Under the pieces are notes generated by a model that was not told the DNA's origin, did not search any database, and saw only the letters and a list, made by a program, of their open reading frames with translations. A program made the position numbers and the translations under genes. Below are positions 1-64,000 of a DNA stretch of 64,000 nt, in pieces. The stretch is from an uncultured bacterium (lineage in GTDB: Bacteria; Patescibacteriota; JACMRA01), in contig CAWAQU010000007.1 of the NCBI GenBank assembly GCA_963784355.1, positions 1 to 64,000 of the forward strand. The letters are read 5' to 3'. Numbering within the stretch: position 1 is the stretch's first letter; every line of letters starts with the position of its first letter.

Positions 1-1
1 A

Positions 2-2284
2 ACCTCCACAACCCCCTCCCGCATCCTAGACTGCAGGTTACCTTCAAACCCACTTGACCCAGCTTCTACTCCTAAACCAGTAGCTCCAATCATTGTTCCT
101 GAGTATGCTAAAGTAAATCATGATATTTTTGGTCTTACTCTTGATAAAGATTCTAACTTGTATGTACTTAAAGCACCTCGCGACTCTTCTTCAACAGGTA
201 GATCTATTTACTACCCTGATGCTGATTCCCGGTCTAACCCAGCTCTTTATTCTTCTGATCTTTCTATTACTAAACTTGCTCCTTCTGTAACTGCTACCCC
301 TAAGATTCCTTCTAGTATTACTCCTAACTGGAAAACTATTTCTAATTGGGGAAGACCAATGGATTTAGATACTCCTGGATTTAAGAGTCTTGTCTCTAAC
401 AATACTTTGTATACCTTTGGGTTAAGAGTAAAACCAGGTTCTGACTTAGAGTCTTCTCTTACTGTTTCTTTAGCTGACTCTGATCCTAATAATGATGCTA
501 TTCCCCACGACGCAGATATTACAGGTCAAGTAGAAGGCTTTGTTACTAAAATTGATATTGCCACTGGTAATGTGATAGGTACTCAAGGAGGATTTAAAGC
601 AGCAGGGTTTGCTAAAGACTTTGGTGATATTTCAGTAAATCAAAATGGTGAAGTATTCATTGACGATACAAGACATCAAGCCGGAGGACAGGTGCAAGAT
701 AGTACCAGTGGCTCCTCTGCCTTTACTCCTAATACTTACAAGTATATTCAAAAGGGAGCTAGTAGCGCCCCCACTCCAGCTTCTGCTCTTACTCCTAATC
801 CTAGTTTTTCTACCTTACCTGAGAATACCTTTTTAGATATCGCTTCAAGAGATGATGGAAAGAGTCTTTCCTTTGTAGGGCCAAATAGTATTCAAAACTA
901 TGGAACAGATATCTATTCTATTGATGGAAGTGGTAGCGCTCAGTTCATGAACTTGTCTTTAATGCATCCTTATGATGGAGGAGACCTGGAAGTAGCTAAA
1001 GCTGATACTACGTATGAAGGAGGACAGAACGGGACTGGTGGAACTGGAAATGGACTAGACTTACAAGGTAATAACTTTGCTTACTATACTATTGGATATG
1101 GAAGTCAGATAAGACCAAGTCTTGGAAGAGTAAACAAAGATAATACCATTACTTATTCTAACAACCACCCAGTAGATAAAGATTTTATCTCTTCTAATAC
1201 AGGATATATGGATAAAGTAGTCTTTGATCTAGAGAATCAAGTTATCTACTACAAGAATGGAAGTAGAACAGAAAACAATTTAGACCAGACTATTGGAAAA
1301 ATATATTGTCCTAAGACTCAGGCTGAGGCTGATACTCCTGATCCTAACCCTAATTGCACAACAACAGGTACTTGTCCTAAGCCTCCTAGTTGTACAACAG
1401 GTACTTGTACTGATGATGGTACTACTACTCCTCCTGGTGGAAAGCCTAGTGGTGATTGTGCTCAAATGGGTACTTGTACTGATGGTGGTACTCCAAACCC
1501 TAATCCAAATCCTGGTGGGAATCCTACTACCCCTCCTGGTGGTGGAACTAATCCTTGTGCTTTTGGTTGTCCTGGTGTAACTATTACTACTCCACCTGGA
1601 GGTGATCCGGGAACTGGAACTAATACTACTAGTTCTACTGCAGGTACAAGTACTGCTTCAAGTACAACTAATACAGCGAGTGGAACGACTAATACAGCTT
1701 CTAATACCACATCAACTAATACAACAAGTACAACTACTTCAGGGACAAATACCGCTTCTACAACTACTGGAACTAATACAACTTCAGGTACTACTAATAC
1801 ATCTGGAACTAATACCACTAATACTGCTTCTACAACTACTGGGAATACTACTGGAACTAATACAACTAATACCAATACTAATACTAATACCACATCAACT
1901 AATACAAGCTCTTCTACCTCAGGTACAGGAGGAGGTAATGTTATACTTGTAAAATCAGCTACTAGAAATGGAGTTAGTTTAGCAAGTGGTAGTACTGTAG
2001 TGAAAGATGATATTATTACTTTTACTATTCAGTATACTAATACTACAACAAATAGTTTAAGTAATGTAGTGATTACAGATATTGTTAATATTAATGCTGA
2101 CTTTGTTTTAAATTCTTGTAGTGGAACTGGAGGTGTTAGCTGCGATACTACAGGTTATGGAAATGATAGGAGTGTTAGATGGAATATACCTAGCCTTGCT
2201 GGAGGTAGTGGAAGTAGTACTGGAGGTAGTGCAGGAGGAAGTGGGAATAGTGGAAGTGTTAGTTTTCAGGTTAGGGTTAGGTAG
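2..2284 (+). CDS. Large surface/adhesin-like protein, 5'-truncated by the window. Propeller-like region, Cys/Pro/Gly repeats, Thr/Asn/Ser stalk and C-terminal DUF11-like domain
   Basis: Frame is open from base 2 (TSTTPSRILDC...). Contains CTTTGTC/CAQMGTC repeats, a long T/N/S tract, and C-terminal 'KSA...DIITFTIQYTN...LSNVVITD...VRWNI...SVSFQVRV' typical of DUF11. Confidence 0.75.
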   Translation, partial: TSTTPSRILDCRLPSNPLDPASTPKPVAPIIVPEYAKVNHDIFGLTLDKDSNLYVLKAPRDSSSTGRSIYYPDADSRSNPALYSSDLSITKLAPSVTATPKIPSSITPNWKTISNWGRPMDLDTPGFKSLVSNNTLYTFGLRVKPGSDLESSLTVSLADSDPNNDAIPHDADITGQVEGFVTKIDIATGNVIGTQGGFKAAGFAKDFGDISVNQNGEVFIDDTRHQAGGQVQDSTSGSSAFTPNTYKYIQKGASSAPTPASALTPNPSFSTLPENTFLDIASRDDGKSLSFVGPNSIQNYGTDIYSIDGSGSAQFMNLSLMHPYDGGDLEVAKADTTYEGGQNGTGGTGNGLDLQGNNFAYYTIGYGSQIRPSLGRVNKDNTITYSNNHPVDKDFISSNTGYMDKVVFDLENQVIYYKNGSRTENNLDQTIGKIYCPKTQAEADTPDPNPNCTTTGTCPKPPSCTTGTCTDDGTTTPPGGKPSGDCAQMGTCTDGGTPNPNPNPGGNPTTPPGGGTNPCAFGCPGVTITTPPGGDPGTGTNTTSSTAGTSTASSTTNTASGTTNTASNTTSTNTTSTTTSGTNTASTTTGTNTTSGTTNTSGTNTTNTASTTTGNTTGTNTTNTNTNTNTTSTNTSSSTSGTGGGNVILVKSATRNGVSLASGSTVVKDDIITFTIQYTNTTTNSLSNVVITDIVNINADFVLNSCSGTGGVSCDTTGYGNDRSVRWNIPSLAGGSGSSTGGSAGGSGNSGSVSFQVRVR
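1354..1920 (+). repeat. Intragenic low-complexity repeats (ACAACAGGTACTTGT units; ACTAATAC/GGAACTAAT Thr-Asn units)
   Basis: Recurrent ggtacttgt and actaatac/ggaactaatac motifs visible in the DNA. Confidence 0.8.
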
Positions 2285-2358
2285 GGGGATTTGGGGTAGT
2301 TATCAAAAAATTTAAGGATGTTAATTGCAGTACTATCAATATTTAAGTATTTTTAACT

Positions 2359-3705
2359 TTAAACCAAATTTCGATCTATCCCAACCAGTTTTTTATTTAC
2401 CCCTTCTAAATTAGCCAACCTTTCACTGTTTTGTTCGATTACTTGTGTTGCCAAATCCAAAATATCTTGTGTGGAGCGATAATTTCTGTTTAGGGTAACT
2501 ATCTTGCTTCGAGGATATTTTTCTCTAAAGTTTAGTATATTTTGTATGCTGGCCCCCTGGAATTTGAAGACAGCTTGGTCATCGTCTCCTACAGCTAAAA
2601 TATTTGGAAAATCACTATTTGCTTCATTGTTTAGCAGGTTGTCTAATAATCTAATCTGTACACCATTTGTATCCTGAAATTCATCTACAAGAATATATTG
2701 ATACCTTTCCTGGTAATTATATCTCAATTCGGGTTTGGCTTCATCCTCAAAAGCTTTAACTACTTCTAAAAGCATATCTTCATAGTCAAATAGCCGCTGT
2801 TTATGCAATTCTTTCTGATATCTTGAGTATATTTCTTGAAGGGATTTCTGTTTTTCTATACCTGGTGTATCTTTATATACTAGCATATTTTTTGCATTTA
2901 GTACAGTATAGGTTTTTTTCCACTCAGATAATGGTACAGTTTTTTTCTTGATTTCACTAATTTCTCCAATCTTTAATAATACAAAATTTAATTCTCTCAA
3001 GACAAAGTTCTGTAGAGTAGGGTAGACTTCAGTCCAGCTAGCTTCCGAAAATGCGATGTTGATCTCGTTGATTTTATTAATAAACTCAGGAAGCTTTACA
3101 AGTGTGCTTAAACCCACCCTTTCTTGTAAAAATTCTTGTAGTAGAGGATTAAAAGCTTCTAAAAACTGTTCGTTATGTTGTAAGGCGTCGGCAAATTCTT
3201 CTGGAGTAAAACCACCATTTTTGAGTCCACGGATAAGACTCTGAGCATCTTTTAAAAAAGTAAAATCATGATCTTGATGATAGCTGTTTAATGGATTATC
3301 GTGCTTTAATTCCCTAAAAATGTCCCTTAAAATTCTATATTGTGCCAGATCTTCAGCCGGTTGATATCCTGCACCGAAAAAGAAATACTCAGGATTTTGG
3401 TTTATCACTTCTGTACCAAGGCTGTGAAAAGTATGAATTGCTACTTTGTGGGCTTCTCTACCTATCATACCTATAAGCCTTTCACGCATATTGTTGGCTG
3501 CCGACTCAGTAAATGTAAGGCAAAGTATAGAGCTAGGTAAAGCATCGGTATTTTTAAGAATATTTGCCACTCGCATGCTTAGAAGCTGGGTTTTACCGCT
3601 ACCGGGGCCTGCAATAACTAAGACAGGTCCTTCAATGGTATCCACAGCCTCTTTTTGTTCAGGATTTAGTTTGTTGTAGTTTTCTAAAAACTTATCATCA
3701 ATCAT
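2359..3705 (-). CDS. UvrD/PcrA-family SF1 helicase, N-terminal half only (probably truncated)
   Basis: Motifs I GPGSGKT, Ia FTESAA, II DEFQD, III VGDDDQAVFKFQGA and IV NYRS are present. Protein stops about 35 aa after motif IV, with no motifs V/VI. Confidence 0.85.
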   Translation of the reverse strand: MIDDKFLENYNKLNPEQKEAVDTIEGPVLVIAGPGSGKTQLLSMRVANILKNTDALPSSILCLTFTESAANNMRERLIGMIGREAHKVAIHTFHSLGTEVINQNPEYFFFGAGYQPAEDLAQYRILRDIFRELKHDNPLNSYHQDHDFTFLKDAQSLIRGLKNGGFTPEEFADALQHNEQFLEAFNPLLQEFLQERVGLSTLVKLPEFINKINEINIAFSEASWTEVYPTLQNFVLRELNFVLLKIGEISEIKKKTVPLSEWKKTYTVLNAKNMLVYKDTPGIEKQKSLQEIYSRYQKELHKQRLFDYEDMLLEVVKAFEDEAKPELRYNYQERYQYILVDEFQDTNGVQIRLLDNLLNNEANSDFPNILAVGDDDQAVFKFQGASIQNILNFREKYPRSKIVTLNRNYRSTQDILDLATQVIEQNSERLANLEGVNKKLVGIDRNLV

Positions 3706-3787
3706 TTGGCAGAGTCTAAAAAGAATGTTTTTTTATGGCAAGGCAGAGAGAAAAATTAATTTCAAAATCTTGTGTTTAATGTTCTAT

Positions 3788-5680
3788 TCAACCTATTAAG
3801 TTTTTAAACAGATACAATTCCCCATCTTCAAAGTCTCTTTTTCTATAATATTCTCTAGTTCCGATAGCTGAAATTACTGCCAATTTTTGAAATCCTAAAT
3901 TTTTACTAATATCTGTTGCCCAGTTAATTAGTTCGGTACCTAAACCAAGATGTTGGGCTTTTTGACCTCCTTTTTCACCAATTTCAGCTGTTTTGCCGTA
4001 GATGTGTATTTCTCTAATCATTGCGGCATTATCCAGCTCTGAGATAAATGGGTGCTTGAAAGTTGAATTTTCTCGTCCGTCCAATATTATATCACTTAAT
4101 TTGCTAGTTTCACTGATTATTTTTTCTTCTAATTTCAAAGCAGGTAGCTCAAGTCGTAAAAATCCTGCAATTTTGTTTTCTTTGGTTACAAACTGTAAAA
4201 ATACTTCAGTCCCGATACTATTGTGATATACTTGAGTTTTAAGTCTTAGATCTGAGCGCGAAACTTCCTGATTACCAATCTCTCTTGATCTTATATCATT
4301 TCTTTCAATATTTCTTTTATCCATTTCGTTTTCAGCTATTTGCCTGAAGTTTGTAATCTTATTTCCGGTAACAATATCAGTACCGGGTATATCTCTAATG
4401 ATTCTAGTGAGTCTGCAATACTCGGGAGTATCTTTAATTACGTTTACAACTACTTCTAAAAGTTCTTCATGAGAATACGGTTTCCATAGTCCTTTGTTAT
4501 AGTAATCCATGAGCTCGGCCGTGTCAATTAGAGAACAAGGATAAACCTTTAATTCATCAGGCCTAAAATCAGGATCGCTAAACATCATTTGATAATCTTT
4601 TATATCTTCTTGAGGGTTGGAACCGTATAAATTGGCCATCCAATGAGCGTGAATTTTAAAGCCTGCATATCTTAAAAGTTCAACTGCTTTTCGAGTTGCT
4701 GCAACATCATGGCCTCTGTGATTTAGTTTTAGAACTTCGTCGTTTAAAATTTGAAAGCCAATCTGTGTTTTAGTGCAGCCAAGTTTGCGAATTCTAATTA
4801 CTTCTTCAGGCGAAATATTATCGGGTCGAGTTTCAATTACTAGTCCTACGCATCTGACTTTGCCAATCTCATTACGCTTATGTTCAAAAAAAAGCTCTTC
4901 CCAGGTTGAAATTTCTTCTTGGGTTTTTTGCTTGTCGGCTAGATTCTTTTTAGCAATTATTTGATTGTAGCTTTGATTAGAATGTACATCTGAATTTTTT
5001 GTGATAGGATTGGAAGTATTGCGTATTGTGTCGTGGTTTTTATCTTGCTCCCTGTGGTTGATTTTGGCTAATTTAGAATTTAATGCCCAAAAATCTAATT
5101 CCTGACCTTCTCCAAAATCGTTCATGGCTTCAAAACATCTTTTGATAAACCAAATTTGATATGGTTCAGGATAATATGACCAAGTACCTCCCAGTATTAT
5201 TATCTCAATTTTATCTGTGTTGTGGCCTATATTTTGCAGGGCTTTTAGACGATCAAATGTTTGTAAATATGGATCAAAAGCATTTCTTTCAGCTCTCTGA
5301 GCGCCTGGTTCATCACTTAAGTAACTTTTCGGCATTCGAATATCATTTGGACAAAAAATACATTTACCGGGGCAGGGGAAAGGTTTGGTAAGTATTGTAA
5401 CCGGAGTGACTCCTGAAGCTGTCCTTATAGGCTTCATTTGGATTTTCTTCAGTAAATCGGGATCACTGGGCAAGTTAGGGTGATTTTCGGCCAGTAGCGC
5501 TTTATAGGCCGTAACAAGGTTGTTCTTGGAAAATATTTTATTGCCATCTTTCGGAAATTGTGCTAAGATACTAGATAATTTATTAGGTGTACAATTTTTT
5601 GTATTAGCTATTTTTTGCAAGATGGATAGTAACTGAGGTTCGTATTTTTTATAATCAAAGTTGTAAGTTTTTTGAAGCAT
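3788..5680 (-). CDS. elp3: Elp3 radical SAM/KAT tRNA U34 carboxymethyltransferase
   Basis: RTASGV, CPGKCIFCP radical SAM motif, ETRPD, LKVYPC, IREIHIYG, QHLGLG, ISAIGTREYY. Start taken at MLQKT (5680). Confidence 0.93.
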   Translation of the reverse strand: MLQKTYNFDYKKYEPQLLSILQKIANTKNCTPNKLSSILAQFPKDGNKIFSKNNLVTAYKALLAENHPNLPSDPDLLKKIQMKPIRTASGVTPVTILTKPFPCPGKCIFCPNDIRMPKSYLSDEPGAQRAERNAFDPYLQTFDRLKALQNIGHNTDKIEIIILGGTWSYYPEPYQIWFIKRCFEAMNDFGEGQELDFWALNSKLAKINHREQDKNHDTIRNTSNPITKNSDVHSNQSYNQIIAKKNLADKQKTQEEISTWEELFFEHKRNEIGKVRCVGLVIETRPDNISPEEVIRIRKLGCTKTQIGFQILNDEVLKLNHRGHDVAATRKAVELLRYAGFKIHAHWMANLYGSNPQEDIKDYQMMFSDPDFRPDELKVYPCSLIDTAELMDYYNKGLWKPYSHEELLEVVVNVIKDTPEYCRLTRIIRDIPGTDIVTGNKITNFRQIAENEMDKRNIERNDIRSREIGNQEVSRSDLRLKTQVYHNSIGTEVFLQFVTKENKIAGFLRLELPALKLEEKIISETSKLSDIILDGRENSTFKHPFISELDNAAMIREIHIYGKTAEIGEKGGQKAQHLGLGTELINWATDISKNLGFQKLAVISAIGTREYYRKRDFEDGELYLFKNLIG

Positions 5681-5681
5681 T

Positions 5682-6423
5682 ATGAAAGAAGGATTAGGAT
5701 TTGGTGTTAAAAATTTAGGATCTCGTATTAGCACTGATACGAAAAAGCAAGATCTAAAACCTGTTTACGGTCAAGAAAGAATGCACCAAAAGAATAACCA
5801 TCCTATTAATTTAGTTAAACAATTAACAAAAAAAGAAGAAATATCTAGAAAAACTGAGGAGTTCTCAAATTTATATAATGAATTATTTTCCAAAATTATT
5901 ACTGTAAATGGTGAGTATAAAAATGTTGAAGAAGTTATTTCAAATAAGCTATCTGAAATAGCGGTTGATCTTGATGAAACATGGGTTGTTCTGAAAAATA
6001 GTCAACTAATTAGTTTGCATATTGATATTTTAAATCATATTAAAAAAAAGGAAAGACTAAAAAATGAATATGTAGCTTTTGTTAACAACTTTTTTTATTT
6101 CAGTACTGGGATTTCGGTTACAAAAGAGTCTTCAGTTAAAGATTGTGAATTTAGTAGCTTATATATTAAAGTATTTGTACTTGTTAGTGTACTGTATAAT
6201 ATAATTGATTATAAAGAGTTTACGAGTCATTCGCTATCAAAACTCAGTTTCTTAAAAAATGCGGACGACAAAAGTAAACTTTTCAATATAGTGGACTATC
6301 TCTACAGGTTATTTTATCTTATAAATGAAGTTAGCAAACTAGCCACTCACCAGTCTTTTAAAAAATCTGTTTTGCACGAAACAGCAAGGGGGTTTGCTAA
6401 AGCTAAGCAAGTTTATCTAACAA
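5682..6423 (+). pseudogene. 5' part of an IS-interrupted hypothetical gene (start uncertain, 5682 or 5781)
   Basis: Reads in frame with 7748-9198 once the IS and one target duplication are removed. Confidence 0.8.
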
Positions 6424-6441
6424 TGTCAAGCCCCCGAAAAA

Positions 6442-7398
6442 CTAGACACTTAATTCTAAACTTTTAAACTGATTTTCTTGATCTTTTTTAAACTGATTTT
6501 GTACTTGACTTAGCTCCTCATATTTCCTCCTAAAATTAGCAGGTATTTCTCTAATTGAAGTATGAATCCTTTTATTGTTGTAATAGTAAATCTGCTTGTA
6601 AATAGCTTCACCTGCAAGTTCCACAGATTTGAATCTGTTTAATCTACCCAGTTCAAATTTAAATTTACCGTAAAAACTCTCCTGATACCCGTTTTCCCAA
6701 GGACTGGCTTTTTTAGATAATGAAATACCAATACCTAGATCGTTTAACAATTCCTGATAATCATACGAGGTATATTCACTACCCTGATCAGAGTGAAATA
6801 TGCTAGGTGCTCCAAATCTTTTAATCGCCATACCCAAAGCTTTTGTCACTAAAGCAGTATTATGCCTGTTACTAATTTCAAACCCTACAACTTCTTTAGA
6901 AAAAGTATCAATAACTGTAGCTAAGTAAAGAAATGAGTTGTTGTAGCTAAGATATGTAAAATCAGCTGACCATGCTTGATTAGGTTTTGTTAACTGTTTT
7001 TCTGTAATAATTGGTTTAAGCAGATTTGGTATTTCTAATTCAACCCTACCTAAATCACACTTTTTAACTAAATATTTTGGCTTCCTGTAATGTGGATAGA
7101 TACTAAATTTCCTCATAATCCGTCTTGCCCTATTATTACTCCACTTAAAGTAAATAGCTACCCTACGGTAGCCATAACAAGGATTGTCCTCAAGTAACGA
7201 TAATATTTCTTGTTTATGATGATTATCTGACAGATTTCGTTTAGAAGTCAGATAAAGTGATGTTCTATTGAGCTTAAGAATATTAGCCAGTAGCGATTTG
7301 TTTGTACTTGGATACTCAATTAAGCAGACTCTAGCCAGTTTTAACCTTTCAGATTTAGGCAGTTTGTTGATTTCAAAACAGTTTATCTTTTTTTTTAT
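6442..7398 (-). CDS. IS3 OrfB (DDE transposase/integrase core); frame open from the A9 tract
   Basis: YGYRRV upstream of the listed ATG, then WSADFTY, HSDQGSEY, SPWENGYQESFY, YYNNKRIH. Confidence 0.9.
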   Translation of the reverse strand: MKKKINCFEINKLPKSERLKLARVCLIEYPSTNKSLLANILKLNRTSLYLTSKRNLSDNHHKQEILSLLEDNPCYGYRRVAIYFKWSNNRARRIMRKFSIYPHYRKPKYLVKKCDLGRVELEIPNLLKPIITEKQLTKPNQAWSADFTYLSYNNSFLYLATVIDTFSKEVVGFEISNRHNTALVTKALGMAIKRFGAPSIFHSDQGSEYTSYDYQELLNDLGIGISLSKKASPWENGYQESFYGKFKFELGRLNRFKSVELAGEAIYKQIYYYNNKRIHTSIREIPANFRRKYEELSQVQNQFKKDQENQFKSLELSV

Positions 7399-7651
7399 TC
7401 AGCTTATCAACATCAATTGTAAGTCTACCTATTAAATCAATTAATTGTTGTTTTTCTCTTTTCAGTCTTGCTACTTCTAGAGTTAAGTTTTGTTGATGAC
7501 CTGATTCTAGCATCTTGTTTTTAGTCCAACCATATACTGTTTTTTCGTTTAATCCGTTCTCACGACATATTTCTACAATACTTTTACCTGATGTTTTAAT
7601 TTGCTCAAGGATTTGATCTTTGAGTTCTTGAGGGAAACGCCTGCCTTTCAT
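7373..7651 (-). CDS. IS3 OrfA (HTH transposase subunit)
   Basis: RRFPQELK...SIVEICRENGLNEKTVYGW helix-turn-helix followed by a coiled coil. Confidence 0.9.
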   Translation of the reverse strand: MKGRRFPQELKDQILEQIKTSGKSIVEICRENGLNEKTVYGWTKNKMLESGHQQNLTLEVARLKREKQQLIDLIGRLTIDVDKLNKKKDKLF

Positions 7652-7747
7652 AACATAAATTATGTAACTGTTTTAAAATGTAACTGTTTTAAATCATTTC
7701 TGAATAGTTCAGAAACTTATGTCTAGTTTAGCAGATGCGGGTCACAA

Positions 7748-9198
7748 GCTTGAGAGTGAAATTAGAAGAAACTAAACCAAAAGCGGGAGTTGTTGATACA
7801 ATCATTAAAAATGTGAGTGAAACCCTAAATTCTAATCCTGAAATTATTTTAAATACTGGCAATCAAGGTTTGGATCTTAATTTACTAATTCAAAACTTAA
7901 CCAATTTATCTAAACTAGTCGTAGACATAAAGCATAATCTGTATGACAATTATAGCAAAGAATTTATAAATCAGGTCCAATTAGGGAGCTTTATCAATAC
8001 GGTTGTAAATGTGTTTGGTATACAAAAAGTTGATATATTAAAAACTATTTTGCAAAATGATAATAGTGATAAAATCAATAATATTTTGTACGGACTAATG
8101 AAAAAAAGCTTAAAGCTTATTTCTGCAGAATATGTAGCTAATAATAGAGTTTCTATCTTTGGCTTGCTGGAAGTTTTTAGAAAAAAAATATTAATCTTTA
8201 ATGAGAAAAAGATATCTGAGTCTTTAATTTTATTCACTGAAGATATTAGTTCTGAATTGGTTGAAAAATATTTTAGTTCAAAAGCTCAGCCAAATATTAA
8301 TATTAACGTACACAATGCAATTGCTATTCAAGAAAGTGTAGGTTATGATGAGTATCCTAAAGATTTTGTTGATCTGATTTTTTTAGAGATTGGTAAGATA
8401 GTTAAAATTAGAAAAGATATAAAACAGGATGAGTTTGCATTATCAATAAACAGATTAACTAATCTAAGGCAGAAATTTTTAGATTCAGCGCAAATCTATA
8501 TTGACAATATAATCTCAAAACAAGTGGAAATATTATTTTCAGGTTTTGCTAAAGTTGAGGTTAATATTGAAAAAATGGTTACAGAATTCTCTAAATTTGC
8601 AATATTAAATGGTAATCCTAACTTTTTAGAGTTAATTAGCCAGGCTGAAACCAAGGATGAGTTGTATGAGTTACTTTTAGAATTTCAGAAGCAAAGTGGA
8701 TATTTTTTGTTAAAATTACAAAATGATGTATTGCAACTGACTTTAATTGGTGATACCTTAATTAATGAGTTGTTGAAAATAAGTGAAAGACAACCTATAC
8801 AATTGCAAAAAAATACTGAAATTGGTGATAAAAATAAAATTGACAAAATGAATTTTGGAACTAATTTACTTGCCGATTTTAGCATGAAAAGTGAAAAAAA
8901 TACAAAATTTGTAATTGGTAATATAACTACTACTTCAAGTACTGTTAATCTATTTAATAAAGGTAATACAGCGGTTAGAAGAAATTGGAAATTATTTGCT
9001 GATATTGTAAGTAAATCTAATAATATCAAACATTTTATTTTGATGATGCAAAGTCAAGAAAATAAAAAATTCGATTTTAAATATCTAGAATCTGACAAAT
9101 GTCATCAAATTAGACTAAGCCTCTCTTGTAGGGCTCAAATATTACTTGATGAAGCTCGTAATACAATTACACTTGATTATTTTGGAAAACATAAATAA
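7748..9198 (+). pseudogene. 3' part of the IS-interrupted gene; helical protein with a possible RelE/ParE-like C-terminal domain
   Basis: In-frame junction ...KQVYLT|SLRVKLEE... C-terminus HQIRLSLSCRAQILLDEARNTITLDYFGKH. Confidence 0.75.
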
Positions 9199-9327
9199 GT
9201 TAAATAAGTTTTTTAACTAGTAATGATTTTATAACTTAATTGTTTTTAGAACAAAGTAAAAAAATAGTTGGGATATTTGCATAAAATACATACTAAAACT
9301 AAATCTTTACCGAATTATTTTCCTACA

Positions 9328-10137
9328 ATGACCAAAGATACCGTAAATCAATTAAACAATCTGAACAACGATTTTTATGAGACCATAGGGAAATACTTTA
9401 ATCATACTCGAAATTATGTTTGGGAAGGGTGGATTAACCTAATAGATCCAGTAAAAAATATTACAGACAGGCCAAATGTATTGGAGTTAGGTTGTGGAAA
9501 TGGCAGGTTTCTAGAATTTTTATTAAATAGTGATATTACTCCAAATTACTTTCTCGGACTGGATGCTTCCAAATTTTTACTAGAGAGAGCTACAGAAAGG
9601 CAAAATATACTGGACTTTAAACAAGCTGAATTTCTACAGTCTGACCTTATACTTGAAAATTGGTCTCAACTAGCTAAATCAAAACTGATTGGTGATAGCA
9701 AAAAATATGATTTAATTTGCTTTTTTGGTTTAATGCATCACATTCCAGGCGATGAGAATAGACTCAGTATAATTAAAAAATCTGCGGAACTTTTATCTCC
9801 AAATGGACTATTGATTTTTACCACCTGGCAATATTTAGATGTGCCTAGATTGAAGCGCAGAATTATTTCTAAAACCTCAAGTATACTCAATGATTTAATG
9901 AGTAAATATGTTATAGATATAAATGAATTGGCTGAAAATGACAATATTTTGGATTGGCAAAAAGGACTTATTGCATACAGGTTTTCTCATTATTATACGA
10001 AGTCAGAAATAGAAAATTTGTGTAATTTATCTGGGTTGGATATATTGGAGAATTTTGAAGCAGACGGTAAAGAAGGAAATGTAAATAGATATTTTATAAC
10101 AAAATTGAAAGCTGATGGCGTTGACAAAACTAACTGA
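9328..10137 (+). CDS. Class I SAM methyltransferase, Trm9/ALKBH8-like
   Basis: FYETIGKYFNHTRNYVW, ELGCGNGR, LMHHIP..NR, LSPNGLLIFTTW, RFSHYY. Confidence 0.75.
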   Translation: MTKDTVNQLNNLNNDFYETIGKYFNHTRNYVWEGWINLIDPVKNITDRPNVLELGCGNGRFLEFLLNSDITPNYFLGLDASKFLLERATERQNILDFKQAEFLQSDLILENWSQLAKSKLIGDSKKYDLICFFGLMHHIPGDENRLSIIKKSAELLSPNGLLIFTTWQYLDVPRLKRRIISKTSSILNDLMSKYVIDINELAENDNILDWQKGLIAYRFSHYYTKSEIENLCNLSGLDILENFEADGKEGNVNRYFITKLKADGVDKTN

Positions 10138-10171
10138 AATTGCATAATGTAAATCAATTAAATAATTAACC

Positions 10172-11122
10172 ATGAAGTTTACCAATAGCTACATTACAGA
10201 GTTTCTGTCTGAATTGAATTTAGTTTTGACTCAAGAAGATTATGGAAACAAACTTTATGACTTAATTACACCAGTAAAAAGCTTATTACAAAAAGAAGAT
10301 GAAATTTTGAGTTTTTCTTTGGCAAAATACTCCGGAGCCAATGCTAGATTAGCCTTCTTTTGTGAATGGTACTATTTTACATTTAAATTAACTACGAATA
10401 CTGAGATATTATCCAGAGAAACCTATTCACATCTTGCCAAAAAACTTAAAGACAAATGGAAAAATAATAGCGATTTTACGAATATTTTATACAAAAATTC
10501 ACAGGAAGTTTTTTTACCAATGCAAATAGCATTTTTGCACAGCAAATCTCAAGAATTTATTGATGAATTAATTTTAAAACATACTTTTCTTAAAAAATAT
10601 TTAAACGGTTCCTTTTTGAGTCAATTTACTTCAGGGGAATTACAAATGTACAAAAGATTTATTTCAGATGAATTAAATTTAAACCAATATATTGATTTGC
10701 AAGCATATCGAAGTAGTTTTCTAGCCATTTGTTTACCTTGTTTACTTGGTTTTGTGTACAATTTTAACCAGCAAGAAAGTGTGATAAATCCAAAAGGGAT
10801 CAAGTGGAATTTAGTAGAGGATATATTCAAACAAATTGCTGCCTTACATCAGACCGCACAAGATAAGGAATTTTACCGAGTAGTGTATGAGATAAGCCTT
10901 TCAGAAGGTGAAGAGAAAGATTGGTTTGAGTATGATAAGCAAAAACAGTATCAAATTAGTAGTACAAACGCAGCAACAATTGATGTAGTACAAATGGTCC
11001 GCGAGAAAATATATCAAAAACTGAAGAATGATTTGGATTATTTGGTTTTTCCTGACAAGTACAAGCTCATGATGCAGGATTTGGCTGACTGGTCTTTCAA
11101 TCTAAACAATAGCACTGTTTAA
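10172..11122 (+). CDS. Hypothetical all-alpha protein, possibly a degenerate polyprenyl synthetase fold
   Basis: 316-aa ORF. YIDLQAYRSSFLAICLPCLLG resembles the prenyl-synthase KT region, but there is no DDxxD. Confidence 0.5.
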   Translation: MKFTNSYITEFLSELNLVLTQEDYGNKLYDLITPVKSLLQKEDEILSFSLAKYSGANARLAFFCEWYYFTFKLTTNTEILSRETYSHLAKKLKDKWKNNSDFTNILYKNSQEVFLPMQIAFLHSKSQEFIDELILKHTFLKKYLNGSFLSQFTSGELQMYKRFISDELNLNQYIDLQAYRSSFLAICLPCLLGFVYNFNQQESVINPKGIKWNLVEDIFKQIAALHQTAQDKEFYRVVYEISLSEGEEKDWFEYDKQKQYQISSTNAATIDVVQMVREKIYQKLKNDLDYLVFPDKYKLMMQDLADWSFNLNNSTV

Positions 11123-11134
11123 ACTTTTTTATGT

Positions 11135-12130
11135 ATGGCAGAACCCAATATTGATATTTCAGCTTTTAAAAATCCTGATGGAACAAATTATAGGTTAGGG
11201 GAAAAACTGAACCTTGGGTCGGTAAAAGCCTTTTTAATTGAGAAAAACTATAATGTAATAAGCTTGAATCAAGAGGGCAGGTATATATTTGGAAGGCTTC
11301 AACAACAAAACCAAAGCAAAGATTATTTCTTCAAATTAGCTACAACAGAGGGTTTAAATCAGAGATTAAAGAATGAGATATCTTGGACGACAAATATTTA
11401 CAATCAAATTCAAAATCAAAAAATCAATTTTTTTAAAGTGCCACAAATTTTGGAAACTGGGAAAATAGATAAATATAACTACTATTTAGCTGAATTTATT
11501 GATTATCCTCTGCTTGCAGAAAAACGGACTTTTACTCATAAACCGGAACCAAAAGATATCCAAAAATTTATCTCCAAAATCATTCAGACAAATAGATTTA
11601 TAGATCAGCTTCCAAAATTTGAATTATTTCTCGATATGGGTGTTAAGCCCGATACAGCTAAAAGATCGGAAGAATTTTATACTAAAAATAGTAGTTGGTA
11701 CGATACTAGAGTCAAAGCAAAATACAATTTAGATAATGTGTTAGAAGAGGTCAAAAATTTTAGTACCAACTTGGAATTTGGTTTAAATCATGGCGATCTA
11801 GTACCGTGGAACATACTAGCTAAAGACGGTGAGCTTATAGTGCTTGATGGTGAGCATGCTTCTTTTTACAAGCCAAAATATTATGATGTAGTATATATGT
11901 ATCATAGATTGTATACAAGCTTAGAATTACCGGAATTAGCCAAAGACTATATTAATCAATATAGAATTTCTCTTGCCGGCGACAAAGTAAATGATTTTGA
12001 TGATAAATTTAGAACAATTATTGCAGGACGCATTATTGGAGGTTTATGGGATGCTATCAATGACAAAATTGAAAATTTAGAATTTCACGAGCTTCTACTA
12101 AAAGATTTTCATACAGTAGAATTATACTAA
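11135..12130 (+). CDS. APH/choline kinase-like phosphotransferase
   Basis: YFFK, NEI, HGDLVPWN (Brenner motif), VLDGE. Confidence 0.8.
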   Translation: MAEPNIDISAFKNPDGTNYRLGEKLNLGSVKAFLIEKNYNVISLNQEGRYIFGRLQQQNQSKDYFFKLATTEGLNQRLKNEISWTTNIYNQIQNQKINFFKVPQILETGKIDKYNYYLAEFIDYPLLAEKRTFTHKPEPKDIQKFISKIIQTNRFIDQLPKFELFLDMGVKPDTAKRSEEFYTKNSSWYDTRVKAKYNLDNVLEEVKNFSTNLEFGLNHGDLVPWNILAKDGELIVLDGEHASFYKPKYYDVVYMYHRLYTSLELPELAKDYINQYRISLAGDKVNDFDDKFRTIIAGRIIGGLWDAINDKIENLEFHELLLKDFHTVELY

Positions 12131-12409
12131 TTTTAGTATTTTATAACGTATACTTTCCTATAATCAACCCAAATACTATATACATGTAAATCACCTCAGC
12201 TTGACATTATATGGATGTTTTGTATACTTAGGCTAGTTGTTTTGTAATATAAACACGCTACAAAAATAAATTGATCACAAAAACAATTTTAATTTAATAT
12301 TAAACTACAGCCTATCCGAGCAAAAGCGATTTTAAGTAGTTAATGTTTATTTTGTATTAAGCCTTTTTACACTAAAAGGTTCGGATTTTTGTCCCCAAAT
12401 CTAACAAAG

Positions 12410-13588
12410 ATGTATATGAAAAAGTTATTCAATAATAAAAAAGATATAATAGTATTTAGCCATATCAAATGGGAATCACTTAAAAAAAGACCACAATTAG
12501 TAATCTCAAAATTAGCAAAAAGTAGAAAAGTTTTGTTTGTTGAAGAGCCAATTGAATTTGCTCCTGCAGAAGAAAAAACAGTACAAATAAAAAAAATAAA
12601 CCGAAATATTTGTGTAATGCAACCAAAAATTGCTCAGGAAAATATAAATTCTCAACTACCAAATTTAATCAAACAACATTTAAAAAAACAAACTTTGGAA
12701 TCTGATCCAATACTTTGGTTTTACTCACCAATTTTTGAGGGGGTCACAAATCAAATAGACAATAGCATGGTTATTTATGATTGTATGCAAGATTTTTCTA
12801 CAAATGAAGAAATTGCTCACCTAGAAAAACGATTGCTGAATAAAGCTGATGTTGTTCTGACGGATAGTGAAGGGTTGTATGAAATCAAAAAAACACAAAA
12901 CCACAATACCCACTATATACCTACATGGGTTGATAGATATCACTATGAACAAGCTTTTGAAAGATCTACCAAGATTCCTGGAGACATAGCTGCTATCAAG
13001 CCTATGATCATGGGATATGTAGGTACTATTGATAGCCGTATAGACTTTGATCTACTCAAAAAAATCGCAACAAGAGCTCCACAAATCTCTTTTGTTATGA
13101 TTGGTCCAGTACAAGGTATCAATACTCGTAAAATTCCTAAATTGCCAAATATACACTTTTTAGGCGAAAAAACCTATGAAGAATTACCTGGATATTTAAA
13201 AGCGATTGATATTGCTCTTATACCATTTTTAAATAATGAAGAAACTCAAAATATACGGCCTTTAAAGACTCTTGAATACTTAGCTGCAAGAAAAAGAGTT
13301 ATTTCCACAAAAGTGAAGCAAATTACTGAAGAATGTGGACAAATTGTTTCATTTATATCAGATGAAAATGAATTTGTAGATACGGTAAATAAGTATATTC
13401 ACGAAGGATTTGGACCAAAGGTACATAGAGAGTTTTTACAAGACAGGTATATAAGATCAAGCTCTTGGGACAAAATAAGTGCTCAAATTGAGAACCTCAT
13501 CAATACAGTACTTGATAAACAAGTGCAAGATGCAAAAGATCAGTACAAAGCAGAGAAACAATATGGTTCTGTTGCTAAATTAGCCTAA
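12410..13588 (+). CDS. Glycosyltransferase, GT-B/GT4 (TuaH-like)
   Basis: FSHIKW..LKKRPQ, VLFVEEP, IYDCM, GYVGTIDSRIDF, PLKTLEYLAA. Confidence 0.85.
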   Translation: MYMKKLFNNKKDIIVFSHIKWESLKKRPQLVISKLAKSRKVLFVEEPIEFAPAEEKTVQIKKINRNICVMQPKIAQENINSQLPNLIKQHLKKQTLESDPILWFYSPIFEGVTNQIDNSMVIYDCMQDFSTNEEIAHLEKRLLNKADVVLTDSEGLYEIKKTQNHNTHYIPTWVDRYHYEQAFERSTKIPGDIAAIKPMIMGYVGTIDSRIDFDLLKKIATRAPQISFVMIGPVQGINTRKIPKLPNIHFLGEKTYEELPGYLKAIDIALIPFLNNEETQNIRPLKTLEYLAARKRVISTKVKQITEECGQIVSFISDENEFVDTVNKYIHEGFGPKVHREFLQDRYIRSSSWDKISAQIENLINTVLDKQVQDAKDQYKAEKQYGSVAKLA

Positions 13589-13615
13589 ACTATTAAATTT
13601 TCTCACTTATAATTG

Positions 13616-13648
13616 GTGTGTTAGCTCCTGATGCTGGCACACTTTTTT
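13616..13648 (+). terminator. Intrinsic terminator
   Basis: GTGTGTTAGC-loop-GCTGGCACAC followed by a T run. Confidence 0.65.
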
Positions 13649-13731
13649 ATCTGGTAATCTGGGCATGTACTTTATGATATTTTGTGAAGTTTCTTAAATC
13701 AGTATTTGAAGCTTTTAACGTTGAAATTGAG

Positions 13732-14553
13732 CTATACAGGCATACTTAAACACTTACAAGCACCCCCTGATTTCATGAATTCAGTCATTTCAACCTCCCA
13801 TACCGTATAACCTAAGTTTTTAAGTAGTTTGTTTGTCTCAAAGCAATTAGCCGGGATTATTATATTTTTATCTAAAACTAATGAATTACAAGCAAATTTA
13901 ATTGCCTCTTCTTCAGGTACTTCAAATAATTCAATATGTTTTTTAGCAAGCTGTATAGAGTTTTGGCTAATTGCTCCTGGAAAATACAGGGCTTGGTTTT
14001 CATTTAAAGGACAAAAACAAGTATCTAAATGATAAAACCTAGAGTCAATAAGCTCCATAAGTATCATTTCAAAAGGTAGCCTATCAAGGCTTAATTTTTG
14101 CCTTAGACTAATTTCAATTTCTACAAAACTTTCTTTTTGACTTCGAAAACCATAGCCGCAAAATACTTTCTTATCTCCAGACCACAAATTATCTCCATGT
14201 CCCTCAAATTTGAATTTATCATCAATATCTAGGATTTCATATCCATTTTCTTTAAACCATTTACTAAAATAGATCCGTTCTCCCTGTCTCTCAGGGTAAT
14301 AAAAGTTCGAAGGTATAAATATATTTTGATGTAAAAATCCGGCATCAATAAATACTAAATCGGGTAATTTTGGCTGCGGAGTGATTAGTTTAATATCTAC
14401 ACCCAAGCTTTTAATAGTGTTGTGAAGATTTTGCCATTGCTTTTGAGCTAAATTTGTTTCGGGTTGAACTTCTAAATGCATCCAAGGATTAATGGAGTAT
14501 TCTATATCAAAATATTCTGGTGGGCACATCAAAATTGTCTGGTTATTTTGCAT
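13732..14553 (-). CDS. Amidinotransferase / dimethylarginine dimethylaminohydrolase-family protein
   Basis: LMCPP..F..EYSINPWM, LPDLVF, FEGHGD, FYHLDTCFCPL, EFMKSGGACKCL. Confidence 0.88.
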   Translation of the reverse strand: MQNNQTILMCPPEYFDIEYSINPWMHLEVQPETNLAQKQWQNLHNTIKSLGVDIKLITPQPKLPDLVFIDAGFLHQNIFIPSNFYYPERQGERIYFSKWFKENGYEILDIDDKFKFEGHGDNLWSGDKKVFCGYGFRSQKESFVEIEISLRQKLSLDRLPFEMILMELIDSRFYHLDTCFCPLNENQALYFPGAISQNSIQLAKKHIELFEVPEEEAIKFACNSLVLDKNIIIPANCFETNKLLKNLGYTVWEVEMTEFMKSGGACKCLSMPV

Positions 14554-14753
14554 AATGGAGTACTTAAAGTTTTTTTCACATGTGTCAAGAAGCTTAATTT
14601 TGTGCTGATTTCCTTGATCTTAGAGACCGAATGAAAAATAATCCCTTGCCAAAAACGAAAAAATAATTCTATATAGTTGTTATATTATAGTATCGGTTGT
14701 TATTTCTAATAAAATTGAATGAAGCCATATTGTAATTTTACTTATTTTTGCTT

Positions 14754-15095
14754 ATGGCTAACACAACTAAACTTTTTGTCCACGTTTTCAAACCTGAAAT
14801 GACAAAAGAAGAACGAATCGACCTTGTTATCAGCGCTTTCAGCGAATATGGCGATATTACTGAAGATAACATTTCTTTAATCACTGACCGTGAACACGGC
14901 GGCTACACAAACTATTGTTTTGTAGAAATTGACGCTGACGCTGCGAAAGATGTCGTTAATAACCTAAACGAAACTGAAGCTTCTAACGGTTTAAACTGGT
15001 CTATTTCAGTAGCTAAACCAAAGACTGAGAGATCTGACAGATCTAGTGGTGGTTACAATGGCGGTTACCGTCAAAACCAAAATAAAAATTGGTAG
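14754..15095 (+). CDS. RRM RNA-binding protein with Gly-rich tail
   Basis: KLFV, FSEYG, DREHG...YCFVE (RNP1), ISVAKPK. Confidence 0.8.
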   Translation: MANTTKLFVHVFKPEMTKEERIDLVISAFSEYGDITEDNISLITDREHGGYTNYCFVEIDADAAKDVVNNLNETEASNGLNWSISVAKPKTERSDRSSGGYNGGYRQNQNKNW

Positions 15096-15120
15096 TTTCA
15101 AAACTTATCAAAACAGATTT

Positions 15121-15144
15121 ATAGTCCTTTCGGGGGCTATTTTT
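15121..15144 (+). terminator. Intrinsic terminator
   Basis: ATAGTCCT-TTCG-GGGGCTAT followed by TTTT. Confidence 0.75.
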
Positions 15145-15289
15145 CTTGTCCGGATATTGTAGGAAGTGAAAATTACGATAAAATAAAAAGTAATATAATT
15201 AAATTGTGTCCGTATAATCAAGTAGTAATCTGATCTAAAGTTGACATTATGATAAATTAAGCTTAGTCTAGACACAGATTTAATCGGTT

Positions 15290-16741
15290 ATGTTTGATTT
15301 TATTTGGGGTTTGGTTGTTGGATTATTTCAGGTAATTTTATTTGGGGGTTTCTTTATTTTCGGTATAAAATACTATGAATGGTACGATGATAGGTTGGTC
15401 GCCAAAAAAGGTGGCCAATGGGCTTCATCCCAAAAAATAGTTACTGTCGAGCTTATTGTCCCACCAAACACTCCGGTACCAATTTCTGAAATGGAGACAT
15501 TTTTTACTGATGCTCATGTAATCAGCGGTAATCGTAGTGCATCTGAAATCTATGCCTCAGGTGCCGGGTTTTTTAATATGACATTTGATTTGATTGGTCA
15601 TGATGGTAAAGTGCAGATATATCTCACACTGGAGAAGGCTAGAATGGAGCTTGTTTTATCATTTTTGAATCATCATTATCCCGCAATTGAAGCACATGAA
15701 TGCGAACATCCATTTAAAAAATGGCCTCAAGAATGGTGGATGGAAGACGGTGTGTTTGGGTTAAAGACACTTAGAGGAGCGGATTTTGTACCTTTAAAAA
15801 GTGATTTATTCCCATTGAAAAGTTGGAAAAAGTTTTATAATTCAAATGGAATACTGGTCAATGATCCGATGAACATGCTGTATAATACGCTAAAATCAAT
15901 GCCAAGTGATGGTTATTTGATCATGCAATATATATTTCGTCCTCATCCGCAAGTACAGGTCAGTAGAACAAAAGGTTGGAATAGTGAATTACAAAAGCTG
16001 CGAAAAAATTTTCTAACCAATTCATTTGTAGATAAAACCAGTATGTCATTGCAGGCTTTGACAAAAGAGGAAGAGGAGATATTGCAAGGAGTTCAAGTCA
16101 AATTAAATAGTACCCAATATAGGGTGAAATTTAGGTGGATGGTTGCTTATGATAAGCAAAGTAAAACTGTTGATGACGGAAATGTCAGAAAAGGAATTGG
16201 AGCTTATTTACAAGAATTATCTACATCAATGCAGGGCCTAAAAGACTCAGGCGATACAAGTACCGAGAAAAAATATGATGGTGGAAAATTTGGACCGTTT
16301 GACGGAATGATGGGTAATTGGTTGAACAAAAAATATTGGGATGGGAGCGAAAAATATTATAGATTAAGAAGATTGTATTCAGCTGTAGTCGGGCAATCTT
16401 TAGATACAGGAGAGTCATCATCAAACTTTTTTCTTGATCCGGGTAGTTGTGCAAGCTTGTTTCATTTTCCTCAAGATAAAGAAGCGTACAATAATACTCA
16501 GACAACTCAAACTACTCAAAATGCTGACGGTAAGGTAGTTATTCAGCAATATCAACCTGCTTTTTATATCAGACAGCCGGATGGTACTCAAGTGCCGGTA
16601 ATGAATGGTAGCGGGCAAGCTCTTCCGGGAAATTATGTAAGAGATCCAAATACCGGAGAAATTTTAAGTCTAGGTGCCTTGCCTGCAAGTAATCAAAATG
16701 AAGAATTGAAACATACTCCACCTGAGGATTTACCTACTTAA
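15290..16741 (+). CDS. Membrane-anchored hypothetical resembling the N-terminal accessory domain of CPR VirD4/TraG-like proteins, without the ATPase
   Basis: N-terminal TM, then ELIVPP, YPAIE, DPMN, QYIFRP, ASLFHFP. Recognised from memory of CPR proteins. Confidence 0.5.
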   Translation: MFDFIWGLVVGLFQVILFGGFFIFGIKYYEWYDDRLVAKKGGQWASSQKIVTVELIVPPNTPVPISEMETFFTDAHVISGNRSASEIYASGAGFFNMTFDLIGHDGKVQIYLTLEKARMELVLSFLNHHYPAIEAHECEHPFKKWPQEWWMEDGVFGLKTLRGADFVPLKSDLFPLKSWKKFYNSNGILVNDPMNMLYNTLKSMPSDGYLIMQYIFRPHPQVQVSRTKGWNSELQKLRKNFLTNSFVDKTSMSLQALTKEEEEILQGVQVKLNSTQYRVKFRWMVAYDKQSKTVDDGNVRKGIGAYLQELSTSMQGLKDSGDTSTEKKYDGGKFGPFDGMMGNWLNKKYWDGSEKYYRLRRLYSAVVGQSLDTGESSSNFFLDPGSCASLFHFPQDKEAYNNTQTTQTTQNADGKVVIQQYQPAFYIRQPDGTQVPVMNGSGQALPGNYVRDPNTGEILSLGALPASNQNEELKHTPPEDLPT

Positions 16742-16763
16742 TTCCGTTATATATTACAAATAG

Positions 16764-18299
16764 CTATTTTACAGAATCTAACTTGGGCTCTATAGGTTCA
16801 ACTTTTGGAAACAAAATCGGAGATTTAATGATTCTATCTTCAGAAAAAATTTCGTAGATTTGAGCACCTGTTTTAGGTAAAAATAATGCTAATGTTCTTG
16901 AAATTTCTAGCATTGCTTTAGCAGATCTATTTAAAATCTCGCTTATCTTTTTTTCATTTTTATCTTTATTTTTTGCAAGTTCCCAAGGTTTCGTTTCTTC
17001 TAAATATTGGTTTATTTTGGTACTTTGAGCAAATAATGCCTGGAAAGCTTTTTCGGGAGCTAAATTCATCAAGTTTTGGTATACTAAATCCAAGTCTATC
17101 AAACCAGTGATCTCATAATTATCGACATCTACAAAGCCATTCAAATTCTTTTCTACTAAATTACTTATTCTTACAACTAAATTCCCCAAATTATCCGCTA
17201 AATTTGCATTGTATGATTCTCTGGCCCGCTCCCAATCAAAGCTGGTATCACCAACAGAGTTGCAATCATGTAGTACAAAATATCTCACTCCTTCAGTACC
17301 GAACTTTTCAACAAATTCATGAATTTCAAAACCATTACCCAAAGATTTGGCAAACTTTCTACCTAGACTATCTGTAATCATCCCGTGAATAACTATAGAT
17401 TTGATCGGTGGAAGTTCTAACCCAAACAATATTGCAGGGTATATTATTAAGTGAAATTTAGAATTATCACGTCCAATTACTTGCAAATCTTGTGGCATTC
17501 TATTTTTCAGCTCTGACCAAACCCTTCCTTCAACCTCTTTTTTTTGGTCGCTATCTTTATCTTTCCACTCATCAAATAGTTCATCATCTACAATAGGCGT
17601 GAGGTAGCTAAGAAGGGCCTCAAACCATACATACATAACTTGGGAATCATCAGTCCAAACGGGTACCCCCCAATCGACTGACAATCTTTTACGATCTCGA
17701 GAAAAAGAAATATCTTCCAATTTTTCTACAAAGTTTTTCATTTCCACAACTACACTTTTATCGGGTACTTTAACCTCATCTAGATATTCAAAAATCCTGG
17801 TTTTAAATGCAGAGAGTTTAAAAAAGTAGTTTTCTTCATCGACTTCTTGAATTTCCAGGTTAGTATGAACTGGACATCTATTGTTTATCAGTTGGCTTGG
17901 AGAATAAAAATCCTCACAACCTTTACAGTATAAACCTTTGTAAATTTTTTTATAGATTAAACCCTTACTTTTAAGTTTTTCCCAAACTAAATTTGAAATC
18001 CAGTGGTGTTTTTCGGTTGATGTCTGTACAAATTGATCCGATATAATTTCTAACGAAGCATAAAAATCTTTAAATTCACTATACTTTTGATCTACAAAAG
18101 ACTTCGGACTGATCCCAAGCTCTACAGCTTTATCTGCGATTTTAAAACTGTGCTCGTCTGTACCCATTGTAAAGTAAGTATTTCCGTCATATAGTCTGCC
18201 AAAAAAACGGTTAAATGTGTCAGCATAAATTGCATCAATTGCTGTACCAATGTGAGGATTTGCATTGGTGTATGGTCTGGAAGTAGTAATTAAGTACAT
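16764..18299 (-). CDS. metG: Methionyl-tRNA synthetase
   Basis: PYTNANPHIGT (HIGH variant), GTDEH, YCKGCEDF, YVWFEAL, KFAKSLGN (KMSKS variant), LADNLGNLV.R. Confidence 0.93.
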   Translation of the reverse strand: MYLITTSRPYTNANPHIGTAIDAIYADTFNRFFGRLYDGNTYFTMGTDEHSFKIADKAVELGISPKSFVDQKYSEFKDFYASLEIISDQFVQTSTEKHHWISNLVWEKLKSKGLIYKKIYKGLYCKGCEDFYSPSQLINNRCPVHTNLEIQEVDEENYFFKLSAFKTRIFEYLDEVKVPDKSVVVEMKNFVEKLEDISFSRDRKRLSVDWGVPVWTDDSQVMYVWFEALLSYLTPIVDDELFDEWKDKDSDQKKEVEGRVWSELKNRMPQDLQVIGRDNSKFHLIIYPAILFGLELPPIKSIVIHGMITDSLGRKFAKSLGNGFEIHEFVEKFGTEGVRYFVLHDCNSVGDTSFDWERARESYNANLADNLGNLVVRISNLVEKNLNGFVDVDNYEITGLIDLDLVYQNLMNLAPEKAFQALFAQSTKINQYLEETKPWELAKNKDKNEKKISEILNRSAKAMLEISRTLALFLPKTGAQIYEIFSEDRIIKSPILFPKVEPIEPKLDSVK

Positions 18300-18498
18300 T
18301 TAAACAAGGATTTTAATATTTAAATCAAACTCCCATAGAAATTTTTTGTCAAAATCTATTTAAAAATAAAAGTGTCTGTGCCGCTATATATAGTAGCTAT
18401 AAATCAAGATTAAGCAGCCATATACTATATAGCTCTTTACAAAACTAAAATTATTTTGCTTAATAACACTTAAGTTTCTAAAAACTGGTTACATATAT

Positions 18499-19473
18499 AT
18501 GATAGCTCAACACATCCACACCTCGCACATGAGTAAGAAGGTATCAGCCTTGGCTGTATCTATAATTACTTTATTTTTAATGTTACTAAGCAATATAGGT
18601 GCTCATGCGGTTACTCCGGGCCCTGCATTTTCAAGATTTAGTTTTGGTTGTGCAGCTGAAGATTTTTACGCTTGTCCAAAAAATGCTGATACAGCCGTAG
18701 GTCCTTGGGTCCTCGGTCAGTGGCAAACTTATCATACTAATTGGCTTAACAATTTTAAAACTAACGAAAGTAAGAATACAATTCCCTATATACACACATA
18801 TATTATTGCAGGATTAGCTCGAAGTGAATGGGGATTGCAGGATTGTAACGTTGGTAGCAACAACACACTTTGTCAGAAAGGTGCTGACTACATCCGAAAT
18901 AGAAGTGATAAAATAAACCAGACTTATATTGATGTAGCTAAGAGTATTAAAACAAACTGGGGCACTTCCAGACCACTTTTGATGCATTTAGAGCCGGATT
19001 TTTATCAATATCATAACGATTCACAGCAACAAAACAAATTAAGTCTGCAAGAATCTTGGGACAGATTAAATCTAATTTCTCAAAGTATCAAAGGTATCTT
19101 ACCTAATGCACATCTGGTTTTAGACATATCCCCATGGAATAGTGAATTGGCTACGTGGAGTAGGGGTTTTCAAGGTTTCAGTTATGGAGGTATGGTCGGA
19201 AAATCATTTCCTGCTGATGGTGTAAACGGTTCTAATACTATAGATGGCAAAACCTATAGACAGATGTACCAGCAAGTGAACCTACCATTGATAGTAGACA
19301 CTGCCTATGGAGCTGGAGGAGGCTTAACTTCATTTGATTGGTCTTGGACACCTAGACAAACTCTAACAGATAGATACTATGATGGCGTTGCAGCTATTAT
19401 ACAACCGGGCTATCAACATACTGATTACTACAGTGGTTTAATTAACGAGTTTAAATTAAATCCAATTAGGTAA
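18499..19473 (+). CDS. Secreted protein, putative glycoside-hydrolase-like TIM barrel
   Basis: Sec signal ending AHA. WGLQDCNVG..LCQKGADYIR, LEPDFYQY, LDISPW; aromatic-rich. Confidence 0.55.
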   Translation: MIAQHIHTSHMSKKVSALAVSIITLFLMLLSNIGAHAVTPGPAFSRFSFGCAAEDFYACPKNADTAVGPWVLGQWQTYHTNWLNNFKTNESKNTIPYIHTYIIAGLARSEWGLQDCNVGSNNTLCQKGADYIRNRSDKINQTYIDVAKSIKTNWGTSRPLLMHLEPDFYQYHNDSQQQNKLSLQESWDRLNLISQSIKGILPNAHLVLDISPWNSELATWSRGFQGFSYGGMVGKSFPADGVNGSNTIDGKTYRQMYQQVNLPLIVDTAYGAGGGLTSFDWSWTPRQTLTDRYYDGVAAIIQPGYQHTDYYSGLINEFKLNPIR

Positions 19474-19769
19474 AACAAAAGCAAATTCATTGATTATTTT
19501 GATAGAATATTTAAATCTTCCTGTTCAAATTATACTTTTTATGTATATTGAGCAGGATTTTTGCTAATTCAAAAAAAGTGTGTTATAATTAATGTATTAC
19601 TGAAACTTATAAGTATCTACTTGTTAAATATTTGATTCAAAACTCTATAAATAATTCAAAATTAAGTTGAAATAAAAATTAAGAGTTTGTTTGACAAGGC
19701 ACAAAAAACATGCTATGAGAAGTAATTAGAAGTTAAATATTTTTTTAAAAGATAACAAAAAATACCATT

Positions 19770-20261
19770 ATGAATAAGCAAGAGATTTTAGATATTAATG
19801 AGGTCAATAATCAAGCAATGTTGTTTAATGGTATCGCAACCACTACTAGTGCTTATTTAGGAGGTAGTTTTAATCACACTATGGAAGGTAGCAACACTTT
19901 GCAACAACCAAAACCTCAAGTAGAACAAATATCAAATCCTCACAAGTCAAGATTAGATCAGTTAAAAATAAAAAAGGATATTGTAAATCCAGCTGTAGAA
20001 TCTGTAAAGCCTGCCAGTGTACAAGAACAATTGCCTGTACCACAGGAAAAACCTGCTATTTCCACTCATGAAAAATTGAAACCAGGATTTAATAATATAG
20101 CACCTTACAACTCTCAAAAATTAGAAAAAAAAGTATCCCAAGAAGAAGAACAAAATACAACTGAAATTATGGTTAATTCCATTGAATATTATATAAAAAA
20201 TCATAATAAGCCTGGTACAGTAGGTACATTAGAAAAAATCTTTAATTCAGGGTTGAAATAA
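19770..20261 (+). CDS. Hypothetical protein, largely disordered
   Basis: 163-aa ORF downstream of a TTGACA promoter. Confidence 0.6.
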   Translation: MNKQEILDINEVNNQAMLFNGIATTTSAYLGGSFNHTMEGSNTLQQPKPQVEQISNPHKSRLDQLKIKKDIVNPAVESVKPASVQEQLPVPQEKPAISTHEKLKPGFNNIAPYNSQKLEKKVSQEEEQNTTEIMVNSIEYYIKNHNKPGTVGTLEKIFNSGLK

Positions 20262-20276
20262 TATTCAAAATAACAT

Positions 20277-21302
20277 CTAACCAGCTTTTTTTCTTTGGAC
20301 CAAGCCTGTTAGTAAGATAATTACAAGTAGTGCTAAAAATTGTAAACCAACTACGTATGCCTTGTATTGCGTAGGTAAAAGCAATCCGGTATGTGCAGTG
20401 ATCAATAAAATCCCTGAAGTAATTACTAAAACCTGGATTTTGTTTAACCCTAAATCAATCAACCTGTGATGCCAGTGTGTTCTATCCGCTTTAAATAGCG
20501 GTTTTTTGTTTGCGAACCTCAAAATAATTACAAGCGCGGTATCTAAAATAAACCATCCAATCACAGTTGCGGAGGTGGCTACTTTTGCTCCGGATAAAAT
20601 AGACAAAACACCAATAACAAACCCAACAATTTCTGATCCACTCTCTCCTAAATACAACTTAGCATCAGGAAAATTGAATACTAAAAAGCTAATTATTCCA
20701 CAAATCCAAATTAAGGCGAAAAGAAATATTAAAGGCTGGTTTACATTATCAAATAAGCTAATGCTTGCAATACTCAATAAACTGATCATTCCGATGCTGC
20801 CTACAAGTCCATCGTGACCATCTAAAAATTTTGTAGCTGCAATACAACCAATCAACCAAATATACGCTAAAATTTGGGGTAAAAAGCCAATAGTGGGCAA
20901 AATCAAGTTAAAGGGATATGAAAAGGCTTCAATTTTCAGCCCTCCTCCGACTACAGCTATAAATACACCAATATTGATATATAAAAAAAGCCATTTACTA
21001 GATAATGCAAATTTATCATCAATTATTCCACCAACTAATAAAATAACTATTGCAAATAGTATCCAAAATAAATGAAAAGTGTAGTACAAATTTTGATTTA
21101 ATAAATTGAAAGCATCGAAAATGTTATATTTGTTCATTAGCCATAAAACTGACATTAACACAATTGATACTAAAGTAAAACCGACTCCTCCCAAAAAAGG
21201 TACAGGCTCTTTTTGCTTTTTATCAGGCCTAACTGCGGGATCATCTAAAATCTTGTATTTTATTGCAAGCTTTGCTGATATCCAAGTTGCAGCCAATCCC
21301 AA
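20277..21302 (-). CDS. MraY/WecA/TagO family undecaprenyl-phosphate sugar-1-phosphate transferase (start uncertain)
   Basis: PFLGG, GIIDD, KFLDGHDGL, FNFP.AKLYLGESGS, DRTHWHHRL. Confidence 0.9.
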   Translation of the reverse strand: MGLAATWISAKLAIKYKILDDPAVRPDKKQKEPVPFLGGVGFTLVSIVLMSVLWLMNKYNIFDAFNLLNQNLYYTFHLFWILFAIVILLVGGIIDDKFALSSKWLFLYINIGVFIAVVGGGLKIEAFSYPFNLILPTIGFLPQILAYIWLIGCIAATKFLDGHDGLVGSIGMISLLSIASISLFDNVNQPLIFLFALIWICGIISFLVFNFPDAKLYLGESGSEIVGFVIGVLSILSGAKVATSATVIGWFILDTALVIILRFANKKPLFKADRTHWHHRLIDLGLNKIQVLVITSGILLITAHTGLLLPTQYKAYVVGLQFLALLVIILLTGLVQRKKAG

Positions 21303-21454
21303 AATTAGACTAATGCTTGAAAAAACTATACTGTATTGAATTAATTGTGTAGAAATATGAAGAGTAGTTTATTAGTTTTTAAGCTAGTTTTTCTTACTGA
21401 AATTGTCAATTTTGACCTTTATTAAAAAATTACGTATAATTATTATATATTCAT

Positions 21455-21961
21455 ATGTTTTCTTGGAAATTTGCCACAAAGGCTTTTGTTTTTGTAATGT
21501 TGCTATTTAGCTTTTTCAGCTTAGCACAAGTTGATGTGGTGAAGACCTATGCAGCAGATATATATGCCCCTGAGAACTGTAAGCAAAAGGAAATAAAGTT
21601 TACCAATATTTTTGTAATTTCAGCAAACTATCCAATCATTAAAAAGGAATGTTCAATTGATGATAGTGGTAACCCTAGACCTTTATCTCCCTCCCTTCTT
21701 GGTGATGTTATGTTAAGAGCTTATGCATTTTTACTTAGTTTAGCCTTCACTATAGCTTTGCCGAGTTTTGTGGCCATAGGTTTTTTCTGGATTTATAGTG
21801 GTATAGATGAATCTCAGGCAGCTTTTGCCAAAAAATGGCTTCAAAAATTTGGTGTAGGATTAGTACTTTTAATGTTTGCTTGGGTAGTACCTATAACCAT
21901 AGCTGCTGTTTTCAAATTTCCACTTGAACAAACTAATTTAGATAATTTTTTTAGCTTCTAA
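21455..21961 (+). CDS. VirB2/TrbC-like CPR pilin (single unit)
   Basis: Signal peptide, Cys pair, and two hydrophobic helices flanking 'GFFWIYSG...AKKW...GVGL'. Confidence 0.7.
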   Translation: MFSWKFATKAFVFVMLLFSFFSLAQVDVVKTYAADIYAPENCKQKEIKFTNIFVISANYPIIKKECSIDDSGNPRPLSPSLLGDVMLRAYAFLLSLAFTIALPSFVAIGFFWIYSGIDESQAAFAKKWLQKFGVGLVLLMFAWVVPITIAAVFKFPLEQTNLDNFFSF

Positions 21962-23550
21962 TGACTAATATTTTTAAAAAATACTTTGCTTTTTTATTGT
22001 TTGCTCTACCATTAATGCTGCTAGGGCTAGGGATTTTTAGCAATATACATGTCTCGGCTCAGGGGTTGGAAGCATTTAAAATAGTTAGCATAGGAGAGCT
22101 GGATGGAGTAGCACCAGCTGATACCCTTGGCGATTTACTTGTACTAATTAGAAATTTTTTAAAGTCTCTAGCTATTCCTTTTGCAATTTTAGTGATGACT
22201 TGGGGAGGATTCCAGTATTTTTTTAGTGGAATAAGCGAAAAACAAAAAAGTGGATTAAAAGCTATCGAGGCTTCTATCATAGGTTTAGTAATAATATTTT
22301 TGGCGGAGGGTCTTGTAGGTTCAAATGGTTTACTCTCTGAGATTTTTGGTGTAACCAACGGTAAGCTTGCCATCAATGAAAAGCCTATTAATGCTCTAAT
22401 TTTAACTATTATAGGTATAATGCAAACTTTAGGTACTACGGTAGCTATCTTTGTAATTATATGGGGAGGGTATAAATATTTTTGGGGTGGAATAACTGAA
22501 AAAGGTGATGGGCTTAATTCAATCAAAAAAGGTGTAATTGGTCTAGCTATTATCAATATTGCGACAGCTTTGGTAAATTTTATAGTTAGCACTGTTACAG
22601 TAAGTTCTACAAACCCAAACGCGTTGCCTGATCAAATAGTAAAATCTTTGACGTCTTTAATTTTAAATGTAAATAGTGTACTCACTGGACTGGCAGTGAC
22701 TGTGACTATTTTGGTGATCGTCTGGGGAGGTTACCAATATTTGTTTGGAGGATTTAACGGTAAATCTCAAGGCTTGAGTAATATTCAAAAGGGTGTTACG
22801 GGGCTAGTAGTAGTAATTTTAGCGAGTTTTATCGCCAATACAGTAGATAAACTGTTTAGTGGTATTAAAGGTGCCAATGATTTTAGTAAATTACCGGGTC
22901 AAGCAGGTAATATTTTGAGACCGATTTTAGAAAACGCAACTAATACTTTGTTGTTGATGGCGGCGCTTGTAGCCGTGCTTGTAATTATTTACGGAGGATA
23001 TAAATATTACTTTTCAGCGATACCAGGTCAAAAAAATGGTTTGGATACTATCAGGAGTGGTATTATTGGCCTAATAGTAGTTATTATAGCAAAGCCTGTG
23101 GTTACACTAATTCAAGTTACTTTAAATGCTACAGATCCAAATAATATCCAACCCAATACTTTACAGTTTAATACACAAGGTATTGTTTTTGTAATTAAAG
23201 CAGTGATAATTAATTTGTTAATACCGGTATCTTCAGTTGTGGCTGTGTTCTTTTTAGTAATCGGCGGATATTATTGGCTTACTTCAAATGGCAGTACAGA
23301 GCAAATCAAAAAAGGAAAAGATGCTATTCAAAATGCAATAATAGGATTTATTATAATTTTGTTATCAATTACTATAGTTTCTTTAATTGTCTATCTTGTA
23401 AAACCGGAAGAATTAAATTCAGCATCCAATACAATACCGGTTACTACCACTACACCAAATACTACTACAACTACGACCACAACCACTACGACTAGTCCTA
23501 ATCCTGCAAATCCTATTGTGATACCTGTGCCTAGACCTGCGCTGCCTTAA
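21961..23550 (+). CDS. Protein of five tandem VirB2/TrbC-like pilin units with a Thr/Pro tail
   Basis: WGGFQY, WGGYKY, WGGYQY, YGGYKY and IGGYYW hairpin repeats, each followed by 'I...(I/V)(I/T)G(L/F)'. Confidence 0.8.
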   Translation: MTNIFKKYFAFLLFALPLMLLGLGIFSNIHVSAQGLEAFKIVSIGELDGVAPADTLGDLLVLIRNFLKSLAIPFAILVMTWGGFQYFFSGISEKQKSGLKAIEASIIGLVIIFLAEGLVGSNGLLSEIFGVTNGKLAINEKPINALILTIIGIMQTLGTTVAIFVIIWGGYKYFWGGITEKGDGLNSIKKGVIGLAIINIATALVNFIVSTVTVSSTNPNALPDQIVKSLTSLILNVNSVLTGLAVTVTILVIVWGGYQYLFGGFNGKSQGLSNIQKGVTGLVVVILASFIANTVDKLFSGIKGANDFSKLPGQAGNILRPILENATNTLLLMAALVAVLVIIYGGYKYYFSAIPGQKNGLDTIRSGIIGLIVVIIAKPVVTLIQVTLNATDPNNIQPNTLQFNTQGIVFVIKAVIINLLIPVSSVVAVFFLVIGGYYWLTSNGSTEQIKKGKDAIQNAIIGFIIILLSITIVSLIVYLVKPEELNSASNTIPVTTTTPNTTTTTTTTTTTSPNPANPIVIPVPRPALP

Positions 23551-23569
23551 TTTAACTAGAAAAAATAAT

Positions 23570-25081
23570 ATGCTGTTAGATAACCTTTTAAATTTACCTG
23601 ATGACAAAAAAATTTTGATACTAGGCTTGGGTAAAGAAAATCTACAATTTTTAGATTGGTTATTTAATGTAGTAAATTTTTCTAAAAAGCAAGTTATTGT
23701 AGCTGATAAAAGACAAGTAAAGTTAAATTATGAGTTAGATCCTGAAAATTTAGTTTTTGGAGAAAATTATTTAAGCGTTTTAAAACAAGATGATGTCGAA
23801 TATGTCTTTAAAGCCCCTGGAATATGGAGTCTTTTGCCTGAAATACAAGAGTTTAGAGAAAAAAAAGGTAAAACTAAAGTAAACTCAAGCTTAGTATTTT
23901 TCTTTGAAAGATTTAGAGAGCAAATTATTGCAGTAACGGGTACAAAAGGCAAAAGTACTACCTCAAGTTTAATAAATCACTTGCTTAATAATCTGGATAA
24001 TTTAATTTCTTCTGAATATTGTGGCAACACAACAGGTATCTCACCATATAATTTTTGGACTTCATTAGAGCAAGCGGTTGAAAAAGACAAATTTTTTGTA
24101 GTAGAGACTTCTTCTTTCCAGCTTGAGGATTTGGGTTTTGCTGAAATTTCTCCTAAATACGCTGTAATAACTAACTATTACGTGGACCATTTGGATCAGC
24201 ATCTAGATGCACCTGAATATTGGCATTCTAAAAATAATATTTTTTTATATCAACATGCTCAAGATTTGGTTGTGAGTACTGATCAGGTATTGGAATTTTC
24301 TTCTGATTTGAATAAGCAGGAGCCAAAAATAGTAGTTACGGCTGATATAGTAGAGAAAGTAAACACTTTAATTGAGCATAATTTAATAGGACAACACAAC
24401 AAAATCAATCTGACTGAAGCTGTGGTTTTAACTGAAAGTGTAAGAAGAGGTGAAATTTGTCTTAATTCAGACCAACTAATTAAAAGTATTGGAGACCAGA
24501 AGGCCTTGTATTCCAAAGCTATGACTAGTTTTAATCCACTTGGCCACAGGCTCGAGCTTGTTCGCCGGGAAAAAGTATCTGCCAATGGAAATAATCTAAC
24601 TATAAGTTTTTACGATGATGGATTTGCTACTGAACCTGATGCAGTAATTGCAGCTATCAACAGTTTGACTGAGAAAAGCAATCAGTATCTGTGGCTACAA
24701 GTGTCAGGGGTTGATAAAGGTGGGGACTTGGGTAATTTAGCAAAAAAAATTGTTGAGAAAAGAGAACAAGTTTACAAAATAAATTATTGCGGTGCAGTGG
24801 GATTAAATCTACAAAAAAAAATCAATAATCTGCTTGTAAATATAGATCAATCAGAATACAAATTATTAAATTTTAAGGATACCGTAAAAAATGAATTTTC
24901 AATTATAAACAAATCAATTCGAGAGTTTTTAGCTTCTGATTTAAGTAAAACACAAGATTTAGAATTAAATATAGTCTTATCACCTTGTGGCTCCTCTTTT
25001 GATGAATTTGAAAATTATATTGAGAGGTCCAATTGGTGGGTGTCAGAGGTACAAAAAGCTTCTATTGAGCACGTTAAGTAG
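23570..25081 (+). CDS. murD: UDP-N-acetylmuramoyl-L-alanine--D-glutamate ligase
   Basis: ILGLGKE, KAPGI, VTGTKGKSTT, ETSSFQL, DHLDQH, HRLE, LSPCGSSFDEFENY.ER. Confidence 0.92.
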   Translation: MLLDNLLNLPDDKKILILGLGKENLQFLDWLFNVVNFSKKQVIVADKRQVKLNYELDPENLVFGENYLSVLKQDDVEYVFKAPGIWSLLPEIQEFREKKGKTKVNSSLVFFFERFREQIIAVTGTKGKSTTSSLINHLLNNLDNLISSEYCGNTTGISPYNFWTSLEQAVEKDKFFVVETSSFQLEDLGFAEISPKYAVITNYYVDHLDQHLDAPEYWHSKNNIFLYQHAQDLVVSTDQVLEFSSDLNKQEPKIVVTADIVEKVNTLIEHNLIGQHNKINLTEAVVLTESVRRGEICLNSDQLIKSIGDQKALYSKAMTSFNPLGHRLELVRREKVSANGNNLTISFYDDGFATEPDAVIAAINSLTEKSNQYLWLQVSGVDKGGDLGNLAKKIVEKREQVYKINYCGAVGLNLQKKINNLLVNIDQSEYKLLNFKDTVKNEFSIINKSIREFLASDLSKTQDLELNIVLSPCGSSFDEFENYIERSNWWVSEVQKASIEHVK

Positions 25082-25129
25082 GTAACGTTTACTTTTTTAC
25101 TCAAACCTAAATATTAACTTAATAAAAAC

Positions 25130-26143
25130 CTATTTTCCACGTAAAAATTGAAGATGTCCATTGAAAAATTGACTTAAACCGGAAACTCCCAATTTAAACT
25201 GTGCAACTCTGTCTACGCCAAACCCGAAAGCAAAACCTTGCCATTCATTGGGATCCAAATTCATGTTTGCAATTACATTAGGATGTACCAGGCCAGAGCC
25301 TCCTATCTCAATCCACTTGTTATACTTGCAGATTCGACAACCTTCTTGATGGCAAAAAGGGCATGAAATATCATACTCCATACTTGGGATAGTGTAGGGG
25401 AAGTAGCTGGGTCTAAAGCGAACAGTCAAAGTTTCATCGTTAAAAATCTCAGCAAATAAATTTTGCAAAATAGTTTTTAAATGAGAAATAGATACTCTGC
25501 GATCTACCACTAAGCACTCAATTTGATGAAACATGATATCGTGTGTAGCATCAATATTTTCGTTACGATATACCTGACCGGGGGAAATCATTCGAATTGG
25601 AGGTTTGTTTTCTAGTCCATATCTAATTTGCACACCTGAAGTATGAGTTCTCATGACGTAATTTTCATTTGAACTATCCTTTTCCTGCAAAAAAAACGTA
25701 TCTTGCATGCTTCGTGCAGGGTGATAATCCGGCATATTTAATGTGGTAAAACAAAACTGCTGAGTTTCAACTAAAGGTCCGTCAGCAATATCAAACCCCA
25801 TTTTTTGAAAAATTGATACAATTTCATTCATTACCTGATTAATTGGGTGCAAGCTACCTTCAGACGTTTTGTATTTTTCTGAATAAAAAGTAGGGTCAAA
25901 TTCTATAAATTTATCCTGATTTTGCAAGTCCTGAATTTGCTGGATTTTTTCATCACAAGCAGACTGCAAAAGTTGCTTAAGTTTATTTAAGTCCGCTCCT
26001 AATAATCTTTTCTCCTCAGGAGAAGCAACCACTATCTTGTCTTTTATTTCTTTTATTTCTCCAGTATTTGAAATTTCATCTCGTTTTTGCAAGCAAGCAT
26101 TGATGGTACTTAGCTCTTCAAAATAGATTCTATAATCAGACAT
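25130..26143 (-). CDS. pheS: Phenylalanyl-tRNA synthetase alpha subunit
   Basis: HPARSMQDTF, RTHTS, DATH..MFHQIE, FRPSYFPYT.PS, GFAFGFGVDR. Confidence 0.97.
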   Translation of the reverse strand: MSDYRIYFEELSTINACLQKRDEISNTGEIKEIKDKIVVASPEEKRLLGADLNKLKQLLQSACDEKIQQIQDLQNQDKFIEFDPTFYSEKYKTSEGSLHPINQVMNEIVSIFQKMGFDIADGPLVETQQFCFTTLNMPDYHPARSMQDTFFLQEKDSSNENYVMRTHTSGVQIRYGLENKPPIRMISPGQVYRNENIDATHDIMFHQIECLVVDRRVSISHLKTILQNLFAEIFNDETLTVRFRPSYFPYTIPSMEYDISCPFCHQEGCRICKYNKWIEIGGSGLVHPNVIANMNLDPNEWQGFAFGFGVDRVAQFKLGVSGLSQFFNGHLQFLRGK

Positions 26144-26218
26144 ATACTATGATCTATTCAGAAAAAACTGATTTGTGTCAATTTTGACAATTGCAATATA
26201 ATAAGTCCAGATTTTACT

Positions 26219-26821
26219 ATGTTAATCTTTTTTGGCCTTGGAAATAACGATTCTAAATATTTTCAGACTAAACATAATGCGGGTAGAATAGTACTTGAAA
26301 AAATTGCTGCCAAATCAGGGCTACTGAGCTTTGAAAAAAAACAAAATTTTGCTTTTACTAGTTTGAACATTACTTTGGAAAAAATCTATTTTTTATACCA
26401 TTTAGGATATATGAATAATAGTGGTGAAGCTTTGGCTCAATTTTGCAACTTTTTTAAATTTGATCCTCAAGAATTAAGATTGGTTATTTTGCAAGATGAT
26501 AGTGATCAAGTAGTTGGTGGCCTTAAGTTTATGCCTCATACAGGCAGTGCGGGACACCATGGAATAAATAGTATAAATAAATATTTACCAAATATAGTAA
26601 AAAATAATGCTCAAATTTGGAGAGCAAAAATTGGAATACGTCCGGAAAATAACAAGCTTAGAAGTGAGACCTTTGTATTGTCGGCACTTTCAACCCTGGA
26701 ATTGGAACTTTATGATAATTTTGCCCAAAAGATATCTGGATTGTTGCCTGAATTTAGTGAATATAAATTTGAAATTATACAAAATAAATTAAACACGCGC
26801 TTGACATCAGTGAATTCATAG
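26219..26821 (+). CDS. pth: Peptidyl-tRNA hydrolase
   Basis: GLGN...Y..TKHNAG, YMNNSG, QDD, GSAGHHG. Confidence 0.92.
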   Translation: MLIFFGLGNNDSKYFQTKHNAGRIVLEKIAAKSGLLSFEKKQNFAFTSLNITLEKIYFLYHLGYMNNSGEALAQFCNFFKFDPQELRLVILQDDSDQVVGGLKFMPHTGSAGHHGINSINKYLPNIVKNNAQIWRAKIGIRPENNKLRSETFVLSALSTLELELYDNFAQKISGLLPEFSEYKFEIIQNKLNTRLTSVNS

Positions 26822-26844
26822 GTAATTGTTTGAGTAACATATCT

Positions 26845-27744
26845 ATGTTTAAACATGCGATTTTTGAAGGTTTTAAATATATTATCAGATCCTTTTGGCT
26901 TTCGGCTACTGCTATTTCAGTTTTGACTGTAAGCTTGGGCTCCGTAGCTTTGATGTCCACTTTTTCCACTATTGTAGGTTACTCAGTAAGGCAATTAGAC
27001 AATCAAATAGCAATTGTGGCTTATTTTAAAGAAAATATTGATACAAAGACAATAGAGGCAACAAAAAAGGATTTAGAGACTATTCCTGAAGTTAAGGAAA
27101 CTCGATATGTAAATCGTACCCAAGCCCAAAAGAGACTACAAGAAGGTAGTACTGTAGCAGATAATTTAATTAAAAGTCTTCAAAAATCAAATATATCTTT
27201 TGCTCTGGAGTATTTAGAAGTTGTTCCAAAAAGCTCTGAAGATTATGCTAAAGTAGAGGCAACTGTGCGTGGTGAAAAATACAAAGATGTATTTGCTGAG
27301 ATACAAGCAGTACCTAATCTAATAGAAAATTTACAAAAGATTTATTACTGGATTCGGATTATTGGAGTAGCTTTAGTTATTATCTTTGGCTCAATTTCAA
27401 TTTTAGTAATGATTAATATTTTAAGAATAGCAGTGTATAGCTTCAAAGATGAGATTGAAATAATGCGCTTGGTTGGAGCGACAAATAATTATATTAGAGC
27501 ACCTTTTATAATGGAGGGAATTTATTTTAATGTAATTGCTGCATTAGTTGTCATTAGTATTTTTATACCTTCATTAAGCATTTTATTACCCAAAATTCAA
27601 TCCTGGATCGGCGCTTCAGTTGTAGCCAGTTCAGCAGCCCTTTTAAATCAAATATATTTTAGTTTAGGCTTGACTATACTTGTTGGTATAGTAATTGGGG
27701 CGGGTACAACCTATGTGGCAATTCACAGATACTTAAAATTATAA
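26845..27744 (+). CDS. ftsX: Cell division permease FtsX
   Basis: Four TM segments; EIEIMRLVGATNNYIRAPFIMEG. Confidence 0.92.
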   Translation: MFKHAIFEGFKYIIRSFWLSATAISVLTVSLGSVALMSTFSTIVGYSVRQLDNQIAIVAYFKENIDTKTIEATKKDLETIPEVKETRYVNRTQAQKRLQEGSTVADNLIKSLQKSNISFALEYLEVVPKSSEDYAKVEATVRGEKYKDVFAEIQAVPNLIENLQKIYYWIRIIGVALVIIFGSISILVMINILRIAVYSFKDEIEIMRLVGATNNYIRAPFIMEGIYFNVIAALVVISIFIPSLSILLPKIQSWIGASVVASSAALLNQIYFSLGLTILVGIVIGAGTTYVAIHRYLKL

Positions 27745-27773
27745 TTTACATTATTTGATATATAGGGTATAAT
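27745..27773 (+). promoter_or_regulatory. Sigma70-type promoter 7 nt before the pilB ATG
   Basis: TTTACA-17 bp-TATAAT. Confidence 0.6.
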
Positions 27774-27780
27774 GTATTAG

Positions 27781-29487
27781 ATGGCAGTCACATTAAATAC
27801 TCAAGGCCTTGGAAGCAGTGCAGATCCTTCTATTATAGTATCGTCACAAAACAAACAATTTCGAATACAACGACTAAAAAAAGATTTGGATCGTAAATTT
27901 GTTGAAGATGACGTGCAAGCTAGAGCGAAGCTTTTAGGCTATCCCTATGTTGATTTGTACGGTTTCCCCATAGATACCTTTCACTTGACTATTTTACCTC
28001 AGTCTGACGTAGAGAAATATAAAATTGGAATTTTTGCTTTAAAAAATAAAGAAGTAATGTTGGTTACTTCAAACTTACACTATCCTGGACAAGAAGCTGT
28101 TTTAAATAGGCTTACAGAAATGGGTTATACTCATAAAATTTATTTGTGTTCTGAGTTTAGCCTGGAAAAACTTATAAGCACGTACAGATTTGTAATTGAT
28201 GTAAAAAATGTTAAAGACGATATAGAGATTTCCAAAGAAAAATTTGAAAATAGCGATGTACAGATTACAAATTTACAGTCTCTACAGGATATAATCAACA
28301 AGTCCTCCGTATCTGATATTATAGAAGTTGTTTTGATAACTGCTCTAAATAATGACGCTTCAGATATCCACTTTGAGCCGGAAAAAGATGAATTTATCCT
28401 GAGGTTACGTTTGGACGGCGTATTACACACTTTTGCTCGTCTACCAAAAGAACTACACAAATCCATAGAAAATAGAATTAAATTAATTGCCGGGTTAAAA
28501 TTGAATATTGATAATTTACCTCAAGAAGGCAGATTTAGCTTCAATGCAAAGGGAAAAAATTTGGATGTGCGTGTATCAATGCTTCCATCTAGTTACGGTT
28601 ATTCCACAGTTATGCGACTTTTGGGTACTGGTGGAGTGGACCTCAAGCTTGATAATTTAGGCTTTGGTACTTATGCAATTGATTTAATAAACAATGCTAT
28701 TGCAAAACCACAAGGGCTTATACTTGTGACCGGTCCTACGGGAAGTGGTAAAACTACTAGTTTATATACATTTTTAAACGCTTTAAATGATGGCGAAAAT
28801 AAAATTATTACATTAGAAGATCCTGTTGAATATAAACTATCTGGTATTTCTCAAACACAGGTTGACTCGGAAGCGGGGTATACTTTCAGTTCTGGATTAA
28901 AATCAATCTTGAGACAAGATCCTGATGTGGTGATGGTAGGAGAAATCAGAGAAAAAGATACTGCCGATATTGCAATTCAAGCATCTTTGACTGGTCATAA
29001 AGTATTATCCACTTTACACACAAATGATGCCGCAGGAAGTGTAACTAGGTTATTGGAAATGGAAGTAAAAGGCTATCTGCTGGCTGATGCTTTGGAACTG
29101 ATAATTGGTCAAAGACTTGTGCGAAAACTCTGTAATTATTGTAAAAAAGATGACTATCCTACTGATCAACAAAAAGCCACTATAGTACAGGAATTGCAAA
29201 AAATATCACCCAAAAGTGGTTTACAAATTCCTCACAATCTCAGCTTTCAAACAAGTACTGGATGTGAAAAATGTCATGGAGTAGGATACAAAGGTAGAAT
29301 CGGATTATACGAAGTCATGAACATAACTGACAATCTTAAATTTTTATTATCAAATAAAACTCCCTCAGTTATAGATATACGTTTAACTGCCCAAAATAAT
29401 GGGATGATCACAATGTTGCAAGATGGAATTTTAAAAGCCTTGGATGGTATTACGGATTTAAAAGAGATTTTTAAGAATATAATGTAG
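27781..29487 (+). CDS. pilB: GspE/PilB type IV pilus assembly ATPase
   Basis: ASDIHFEP, GPTGSGKTT, LEDPVE, LRQDPD..MVGEIR, TGHKVLSTLHTN, CxxC...CxxC. Confidence 0.9.
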   Translation: MAVTLNTQGLGSSADPSIIVSSQNKQFRIQRLKKDLDRKFVEDDVQARAKLLGYPYVDLYGFPIDTFHLTILPQSDVEKYKIGIFALKNKEVMLVTSNLHYPGQEAVLNRLTEMGYTHKIYLCSEFSLEKLISTYRFVIDVKNVKDDIEISKEKFENSDVQITNLQSLQDIINKSSVSDIIEVVLITALNNDASDIHFEPEKDEFILRLRLDGVLHTFARLPKELHKSIENRIKLIAGLKLNIDNLPQEGRFSFNAKGKNLDVRVSMLPSSYGYSTVMRLLGTGGVDLKLDNLGFGTYAIDLINNAIAKPQGLILVTGPTGSGKTTSLYTFLNALNDGENKIITLEDPVEYKLSGISQTQVDSEAGYTFSSGLKSILRQDPDVVMVGEIREKDTADIAIQASLTGHKVLSTLHTNDAAGSVTRLLEMEVKGYLLADALELIIGQRLVRKLCNYCKKDDYPTDQQKATIVQELQKISPKSGLQIPHNLSFQTSTGCEKCHGVGYKGRIGLYEVMNITDNLKFLLSNKTPSVIDIRLTAQNNGMITMLQDGILKALDGITDLKEIFKNIM

Positions 29488-29524
29488 AATTGACATTAAC
29501 TCATGTTTGTCTTTATCTGCAAAT

Positions 29525-30241
29525 ATGGATTTAACTATAGTGCAGCAAAGCATAGGTTATGTTTTTAATGATATTAGATTACTAAAACAATCTTTAGTAC
29601 ACAGATCATATTTAAACGAAAAAGACAAAGACGAAACAGTCACAGAACAAAATGAAAGACTTGAATTTTTGGGTGATGCGGTGCTGGAGTTGATTGTTAC
29701 TGAGTACTTATATAAAAATTTTCAGGAAAGTGAAGGGTTTATGACAGCAGTAAGGGCTGCACTTGTAAATTATAAACTAATCGGGGAAGTAGGGAACACA
29801 TTAGGTTTAGATCAAGAAATATTGTTAAGTAAAGGTGAGAAAGAAGAGTTGGGAAGAGCAAGACTTACCATTGTTGCAGATTGTGTTGAGGCTGTGTTAG
29901 GTGCAATGTATTTAGATGGAGGAATTGTACCTTGTGTCCGCTTTATAGAAGATAACATCCTAATTAAATTGGAAGAAATAATATTGAATCAAAGCTATAA
30001 AGATTTTAAAACCTTACTTCAGGAATTTACTCAAAAACACGTTCATCAAACTCCAAGATATGAAGTTATATCTACAGAAGGAAAAGACCATGAGAAGGTA
30101 TTTACAATTGGCGTTTGGGTTGGGTCAGAACGCATGGCAATAGGGGAAGGTAGATCAAAACAAGATGCTGAAACTTCTGCAGCTACTATTGCTTTAAAAA
30201 TAATGCAAGCAAAACTTACTCTTGAGCAGGAGCAGGTCTAA
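29525..30241 (+). CDS. rnc: Ribonuclease III
   Basis: NERLEFLGDAVL, ADCVEAVLGAMYLD, C-terminal dsRBD. Confidence 0.96.
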   Translation: MDLTIVQQSIGYVFNDIRLLKQSLVHRSYLNEKDKDETVTEQNERLEFLGDAVLELIVTEYLYKNFQESEGFMTAVRAALVNYKLIGEVGNTLGLDQEILLSKGEKEELGRARLTIVADCVEAVLGAMYLDGGIVPCVRFIEDNILIKLEEIILNQSYKDFKTLLQEFTQKHVHQTPRYEVISTEGKDHEKVFTIGVWVGSERMAIGEGRSKQDAETSAATIALKIMQAKLTLEQEQV

Positions 30242-30551
30242 TTTCAATAGTGTAAATTGCTGAATCTGAAGCTTTGTTTCTAGTTTGGTTTACTCTATCT
30301 GGTTCTATTGAATAGGCCTTAGCTTGATTTTTTTGTACATCAGATTCTCTAATCGTTGAGTCAATAATACTAATGAACCCTCCAAAAGCAAAACCACATA
30401 TAAGTAGCCCAACTAAAAGTAGTCCAAAGCTGGCAAAAGATTTGTCACTATCTAGAAAATTTAAAATTTTTGAGAAGGCATCAGATTTTGTTGTTTTTCT
30501 TTTATGTGAAGTATGTTTATTTCCGGTATTTGGATGAAGCTTTTGTGGCAT
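30216..30551 (-). CDS. Hypothetical single-TM protein
   Basis: Basic N-terminus and one hydrophobic segment. Confidence 0.55.
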   Translation of the reverse strand: MPQKLHPNTGNKHTSHKRKTTKSDAFSKILNFLDSDKSFASFGLLLVGLLICGFAFGGFISIIDSTIRESDVQKNQAKAYSIEPDRVNQTRNKASDSAIYTIEIRPAPAQE

Positions 30552-30683
30552 AATTTTTGTTTTCTGTTTTTGTTATAATCTAATTATACCTCACTTTTTG
30601 AAGTTTGTAAAATATATCTATAGCGGTCAGAGGCTATTTGAACTAGCATTACCTAAAAGCAGGGAATTCAAGTGTTATTTTTC

Positions 30684-31541
30684 TTACCAACTAATCACAA
30701 TTTTACCTTTTTTATCATCTCCTTCTATCTTTATTTTGGCTTTTGGAAAGGATTTAGCTATATCATCAACCCTTTTTACAATTTCTTGGTTTAAATTATG
30801 CAAATTCTTTATATCTCGGTCTTTAAAAACTCTTTTGGGCTTATCAAGTAGTGCTATAATCTCCTTTACAGTTAAGTCTTTTTTAATAATCTCTTCTAGA
30901 ATTTCAGCTTGTTTTTCTTCTGATAAACCAACTAAATGTCTTGCTTGACCTTCTCCAATTGCTTTACTAGACAATGCCTGCTGAACGGGTTTACTGAGGG
31001 TAAGTAGTCTCAAATAATTCTTGATATACTGTATTGAATTGCCGAGTGTTTTTGCTAATTGCTCTTCATCAATATTTTGAGTTTGCATTAGCATTTTGTA
31101 TGTATTTGCTAGTTCAATTGCACTCAAGTCCTCTCTTTGTAAGTTTTCTAAAGCACTCAACATTGCTTGCTGCTGCTGGGTCAGGCTATTTGCTGGTCTT
31201 ACAATTGCCATGATTTCCTTCCAGCCTAACAGCTTACACGCTCTCAGTCGTCTCTCACCGGCTACTAAAATATATTCTTTTTCATCTTTTTTGGCTGATT
31301 CTTTTACGACCACTAGAATTGGATGAATTAAACCGCTCTCCTTAATATTTTCGGCTAAATTCTGGATTTTTTCAAAATCAAAGCTGGTTCTTGTTTGAAA
31401 TGGGCTCATTTGTACCTCTGAAATTGGTATGTAGGTAGCTAAAGATTGAGATAACCCGATATTTTCAGACTGATTCAATTCCAAAGCTTCCTCACCAAAA
31501 TAATCTCCAAGTATATTTCCTAATGATTTTCCTAAAGGCAT
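30684..31541 (-). CDS. parB: ParB/Spo0J partition protein
   Basis: LGKSLG, VAGERRLRA, ENLQREDL, HTH. Confidence 0.93.
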   Translation of the reverse strand: MPLGKSLGNILGDYFGEEALELNQSENIGLSQSLATYIPISEVQMSPFQTRTSFDFEKIQNLAENIKESGLIHPILVVVKESAKKDEKEYILVAGERRLRACKLLGWKEIMAIVRPANSLTQQQQAMLSALENLQREDLSAIELANTYKMLMQTQNIDEEQLAKTLGNSIQYIKNYLRLLTLSKPVQQALSSKAIGEGQARHLVGLSEEKQAEILEEIIKKDLTVKEIIALLDKPKRVFKDRDIKNLHNLNQEIVKRVDDIAKSFPKAKIKIEGDDKKGKIVISW

Positions 31542-31683
31542 GTGTAAGTATTATAATCTAAATTGATTTTCAAACTGAAAATTGTCAATTTGTTATAAAA
31601 TAATCCATGCTACTTTAGAGTCAAAATTTTCTCTATTTAAAAAATGAGCTATTTTTATTATAAATTAATGTCGCTTATATTCA

Positions 31684-31944
31684 CTACATATAAGTAATTT
31701 TAGCGGTAGAGTCTATATATTTTGATCGTTCTTCAAGTCTATCCATTTCCTCTTTTGAAATAATATATGCCTGAATACTGGTTTCAACTGGATCAACTAC
31801 TATATCTTTCGGGTCTTCGGGGTTTATCAATAAGTAAGTAATTGAAACCAAAATAAGTAATTTTTTAAGAATCTCTGAGTATTTTATAATGTCTTTTTGG
31901 ACTATAGCTTCACTTCTATTAATCCCATTTTCTGTTGCTGACAT
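31684..31944 (-). CDS. Hypothetical small membrane protein
   Basis: 86-aa ORF with one hydrophobic stretch. Confidence 0.4.
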   Translation of the reverse strand: MSATENGINRSEAIVQKDIIKYSEILKKLLILVSITYLLINPEDPKDIVVDPVETSIQAYIISKEEMDRLEERSKYIDSTAKITYM

Positions 31945-32211
31945 AGGGCTAAATGCTTAGTTTATCGCATCCTGATTACCACTAAGCAAAATTTGTAGTA
32001 AAAAAGTGCTAGCCCAGACAATAGCATTAGTATTAACAAATGTCAAGAATAAATTTTCGAGATATTGACCTGAGTTTATGCTATTTAATGATTAAAGAAT
32101 AAAACTAAATTTTCTTCGTAATTTGGATTAAAAATTGGCATAAAAATAAGGAGGTATTGAACCTCCTAAAATATGTTTTTATATTGAATTGTTTATTTTT
32201 AATTTTTTTGT

Positions 32212-32285
32212 TGGTGGACCTTGAGAGAATTGAACTCTCCACTCCTCCGTGCAAAGGAGATATTATACCGCTTAACTAAAGGCCC
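32212..32285 (-). tRNA. tRNA-Ala(UGC)
   Basis: GGGCCTT...AAGGTCC-A-CCA, G3:U70 pair, anticodon TGC. Confidence 0.95.
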
Positions 32286-32300
32286 AATATAAAATTTTGA

Positions 32301-32377
32301 TGGGTTGACCGACGGGACTTGAACCCGCGACATCTAGTTCCACAAACTAGAACTCTACCAACTGAGCTACGATCAAC
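32301..32377 (-). tRNA. tRNA-His(GUG)
   Basis: Encoded G-1 pairing with C73, anticodon GTG, TTCAAGT loop, CCA. Confidence 0.95.
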
Positions 32378-32558
32378 ATTTAATTAACTTTAAAACTGTT
32401 AATTTATGCGAATCCCATAATTTATAAGTAAAACTAAATTTCCAAATAAATGTTGGTATACGAGAATATTATTAAGCTGATTTTTAGCTTTTGTCAATAT
32501 TATTTTTTAGAAAAACCTGTTTACAATTTTTTACAATTAGTTTCAACTTAAATAAAAT

Positions 32559-34766
32559 ATGGCTAAAGTTACAAAGGTTTTGCCTAAAATTACCCCTCAG
32601 CTCGATGTTAGTACAAAAATAAGCATATCAATTGTTGCCTGTTTTGCGGCAAGTTTGCTTGCTTATTTATCTATTTTAAACTTGGCAGGTACACTTGGAG
32701 CTTTAATTGCATCTATTATGTATTTGATTGTGGGTAGGGCTGCAATAATATTGCCACTAGGATTTATAATTACCGGAATTATTTTAGTTAGGATACAAAA
32801 AAACCTAACATTAATCGGCGATGTAAATGCCCGTATGGCCTGGGGCTTTTTCCTAATATTTTCGGCTATCACGGGATTTTTAAGCATCTTTTTTGGTGTG
32901 AAAAGTCCTGGTACCATGGATAAGGGCGGAGGACTGCTAGGATATGTTCTTTATCCTTGGATACTTGGCTCTCTAGGGCCGTTAGGGGCAGGATTGATAC
33001 TTTTTTGTATGGCCTTTATAGGCTTTTTCCTAGTTTCTCAATTGACTTTTGTACAGTTTATGGAAAAGCTGCAGCTTTCAGTAAAAAACCCTGATAAAAT
33101 ATGGGATTTGGTTCCGGATATATTTGAATTATGGAATGGAAAATCTGCATTAAATAATCCTAAAAGTGAAGAATACGTAAAGCATTTAAAAAGTCTTAAT
33201 GATGCATCAAGGCTGAAAGATGCAAAAAGAAGTAGGGATGGTGATTTGTCAACACAAAATTCAGATATTGCAGATTTAAACGATGCTGCTAGGAAAGCCG
33301 TACAGTCAAATAAAAAAAGAGAAAAAATGGGTAACTGGAATTTACCTCCTTTCGAGATATTAAATACAGGAAAGACAAAAGTAGAGGCCGGGAATATTGA
33401 AGGAAATAAGGCTATTATTAAAGATACACTGTCTCACTTTGGCATTAGTGTCGAAATGGCAGATACTGTTACGGGTCCTACAGTCACGCAGTATACTTTT
33501 AAACCTGCTAATGGAGTAAAATTATCATCAATAGATTCCTTACAACGTGACTTGGCTTTAGCTTTAGCAGTAAATAATCTAAGACTTGAAGCTCCTGTAG
33601 CAGGTCAGAGCTTGGTTGGAGTTGAGATTCCGAATAAAGTAAAATCCCAAGTTAGATTAAGAGATATTTTACAGACGCAAGGTTTTGTAAATTTTGATGG
33701 AGAATTGCCTGTAGCCATTGGTAAAGATGTAGCAGGCCATAACCTAGTACAATCACTTGCTAAAATGCCTCATTTATTAGTTGCAGGAGCTACCGGTGCC
33801 GGTAAATCCGTTTGGATAAATGCGATGCTTCTAAGTCTGTTATATCGGTATTCGCCACAAGATTTACAATTAATCTTGGTGGATATGAAAAGGGTTGAGT
33901 TGAAATTGTATGAAGGAGTGCCTCATTTACTTTCCAATGTGATTACAGATGCTGAAAAAGCTATTAATGCTTTAAAGTGGACGGTACTTGAAATGGATAG
34001 GCGTTACAAATTGTTAGAAATTTACGGTAAAAGAAATATTAAAGATTATAATACTTTTGCTCAAGCAAGTACTGATGAAACTGTAGAATTACTTCCTTAT
34101 ATGGTATTTGTAATAGATGAGCTCGGAGATTTAATGATGCTCGCAAAGGCGGAAGTGGAGCCTATAATTGTACGTTTAACACAGATGTCTAGAGCAGTAG
34201 GCATACATATAGTTTTAGGTACTCAAAGACCTGACATACATGTGGTTACCGGTTTAATTAAAGCCAACATACCTTCGCGTATAGCTTTTGCAGTTGCTTC
34301 TCAGATTGATAGTAGAGTAATTCTCGATGTGGGTGGAGCTGAAAAATTGTTGGGGCAGGGAGATGGTTTGCTCATGTCGCCAAGTTCTATGCAGCCGGTA
34401 CGTTTTCAAGGCCCTATTGTTGAAGAATCAGAAGTTCGTAAATGTGTACAATTTTTGAAAGATCAAGCCGAATCTAATCAGTTACACAGCAATCTTAATG
34501 ATTTAGTAACGGAAGTACCAAAGGTTAAAATTAACGTTCCAGGGATGTCTAGCAGCTCAAATAGTGATGATGCGGCTGAAGATACCTTTGAAGAGGCGAA
34601 ACGGCTTGTAATTCAATATCAGAAGGCTTCAACGAGCTTTTTACAACAGATGATGGGTGTAGGTTATCCAAAAGCTGCAAAAATTATCCAGCAATTGGAA
34701 GATTCCGGAATTGTTGGCCCTGCTAATGGAAGTAAATCTAGAGATGTGTATGCTTCTGCAGAGTAG
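32559..34766 (+). CDS. ftsK: DNA translocase FtsK/SpoIIIE
   Basis: N-terminal TMs, MPHLLVAGATGAGKS, IDELGDLM, TQRP, gamma domain. Confidence 0.96.
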   Translation: MAKVTKVLPKITPQLDVSTKISISIVACFAASLLAYLSILNLAGTLGALIASIMYLIVGRAAIILPLGFIITGIILVRIQKNLTLIGDVNARMAWGFFLIFSAITGFLSIFFGVKSPGTMDKGGGLLGYVLYPWILGSLGPLGAGLILFCMAFIGFFLVSQLTFVQFMEKLQLSVKNPDKIWDLVPDIFELWNGKSALNNPKSEEYVKHLKSLNDASRLKDAKRSRDGDLSTQNSDIADLNDAARKAVQSNKKREKMGNWNLPPFEILNTGKTKVEAGNIEGNKAIIKDTLSHFGISVEMADTVTGPTVTQYTFKPANGVKLSSIDSLQRDLALALAVNNLRLEAPVAGQSLVGVEIPNKVKSQVRLRDILQTQGFVNFDGELPVAIGKDVAGHNLVQSLAKMPHLLVAGATGAGKSVWINAMLLSLLYRYSPQDLQLILVDMKRVELKLYEGVPHLLSNVITDAEKAINALKWTVLEMDRRYKLLEIYGKRNIKDYNTFAQASTDETVELLPYMVFVIDELGDLMMLAKAEVEPIIVRLTQMSRAVGIHIVLGTQRPDIHVVTGLIKANIPSRIAFAVASQIDSRVILDVGGAEKLLGQGDGLLMSPSSMQPVRFQGPIVEESEVRKCVQFLKDQAESNQLHSNLNDLVTEVPKVKINVPGMSSSSNSDDAAEDTFEEAKRLVIQYQKASTSFLQQMMGVGYPKAAKIIQQLEDSGIVGPANGSKSRDVYASAE

Positions 34767-34924
34767 TCGCTTAATGCTGTAAATATCAGATTATAATATA
34801 AAATTAGGCATTTTTAAAACATTTCTAGAATTCTTTTAAATGCAGTAATTAAGCCAATAAATGGCAGTCAACCAAAAAAATATTTGACACAAACTCATTT
34901 TTTTCTTATAAAATCAATACTTAT

Positions 34925-35206
34925 ATGGCTAAAATCACTAAATCGGACTTTATTCAAAAGTTTGCACAAGCAAATGGTTTAACCAACGCACAAGCTGAAA
35001 GGTTGGTAAATTCTTTTTTTGATGTTATCAAGAATGAATTAAAAGTTGGTAACGAAATTCAGTTTACCGGTATGCTAAGCATGTCAGTAGGTGACAGAAA
35101 AGCTAGAGAAGGAAAAAATCCTCAAACTGGTCAACCAATCAAAATCCCAGCTTCTAAAGTTGTGAAAATCAGAGTTGGTAAAAATTTGAAAGATATTGTT
35201 AAGTAG
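34925..35206 (+). CDS. hup: HU DNA-binding protein
   Basis: RKAREGKNPQTG.PIKIPA. Confidence 0.93.
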   Translation: MAKITKSDFIQKFAQANGLTNAQAERLVNSFFDVIKNELKVGNEIQFTGMLSMSVGDRKAREGKNPQTGQPIKIPASKVVKIRVGKNLKDIVK

Positions 35207-35230
35207 TTCTATTTAACTTTTTTACATTTT

Positions 35231-35254
35231 AGTCCGGGGCAACCCGGATTTTTT
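35231..35254 (+). terminator. Intrinsic terminator
   Basis: AGTCCGGG-GCAA-CCCGGATT followed by a T run. Confidence 0.8.
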
Positions 35255-35416
35255 GCTATCTTGGATTTTAGAATCGGATCCATACCTTACTACCTTTTTA
35301 TTTTATACTAGTCGTGATTTTAAAATTTAAATACTTGTATAAAAAGCTTAACATAAAAATAACCCCCAGATGGGGGTGTAGATAAGATTAGTTATCTAAT
35401 TGTAACCTAAATTAGC

Positions 35417-36373
35417 TTAAGCTATGGCTGTTGGGTCAGCAGAGACATTACTAAGTAAATTATCAATCATATCTTCTTTTTCAGCTTCGTTGATTAATTC
35501 ATGTGTGATCATAGTACCTGCGGGTGCAAGTAAGCTATCATTTTTTCTAATTAAGTTTACTGTAACGTATTTACCCAAAGCACCTTGAACTCTTTGGTCT
35601 TTCACTTTTGAACCAATTTTTTGAGTAAAACTTTGAATTGTAACTTTAGTTTTTTGAACTGCATCAGCCGCGGTATCTTTAACATTATTTGCAGTGCCTT
35701 TTATATCATGTGATTCTGCACTGGTTTTCAACTTATCGGTGCCAGTTTCCAATTTAGCACTTAAGTTATGTCCAGTCTCCTGCGCTTTTTCTTTCAATAT
35801 CCCTAGGGAATCTTTGGTTTTTTCCATAGTTGTATTAAAAGTACCTTTAAGACCTTGGGACTCGGCCTGAGATGACATGTCAGCTTCAATATAGTTTTTT
35901 ACAATTAAAGCATATTCACCGACAGTGATTATATCTGAAGTATTAACCAATTTTTTTCCACCTGTGGTATCTTTTAAAATACCCTGAGTTACTTCAAGTT
36001 GTAATACTTTTCCTGTATGCTCATCAAAATAAATGTCACTTATTTTACCAAGTTCAGTTCCTTCTTCAGTAATTACTCTGGATTGACTTAAGTAATTTTT
36101 ATCTTGAGCTATGTTTGTAACTCTTTGAGGGGCCTCTGAAGCTTTTTTGATAAGATCACTGCTTTCAATTGTCACTGCATCTACACCAATAGCTTTGACA
36201 TCTTGTATAAGAATTACTTTTGCTTCTGAAAACCAACCACCCTCATCAATAAGTAAAGCTGTTACTTGGTTTGCTGAAGGGTCGAAAATTATATCTGTAA
36301 CTGTATTTACTTTTTCACCTGTATCCAGAGTAATTACTTTTAAACCAATTACATCTGATCCTTTAATAGTCAT
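35417..36373 (-). CDS. Double PRC-barrel protein with LEA-like Lys/Ala/Thr region
   Basis: IGLKVITLDTGEKV..V.DIIFD; VITEEGTELGKISDIYFD..TGKV. Confidence 0.8.
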   Translation of the reverse strand: MTIKGSDVIGLKVITLDTGEKVNTVTDIIFDPSANQVTALLIDEGGWFSEAKVILIQDVKAIGVDAVTIESSDLIKKASEAPQRVTNIAQDKNYLSQSRVITEEGTELGKISDIYFDEHTGKVLQLEVTQGILKDTTGGKKLVNTSDIITVGEYALIVKNYIEADMSSQAESQGLKGTFNTTMEKTKDSLGILKEKAQETGHNLSAKLETGTDKLKTSAESHDIKGTANNVKDTAADAVQKTKVTIQSFTQKIGSKVKDQRVQGALGKYVTVNLIRKNDSLLAPAGTMITHELINEAEKEDMIDNLLSNVSADPTAIA

Positions 36374-36413
36374 ATTGTTATATATTTTATTTTGTTAATT
36401 TTTTTTATTGAAT

Positions 36414-36917
36414 TTATGAAACACGTTCTGTTGTAGTTTTAATAAAACCTTTTTTGCTTTTTTTCCAAGAATAATATCCAAGTCCTAATAATATTAATGC
36501 TAAAATAACTCCGGGAATTAAGAATTTAGCCGAGTCAAAAACTTCAGACCCTGTACTTTCAATAGATAGAACTTCATCTTCAGAAGATTTTGTAATAGTT
36601 ACTTGATCATTTGGTTTTATGTCTTTTACAGAAGATTTAACTGTATTTCTCGTAATACTTATGTTGTCTCCAACAGTATATTCTTTTGTGCCATTTGCAT
36701 CTACGGTAAGCTTATTGTTATCTACTTTTAAGACTTTTCCAGTAATTTTGGTAGTTTCTTGATCTTTTACATCCGACTTTTGAGTTGTCATACTTTCTGT
36801 GCTGTAATTATTTGTAGATTGAGCAGCTACGGATACCATTTGGTTGCCGACTGAAACAAATCCAAAAGTAAGAATTAAAGATGCTATTAACAAATTAAAT
36901 GATTTATTATGTGTCAT
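36414..36917 (-). CDS. Exported beta-rich protein with a C-terminal TM anchor
   Basis: Signal peptide, OB-like segment (ITGKVLKV...DIKPNDQVTI), TM and basic tail. Confidence 0.65.
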   Translation of the reverse strand: MTHNKSFNLLIASLILTFGFVSVGNQMVSVAAQSTNNYSTESMTTQKSDVKDQETTKITGKVLKVDNNKLTVDANGTKEYTVGDNISITRNTVKSSVKDIKPNDQVTITKSSEDEVLSIESTGSEVFDSAKFLIPGVILALILLGLGYYSWKKSKKGFIKTTTERVS

Positions 36918-37232
36918 ATTTTATTTTAATTTTATAGTTTGTGTTTATAAAGGTGCTTTAATCAAAAAAGATTTAACAAAATTTTGTCAACATTATTTTA
37001 GTTATGGATGTATATAAAATGTAGTAATTAGGCTAAAATTTAATTAAAAAAGTAATTTTTTTTACAATAAAATGTTCTGCGCTAAGTGCTATAAAATAAA
37101 ATCTAAAACAGATTGTATTGTAATTAGCTCAGGCCTTTTCTCCAGGCAATATCGTTACTCCTAAAGAAGTCGAAAGATTTTTCTTGACAAAAGTATTAAC
37201 ATGTGTTTTTTTAGATTAAATTTAGCAAATTT

Positions 37233-37380
37233 ATGCATCGTTGTCCGACACTACTCATTACAAAAAATTCCGCCATTATTGTGTGGAGCTTTGGGAGTGT
37301 TTTGGTAAATATGAAAAATTAAGTTAAATAAGATTTTATTATAAACCAGACCTCCCAATTCAAGGGAGGTTTTTTATTTT
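37233..37380 (+). promoter_or_regulatory. Putative attenuator: 29-aa leader ORF, antiterminator and terminator
   Basis: uORF 37233-37322. TTGGGAGTGTTTTGGT (37291-37306) is complementary to ACCAGACCTCCCAA. Terminator AGACCTCCC-AATTCAA-GGGAGGTTTTTT ends about 10 nt before the ATG at 37390. Confidence 0.55.
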
Positions 37381-37389
37381 GCAAGCAGT

Positions 37390-38658
37390 ATGGAATGTGA
37401 ACTAACCAAAGAAACTAATTACTCTAGCCCATTTTCTAGAGAAATGAAGAGTGTCCTTGAATTATCTAGGTCTAAATCTGAAAACTTACCAAGTATTCAA
37501 GAAATTGTTGATGCAAATGCAAGGTCTACAGCTTGGCTTGCGGCGATGGCACCTCAGATTTTTGAAGTGGCACCTGATATGAAAACAACTGTTTCTCTAA
37601 AAGAAATACAGGAGCGTTGGATTGAACTTTGCTATAGTTTACCCGCAATTAAAAGACATAATGAAAAAAATTCTACCTCAAATACTGACTATGATCCAAA
37701 CGAAATTAATTCTAGGTGGCAAAAATTAAACGAACGACTAAGCCAAACAAATTTTTACAAATCTGAAGACTCAGCAAAATTAAAAGCTTCAGCCTTAGCA
37801 AATATTTCAAGTAAAAATATTACAGATAAGCAAAGTGAGGAAGATTTAATAAAAAAACAACTATTAGAGTTGACTGATATGACGAGATTCACGGTTGTTT
37901 TCAATAAGCCGTTAAGTGAATATAATTTAAAAGAAAATGGTAGGGATAACTTGGTTAATTATACAAATCAAATGATTAGCAATTTTTGTGCCTGCGGGGC
38001 AACTTTAGTTGATATTGATCCCAAATATTATGTTTCAGGCTACTCAGATCTAACCTTGAAATTTTCACTTGAAATTTATCCAGGTATAAATAAAATAGTT
38101 GAAGTTCAAATACATACTAAACAAGGGCTAGAAGCAAAAGAAAAAGATAACATTTATCCAGAACGTAAAAAAATTGCAGGTAAATTCGGTAAGGATCTGA
38201 ATTTGAAAAATGATTTTAGACCTAAAGTATTGGATTCTTGGATTGAAGAAGCTGAAAACAAAGGCATTATCCAGCAACAAATAAACGATTTTTTAAGTAA
38301 AGATCATCAGAGAATAAATGACAATTTTAAATTACACTTTGTCTCAAAGTTAAAAGAATCATTGCCGAGTCAAAAAGAACAAACTACCTTTGAACTACCT
38401 GAAGACATTGAAGAAAGATTTTGCTATGCAATTATAAGATATTATCAAAAGATACTAGACTCCAGAGAGCATTATAAAGAAGCTAAACCTGTAATAGAAT
38501 CATTAGAAGATGCGTTTTACGTAAAAGAGTGGATTGCAAGACATTATGCAAACCTCAAAGTAAGTTGTAAATCAAGCCCTTACGAATCTCATTCAGTAAT
38601 TGAAACAACCGGTAATTGTGCATATTGTGGTTTGAAATTAAACTTTAAAACTGCATAA
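37390..38658 (+). CDS. RelA/SpoT-like nucleotidyltransferase (small alarmone synthetase-like) with a Cys/His C-terminus
   Basis: K-x3-S-x3-K (KSEDSAKLK), LTDMTRFTVV, SGYSDL, VEVQIHT; C-terminal C...H...CxxC. Confidence 0.65.
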   Translation: MECELTKETNYSSPFSREMKSVLELSRSKSENLPSIQEIVDANARSTAWLAAMAPQIFEVAPDMKTTVSLKEIQERWIELCYSLPAIKRHNEKNSTSNTDYDPNEINSRWQKLNERLSQTNFYKSEDSAKLKASALANISSKNITDKQSEEDLIKKQLLELTDMTRFTVVFNKPLSEYNLKENGRDNLVNYTNQMISNFCACGATLVDIDPKYYVSGYSDLTLKFSLEIYPGINKIVEVQIHTKQGLEAKEKDNIYPERKKIAGKFGKDLNLKNDFRPKVLDSWIEEAENKGIIQQQINDFLSKDHQRINDNFKLHFVSKLKESLPSQKEQTTFELPEDIEERFCYAIIRYYQKILDSREHYKEAKPVIESLEDAFYVKEWIARHYANLKVSCKSSPYESHSVIETTGNCAYCGLKLNFKTA

Positions 38659-38687
38659 TATCTTCAAGTGAAGAAACTACTCAGTAT

Positions 38688-38710
38688 AAAAACCCGGATG
38701 ACCCGGGTTA
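38688..38710. terminator. Hairpin between convergent genes (probable fusA terminator)
   Basis: AACCCGG-ATGAC-CCGGGTT. Confidence 0.6.
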
Positions 38711-38748
38711 AATTTTTGCTTTATTATAATCTGTGTTGTGAAAACTAA

Positions 38749-40857
38749 TTATTTGCTTCTAGTTTCTACAATTTTTTCTTGGATATTTCTTGGTACTTCA
38801 GCATAGTAACCGAATTCCATGCTTGCAGTTCCTTGTCCTTTTGTGTTACCACGTAAGGTAGAAATATAACCAAATAAGTTTTCTAAAGGTACATCAGAAC
38901 GTATTACTGTACCCTTACCTCGCTTTTCGCTGCCTTGGATTTGGCCTCTTCGTGAGTTTAAATCACCAATAACGTCTCCCATGTATTCATCAGGTACTAC
39001 TACTTCCACTTTCATGATAGGTTCCAAAAGTACAGGATCTGCTTTCAGGATACCGTCTTTCATACCGATACTTCCAGCCAATTTGAATGCCATTTCGGAA
39101 GAGTCAACATCATGGTATGAACCATCAAAAACTTCTACATGCACATCAATTACAGGATAGCCTGCTAAAGCTCCATTTTGACAAACTTCTTCACAACCTT
39201 TTTGAATTGCAGGAATGTATTCTCTTGGAATAGCACCACCAACAACTTTATTTTCAAATTCAAAACCTTTTCCTCTTTCAAGTGGAGCGATTCTAAGCCA
39301 ACAGTGACCGTACTGTCCTCTACCTCCTGACTGACGAACGTATTTAGCTTCAATTTCAACTGGCTTTCTAATTGCCTCTTTGTAAGCAACCTGAGGAGCA
39401 CCTACATTAGTTTCAACTTTGTATTCTCTCTTCATTCTATCTACAATGATATCCAAGTGGAGCTCTCCCATTCCTGAGATAATTGTCTGGCCTGTCTCTT
39501 CATTTGTAAAGACTCTTAATGAAGGATCTTCAGCCATTAACTTGCTAAGAGCAATACCCATCTTTTCTTGATCTTGTTTAGTTTTTGGCTCAACAGCTAA
39601 AGAGATAACAGGTTCAGGGAAATTAATTGATTCTAAAAGTAAAGGTTTAGACTTAGTACATAAAGTATCACCGGTACGTACATCTTTTAGACCCACAAAT
39701 GCCGCAATTTCACCTGCAAAAACTTCATCAACATCTTCACGATTGTTTGAGTGCAATAGTACTATTCTACCCGCTCTTTCAGTTTTTCTTGTACGTGGGT
39801 TAAACAATTCATCACCCTTTTTAACTACTCCCGAGTAGACTCTAAAGAAGGTCAATGTACCAAATTGGTCAGAAGCTAGCTTGAAGGCTAAGGCACCTAG
39901 AGCTCCACTATCATCAGCTTTCATCGGTATAGTTTTTTCTTCGTCATCAATATCATGTGCGATTGTAGGAGGGATATCAATTGGAGAAGGTAAGTACTCA
40001 CAAACCGCATCCAAAATCATTTGTACGCCTTTATTTTTTAAAGCAGATCCACAAAAAATAGGGTGTAAATTACATTTAACTGTAGCTCTTCTAATTGCCA
40101 TTTTTATTTCATTGATAGAAAACTCAGTACCTTCTAAATATTTTTCCATTAATTCATCATCTGATTCAGCTACTTTTTCAATTAACTTAGCTCTGTATTC
40201 AGCTACAATATCAATCATGTCAGCAGGCACACCTTCCTCGCGGAGGTCTTTACCCATATCATCATAATAAATATAAGCTTTTTCAGTAAGTAAATCAATA
40301 ACCCCTTTAAAATTCTCTTCACTACCGATAGGTAATTGCATTACTACACCGTTGTCAGTAAGGCGCTCACTAATAGATTTTACATCATAGAAAAAATCTG
40401 CACCAGTACGATCAAGTTTATTGATAAAACACATTCTAGGAACATTGTATTTATCAGCTTGTCTCCATACTGTCTCAGACTGAGATTCTACACCGGCAAC
40501 TCCATCAAATACAGTAATTGCACCATCCAAAACTCTTAAACTTCGTTCTACTTCTACAGTAAAATCAACGTGACCAGGTGTATCAATAATATTGAATCTA
40601 GTTAAGTTATCACCATCTTCATAAACCCAATCCGGTGCATTCCAAAAACAAGTAGTAGCAGCTGCAGTAATGGTGATACCTCTCTCCCTTTCCTGTTCCA
40701 TCCAGTCCATTGTTGCTTCTCCTTCATGAACTTCTCCAATTTTGTGAGTTTTACCTGTGTATAATAATACTCTTTCAGTAAATGTAGTTTTACCTGCGTC
40801 AATATGGGCAATAATACCAAAATTGCGTACTTTGTTGATAGGTCTAGATCTAGCCAT
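38749..40857 (-). CDS. fusA: Elongation factor G
   Basis: [33 protein letters not shown]. Confidence 0.98.
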
Positions 40858-41068
40858 AATATAATATTGATGTAGGGCCCTTAGGTGAGCCTTAATTTAG
40901 GCTTAAATTAACTGGAATTTTTAAGCTTTTGTCAAGTCTAATTGCCTTTATAGATAAATATTCTAAAGTTTCGATAACAAAACAAATTATCCTAGGATTG
41001 TTTCGCCATGTACACATTCACCCTTATTGACAATCAGTCTTTTTTAGGTAAATGTAAAAATAGTTGCC

Positions 41069-42448
41069 ATGTCTAATGAGTTATCCGTTATTGCCCCTCC
41101 ACATGATCTTGATGCTGAAAAAGCAATTCTTGGTTCTATACTTTTAAATGGTAAAATACTTGATGAAGTAGCCGATAAACTTAAACCTGCTTACTTTTAT
41201 GATGGTAGGCATACTATTATATATAATGCTATGCTCAGGCTGTGGTTTGAGCAGAAACCAATTGATATTATTTTCCTAAATGATGAGTTGAAAAATAGCG
41301 ACAAACAAGAGCAAAATGCAAAGATTGATAAAGATTTTTTGTTGGAATTAATTGCAAAAAGTTCACTATCCACAAACCCTGAGGCTACAAGTAGGATATT
41401 GAGAGAAAAGTATTTTTTACGTACTCTTGTAAGTGTTGGAGATGAGCTAAAACTACTTGCTACGAAAGACGCTACAGAGCCTCAAGAAATTTTAGATATT
41501 GCTCAAAGAAGACTTTATGAAATTAGCCTTGATAATATTGATAAAAATTTTGTTCCAATTAGAGAAATCTTGGGTGAGACTTTTGAAAGAATTCAGAATT
41601 TATCTGAAAATCAAATTGAATATCGAGGTATTCCAACCGGTTTTCTTGATCTTGATGCGATTTTAGGTGGCCTACACAATTCGGATTTAATTATATTTGC
41701 AGCCAGACCAAGTATGGGAAAAACTGCTTTTGCACTTGAGATTGCTCAAAGAGTGGCGGTGCGTGAGCAAACAGGAGTTGCTATTTTTAGCCTTGAAATG
41801 AGCAAAGATCAGCTTGTAGATAGAATCTTGTCTTCGGTTTCCGGTATTGAAATGAGAAAAATACGTACAAGTAGATTGGATGAAAATGGAGCTAATGATG
41901 AATTTGAAAAATTGGGTAATGCTATAAATATACTTAGTGAGGCGCCAATTTGGATTGATGATTCAGGTAGCTTAAATATATTAGAACTTAGAAGTAAAGT
42001 CAGAAGATTAAAATCTAGACACAATCTGGGATTGGTAGTAATTGACTATTTGCAGTTAATGAGTGGAAAAAGTGAAAGGTATAACGGAAATAGAGTCCAA
42101 GAAGTTTCGGATATTAGTCGTGGTTTAAAAATGCTTGCTAAAGAACTTGATATTCCAATTGTAGCATTGTCTCAACTTTCTAGAAGTGTAGAGGGTAGGG
42201 AAGATAAAAGGCCGATGCTTTCCGATCTTCGTGAATCAGGCTCCATTGAGCAAGATGCTGACGTAGTCATCTTTCTTCACCGCGAAGAAATGTATCATAG
42301 GGAAACTAAGAAAAAAGGAATTGCAGATATTTTAATCTCTAAGCATAGAAATGGTGAAGTCGGTGCAGTTGAGCTTGCTTGGGTACATCGCTTGGCTACT
42401 TTTGAAAATTTGCAGGGAGCTAGAGTATCATCTAAAATAAATCAATAA
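41069..42448 (+). CDS. dnaB: Replicative helicase DnaB
   Basis: AARPSMGKT, FSLEM, IDYLQLM, LSQLSR, DLRESGSIEQDAD. Confidence 0.97.
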   Translation: MSNELSVIAPPHDLDAEKAILGSILLNGKILDEVADKLKPAYFYDGRHTIIYNAMLRLWFEQKPIDIIFLNDELKNSDKQEQNAKIDKDFLLELIAKSSLSTNPEATSRILREKYFLRTLVSVGDELKLLATKDATEPQEILDIAQRRLYEISLDNIDKNFVPIREILGETFERIQNLSENQIEYRGIPTGFLDLDAILGGLHNSDLIIFAARPSMGKTAFALEIAQRVAVREQTGVAIFSLEMSKDQLVDRILSSVSGIEMRKIRTSRLDENGANDEFEKLGNAINILSEAPIWIDDSGSLNILELRSKVRRLKSRHNLGLVVIDYLQLMSGKSERYNGNRVQEVSDISRGLKMLAKELDIPIVALSQLSRSVEGREDKRPMLSDLRESGSIEQDADVVIFLHREEMYHRETKKKGIADILISKHRNGEVGAVELAWVHRLATFENLQGARVSSKINQ

Positions 42449-42455
42449 GAAGCTT

Positions 42456-43910
42456 ATGCATAAAAAACCCAGGATTTTTACAACCTTTTTGATATCCATT
42501 GGGGCAATTTCCATTATTTTATTATTTGTATTCTCCATCATCAGTGGTTTTGCCTACAGCAAATTTGATCAGTGTAAAAAAATTTTAGAACAAGTAAAGG
42601 TTGAGCTAGATTTGCCTGGCAATAGCTGTAATTTAAAATTAAATAATGCTAGTTTATACGAAGTCATTACAGATCCATATAATAATATTAAAAATAAGGA
42701 ACTTGAATATAATAGTCGGGTAAAAGTATTTGAAGACTCCAAACAAATACTTAAAACTAATCTTGATATAATCTCCACTTTAAATATTAAAATTGAAAAC
42801 CAAATCAATCCACATGTACCGCTTTATACAAAAGATGGTTATTTACAAGCTACAACAGAGACAAATCAGGATATAAAATTTTTGCAAAACAAAATAGAAA
42901 ATTATAAAAGCTTAATTGATAACAAGAACATTTTTTTAAAAACCAAAATTGATGAAGCTAAAGTCCAAAATGTAGATACAAGTAGATTTGAAATAGTGTA
43001 CAACAGTTTAAAACAATCTGATCTAACTTCAGTCGAAAATGCAAGTAAAATACATTTACTGGAACAAAACGTATTTGAATATACAAAGGAGATAAATAAA
43101 GAAATATTAATAAAAAACCCAAACTATATTAGCCAATTTACCGTTAACTTTCCAATTTTAACTTATCATCGGATTGAGGATTATGACAATCTGCCCAAAA
43201 GTCTTAAAAGTAATGCTAGAAGGGAAATTACTGTAAGTCCTAAAGATTTTACAGACCAGCTTGATCTACTCGCTCAAAAAGGCTATCAAACTGTAACCTT
43301 ACAAGATATAGAGCAGGCAGTAATAAATAAAAACGTCGAGTTTTTTGTAGGAAATAAAATAATGTTAACCTTTGATGATGGATATTCAGAGCACTACAAA
43401 ATAGTATTTCCTGAACTTAAAAAAAGAAATATGAAAGGAGTGTTTGGGATTGTACCAAATTTTAGAGGTATAGAGTGGTCACATATAAAAGAGATGAGTG
43501 ATAATGGAATGGAGATTGTTTCTCACACTATGTCTCATTGTCCTCTGGCTACATATAATTCTCTTGATAGAGCTAAAAATCCTGAAGGCGGAATCTATCA
43601 GGCATGTAGTAATAAATCCTATGGTGCTAAAGAAAAAATGATGCCTATAGAAGAAGTAAAATTTGAATTAGTGGAATCCAAAAAAATTCTTGAGGAAAAG
43701 TTAGGCAAGCCTGTGAAGTTTTTGATATATCCTTACGGAAGCTTTAACATACAAGTGGAAGAGATAGTACAAGCTTCAGGATACACCCTTGCACTCAGAG
43801 TCGGTACTGGTCCCAAAATAAATTTGATCAATCACTTTGAGCTGAGTAGAGTCAATGTGAGTGGTTTTAATAAAGGTCTAGAAGGCTGGTTTGCTGAAAT
43901 AAACAAGTAA
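42456..43910 (+). CDS. Membrane-anchored polysaccharide deacetylase (CE4) with coiled-coil stalk
   Basis: PILTYH, TFDDG, SHTMSH, YPYG. Confidence 0.9.
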   Translation: MHKKPRIFTTFLISIGAISIILLFVFSIISGFAYSKFDQCKKILEQVKVELDLPGNSCNLKLNNASLYEVITDPYNNIKNKELEYNSRVKVFEDSKQILKTNLDIISTLNIKIENQINPHVPLYTKDGYLQATTETNQDIKFLQNKIENYKSLIDNKNIFLKTKIDEAKVQNVDTSRFEIVYNSLKQSDLTSVENASKIHLLEQNVFEYTKEINKEILIKNPNYISQFTVNFPILTYHRIEDYDNLPKSLKSNARREITVSPKDFTDQLDLLAQKGYQTVTLQDIEQAVINKNVEFFVGNKIMLTFDDGYSEHYKIVFPELKKRNMKGVFGIVPNFRGIEWSHIKEMSDNGMEIVSHTMSHCPLATYNSLDRAKNPEGGIYQACSNKSYGAKEKMMPIEEVKFELVESKKILEEKLGKPVKFLIYPYGSFNIQVEEIVQASGYTLALRVGTGPKINLINHFELSRVNVSGFNKGLEGWFAEINK

Positions 43911-44019
43911 GAATCCTGCTAAAAACTTATTTTTTTGATATCATAATAAAGTTATAACTTGACAAAACTGATTAAAATTTTAAATATTACAAGTAACAAT
44001 TCTAATTTCCGATTACCTT

Positions 44020-44151
44020 ATGATTGCAACCTACCAACCTAAAAAGAGGCAAAGAAGAAGAAAGTGTGGTTTTTTAGTTAGAAACCGCAAGGCTCCTGAT
44101 ATCTTAAAAAGGAGAAGAAATAAGGGTAGATGGAAGCTAGTAACTGTTTAA
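44020..44151 (+). CDS. rpmH: 50S ribosomal protein L34 (not in the ORF track)
   Basis: MIATYQPKKRQRRRKCGFLVRNRKAPDILKRRRNKGRWKLVTV, directly upstream of rnpA. Confidence 0.93.
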   Translation: MIATYQPKKRQRRRKCGFLVRNRKAPDILKRRRNKGRWKLVTV

Positions 44152-44180
44152 TTGACAGCGTTAAATTTTTCAATTATAAT
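44152..44180 (+). promoter_or_regulatory. Consensus sigma70 promoter directly before rnpA
   Basis: TTGACA-17 bp-TATAAT. Confidence 0.65.
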
Positions 44181-44189
44181 TGACTTAAT

Positions 44190-44567
44190 GTGCTCCCAAA
44201 GCTTTGGAGGTTAATTAAAGAAAAAGATATAAAAGATACTTATTACAGTAAGCTCAGAAGTAATAGTAAGTATAGTCAAATTTATTTAAAAAAAAGTAAA
44301 TTAACTAACTTTGAATTACTAGTAGTAGTATCAAAAAAAATCTATAAAAAAGCTAACAAGAGAAACAGAATAAAAAGAAAAATATATGCTATTTTTGAGG
44401 AATTAAAAACTCAAGATAGATTGCCTAGCAGTGTAGCATGTATTATTCAGGTAAAAAACAAAAACATATTGTTTCAACAAAAAGAAGAAATAAAAACAGA
44501 TATTTTACCAAATGTTTCAATCTTGTATAAAAAATTAATTACCAAAGTTCACACAGCACGTAATTAA
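44190..44567 (+). CDS. rnpA: RNase P protein
   Basis: VVSKKIYKKANKRNRIKR (RNR motif); follows rpmH. Confidence 0.9.
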   Translation: MLPKLWRLIKEKDIKDTYYSKLRSNSKYSQIYLKKSKLTNFELLVVVSKKIYKKANKRNRIKRKIYAIFEELKTQDRLPSSVACIIQVKNKNILFQQKEEIKTDILPNVSILYKKLITKVHTARN

Positions 44568-44696
44568 AATTGTATTATGCATTATATTTACTTGTTATTA
44601 GGATTGATTGTATCAATACCGGTTTCAAACATTTGTACAGAACTTACAGCAGTAAAAAAAAGATCAAACAAAAACAATAATTAAAAATTAAGTTTC

Positions 44697-44771
44697 GCCG
44701 AAGTAGCTCAGTGGTAGAGCAGTGGCCTGAAGAGCCTCGTGTCGTCAGTCCGATTCTGACCTTCGGCACCA
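44697..44771 (+). tRNA. tRNA-Phe(GAA)
   Basis: GCCGAAG...CTTCGGC-A-CCA, anticodon GAA. Confidence 0.92.
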
Positions 44772-45034
44772 TGATATTCTATTGACATATTCAAACAAAA
44801 ATCTCAAGCTTAGTTTAAATTAAACTCTCATTTATCAGTAGTGTAAGTATTTTTAGTATTGTTTTTTGTAGCTATTTTAGCTTAACATGGAATTACTAGT
44901 AAATTTAAAATTTAAAAGTTTTTATTAGTTTAAGTAGAAGCCAATATTTCAAATTAAATCAATCAAACCTAATAATCGGTTTATTTTGAAATGCTGACTT
45001 AAGCAATTATTCCTAAATTTATAATTAATTTATT

Positions 45035-47056
45035 ATGATAAAGAAATTTCGTGCCCCAAATTCAGGCACACCAGATAACAGACAAGATAGTAATCCTCAA
45101 GGATCTACAAAAAGACCTTCTAGAAACTATGCAGGAAGAAGTAACTCTTCCCAACCTAGACGTAATACTACTCCAAAAACTAGTGCAATGGCAAGTGACA
45201 GACCTCACTATGTTGTAAAAAAACATGTAGTTGACCGAGATGAGGGAATTCCAAAAAATTTACCTCCCAGAAGAAGTAATCAAATATCTGATGTGGTAAA
45301 AAAAGGTAATTTAGCTCAAGGCTCAGTTAGCCCAATTTTCAATAGCGGGCCACTTTTAAAAACAAACGCGCCTTTGGCATACGAGGGTAAAGAAGTCGTT
45401 AGAATAATACCTTTGGGTGGAGTTAGTGAGGTTGGAATGAATATGACTGCTCTTGAATGTGGAGAAGATATTGTAGTAATAGACACTGGTATGGGATTTG
45501 GTGGTGGAGAAAAATTCCCGGGTGTAGATTATATTATACCAGATACTGCCTACTTAGAGCAAAACAGGCATAAGATTAGAGGTATAATTTTTACTCATGG
45601 ACATTTGGACCATATCGGTGCAGCTCCGTATATTTTACCTAAACTTGGTCCTGTCCCTATTTTCGGAATGCCTTTAACTCTAGCTCTATTGAAAAATAGA
45701 CTACAAGATTTTGAATTGCAAGATAAATTTATTGCTAAAGTTATTGATGTAAATAAAAGTCTTAGACTTGGTGCATTTAATTTTAACTTTTTTAGATTAA
45801 ATCATTCAATTCCTGATGTAATTGGACTTGATATTGAAACCCCAATGGGTAGAATAGCTTATTGTACCGACTGGAAATTTGATAATACACCAATGGATGG
45901 TCATTTAAGTGACTACGGAAAATTATCTAGAATGGGTGATGAAGGGGTAAGACTTTTACTAACTGATTCATTGGGTGTTTTAAAACCTGGTTACCAGATA
46001 TCTGAAAGAGAAATCGGGCGTAACGTAAGTAAAATTTTTGGTGAATGTGAAGGTAGAGTAATATTCACTACATTTGCCTCAAGTATAGTTAGGGCGCAGC
46101 ATGTAATTGACGCTTGTATCAAGTACAATAGAAAATTGGCACTTGCTGGTAGATCGATGGTTGCAAATTTCACTGCATGTATAGAGCTTGGCTACCTTAA
46201 AGTACCAGGAGGCTTAGTAATGGATGTTAAAGAAATCAGTAAATTACCGGACAATCAAGTTACTATATTGGCAACTGGATCACAAGGAGAAGATATGGCT
46301 TCTGTCAGTCGAATGGCTAGAGATGAACATCCTTTGATTAGATTGCAAGGTGGTGACTCTGTTATATTTTCAAGTAGTCCTATTCCAGGAAATGAAGATG
46401 CAGTACAAGATTTAGTTTCTAAATTATCTAGAAAAGGTGTAATTGTATACAGAAATAAAGAGTTTGATTTGCATGTATCAGGGCATGCCTGTCAGGAAGA
46501 TTTGAAATTACTGTTTGCTCTTACAAGACCTGATCATTTACAGCCTATTCATGGAGATCACTATATGCTTAGAAGAGTAGGGGAACTAGGTGCTACTTTA
46601 GGTATTCCTTTCGATCATTGTTTAATTGGTGAAAACGGTAGGATTACAGAATTAAGAGCAAATGAAGTAGTACTCACTGATGAAGTAATCACAGATAACT
46701 ATTTGTTAGTTGATGGAGTTAGTGTAGGTTCAGTTTCAGAAGTTGTATTGGAAGAGAGAAGGCAGATGTCTACTCAAGGTTCGGTAATTTTGGTAGTGCT
46801 TCTAAATAAACAGAAAAAAATGGTAGCAGGGCCTGAAATTATCAGTAGAGGATTTGTGTACGTGAAAAACAGTGGAGAGTTGTATGATGAAATTAAAGAG
46901 ATTGTTAGAAGAAAATTTGATGCTCTAACTTTAGATCCTCATTCTCCTACTTACTTTTCAGATTTAAGAACTAGTTTGAAAAAAATGGTTAGCGAACAAA
47001 TTTACGCAAAGACTGAAAAAGATCCAATGGTAATTCCCGTTGTAGTGCAGATATAA
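45035..47056 (+). CDS. rnj: Ribonuclease J with disordered N-terminal extension
   Basis: PLGG.SEVGMNM, THGHLDHIG, HSIPD, GSQGE, HVSGHA, PIHG. Confidence 0.95.
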   Translation: MIKKFRAPNSGTPDNRQDSNPQGSTKRPSRNYAGRSNSSQPRRNTTPKTSAMASDRPHYVVKKHVVDRDEGIPKNLPPRRSNQISDVVKKGNLAQGSVSPIFNSGPLLKTNAPLAYEGKEVVRIIPLGGVSEVGMNMTALECGEDIVVIDTGMGFGGGEKFPGVDYIIPDTAYLEQNRHKIRGIIFTHGHLDHIGAAPYILPKLGPVPIFGMPLTLALLKNRLQDFELQDKFIAKVIDVNKSLRLGAFNFNFFRLNHSIPDVIGLDIETPMGRIAYCTDWKFDNTPMDGHLSDYGKLSRMGDEGVRLLLTDSLGVLKPGYQISEREIGRNVSKIFGECEGRVIFTTFASSIVRAQHVIDACIKYNRKLALAGRSMVANFTACIELGYLKVPGGLVMDVKEISKLPDNQVTILATGSQGEDMASVSRMARDEHPLIRLQGGDSVIFSSSPIPGNEDAVQDLVSKLSRKGVIVYRNKEFDLHVSGHACQEDLKLLFALTRPDHLQPIHGDHYMLRRVGELGATLGIPFDHCLIGENGRITELRANEVVLTDEVITDNYLLVDGVSVGSVSEVVLEERRQMSTQGSVILVVLLNKQKKMVAGPEIISRGFVYVKNSGELYDEIKEIVRRKFDALTLDPHSPTYFSDLRTSLKKMVSEQIYAKTEKDPMVIPVVVQI

Positions 47057-47115
47057 TTTTGCTGTTAATTTGTTAATAATCTTCTTATCGGTCCGAATAA
47101 GATCAATCAATAAAT

Positions 47116-47916
47116 ATGATAGGTTTCTATGATAGCGGAATTGGTGGTGTTTCAATTTTAGATGAAGTTCTAAAAATAAACTCCAAGATCCCTTTTATTT
47201 ATTTAGCTGATACTGAGGTTTTGCCACTAGGGGACAAGACTATTAATTTTATCCAAGATAGAATAAAACTAGCCTGTGAAAAGCTGTTTAGTTTGGGTTG
47301 TGAGATAGTAATTTTATCCTGCAATACTGCAAGTGTGAATTCTATTCGACATATTCAAAATGTGTGGCTACCGAATAATTATCCAAAGAGGCAGGTATTA
47401 AGTATTACCAAGCCATTTACAGAGTTAGTTGAAGAAAAATTCAAACATCTAAAATTAGAGAGGGGTTTAATTTTTGCAACTCAAGCTACTTATAATAGCG
47501 GATTTTATCAATATGAGTTTTTGAAAAATGGCTTTTCCGGGCTTGAACACATACCTTGTCCGGGATTAGCTGATGCTATAGAGAAGGAAAGTATTGTGGA
47601 AGTTAGAAAACTCATTCAAGAATATATGTACAAGTATTCTATACAGGTAGATAAAATTAAGTATATTTTGTTAGCTTGTACGCATTATAAGTGGATAACG
47701 CCTGAAATTCAAAAAAATTTTAAAAATGCAAGTATAATTGAACCAAGTAAAACCTGTGCCGAAAAGATTATAAGTTACATTAATCACCACCCGGAATATG
47801 TAATTTCAAACAATCTAGAATCACAGTTTTTAGTGACAGGTGAAAATAATAGCCTGAGTAAAATATCAAGTAAGCTAAACTATAATTTTGCAATAAACAA
47901 GATTAAAATAATTTAA
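47116..47916 (+). CDS. murI: Glutamate racemase
   Basis: DSGIGG, CNTAS, LACTHY. Confidence 0.93.
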   Translation: MIGFYDSGIGGVSILDEVLKINSKIPFIYLADTEVLPLGDKTINFIQDRIKLACEKLFSLGCEIVILSCNTASVNSIRHIQNVWLPNNYPKRQVLSITKPFTELVEEKFKHLKLERGLIFATQATYNSGFYQYEFLKNGFSGLEHIPCPGLADAIEKESIVEVRKLIQEYMYKYSIQVDKIKYILLACTHYKWITPEIQKNFKNASIIEPSKTCAEKIISYINHHPEYVISNNLESQFLVTGENNSLSKISSKLNYNFAINKIKII

Positions 47917-48062
47917 ACTTGCCAGCATTTAGGTTTTAAAAATTTTAGCAAATACTGAGATGAATAAAAATGCTAGAATTTTGGTATATTAGTCTTGTTC
48001 AAAGCTTTTTGACATACCCATTTAAATAGAGTATAATAATAGTAACAAAAATAAAAATAGAT

Positions 48063-49466
48063 ATGAAATCCAGATATTCTTGGTTTGAAAAAATGTTAGT
48101 AGTTGTATGGCTTTTTGGTACAGTTTTCCTGTTTTCCGGAATTGCTTCTTCAACGACTGGTGTAAAAAGAGGTATAGATGCCGAATTAGGTCTATTGGTA
48201 GCTCCAATCACTGAAGGCAGTAAATATTTACAAAGTCAACTTAAGAAAGCTCTTGTAGACCCAATTGAAGCAGAGGCTTTTTTTGGAGGGCCGGTTTATG
48301 TTATTGGATCATTTGAGGCTATTGTTAAGGGTATTATTAAAGCATTTTTCAAAAAATTTTTAGGAAATATTCTGGATAAAATGTTTCAAATATTTGATAA
48401 TATAATCTCTTTTTTAGAGAGCTGGGCTAACATATTTAAAAACCTATCAAGTTATTTAAGTGGGTATAGAGCGGCCATGGCTTTTGAAGCATTTGCATCT
48501 CTGCAGGTAAATCAAGAGAGATCAAGAGATTTTATTACTAGATTTACTGGGGAGGGAGCTGAAGAGACCGATGAGTTATTTTTTCTAAGTCAAGACGATT
48601 TTAGTATTGCTAGTGATGCAGTTGCTTGGCTAGATTTTGTGACTATTTTAAAAGCTTTAAATATTGGTGTAATATCAGACTTTATACGTAGTATTATAGG
48701 ATACGGACCGGATGAATTCAATGACATAAAGTACAATTTAGTTAATATAGCTTTAGGTGCAAGATGTAATGATTACGCTTCAGTAAATACTGTATTCACA
48801 GGTGAGCTTTTTGGAGTTAGTAACGGTTGTATAACGGAAAACGGCTCAGGACTTATGTATATGCTTGATGAAAGAGCTGAACAGGCTAAAGAAGAAGCAA
48901 ACGCAGTGCTAGCACAAAAAACGGCTCAGGAGCCTGCCAATTGTCAAGGTGTAGGATATGTAGCAGAAGTTGATGACAGTGGTGCTGTAACTAAAAGAGG
49001 AAATGAGGTACAGATTGGATTAACTTATGCTACCTCTTCAAACAGGGGTGAGTTATCTGACAAACTTGAGCAAATTGGTAAAAGAGTGAAGGCTCAGCCA
49101 TTATTGCCGGAAGAGTGTAAATATACTGAAGTAAAATGGCAATACGAGCTTGAATCTATTGACAATTCGGATAAAGGAACTAGTGGAGGTGATAATATAG
49201 GTGACTTTGTTTTAGATACAGTTAAAAGCACAATAAATAATAAATTAACCAATATTTATCAAAGAATTACCAACTCAATTAATTTAATTATTAATTCTAT
49301 AAATGCTATGGCAGATGCTAATTTAGAAATTTTAGCTACTATATTCACAATTACCACAGCATATAGATCTGATATAGCTGTAACTCTTGATGAAGCAGTA
49401 AAAAACCTTAGAGATAACAGAACTGATATTGTGGATGAGACAGAAGAATTGGAAGGTAGCGCTTAG
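48063..49466 (+). CDS. Hypothetical exported helical protein
   Basis: N-terminal hydrophobic segment, acidic, four Cys. Confidence 0.6.
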   Translation: MKSRYSWFEKMLVVVWLFGTVFLFSGIASSTTGVKRGIDAELGLLVAPITEGSKYLQSQLKKALVDPIEAEAFFGGPVYVIGSFEAIVKGIIKAFFKKFLGNILDKMFQIFDNIISFLESWANIFKNLSSYLSGYRAAMAFEAFASLQVNQERSRDFITRFTGEGAEETDELFFLSQDDFSIASDAVAWLDFVTILKALNIGVISDFIRSIIGYGPDEFNDIKYNLVNIALGARCNDYASVNTVFTGELFGVSNGCITENGSGLMYMLDERAEQAKEEANAVLAQKTAQEPANCQGVGYVAEVDDSGAVTKRGNEVQIGLTYATSSNRGELSDKLEQIGKRVKAQPLLPEECKYTEVKWQYELESIDNSDKGTSGGDNIGDFVLDTVKSTINNKLTNIYQRITNSINLIINSINAMADANLEILATIFTITTAYRSDIAVTLDEAVKNLRDNRTDIVDETEELEGSA

Positions 49467-49512
49467 TGCCTTGACAATAAATATTTGTATGTTTATTCTT
49501 TAGATCAGTTAG

Positions 49513-49588
49513 GCCAAATTAGCTCATCTGGTAGAGCAACGGTTTTGTAAACCGTAGGTGGTCGGTTCGAGTCCGACATTTGGCTCCA
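49513..49588 (+). tRNA. tRNA-Thr(UGU)
   Basis: GCCAAAT...ATTTGGC-T-CCA, anticodon TGT. Confidence 0.95.
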
Positions 49589-49655
49589 TTTTTTTGGCTG
49601 ATTTTAAATAATTTTGTTTACAAAAAGAAATAATTTCGTCAAAATAAAAACAAAT

Positions 49656-50771
49656 ATGAAAAATAGTTTATTCCAAAAATTAAGTTCTAAATTAAATTCC
49701 TTACAAAATCTTTCTCAAAATCAAAAAAAGATACTTGCTTTTTTAGTTTCTTTTTTAGTTTTGGGATTATTTTTATTTGGTTATAATTGGTTTACAAATC
49801 CAGGATTTAAGTACAATTTTATTCCTGATAATAGACCTGATTCCAGTACTAAGGCCGGTGCCAATGCTAACGTTAAAAAGGCGACTACTGATTTAACAAA
49901 TGTTTTGAGTAACGTGAATCCTGAAAACTTAATTTATGAAAAAGTTAAGTTTAAAGACTTGCCTATTTACCCAAAAGCTTGGGTTGAAAAAAATTTTACT
50001 CCACAAGAACAATTAAATGCCCTAGTATCAGGCCCCAGTGGCGATGCTGATAGTGATGGGCTGAATAACAAACAGGAATATCTCTATGGCTCAAATCCGA
50101 AAAATAAAGACTCTCTTTGTAATGGTAAAATAGATAATAACAGTTGCTTTGGGAGGACAGACAAGCAAAATATTGATATGGGAATAAGCCCACTTACAGG
50201 TTTTGAACTAGAATCGCCAACTGAAATTAAAGTGAAAAAACAAGATCTTTTGGTAGTTGATAAATTGCAAGATACTTTTAATACCGCTACTAAAGAGGGT
50301 GTAGATTTTGTTACTCTTTACCAACTTTCTAAAACGATTGATCTTTCGGATAAAATGAATGAGATCAAAGTGGTGGAAGTACAAGAAAATACAAATAGTA
50401 TGATTGCTTATCAAGAAGCTAGGGTAAATTTACTTAAAGATAGTGCAAGTGACGATGACTTTTCTAACTTTGTTAAGCTTTACCAGTTATCTACTCTAGA
50501 TGAGTTAAATAAAGAAAGTCAGAAATACAGAGATTTTAAAGAAAGACTTGCTGTAATGCCTGTACCAAAAAGGTATGTTCCAAGCCATAAAGCTTATATT
50601 ATGTTTTTTGATAAAATGATTGAGCTTACTGAACATAGGAAAACTGAACTTGGAAAAGAAAAATTTAGTGATGAATTTAGAAATAAAAGTAAAACTTTAG
50701 CTACAGAAGCTGTCTGGGCCTATAAAAAACTAAATACTGAGTTATCATTTATTGAACAAAGCAAAAATTAG
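49656..50771 (+). CDS. Membrane-anchored protein with a thrombospondin type 3-like Ca-binding repeat
   Basis: TM, then DADSDGLNNKQEYLYGSNP..KDS. Confidence 0.65.
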   Translation: MKNSLFQKLSSKLNSLQNLSQNQKKILAFLVSFLVLGLFLFGYNWFTNPGFKYNFIPDNRPDSSTKAGANANVKKATTDLTNVLSNVNPENLIYEKVKFKDLPIYPKAWVEKNFTPQEQLNALVSGPSGDADSDGLNNKQEYLYGSNPKNKDSLCNGKIDNNSCFGRTDKQNIDMGISPLTGFELESPTEIKVKKQDLLVVDKLQDTFNTATKEGVDFVTLYQLSKTIDLSDKMNEIKVVEVQENTNSMIAYQEARVNLLKDSASDDDFSNFVKLYQLSTLDELNKESQKYRDFKERLAVMPVPKRYVPSHKAYIMFFDKMIELTEHRKTELGKEKFSDEFRNKSKTLATEAVWAYKKLNTELSFIEQSKN

Positions 50772-50845
50772 CAATCTAGCCCTTTGCTTGACAAAAATTT
50801 AGCAATGATCTATTTTTACCTAAACCAAATTTAAATTTAATAAAT

Positions 50846-51430
50846 ATGCCTTTAGTACCAATGGTAATAAAAAGATCGTTTGAGGGAGAGAGATCAATGG
50901 ATTTGTATTCTCGTTTGTTAGACGAAAGAATTGTAATGTTGTCTGAACCAATTGATGATGTGCTAGCAAGTATTGTTACAGCACAGTTATTGTATTTACA
51001 AAGTGAAGATTCAACAAAAGATATCACAATGTACATAAATAGCCCAGGAGGTAGTATTATTTCAATGTGGTCAATTATTGATACAATGAATTTGATTAAG
51101 CCCAGCGTATCTACAGTATGTGTGGGAATTGCGGCTTCAGCTGCTAGCTTAATCCTGGCAAATGGCACAAAAGGTAAAAGATTAATATTACCTCATGCAG
51201 AAGTGATGATACATCAGCCTTTGATCTCAGGTGGACTTTCCGGACAAGCCAGTGATATTGAAATTCACACAAAGCAGTTGATCCGCACAAAAAATGATTT
51301 ACACCAATTTATGGCTGATAAAACCGGACAGAGTGTGAAAAAAATTGAGAAAGATATGGATAGGGATTACTATTTAAGTGCCCAGGAATCAATAGAATAT
51401 GGTATAGTGGACAAAATTATTGGAATATAA
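50846..51430 (+). CDS. clpP: ClpP protease
   Basis: DLYSRLL.ERI, YINSPGG, AASAAS, MIHQP, MDRD. Confidence 0.97.
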   Translation: MPLVPMVIKRSFEGERSMDLYSRLLDERIVMLSEPIDDVLASIVTAQLLYLQSEDSTKDITMYINSPGGSIISMWSIIDTMNLIKPSVSTVCVGIAASAASLILANGTKGKRLILPHAEVMIHQPLISGGLSGQASDIEIHTKQLIRTKNDLHQFMADKTGQSVKKIEKDMDRDYYLSAQESIEYGIVDKIIGI

Positions 51431-51442
51431 AAGTATTTAAAA

Positions 51443-51799
51443 GTGAAACTTAATACAAAAAAAATATTTCAATTTCTTGTTGAATTTTTATTAATCCCTT
51501 GGATATGGATCCTGGGGGGTTATTTGGTGATTTTGGTTTTTTTTATTTTCTATATAAATTTAGAAAAGTACAGTGATGTTTCATTAGAAGTTGCAAATAA
51601 ATTAGAACAAGGATTGCAAATTAGTCAGGTAATGCAGATTTTTGCAGTTTTGTTGTTTGTAAATTATACTGTAAGTTTTTTTGTGAGCGATAAATATCCT
51701 AGAATAAGAAATATCTTTTTTCTAGCGAGCCTTTTTTTACTTTTTGAATTACTACTTTTTGTCTGGCCTCATTTCCAAGCAGGATTTTTGCAAACTTGA
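51443..51799 (+). CDS. Hypothetical 3-TM membrane protein
   Basis: Three hydrophobic segments. Confidence 0.55.
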   Translation: MKLNTKKIFQFLVEFLLIPWIWILGGYLVILVFFIFYINLEKYSDVSLEVANKLEQGLQISQVMQIFAVLLFVNYTVSFFVSDKYPRIRNIFFLASLFLLFELLLFVWPHFQAGFLQT

Positions 51800-51845
51800 C
51801 ATTTAGCTTAAATAGAGATTTGTTTGGTATAGTTTTTATCTACAT

Positions 51846-51922
51846 GTGCCCGTAGCTCAGTGGATTAGAGTAGCTGGCTTCGAACCAGTTGGTCGGGGGT
51901 TCGAGCCCCTCCGGGCACACCA
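51846..51922 (+). tRNA. tRNA-Arg(UCG)
   Basis: GTGCCCG...CGGGCAC-A-CCA, anticodon TCG. Confidence 0.95.
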
Positions 51923-52002
51923 CAAGAGACTAAAAAATCCCAAATTCCTTTATAATACCACAATTACTGAAGAAAATCGCGGTACATAAACTTTAATATC
52001 GG

Positions 52003-52431
52003 CTAAACAAAAGTATTGTGATTCTCTAACAGCTCAGTAATTAACTCAAAAACGCTAGAAAGCATAGTTAAAACAGCTACTTTTTTGCTATATTCCTGCA
52101 TTTTTCTATTATTGTTATTTCCAATAAGGTCATAATATTTGGTTGTGAAATGTTGAAACCAAAGTGCCACTTCCGAAATTTCAAATTGAAAGTTAATAAT
52201 TTGGTCGCCTACATTTATTAAATTTTTATACTTTTCTAAAATATTCTTTAGATCATCAAATTCTTGGTCTGAATTAAGAACTATTTTGAATTCATTTAAA
52301 TTGTTTAATATATTATTGATATATAAGTCTGTCTGTTTAATTAGATCCAAATAATATTTTTTTTCTTCTAATTTATCAATATGCATTTTTTCTAGCTTTT
52401 TTTTACTTGGCATTAAAAATTCTTCTGGCAT
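52003..52431 (-). CDS. Hypothetical helical protein
   Basis: 142-aa very AT-rich ORF. Confidence 0.5.
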   Translation of the reverse strand: MPEEFLMPSKKKLEKMHIDKLEEKKYYLDLIKQTDLYINNILNNLNEFKIVLNSDQEFDDLKNILEKYKNLINVGDQIINFQFEISEVALWFQHFTTKYYDLIGNNNNRKMQEYSKKVAVLTMLSSVFELITELLENHNTFV

Positions 52432-52438
52432 AACTAAT

Positions 52439-52906
52439 TCAATTATTTAATTTTCTAATATTGTTTATAAATGTATAGTTTATAACTAAATATTCATTCA
52501 ATATATTTCCCAAATTTATTTTGTCACTATCTGTAAAAGTTTTTATATTTAGTATTATATCCTTAATTAATACAATATCTTTTATTAGTGTTTTTGCTTG
52601 TTCTTTTAGTTCTTCAATTTCATTAGAGGGCTTTTTATCTAAGTCAGATTCAGTGCTTATTAAAATCTGTTCTATGTTATAGCTATAGTTATTAATCTTA
52701 TCTGCGATTTGTTGATATTTGTAAGATTGGGAATTCAGAAAATTTTCAATAAAAATGGAGATCTCATAAATTTTGGATGCGTTACACTTAATTTTCTGTT
52801 TTAGTGTTTTTTTGCCAACTTCAGATTCATGGTCAAAATGTACTAAATTATTATAATGTCCCATTTGAATTGTAAATTTTAGTCGTTTTTCTTCACTCAT
52901 AATCAA
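52439..52906 (-). CDS. Hypothetical helical protein
   Basis: 155-aa very AT-rich ORF, 7 bp from the next gene. Confidence 0.5.
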   Translation of the reverse strand: MIMSEEKRLKFTIQMGHYNNLVHFDHESEVGKKTLKQKIKCNASKIYEISIFIENFLNSQSYKYQQIADKINNYSYNIEQILISTESDLDKKPSNEIEELKEQAKTLIKDIVLIKDIILNIKTFTDSDKINLGNILNEYLVINYTFINNIRKLNN

Positions 52907-53119
52907 TTTATGTATTAAACTAAATGTAAACTATCAAATAGCAGAATTTAAATTAATAGTCAAATAAAAAGTTTCGAGATCTTTCAATTATTACTGTGTT
53001 ACATTATTGTAAGGGTTTAAACACTGCAAAGTATTAAAATTTTATAGAGAAGCTTATTCATCCAAGAACGGTTTGACTAATTTACAAACTTAGCTCAGGT
53101 ATTATAAATATACAATCAG

Positions 53120-53905
53120 ATGGCTACAGTAATATCAATTACAAATCAAAAGGGTGGGGTAGGTAAGACTACAAGCGCTGTAAACTTGGGCGCTGCTTTG
53201 TCTAGAATGAATTATAGAGTTTTGATAATTGATTTTGACCCTCAAGGGCACAGTGGAGAGCATTTAGGTGTTAAAATTATGAATGATCCTGCTTCTGGGC
53301 AAGTTACAATATTGGAGGCTTTAATGGGTTACAAGCCTAGTTTAAGTTGCATATATAATACCTACATGCCTAATCTTTGGATTATCCCCTCAAATCTGAA
53401 ATTAGGACAGTTTAATCAAAATTTACCTGCGGGTCTGCAATTTAATCTCAAAAACATTTTAACAAAAGATTTGCTAGATAAATTTGATTTTATACTAATT
53501 GATTGCCAGCCATCTTTATCTTTACTTACTTTAAATGCTCTTACAGCCTGTGATTACGTGATTTTGCCGGTACAATCTGAGTTCTTAGCACTTGATGGAC
53601 TGATGCAACTTGTAGTTACGTTAAAGGAAATCCAAACTAAACTTCACCCCAAATTAAAAGTATTGGGTATCCTACTTACTATGTTTGATCGGAGAAACCG
53701 GCTTAGTGGAGAAGTTAAGCAGGAACTAGAGAAAAATTTTGGTCAGGATTTATTTCAAGTATCAATTCCAAGAACCGTAAAATTAGCAGAAAGCCCTTCT
53801 TTTGGAAAAGCTATATTTGATTATGATCCAAGTTCTTCGGGAGCTGAAGCCTATGCCTATTTAGCAAAAGAGGTACTGATCAAACTTGGAATGATGCTCA
53901 GGTAA
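53120..53905 (+). CDS. parA: ParA/Soj ATPase
   Basis: NQKGGVGKTT, DFDPQG, IDCQPSL, LAESPSFG. Confidence 0.94.
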   Translation: MATVISITNQKGGVGKTTSAVNLGAALSRMNYRVLIIDFDPQGHSGEHLGVKIMNDPASGQVTILEALMGYKPSLSCIYNTYMPNLWIIPSNLKLGQFNQNLPAGLQFNLKNILTKDLLDKFDFILIDCQPSLSLLTLNALTACDYVILPVQSEFLALDGLMQLVVTLKEIQTKLHPKLKVLGILLTMFDRRNRLSGEVKQELEKNFGQDLFQVSIPRTVKLAESPSFGKAIFDYDPSSSGAEAYAYLAKEVLIKLGMMLR

Positions 53906-53928
53906 AATTTTTAAAAGCTTTGATTTTC

Positions 53929-54999
53929 CTAATTTAAATTTTCAAGTACTGACTGGGCTTCAATTTTTTTGATCTGCTCTATAACTTCGTAAATTCCTCC
54001 ATCCATGATAACAGGTAATTGATTCCAGTTTTGGTTGTATCTATGATCAGTCAATCTATCTTGAGGAAAATTATAAGTACGGATTTTTTCGCTTCGATCT
54101 GCTTTACCTACCTGTTCACGTCTTGCTGCACCTTCTTTGGCTAGCCTCTCTTGTTCATAAAAATCAAACACACGGCTGGTCAGTACTTGTAGGGCTCTGA
54201 TTTTATTTTGCTGCTGATTTCTTTCATCTTGACTCTGAGCTTCTATTCCAGTTGGTATGTGCTTTACTTTAATCGCTGAGTAGGTAGTATTTACACTTTG
54301 TCCTCCGGCACCTTGACTGGTAGAAGCTGTTACCTCCACCTCCTTCATGTCTAGTTTGAAATCATTATTACTTTCTTCAAATAATGGTAAAACCGCTACA
54401 GAAACCGTAGAAGTGTGGATCCTACCTTGTTTTTCGGTAGATGGCACTCTTTGTACTCTATGTACGCCACCTTCATATTTGAACCAACTATATGCTCCAT
54501 TACCTCTAATTTCAGCAATTAATTCTTTGTAACCGCCTAATGAATTTTCACTAAATGAAATAATTTTTAACTTAAAGCCGATTTTTTCGCAAAGATAATT
54601 ATACATGCGGACCAAGTCTGCTGCAAATAATGCGCTTTCGTCGCCACCTGCACCTGCACGGATTTCCAAGAAAATGTCGTTATCATCGTGTGGATCCTTT
54701 GGTGCTAAAAAAGTGATTAATTTATCTTCAACTATGGCAAGTTCAGCCTGCTTTTCTTCATTATCAAGCTTTGTAAGTTCTGATAGTTCTTGATCAAGGC
54801 TAGAATCATTTAGTAAATCTTCATTTTCACTAATAGATTTTTCAAGGTGCTTAATCTTTTGGGCCAATACAAATTGGGATTGAAGAGTTTTTTGCTGTTT
54901 ACCCAGTTTCATTAGATCCTCAGTGGCATTAATACCGGAAAGGGTTTCATTTATTTCTTCATACTGTTGAATGATCTGTTCTATAGGTAGCTTAGACAT
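53929..54999 (-). CDS. prfA: Peptide chain release factor 1
   Basis: PxT recognition motif (QRVPSTE), GAGGQ, RSEKIRTYNFPQDR. Confidence 0.95.
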   Translation of the reverse strand: MSKLPIEQIIQQYEEINETLSGINATEDLMKLGKQQKTLQSQFVLAQKIKHLEKSISENEDLLNDSSLDQELSELTKLDNEEKQAELAIVEDKLITFLAPKDPHDDNDIFLEIRAGAGGDESALFAADLVRMYNYLCEKIGFKLKIISFSENSLGGYKELIAEIRGNGAYSWFKYEGGVHRVQRVPSTEKQGRIHTSTVSVAVLPLFEESNNDFKLDMKEVEVTASTSQGAGGQSVNTTYSAIKVKHIPTGIEAQSQDERNQQQNKIRALQVLTSRVFDFYEQERLAKEGAARREQVGKADRSEKIRTYNFPQDRLTDHRYNQNWNQLPVIMDGGIYEVIEQIKKIEAQSVLENLN

Positions 55000-55023
55000 G
55001 GGATTGTGTTTGGGGTTGTGGAG

Positions 55024-55587
55024 CTAGTTATTCACTCTTTCTACATATTCATCTTCAATGGTATTGATAAGAACTTTTTCTCCTTCCTTAATAAAAGCTG
55101 GTACTTTCACAATTTTGCCTGTTTCAATAGTAGCGTCTTTAAGTACACCACTAACTGTATTTCCTCTTGCTACATCGTCTGTTTGGATAATCTTATAAGC
55201 AATTTTAATTGGTAAATCAATACTTATAGCGTTATCATTAAAATACTGAATAGCTACTTCAAGCCCTTCTCTTAAATAACCTGCTTTTTCATCAAGCATA
55301 TCTGCAGGCAAGTCAATTGTTTCATAGGATGACGTGAGCATAAAACTTAGAACGTCACCTGTTTGGTACATAAAAGTTGCTACTTCTCTTCTAAGATCGG
55401 CCTCTTCTACATTTTCGCCGGATTTAAAAGAATATTCTACATTGTTGCCTGTAATTAAGTTCTTCAAGATACATTTTTTTACGGGTTTTCTTTGTTGCAT
55501 TCTCAAAAAATCACATTTGGTTATTACACATGGTTGACCGTTATATTGGACGACCTTACCCAACTTAATTTCGGAAAAATCTAACAT
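55024..55587 (-). CDS. efp: Elongation factor P
   Basis: KNLITG, FKSGE.VEEA, GNT..G..K.ATIETG...VPAFIKEGE...INT...YVER. Confidence 0.93.
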   Translation of the reverse strand: MLDFSEIKLGKVVQYNGQPCVITKCDFLRMQQRKPVKKCILKNLITGNNVEYSFKSGENVEEADLRREVATFMYQTGDVLSFMLTSSYETIDLPADMLDEKAGYLREGLEVAIQYFNDNAISIDLPIKIAYKIIQTDDVARGNTVSGVLKDATIETGKIVKVPAFIKEGEKVLINTIEDEYVERVNN

Positions 55588-55609
55588 AAAACTTGCATTC
55601 AATTAATGG

Positions 55610-56032
55610 TTGACAATATCAAGCGTACGGAGCAATCTCTATTTAGTCAAGTTTATGGATTCAGTGGAGTACACATTGATGTTGCAGCGTATTTTATTTC
55701 TTTTGTTTGGGGCAAGTTTTGTGGGCTTAGCTTGCGTGTTAGTCTTTTTGAATCCTTTTCAAAGTGGATTATACATAATTTTATTTTTACTGGGAAGTGT
55801 ATTGTTTTTATTTAGTGCCGCTAATTTGCTAATTTTTTGGTGGATCTATTCGATAAAAAAAGTTATTTTGACAATAGTTCAGGTGAATCGTATTGTGTAC
55901 CAAGGCTTGATATCGAGTCTAGTAGCTATATTTTATTTGATAATGTATCAGACTGGCGCATTAAATATCTGGTCCGGTGCAATAGTTTTTATTGTTTATT
56001 TTTTGTACGAACTATGGATAAATTCCGGTTAA
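55610..56032 (+). CDS. Hypothetical 4-TM membrane protein (start uncertain)
   Basis: Four hydrophobic segments. Confidence 0.6.
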   Translation: MTISSVRSNLYLVKFMDSVEYTLMLQRILFLLFGASFVGLACVLVFLNPFQSGLYIILFLLGSVLFLFSAANLLIFWWIYSIKKVILTIVQVNRIVYQGLISSLVAIFYLIMYQTGALNIWSGAIVFIVYFLYELWINSG

Positions 56033-56035
56033 CTT

Positions 56036-56713
56036 ATGGCTTTAAATCAACCAAATCAATATCAACCAAATCCCTTTAATTATGTCTATCAAACACGGGA
56101 ACGCCGTAGGCCCATAAATTTACTCGAGTGGGCTCTTATATGTGTATCGATTCTAAGTCTTGTAGGAATTTTTTGGTGGGGATTTAATAATCAAGAAACA
56201 AAAAATAGAGATAATCAAAGATTGCATGATATAAATCAGATTACCATTGCTTTAGAAGAGTTTTATAAAAATAGTAATATTGTTCCAAGTAATAGATCAT
56301 ATCCAAAAGCAAAATGTTCTGAATCATTAAATGAAGTGGACTACGAAGATACTCTAAGAAGAGCTTTAACCGGAAATGCAAAGGAGCTTGATACGCACGT
56401 GTATATAAATCCAAATGATTTTCCTATAGATCAGTGGGGATCGTACTCAGTTACTTTTGGAGAAAGGGTAGTACCATATAGATGTACTGAAAAATTGAGT
56501 TTAAAATCTTCACCTGAAGGAGTAACAAAAATCTACAATGACAGTTTTCCAAGCTGCAATTTTAGTTCAACCAAAAGGTACTATAAGTGTTATATTTACA
56601 CTAGTAGTAATAATGGTGATACTTTTAAAATTGGGTACTATCAGGAATCATCGAACAATTTTATTATTTATAAAAAGTTTAGGGATGATAAAATTCAAGT
56701 TGAAATCAATTGA
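56036..56713 (+). CDS. Type IV pilin/GspG-like pseudopilin
   Basis: RRRP/INLLE hydrophobic N-helix, RDNQRLHDINQITIALEEFY, Cys pairs. Confidence 0.7.
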   Translation: MALNQPNQYQPNPFNYVYQTRERRRPINLLEWALICVSILSLVGIFWWGFNNQETKNRDNQRLHDINQITIALEEFYKNSNIVPSNRSYPKAKCSESLNEVDYEDTLRRALTGNAKELDTHVYINPNDFPIDQWGSYSVTFGERVVPYRCTEKLSLKSSPEGVTKIYNDSFPSCNFSSTKRYYKCYIYTSSNNGDTFKIGYYQESSNNFIIYKKFRDDKIQVEIN

Positions 56714-56734
56714 TAATACAATAATTTATTAATC

Positions 56735-57454
56735 TTAAGCAGATTGGTTTGTAATTTCAGGCTTTAAACTTATGATAGCAAGGAACATGGCCGCTTCAAA
56801 CAATAAACCAATTATTAAAACAAATATAAACCAGCTTAAGATATCTTGAGAACCGAATAATGCAGTAAGTACAATAATTGCAAAATATATCTCTTTTCTC
56901 TTTGACTTTAAAGTACTGGCTGAAACAATTTTCATTTTAATAAGACCAAATACAACTGTAGGTATTTGAAAAAACAAAATTGTGAATAGTGCGAGTGAAA
57001 AAACAAAGTTAGAGTATTCTGTTGAGGTAATTAAAAAACTAGTATTTTTGGGAGCGAAGTTGATTAAAAAGTCAAATGTGCTAGGAATTAAAGAAAAATA
57101 TGCATAGACCAGTGCTATAACTGTAAGGATTAGAGTACTTCCGCTATAATAATAAATTAACTTTTTTTCTTTTTCATTAAGTGCTTGAGCAATATAGCCC
57201 CAAAATATACTTACCAGAATAGGTAGAGTTATAATAGCGCCGGACAATACAACAACTTTAATCACAAAATTAAAGCTATCAGCCGGGGACAAAAAGTGAA
57301 GACTAAGGCCTTTACTTCTTAATGGCATTGTAAAAATATCTATCAGTCTATCAGTATTAAAAGCAGCTATTAGGCTACCAAGTCCCCAAACTATAGCTAT
57401 TTTTATTATTATTTTTTTTAAATCGTTTATATGCTCCCAAATATTTTCAGCCAT
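56735..57454 (-). CDS. tatC: Twin-arginine translocase TatC (divergent)
   Basis: WEHINDLK, SPADSF..VIKV, WGYIAQALNEKEK, FQIP, LKSKRK, LFE; six TMs. Confidence 0.88.
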   Translation of the reverse strand: MAENIWEHINDLKKIIIKIAIVWGLGSLIAAFNTDRLIDIFTMPLRSKGLSLHFLSPADSFNFVIKVVVLSGAIITLPILVSIFWGYIAQALNEKEKKLIYYYSGSTLILTVIALVYAYFSLIPSTFDFLINFAPKNTSFLITSTEYSNFVFSLALFTILFFQIPTVVFGLIKMKIVSASTLKSKRKEIYFAIIVLTALFGSQDILSWFIFVLIIGLLFEAAMFLAIISLKPEITNQSA

Positions 57455-57669
57455 ATTGTGGTTATAATGTTAAATCACCTTTTCTAACTATCACGGTTTA
57501 CTTATGTTTACTACAGTAATAATTTTGAAAGAAATACTCAATGATGCAATTAAGCAAAATACTTACAATCCAGGATGTTACCTTAGGGGCTTTGATGTCT
57601 ATACCACTATCTTGATATACATATCTGTAGCCCCCAAATGGTTCACCTGGAATAATAAATAAGTTGAAT

Positions 57670-60069
57670 TTATAATCCTGCTTTATCCAGACGACCCTGT
57701 AATGCTTCAATAACCTGGTCTTGTTTTTCTAACAAACTCTTCTGTTCCTTTACTGCCTCGACTAAAGCTCCAACCAAACCATTGTAATTAACTGATTTAG
57801 TTTGATCTTTATCAGCTGCTGTTTTAACTGCTTCTGGAAATATTTTTTCTACGTCTTGAGCTAAGAGTCCGATTTGAGTAGATGTATCTTCACCATGATT
57901 TTCAGGATTTTTCCAGGTGTAGGTTACTCCTTTAAGAGAAGCAATTTTATCTAAGGCTGAAGTAATTGGTTTGATATTAGTTTTTAGCCTTTCATCAGAG
58001 TTTGGAGTAATAGTTCCAGTAGCTAAAATATTACCTACTACGTGAAGTTTTTCGGTAGGAGCCTCAGTTCCAATACCAAATTTTCCATCTGGAGTAATTG
58101 TAGGTTGCGCGCGCAGGTAAATAATACGAGAAGACGTTCCCCAGCTTACTCCTGGTCCTAACTCTGGTGCGTGCCAAGCTACATATAAGGGTTGTCCTGC
58201 TGAATTCCAACCTGTTGCATATTTTGTAATTGCAATATCTCTTACTGAATTAGCAGCTTTTTGGAATTTACACCATACCTCATAAAGGTTAGATGTATTG
58301 GTTTGACCATTACAAGTAACAATATCTTCAGTAGATTCAAACTCACAACCATAAAAGGTGATTGATCCACCCCAAGCTGTAAACAATGCAGCTTTATCCG
58401 ATCTAGGAGATAGGGGGCGAGTATCGTTAGCACTTTCAACTACCTTCACACTTTCTAAATTAAAATATGCATAATCCCTTACCAGTACTCTAGAAACCTC
58501 CCGGTAAATTCCATTAAGGGAGCCAACATATTGTTGCATATCAAATGTGTAAGTTGCATTCTTAGTCATTTTGATTACAGGCATGGATCCACTTTGCTCA
58601 GGATTTTTCCTAATGTACAAATATTGTTCAGGAGATAAATCAACAAAAGTATTCCAGGTGTACTCAGAATTAGTTTTTAAATACACTGTTAGTATAGCAT
58701 ATTTTTTTAAAAGCTTATTGATTTGTAAACCGAGATCCGTAGCTGTATCGTTAATAATTACTAATTTACTAGCCCATCTGGATTTGAGAAAATCAGCACT
58801 ACTATTTAGGCTAACAATAGGAGCTCTTCCTTTAGTAATACTTGCCAAGTTGCCTATATCAATATTTGCTTCACTGCTGATACCAATAGGGCTCATGATG
58901 CCACTGTATGAAGTTTGGGAACTATAGGAATTACTATCATCCCATATCGTCAGACCGTTATTTGATTTATATATCTTATATTGGGTACCGGCTGGAATAT
59001 TTTGCTGGTAATTAAAAGGAGAATCAACGATAACTTCAGTATCAGAGTTAATACTCACAATACGGCGCGTGGAATAGATTACCCCTGCATCAGTAACTTT
59101 TGCTCCAGGACTAGTAAACCATGGAGTAGTATCTGTGTTTAATAGTACTTCTATAGTATCACCAATTTCTACTTCGCTTAAAAATTTAGTACCTGCACCA
59201 ATGACTTTTTCCCATGATGTACTTACTGTACCAGAGACGTTAGGATTACTTTCAAGATTGAATTCCAATCCACTATTAGATACAGGCTCTCCAACAGATA
59301 AATTACCTGATGCACCAACAACAACTTTGCTTTTACCGTCAAATCCTTCAAATCCAGCAACAATGCCGGTATAGGTAAAGGCTCTGGCAGTACTATATCC
59401 ATTTGGAATATATTCATAGGCTGAGTTAGTTACATTTAAATTCCACTCACTTTGTTTATCGGATCCGTAATTACCAATCAAGCCGCGTGACATTTGCCCT
59501 GTACTTCCATTTAAGGAAATAAGTTGGGTAGTTTGATTAGAGATTACTATTAAATAACCAGCTTTTAATTGATTAAGATTATTGCCACTGATGTCTGCAC
59601 CACTTGTAGTAATTGTACCAGGTCCTGTAGCTTTGGTGCCATAAAATGGTTGATTAATAAAAGCTTCAGTGTTACTAATCACTTTTGTAATAATTCTAGA
59701 CTGTCCACCAGAGGTGATTACTGCTCCAGGCTGCAATTCTTCAACAAACTTTGTGCCCGTACCAATCAGTTTGATATCATCAGAAGTAACTTGTCCTGTT
59801 CCAGTACGCTGGTTTTGGATACTTTCCGCACGTTTTGTTGAATCAAAATTAACCCACTGGGTTCCGCTCCAGCGTTCAATCTTTCCAGTGTCGGAATTTA
59901 TTCCAGTAAGACCTTCGTTATCGGCTCCAAGTCCGGTTGGCCTATTAGTAATTGACCAGATGTTGATACCACCTTTATTTGGATCACTAATTTGTTTTAA
60001 ATAATCGTTTAAGATTTGTCCCCAGTTTCCATTGTCTTGACCGGGAATTGGTAAGCGTTTTGTTGGCAT
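57670..60069 (-). CDS. Tail-fibre-like trimeric protein with a C-terminal peptidase S74 intramolecular chaperone
   Basis: N-terminal RLPIPGQDNGNWGQILNDYL. GTGTKF/GAGTKF repeats. GIGTEAP.EKLHV.G. SDERLKTNI...GLLAQDVE..FPE.V...VNY plus coiled coil. Confidence 0.88.
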   Translation of the reverse strand: MPTKRLPIPGQDNGNWGQILNDYLKQISDPNKGGINIWSITNRPTGLGADNEGLTGINSDTGKIERWSGTQWVNFDSTKRAESIQNQRTGTGQVTSDDIKLIGTGTKFVEELQPGAVITSGGQSRIITKVISNTEAFINQPFYGTKATGPGTITTSGADISGNNLNQLKAGYLIVISNQTTQLISLNGSTGQMSRGLIGNYGSDKQSEWNLNVTNSAYEYIPNGYSTARAFTYTGIVAGFEGFDGKSKVVVGASGNLSVGEPVSNSGLEFNLESNPNVSGTVSTSWEKVIGAGTKFLSEVEIGDTIEVLLNTDTTPWFTSPGAKVTDAGVIYSTRRIVSINSDTEVIVDSPFNYQQNIPAGTQYKIYKSNNGLTIWDDSNSYSSQTSYSGIMSPIGISSEANIDIGNLASITKGRAPIVSLNSSADFLKSRWASKLVIINDTATDLGLQINKLLKKYAILTVYLKTNSEYTWNTFVDLSPEQYLYIRKNPEQSGSMPVIKMTKNATYTFDMQQYVGSLNGIYREVSRVLVRDYAYFNLESVKVVESANDTRPLSPRSDKAALFTAWGGSITFYGCEFESTEDIVTCNGQTNTSNLYEVWCKFQKAANSVRDIAITKYATGWNSAGQPLYVAWHAPELGPGVSWGTSSRIIYLRAQPTITPDGKFGIGTEAPTEKLHVVGNILATGTITPNSDERLKTNIKPITSALDKIASLKGVTYTWKNPENHGEDTSTQIGLLAQDVEKIFPEAVKTAADKDQTKSVNYNGLVGALVEAVKEQKSLLEKQDQVIEALQGRLDKAGL

Positions 60070-60725
60070 ATATAATATATATTTTTTATATTTGTTTAAT
60101 TAATTATATACTACTTTTTTAAAGTGTGCAAGTCATAATTAAGATTTTATATTAATAACAAATTTTAAAGCATTTAGTCTTCGATAAAGCCCGTAATACC
60201 TATATAAATAGCAAATAGATACAGGGCTAATTAGATAAATTTTATCTTAAACATAGTATACAAAATATTTCAACTTTGCTAAATTTTACATAAAATATTG
60301 TTATATTCTATTGAATAAATTTGATATTTAATTACAGATATAATTTTTGTAATTTCTTTTTACCTTATGTAAAATATTGTTATTTACCGGATGAATTTTT
60401 TAGGTATACTCGTCTAATAACAATTCCTGCCTCGATAGGGTTTTAGTTTGATTTAGGAATGGTTTATCCGCAGCTGAGTTTGACTAACAGCGATTGTACA
60501 TTTGGCCGATTTATTAGTAGTTCAGAATACGTGGTTGCTTGCAACGAGGTTAAAACTGTAAGTTTTTGTTTCCAAAGCTTGCTTTGGTGCTTTGATTAAA
60601 CTTATTATGTATTCGCTACCTTTTTATAAGAAAGATATTAAAATAAAATGACAGAGTGACCGTTGCAAAAGCTAAAGTTGTCTTTTATGCTAAATTTAAA
60701 ATTACAAATTACAAGCTAGACAAAA

Positions 60726-60750
60726 GAATACAACCCACGTGGGGTTGTAC
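60726..60750 (-). terminator. Hairpin downstream of the 60811-61569 gene
   Basis: TACAACCC-ACGTG-GGGTTGTA. Confidence 0.5.
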
Positions 60751-60810
60751 TTGCTTTACCTTATAACGATTTGTTATAAATTAGAAGATTATAAAAGAAT
60801 GAAAAAACTA

Positions 60811-61569
60811 TTACTTTATCTTTATATTGTTTACGCTTTTGTTCCTATTTTTTGACACAAAGAACATTATTCCAAGAACGCCTATAAATAACAAACCTAA
60901 TAATAATATTGACCCTCCTCCTGTCCTCACCGTATCTAATATGGGTTGAATTTTGGCAACATTAACTGTGCTAGCAGTATTTACTAACTCACCATTACCT
61001 AATTTAGCTTTTACAGGTATGGATTGTCCTGCAGTACTTCCTGTACTTACGTTAGTACATACAATATTGTTATTCTCAAGTGTGCAGTTATTACTTAAAT
61101 TTGCGTCACCTATTGATATTCTTAATGGATTGGATGGATCAAGTGTTTTACCTGCGGGTAATTGACCTGTACAAGTAGTCGTTGTATTTACTACTAAATT
61201 ACTACCACAAGTGAAAACTAGAGTTGAAAGGTCCGCATCAGTTATGTAAACATTGCAGTCTCTATTATAAAAACTTTGATTATATTGGCCACAGCCATAA
61301 CCAGAAATTACAGATTGATTGGCACCTGCATTTTCAAGTTGCTTGTAATAAAAAAATCCGCCAAAAGCTCCTAATATAATTGTTAGTAAAATGAAAAAGG
61401 AAACAGAAGTTTTATTCTTTTGCCAATATTGTTTCATTTTTGGAGTTAAGCTTAGGGCCTTTTGTTTCAACATATCAACAAAGAGTAAGGAAGTTGAATC
61501 TTTTTTTGACTTATTTTGGTTGCTTTTTAGCGATTTTTTTAAATCTCGCTTTGGATTTTCACTTTTCAT
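60811..61569 (-). CDS. Membrane protein with N-terminal TM, GYGCGQY motif, Cys-containing Ig-like domain and C-terminal VRTGG-TM-basic tail
   Basis: Two hydrophobic segments; DTVRTGG followed by TM and KNRNK resembles an LPxTG-type sorting signal. Confidence 0.7.
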   Translation of the reverse strand: MKSENPKRDLKKSLKSNQNKSKKDSTSLLFVDMLKQKALSLTPKMKQYWQKNKTSVSFFILLTIILGAFGGFFYYKQLENAGANQSVISGYGCGQYNQSFYNRDCNVYITDADLSTLVFTCGSNLVVNTTTTCTGQLPAGKTLDPSNPLRISIGDANLSNNCTLENNNIVCTNVSTGSTAGQSIPVKAKLGNGELVNTASTVNVAKIQPILDTVRTGGGSILLLGLLFIGVLGIMFFVSKNRNKSVNNIKIK

Positions 61570-61652
61570 AATAATTGCTTTTGTTTTTATTAACTATAAT
61601 AATCTTTAATTAATTTTAGTTGTGTATTTGATGAAGTGTTAAAAACTAAATA

Positions 61653-61847
61653 TTAATTTTTATCTTTATTTATAGTTTTCTCAGTATTACTGCCTAATGA
61701 TTCTTGAGTATCAGCAAGCTCTTTTTTAAAAGATTTAAATGCTTTACCTAAGCTTCCTGCTGTTTCTGGTAATTTATCTTTACCAAAGAATACTATAGCT
61801 AGAAAGCCTATAATTAGTAGTTCTGGTATACTTGGTCTTGGGAACAT
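61653..61847 (-). CDS. tatA: TatA (copy 2)
   Basis: PELLII..AIVFFGKDKLPETAGSLGKAFKSFKKE. Confidence 0.92.
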   Translation of the reverse strand: MFPRPSIPELLIIGFLAIVFFGKDKLPETAGSLGKAFKSFKKELADTQESLGSNTEKTINKDKN

Positions 61848-61870
61848 AATAAACACTTAATTAAATTATT

Positions 61871-62041
61871 TTATATCCCATATGGTGTTTGTCCATAACC
61901 GGAAGTTGATTTAGATTTATCTTTTTCAAGATTTTTACTAAATAGTGTATTGATACCGCCGGTAGCAAAAACTACAAAGAACCCGGTTAAGATTTTCAAA
62001 AAACTTCTTCTGCTTATTTTTTTTGTTTGTGTGCTTGACAT
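61871..62041 (-). CDS. 56-aa stand-alone twin-arginine signal micro-protein (not in the ORF track)
   Basis: Hand translation: MSSTQTKKISRRSFLKILTGFFVVFATGGINTLFSKNLEKDKSKSTSGYGQTPYGI*. Exact S-R-R-x-F-L-K plus h-region, lying between two tatA genes. Confidence 0.85.
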   Translation of the reverse strand: MSSTQTKKISRRSFLKILTGFFVVFATGGINTLFSKNLEKDKSKSTSGYGQTPYGI

Positions 62042-62077
62042 AAATATTTGTTTTTTGTTTGTGTGCTTGATTTATTA

Positions 62078-62317
62078 TTACTTAGCTAACTCTTTTGCAG
62101 AGTCTGCATTAATGCCTGCTTCTACTTTACTGTTATTTGATTTAGCTTCATTGATTTGATGTCCTAATGATTCTTGAGTATCAGCAAGCTCTTTTTTAAA
62201 AGATTTAAATGCTTTACCTAAGCTTCCTGCTGTTTCTGGTAATTTATCTTTACCAAAGAATACTATAGCTAGAAAGCCTATAATTAGTAGTTCTGGTATA
62301 CTTGGTCTTGGGAACAT
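62078..62317 (-). CDS. tatA: TatA (copy 1)
   Basis: Same FG..KLP / FKK motifs with a longer C-terminal tail. Confidence 0.92.
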   Translation of the reverse strand: MFPRPSIPELLIIGFLAIVFFGKDKLPETAGSLGKAFKSFKKELADTQESLGHQINEAKSNNSKVEAGINADSAKELAK

Positions 62318-62400
62318 AATTGTATATTGTTATTTGTTTTTGTTAGTGTAAATTTACACCTATAGTAATATTATAACTCAGTTTTTTTGTTTATGCAAGT

Positions 62401-63999
62401 TTACTGTATTTTTACAGTCTTCTCTTGAGAAAAGCTTATACTATCAAGAGTTTTCAGAGATTGTATTGTGGATTTAGGGGATTTGAACTCTCCTTTATTT
62501 ATAACTCTTGCATAAAATACGATTGGTCCCTTACTCTCTTTACCAATACAAAAGCTTGTTTTTTGATTGTCGGTACTATATGGGTACCAGACTTCTTTGC
62601 TGTAAACCCATGCATCTCCGGGTGTTTTTGAGGTAGTTTTTAAGCCTGCAGGTAAATAGATAGAGGCTTCATAACAACTATTGTCGATTTTAGATTGATC
62701 TGCGACATAGTTAGCCTCTACTTTTACTAAATCAGCATCATTTAATGAATTTGTTTCCTTATCATTTTGATAAAATTTTAGATCCAAATTTAAATCTTTA
62801 TTGTTGGTAATGTCTTTGATTGGAGTTTGATAATTTGTAACAATACCTAATTGTCCGCTAATGACTTTTAAATCTAATTTAGCTAGGTCCTGTGAGTTTA
62901 TTTCAATGCTATAACTCTGGTTGTTTTCCAATTTTTTGGAGATATTTTGTTCGTTTTGTTTGAAATTAAATTCAACTTTTTGAGGTTTTTGATAATTTAG
63001 AATTGATTCAATGGTTTCAAGCTCAAGTCCGTAATAAATATTAGTTTTGGGTTGGTTAGCTAAATAGTATCGATATAGGTTTTTTGACTGATCCTCATTT
63101 AATTTTGCTCCAAGCAGGCTTTCAAGAAGAGTGTAATAGCTAATTTCATCAGGACTTTCTCCTATTTTTAAGCTAATGGACCTATCTTCCTTGATTTGAT
63201 ATTTGTTGAGTAAATCAGTGTAAATTTTTCTTGCGGCTTCTTTGTTTTCAGCTTCTATAAAAGCCAGAGCAGTAAATAGTTGCTCTTTAGGTGAAAGGTC
63301 TACAATGCCGGCGACTTCGTTGATTTGATTTAAAGCGTTGTCTTTTAGTTTACTTAAACCATACAATGCAATAATTTTACGTTCTCTAGACTCGTTTGGA
63401 TCAGTAATTACTTTATTTAAATAACTTTTTAGGGTTTCATTTTCAAATTTGTTTTTGCCTATTCCAATTGCATAGACACTTGTTTCCAGGTCTGGTGAGC
63501 TGTAAGGATAAATGGCCCAACCATTTGAAGGATTTTGGTAAAGTGTGTAGTCATTATTTGAGTTAATTGCGGCACTTTGGGTAAAGTATCGGTTTAAAAA
63601 CTCAGTAGAAATGTCTCTAGCAAGTTTTTGATCTAACCTATCGCCTGACTGATTTTGCAACTCGGTAAGTCTTTGGTAATATTCACTGCTTGTTTGGTTT
63701 TGGAAAGTTAGAGCAAGTTTTGTATTGTCAGAAACTTTGAATTTTTGGAGTTCTTCGGGGGTAAAGTACTTGACTTCAGTTTTAGTAATTTGGGGGCTTA
63801 AAACATTTATTTCTCTGGTTAGATTATCTACTTGATCACCTGATTTCGCTGCAATATTGAATTTGTGTTTGCCGATCGGTAAGTTTGGTAGCTCAAAATC
63901 TACCGGGTTGCTGCCTTTTGATTCAACTATCTTGTTTTTAATGTTTAAACTCTCGGAATTTATCGTGAAATTTACAGACTGATCTGCAGGTAAATTTGT
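62401..63999 (-). CDS. Alpha-2-macroglobulin-like protein, C-terminal part (5' end outside the window)
   Basis: Frame is open to the window edge. MG-like beta domain, YQNPSNGWAIYP alpha/alpha barrel, YLPAGL, FYARVINKGEF. Confidence 0.75.
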   Translation of the reverse strand, partial: TNLPADQSVNFTINSESLNIKNKIVESKGSNPVDFELPNLPIGKHKFNIAAKSGDQVDNLTREINVLSPQITKTEVKYFTPEELQKFKVSDNTKLALTFQNQTSSEYYQRLTELQNQSGDRLDQKLARDISTEFLNRYFTQSAAINSNNDYTLYQNPSNGWAIYPYSSPDLETSVYAIGIGKNKFENETLKSYLNKVITDPNESRERKIIALYGLSKLKDNALNQINEVAGIVDLSPKEQLFTALAFIEAENKEAARKIYTDLLNKYQIKEDRSISLKIGESPDEISYYTLLESLLGAKLNEDQSKNLYRYYLANQPKTNIYYGLELETIESILNYQKPQKVEFNFKQNEQNISKKLENNQSYSIEINSQDLAKLDLKVISGQLGIVTNYQTPIKDITNNKDLNLDLKFYQNDKETNSLNDADLVKVEANYVADQSKIDNSCYEASIYLPAGLKTTSKTPGDAWVYSKEVWYPYSTDNQKTSFCIGKESKGPIVFYARVINKGEFKSPKSTIQSLKTLDSISFSQEKTVKIQ

Positions 64000-64000
64000 A

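What the first reader, a model, noticed from the sequence alone, without database searches (positions are those of the whole stretch)
56735..62320. Candidate dedicated Tat export system using a free-standing signal peptide in trans to export signal-less S74 fibre proteins
Seen: one minus-strand cluster of tatA, a 56-aa ORF, tatA, a membrane protein, a fibre gene and tatC. The 56-aa ORF is only a consensus Tat signal plus a short linker and GYGQTPYG, with no passenger domain. The 799-aa fibre has no hydrophobic signal but starts with a distinctive RLPIPGQDNGNWGQILNDYL segment. Established: Tat moves folded proteins and allows piggy-back export of signal-less partners (e.g. hydrogenase large subunits), and S74 chaperones fold trimeric fibres. 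Inference: the micro-protein is an adaptor whose GYGxxPYG tail binds the fibre N-terminal segment, carries the folded trimer through TatAC and may tether it outside. From memory, RLPxPG-D-WG-LN N-termini recur on CPR surface proteins, so this could be a widespread export tag.
Basis: partly seen in the sequence, partly recalled or inferred. Interest (0 to 1): 0.93.

Follow-up and report, generated by a model that had tools for sequence, protein, structure and literature searches.

The report
Tat module with stand-alone signal peptide
A tiny-genome bacterium keeps, in one 5.6-kb cluster, a folded-protein export machine, a 56-residue protein that is little more than an export signal, a phage-like surface fibre with no signal of its own and a wall-anchored docking protein; the same set recurs in many related lineages and probably puts such fibres on the cell surface in a new way.

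Summary
On the minus strand lie tatA, a 56-aa ORF, tatA, a surface protein, an S74 fibre and tatC.

The 56-aa ORF is a real, conserved gene. It belongs to a family of 47-106 aa proteins with a Tat-type n-region, an h-region, a polar linker and a GYGxxxYG tail. It is a distant relative of NCBIfam NF038009, "Tat system-associated protein".

The fibre's N-terminal segment is a tag on thousands of otherwise unrelated, signal-less proteins. There are 6,522 clusters. In 144 of the top 150 the tag starts at residue 1-3.

Among the 401 genomes sampled from the phylum:
- TatC occurs in 25.
- All 11 NF038009-like hits are in TatC+ genomes.
- Outside the window's family, all 9 micro-protein genomes carry tagged cargo. 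None of the 4 TatC+ genomes without the micro-protein does.

Micro-protein paralogs sit directly upstream of cargo genes. A sortase-type wall protein with a YGxxxYG-like N-terminus is a further conserved neighbour.

The functional link is strongly supported. The trans-signal "hitchhiker" mechanism is the most economical reading, but binding is untested.

The parts
62078..62317 (-). tatA copy 1 (79 aa)
   Evidence: PF02416 TatA_B_E 51.1 bits, cut-off 21. Its first 158 nt are identical to copy 2.
61871..62041 (-). Micro-protein (56 aa): Tat-type n-region SRRSFLK, h-region, polar linker, C-terminal GYGQTPYGI
   Evidence: ORF. Family alignments A1 and A3 have F14, G50, Y54 and G55 invariant. 34 database homologues. 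Relatives hit NF038009 at 31-70 bits and the window copy at 12.5 bits. It is the only hit to the micro profile among 4,001 ORFs of the genome.
61653..61847 (-). tatA copy 2 (64 aa from the ATG; the ORF listing starts at a GTG at 61856)
   Evidence: PF02416 52.3 bits; sequence read.
61693..61850 (.). 158-nt perfect direct repeat, copy A (partner 62163-62320) covering the 5' parts of both tatA genes
   Evidence: the repeat finder family D1, 100% identity, spacing 470.
60811..61569 (-). Surface protein (252 aa): basic N-terminus, TM, GYGCGQY..C motif, about 100-aa domain, C-terminal VRTGG + TM + KNRNK sorting-type tail
   Evidence: ORF. Homologues of 437-1204 aa with repeated domains lie next to the micro-protein in G007, G002, G006 and G005. 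Analogous small wall peptides carrying LPTTG or LPVTG occur in other families. TIGR01167 LPXTG_anchor scores only 10.7 bits, below its 15.9 cut-off.
60727..60751 (-). Terminator-like hairpin after the surface-protein gene
   Evidence: 10-bp stem with 4 GC pairs followed by a T-rich tail. This is a consensus scan only.
57670..60069 (-). Cargo: signal-less S74 fibre (799 aa)
   Evidence: PF13884 78.2 bits at residues 691-749. PHROG tail-fibre families match the C-terminal 120 aa. It is the only hit to the cargo-tag profile in the genome.
59836..60069 (-). N-terminal tag/domain of the fibre (residues 1-78)
   Evidence: Alignments A2 and A4. AlphaFold2 gives a compact alpha+beta fold, mean pLDDT 73.7. 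6,522 representative proteins carry it; in 144 of the top 150 it starts at residue 1-3.
57823..57999 (-). Peptidase_S74 intramolecular chaperone domain of the fibre
   Evidence: PF13884, residues 691-749.
56735..57454 (-). tatC (239 aa)
   Evidence: PF00902 136.2 bits. It is the only TatC in the genome.

Best explanation
The cluster is a minimal copy of a conserved module of candidate-phyla-radiation bacteria. The module puts folded, phage-tail-fibre- or tailspike-like proteins on the cell surface through TatAC.

Proposed mechanism:
- The cargo is made without any signal peptide. Here it is one S74 fibre; elsewhere it is up to about 25 beta-helix or fibre proteins. All cargo shares an N-terminal tag (consensus RLPIPGxDDGxWGDILNxxL) inside a small alpha+beta domain.
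- The 56-aa micro-protein is a free-standing Tat-type signal peptide. Its C-terminal GYGxxxYG tail holds the cargo tag in the cytoplasm. TatC recognises the micro-protein and the cargo crosses as a hitchhiker.
- The uncleaved micro-protein then remains as an N-in/C-out anchor.
- The sortase-type wall protein displays a like YGxxxYG motif at its mature N-terminus and is the likely final dock.

Shown: the genes, the families, their co-occurrence, their synteny and the N-terminal position of the tag.
Inferred: binding of tail to tag, passage through Tat, and the hand-over to the wall protein.

My odds: the five parts form one functional system, about 0.85. Tat exports the tagged proteins, about 0.65. 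The micro-protein is the trans-acting signal that binds the tag, about 0.45-0.5.
For: (1) The family is real and constrained. 30 aligned micro-proteins from 8 families keep the n-region Phe, a basic pair, a Gly-rich h-region and G-[YF]-G-x3-Y-G. No fused longer form scored among 8,000 candidates, which is weak evidence.

(2) Order level, 27 genomes.
- 12 are TatC+. Of these, 10 have the tag and 10 have the micro-protein.
- 15 are TatC-. Only G002 (68% complete, has the micro-protein) and G022 (72% complete) have the tag.
- 13 genomes have none of the three, including the only other genome of the same genus.

(3) Phylum sample, 401 genomes.
- 25 are TatC+.
- NF038009-like hits at E<=1e-4 occur in 11 genomes, and all 11 are TatC+. 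None occurs in the 376 TatC- genomes.
- The tag profile A4 hits 11 of a 236-genome subsample, all TatC+.

(4) The tag tracks the micro-protein, not merely TatC. Outside the window's family, 9 of 9 micro-protein genomes have tagged genes (G102, G130, G151, G187, G247, G261, G288, G326, G386). 0 of 4 TatC+ genomes without the micro-protein do (G029, G081, G324, G378). G029 instead has ordinary Tat lipoprotein-type signals.

(5) Synteny.
- The micro-protein lies next to tatC in G023, G007 and G014 (and next to a broken tatC in G005), and in G288, G247, G386, G326, G261, G151 and G187.
- Micro-protein paralogs with variant tails lie 7-350 bp upstream of tagged genes in G386 (three pairs) and G247.

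(6) The tag behaves like a targeting or docking tag. There are 6,522 representative proteins. In 144 of the top 150 it starts at residue 1-3. Lengths run from 41 to 1,853 aa. 1 of 150 has a hydrophobic N-terminus and 2 of 150 have any TM-like segment.

(7) The bodies are proteins that fold as phage-type fibres or beta-helices: S74, PF12708, PF13229. By established knowledge these are trimeric, cytoplasmically folding types and so suit Tat.

(8) A wall-anchored protein with a YGxxxYG-like motif right after its signal or TM lies beside the module in 11 loci. The loose motif occurs only 7.5e-5 times per residue in this genome.

(9) TatC sequences of micro-protein genomes separate from those of the 4 genomes without it with one change on the tree. 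Support is weak at 64/56, and one branch is long.
Against: - No binding or export has been shown.
- The twin arginine, essential in model Tat signals, is RR in only 14 of 30 family members. The rest are KR 5, RK 7, KK 2, RQ 1, CR 1.
- Pfam TAT_signal is below its cut-off for the window copy.
- Cargo can be very large (up to 2,310 aa). If trimeric, it would exceed any Tat substrate I know of (recalled, not tested).
- Copy numbers are far from 1:1. G010 has 2 micro-protein genes against 16-21 tagged genes.
- In several genomes of the window's family the micro-protein and tatC lie on different contigs.
- G004 and G011 have TatC and tags but no micro-protein was found. Both are incomplete assemblies.
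- G013 and G014 have TatC and the micro-protein but no tag was found (G013 again).
- The tag also occurs on a few phage-encoded proteins: one Microcoleus phage record and five Streptomyces phages. There it may simply be a fibre attachment piece.
- All genomes are related, so the counts are not independent events. About 8 families is the fairer number.
Confidence: 0.5

Rival explanations
1. Dock only. Tat merely inserts the micro-protein, its single substrate, as a membrane anchor with the GYGxxxYG tail outside. The tagged fibres reach the surface by some other, unknown route. There they bind the YG motifs of the micro-protein and of the wall protein.
For: It explains the same co-occurrence and synteny. 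It also explains the shared Tyr/Gly motif on an outward-facing wall protein. It avoids pushing very large trimers through Tat. The tag also occurs on phage proteins, where a docking role is more natural than an export role.
Against: It needs a second, unidentified export path for signal-less folded proteins. 1 of 150 has a hydrophobic N-terminus. No conserved candidate for such a path appears in the loci. A 20-30-residue tail does not obviously need a folded-protein exporter.
Confidence: 0.2
2. Translocase subunit. The micro-protein is a permanent part or primer of this TatAC machine, occupying the signal-binding site of TatC in a TatB-like or signal-mimic role. The cargo's N-terminal tag is itself the targeting signal, read by the TatC/micro-protein complex.
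For: NCBIfam names the related family 'Tat system-associated protein' with the short name TatB_1. The gene is usually adjacent to tatC. The basic pair is relaxed, as might be tolerated in a fixed subunit. TatC of these genomes is a separate branch.
Against: There is no similarity to the TatA/B family; Pfam PF02416 does not hit it. Extra paralogs with variant tails sit directly upstream of individual cargo genes, far from tatC. That fits a cargo-specific adaptor better than a core subunit. The role of the conserved YG tail and of the YG wall protein is left unexplained.
Confidence: 0.12
3. No system. This is a chance neighbourhood of a Tat operon, a spurious or decaying small ORF, and a prophage-derived tail-fibre gene.
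For: The fibre's C-terminus matches phage tail-fibre families. The tatA duplication shows recent rearrangement. Promoter-like sites are at chance level.
Against: The small ORF is conserved in 8 families with invariant residues. The three parts are gained and lost together. No other phage genes lie in the cluster. Some genomes carry 12-25 tagged genes.
Confidence: 0.03
4. Peptide product. The micro-protein is a precursor of a secreted or modified Tyr/Gly peptide (signal or RiPP-like), unrelated to the fibre.
For: It is small, with a leader-like N-terminus and a conserved C-terminal motif.
Against: No modifying enzyme or peptide transporter is conserved nearby. The motif is shared with a wall-anchored protein. 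The presence of the tagged proteins follows it exactly outside the window's family.
Confidence: 0.03

Closest known systems
Tat hitchhiker export (hydrogenase small/large subunits, DmsAB, PaoABC)
   Same: A signal-less folded partner is thought to leave the cytoplasm bound to a partner that carries the Tat signal. PaoABC is described as a three-component case (abstract in the listing, PMC4273604). The atlas look-alikes of the micro-protein include Tat-signal-bearing Fe-hydrogenase small subunits and Rieske N-termini (leads only).
   Different: The known carriers are enzymes' own subunits with a folded domain. Here the carrier would be nothing but signal plus a short tail. It is encoded inside the tat operon. 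It serves a polymorphic family of non-redox surface proteins through a common N-terminal tag.
NCBIfam NF038009 'twin-arginine translocation system-associated protein' (TatB_1)
   Same: Same length, same layout and full-length alignment. Micro-proteins of 7 genomes from 6 other families score 55-70 bits, two in the window's family score 31 bits, and the window copy 12.5 bits. Always found in TatC+ genomes.
   Different: All are below the curated 100-bit cut-off. No function is attached to the name. I found no paper on it: 0 papers for the three terms.
TIGR02811 'formate dehydrogenase region TAT target'
   Same: A small protein (profile of 66 positions) that is essentially a Tat signal plus a short conserved tail, encoded beside its presumed partner. 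It gives a weak hit of 17.8 bits to the window copy.
   Different: The score is far below the 48.45-bit cut-off. The tail motif and the neighbours differ. Details of that family are recalled, not tested.
Uncleaved Tat signal anchors (Rieske proteins) and Tat-inserted membrane proteins
   Same: A Tat-type signal with no obvious AxA cleavage site, likely to stay in the membrane (sequence). Tat-integrated membrane proteins are known (abstract in the listing, PMC10924467).
   Different: Those proteins carry their own functional domain.
N-terminal targeting domains on polymorphic secreted proteins with small cognate adaptors (such as LXG or PE/PPE in type VII secretion, adaptor/effector pairs in type VI)
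   Same: One conserved N-terminal module heads many unrelated bodies. Small partner genes lie directly upstream of individual cargo genes.
   Different: This is a comparison by logic only (recalled). There is no sequence relation, and the machine is different (TatAC).
Phage tail fibres and tailspikes with the S74 intramolecular chaperone; sortase-anchored LPXTG proteins
   Same: The fibre has a bona fide S74 domain. Other cargo has pectate-lyase-like beta-helices. The wall partners end in LPTTG, LPVTG or VRTGG plus TM plus a basic tail. A sortase fragment lies at a contig end of the genome.
   Different: The genes are chromosomal, occur in arrays of up to about 25, and have no virion genes around. 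The window's sorting motif lacks the Pro, and the LPXTG model is below cut-off.

Membership tests
TatC (PF00902) | Profile match above the gathering score over the whole domain | tested here: met
   136.2 bits against 25.1, positions 1-205 of 208. Single copy in the genome.
TatA/B/E (PF02416) | Profile match above the gathering score (both tatA copies) | tested here: met
   52.3 and 51.1 bits against 21.
TatA/B/E (PF02416) | Is the micro-protein a TatA/B-type protein? | tested here: not met
   No PF02416 hit for the 56-aa ORF at E<=0.1.
Twin-arginine signal peptide (PF10518) | S/T-R-R-x-F-L-K n-region motif | tested here: met
   SRRSFLK at residues 10-16. However, PF10518 scores 15.2 bits, below its 22.7 cut-off.
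Twin-arginine signal peptide (PF10518) | Invariant arginine pair across homologues | tested here: not met
   RR 14, KR 5, RK 7, KK 2, RQ 1, CR 1 of 30 aligned members. The Phe two residues after the pair is invariant.
Twin-arginine signal peptide (PF10518) | Moderately hydrophobic h-region followed by an AxA cleavage site and a passenger | tested here: not met
   The h-region is present (mean hydropathy 2.19 in the best 13-residue window). No AxA motif is visible and only about 22 residues follow. No longer fused homologue was found, which is weak evidence.
NF038009 Tat system-associated protein | Score at or above the curated 100-bit cut-off | tested here: not met
   Window copy 12.5 bits. 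Best relatives 31-70 bits, aligned end to end. These are divergent relatives, not members by the curated rule.
NF038009 Tat system-associated protein | Occurrence only with a Tat system | tested here: met
   11 of 11 genomes with a hit at E<=1e-4 are TatC+, and 0 of 376 TatC- genomes have one.
Tat hitchhiker pair | Signal-less partner binds the signal-bearing partner before export | not testable with these tools
   No verdict could be obtained on binding (see Tried and rejected). It needs a bench test.
Tat hitchhiker pair | Partner genes co-occur and are co-located | tested here: met
   9 of 9 micro-protein genomes outside the window's family carry tagged genes, against 0 of 4 TatC+ genomes without it. 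Adjacent gene pairs are seen.
Peptidase_S74 fibre (PF13884) | C-terminal intramolecular chaperone domain | tested here: met
   78.2 bits against 22, residues 691-749. PHROG tail-fibre families down to E=3e-33.
LPXTG sortase substrate (TIGR01167) | LPXTG motif, hydrophobic stretch and basic tail at the C-terminus | tested here: inconclusive
   The window protein ends in VRTGG + TM + KNRNK. The model scores 10.7 bits, below 15.9. Counterparts elsewhere have LPTTG or LPVTG. A sortase fragment scores 23.9 bits, below 26.6, and is cut by a contig end.

The most novel reading that the evidence does not exclude
This would be a previously undescribed export logic in which the signal peptide is a separate gene. 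A free-standing Tat-type signal peptide with a GYGxxxYG tail loads a polymorphic repertoire of folded, phage-derived fibres and depolymerase-like tailspikes onto TatAC. Recognition is through one about 30-residue N-terminal tag (thousands of such proteins exist). The cargo is then passed to a sortase-anchored peptide that shows the same motif at the wall surface. Ultra-small, probably episymbiotic bacteria would in this way arm their surface with phage-type host-binding proteins.
Probability: 0.4. Interest if true: 0.92.

Novelty: new variant of a known kind. Interest (0 to 1): 0.82.

Why it matters
Tat is rare in these reduced bacteria: 25 of 401 sampled genomes. In most of the genomes that keep it, it appears tied to this module rather than to redox enzymes.

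If the mechanism holds, it would matter in four ways:
- It would be the first dedicated adaptor that supplies a Tat signal in trans.
- It would define a very large family of surface proteins by a short N-terminal tag, which is useful for annotating thousands of 'hypothetical' proteins.
- It would explain how signal-less, phage-like fibres and polysaccharide-degrading beta-helices reach the surface of cells that have no other known folded-protein exporter.
- It would give a handle on how such cells attach to their hosts.

It also offers an engineering idea: exporting a folded protein by adding a short tag plus a separate carrier peptide.

Tried and rejected
Complex prediction. I sent the cargo N-domain (residues 1-82, alignment A2) with the micro-protein tail (residues 27-56, alignment A3). 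The result was 'no answer': ipSAE 0.00 in both runs, and the controls were not folded. This counts neither for nor against binding.

Fold search of the cargo N-domain model against PDB. No match at E<=0.001. The best was E=0.35, to the tailspike TSP3 of phage CBA120, followed by a streptococcal phage hyaluronidase. This is a hint at most.

Sequencing runs. No RNA holder is listed. One soil-metagenome DNA run holds 0.11 of the words. Only five short contigs (151-196 nt) lay on the stretch, and none bridges the tatA repeat. So there is nothing on expression or on whether the duplication is real.

Other steps that gave nothing:
- Rfam on 56000-64000: no family.
- Promoter-like sites are at chance, 27 found against 27.3 expected.
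- The genome search 'class' returned the same 27 genomes as 'order', so that search added nothing.
- Protein atlas for the micro-protein: only unnamed small-protein clusters and Tat-signal subunits, used as leads only.
- The listing of cluster members of 10 tagged proteins: all unnamed or 'hypothetical protein'.
- Longer fused forms of the micro-protein: none among 8,000 scored candidates, which is weak evidence.

Readings considered and rejected:
- The micro-ORF as a truncated remnant of a normal Tat substrate left by the tatA duplication. Rejected because full-length homologues of the same size exist in 8 families.
- A prophage. Rejected because no other phage genes are present and the tag is rare in phage records: 1 and 6 of 50,697 records.

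Literature. Searches found no description of this module.
- I read passages only, by term search, of PMC9166423 (Tat of TatA+TatC noted in three classes), PMC6031116, PMC12173739 and PMC13673990. The last has 0 mentions of Patescibacteria or CPR.
- A term search of PMC10633639 found 0 occurrences of six terms.
- PMC4273604 and PMC10924467 were seen only as abstracts in a listing.
- Supplementary tables were closed. Table S5 of PMC9166423 and the transposon-fitness tables of PMC10633639 may hold data on tat genes in these bacteria.

Full report
WHAT IS THERE.

The window is contig C7 (positions 1-64000) of a 1.14-Mb, 13-contig, 33% GC genome that is 81% complete. Between 56735 and 62320 the minus strand carries six genes:
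- tatA (62078-62317)
- a 56-aa ORF (61871-62041)
- a second tatA (61653-61847/61856)
- a 252-aa surface protein (60811-61569)
- a 799-aa fibre (57670-60069)
- tatC (56735-57454)

TatC and both TatA copies pass their Pfam cut-offs. The fibre has a Peptidase_S74 domain at residues 691-749. The surface protein and the small ORF have no family above cut-off.

The first 158 nt of the two tatA genes are identical, so the small ORF sits inside a recent tandem duplication.

A terminator-like hairpin follows the surface-protein gene, and a 741-bp AT-rich gap precedes the fibre. This suggests two transcription units, on consensus grounds only.

THE SMALL ORF IS A GENE.

Six-frame searches of the 26 other genomes of the order found small frames of the same design in 10 of them. 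Three weaker hits were not family members (two lay in longer frames of 137 and 361 aa, one contained a stop codon).

A profile of 11 members found 34 proteins of 47-106 aa in a 5.8-billion-protein collection, all unnamed.

The design is constant:
- a polar N-terminus
- a basic pair followed by x-F-[LIV]-K
- a Gly/Ser-containing hydrophobic stretch
- a variable polar linker
- G-[YF]-G-x3-Y-G at or near the C-terminus

In the 30-sequence alignment from 8 families, the Phe and the G..YG residues are invariant. The basic pair varies: RR 14, KR 5, RK 7, KK 2, RQ 1, CR 1.

NCBIfam NF038009, 'twin-arginine translocation system-associated protein', aligns end to end with these proteins. It scores 55-70 bits in other families, 31 bits in two relatives and 12.5 bits for the window copy. 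All are below its 100-bit cut-off. So curators had noticed a Tat-associated small protein, but I found no paper on it and no function is attached.

In this genome the ORF is the only consensus Tat signal. The one other candidate is on the odd-GC contig C13. The scan required RR, so KR/RK signals would have been missed.

THE FIBRE'S N-TERMINUS IS A WIDESPREAD TAG.

The first 75-100 residues of the fibre recur at the very start of many proteins in the window's family. There are up to 21, 25 and 12 copies per genome, often in tandem.

AlphaFold2 folds the domain as a small alpha+beta unit (pLDDT 73.7). It has no significant PDB neighbour.

The first 30-40 residues are shared far more widely. A 45-position profile finds 6,522 representative proteins at E<=1e-3 among 1.84 billion. 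Of the best 150:
- In 144 the match begins at residue 1-3.
- Lengths run from 41 to 1,853 aa.
- One has a hydrophobic N-terminus.
- Two have any TM-like segment.
- Several positions of the consensus RLPIPGxDDGxWGDILNxxL are conserved in 95-100% of them.

The bodies behind the tag are S74 fibres or pectate-lyase-like / right-handed beta-helix proteins. These are phage fibre and tailspike types.

In phage records the tag is rare. There is one Microcoleus phage record for the long form and five Streptomyces phages (six records) for the short form, out of 50,697 records. In those it lies at or near the N-terminus of unnamed or collagen-like proteins.

CO-OCCURRENCE.

In the order (27 genomes), TatC is present in 12.
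- Of the 12, 10 have the tag and 10 have the micro-protein.
- Of the 15 without TatC, only G002 (68% complete, has the micro-protein) and G022 (72% complete) have the tag.
- 13 genomes, including the only congener, have none of the three.

In an even sample of 401 genomes of the phylum:
- TatC is found in 25, of which 14 are outside the window's family and one of those is broken.
- NF038009-like proteins at E<=1e-4 occur in 11 genomes, all TatC+.
- The short-tag profile hits 11 of a 236-genome subsample, all TatC+.

Outside the window's family the nine micro-protein genomes (families f11, f29, f47, f86, f103, f108, f120) all have tagged genes. The four TatC+ genomes without the micro-protein have none. 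One of these, G029, has ordinary Tat lipoprotein-type precursors instead.

The tag therefore follows the micro-protein, not Tat as such. These genomes are related, so the fair count of events is about eight families plus the patchy pattern inside the order.

A TatC tree separates the 13 micro-protein genomes from the 4 others with a single change. Support for that branch is weak (64/56) and one sequence is very long-branched.

SYNTENY.

The micro-protein lies next to tatC in G023, G007 and G014 (and next to a broken tatC in G005), and in G288, G247, G386, G326, G261, G151 and G187.

Tagged genes lie within a few kb of tatC in the window, G007, G247, G326, G261, G151 and G102.

In G386, three micro-protein paralogs each sit directly upstream of a tagged gene; two of the three have altered tails. 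G247 has one such pair.

A further conserved neighbour, seen in 11 loci, is a protein with three features:
- a Sec-type signal or TM
- a Tyr/Gly motif (YGxxxYG or a near variant, often with two Cys) right after it
- a C-terminal sorting-type tail (LPTTG, LPVTG, LTNTG, or [VP]RTGG in the window's family) plus TM plus basic residues

In G261 the whole mature part is about 30 residues, so the motif is essentially all that is displayed.

The loose motif occurs 34 times in 453,871 ORF residues of this genome. The window's own wall protein has the near variant GYGCGQY.

A sortase fragment lies at a contig end.

HOW IT MOST LIKELY WORKS.

Established knowledge: Tat carries folded proteins and can carry signal-less partners bound to a signal-bearing one. 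S74 fibres and beta-helix tailspikes fold and trimerise in the cytoplasm of phage-infected cells.

What the sequences show:
- The cargo has no signal.
- The only Tat-type signal is a stand-alone peptide.
- Cargo tag, carrier and TatC are inherited together.
- The carrier's tail motif is repeated on a wall-anchored protein.

The most economical model has four steps:
1. The tail of the micro-protein binds the cargo tag in the cytoplasm.
2. TatC engages the micro-protein.
3. The cargo crosses.
4. The cargo is held first by the membrane-anchored micro-protein and then by the wall-anchored YG protein.

Every step of binding and transport is inference.

Points against:
- The relaxed basic pair.
- The size of some cargo (up to 2,310 aa).
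- The unequal copy numbers.
- A few incomplete genomes that break the pattern: G004 and G011 lack the micro-protein, and G013 and G014 lack the tag.

Two rivals remain alive. In 'dock only', Tat merely inserts the micro-protein. In the other, the micro-protein is a translocase subunit and the tag itself is the signal. The cargo-adjacent paralogs favour an adaptor over a subunit. The lack of any other export route favours hitchhiking over dock-only.

COMPARISON AND NOVELTY.

It works like the Tat hitchhiker pairs of redox enzymes, but it is not a member of any of them. The carrier has no domain of its own, the cargo is a polymorphic surface-protein family, and recognition would be through a short common tag. 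Its logic also recalls adaptor/effector pairs of other secretion systems (recalled).

The small protein is a divergent relative of NF038009 and resembles TIGR02811 only in design.

I rate it a new variant of a known kind. The comparative result (module, tag family, wall partner) is solid. The mechanism is open and directly testable.

Noticed in passing
window 61693-61850 and 62163-62320; also 62019-62038 and 62051-62070: The 5' 158 nt of the two tatA genes are a perfect direct repeat 470 nt apart. The two TatA proteins differ only in their C-terminal tails. A 20-nt direct repeat spans the start of the micro-ORF. This is either a recent duplication with gene conversion or an assembly effect. 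Relatives have a single tatA at this locus.
   Followed up: partly
genome contig C13 (26.1 kb), e.g. C13:3512-3802 (-): C13 has 38.5% GC against 32.5-34.8% for the other 12 contigs. It holds the only other Tat-signal-like ORF of the assembly. It may be a contaminant contig or a foreign element.
   Followed up: no
G000 C7:108608-109036 (-), C12:162363-162512 (+), C12:36233-36406 (-), C9:29961-30227 (+): Three other proteins of the genome (C7:108608-109036, C12:162363-162512, C12:36233-36406) end in [IV]R[TS]GG + hydrophobic stretch + basic tail. This suggests a lineage-specific variant of the LPXTG sorting signal. Two (the C7 protein and C9:29961-30227) share the about 100-aa Cys-containing domain of the window's surface protein.
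   Followed up: partly
window 60070-60810: A 741-bp AT-rich stretch without an ORF of 30 aa or more on the minus strand separates the surface-protein gene from the fibre gene. A two-way hairpin lies at 60727-60751. There is no Rfam match.
   Followed up: partly
L095 (Streptomyces phage BRock NC_048650.1, locus 6001-6093) and L096 (phage GiJojo PP725410.1, locus 5001-5093); L085 (Microcoleus phage OR578706.1): The cargo tag also heads a few phage-encoded proteins. In the Streptomyces phages the gene sits inside the tRNA array, not among the annotated tail genes. In BRock its annotated start overlaps a tRNA, so the true start is probably at the tag.
   Followed up: partly
L087-L089 (G029:C1:706820-721405): A TatC+ genome without the micro-protein carries three or more near-identical 343-354-aa paralogs with a classical SRREFLKK signal followed by a lipobox-like ..AASCG. 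This is ordinary Tat use in the same phylum.
   Followed up: no
L072-L078, L081, L082 (tatC genes of other families): TatC proteins of the micro-protein genomes outside the window's family are 308-397 aa long. They carry 80-150-residue low-complexity, basic/Pro-rich C-terminal tails that are absent from the 239-258-aa TatC of the window's family.
   Followed up: no
window 62401-63999 (-), runs off the window: A large protein (at least 532 aa) directly upstream of the cluster has no Pfam or NCBIfam family. A weakly similar protein lies near a micro-protein locus in G010.
   Followed up: no
L079 5'-part (G324:C3:4888-5091, +): In a TatC+ genome without the micro-protein, a 67-aa ORF just upstream of tatA resembles the second half of the window fibre's N-domain (blastp E=0.002). 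It may be a remnant or a different variant of the system.
   Followed up: no
P0035 (1270 aa), P0037, P0038, P0102: A few database proteins carry two to four internal copies of the tag instead of, or besides, the N-terminal one. These could be fused gene calls, repeats or a different use of the motif.
   Followed up: no
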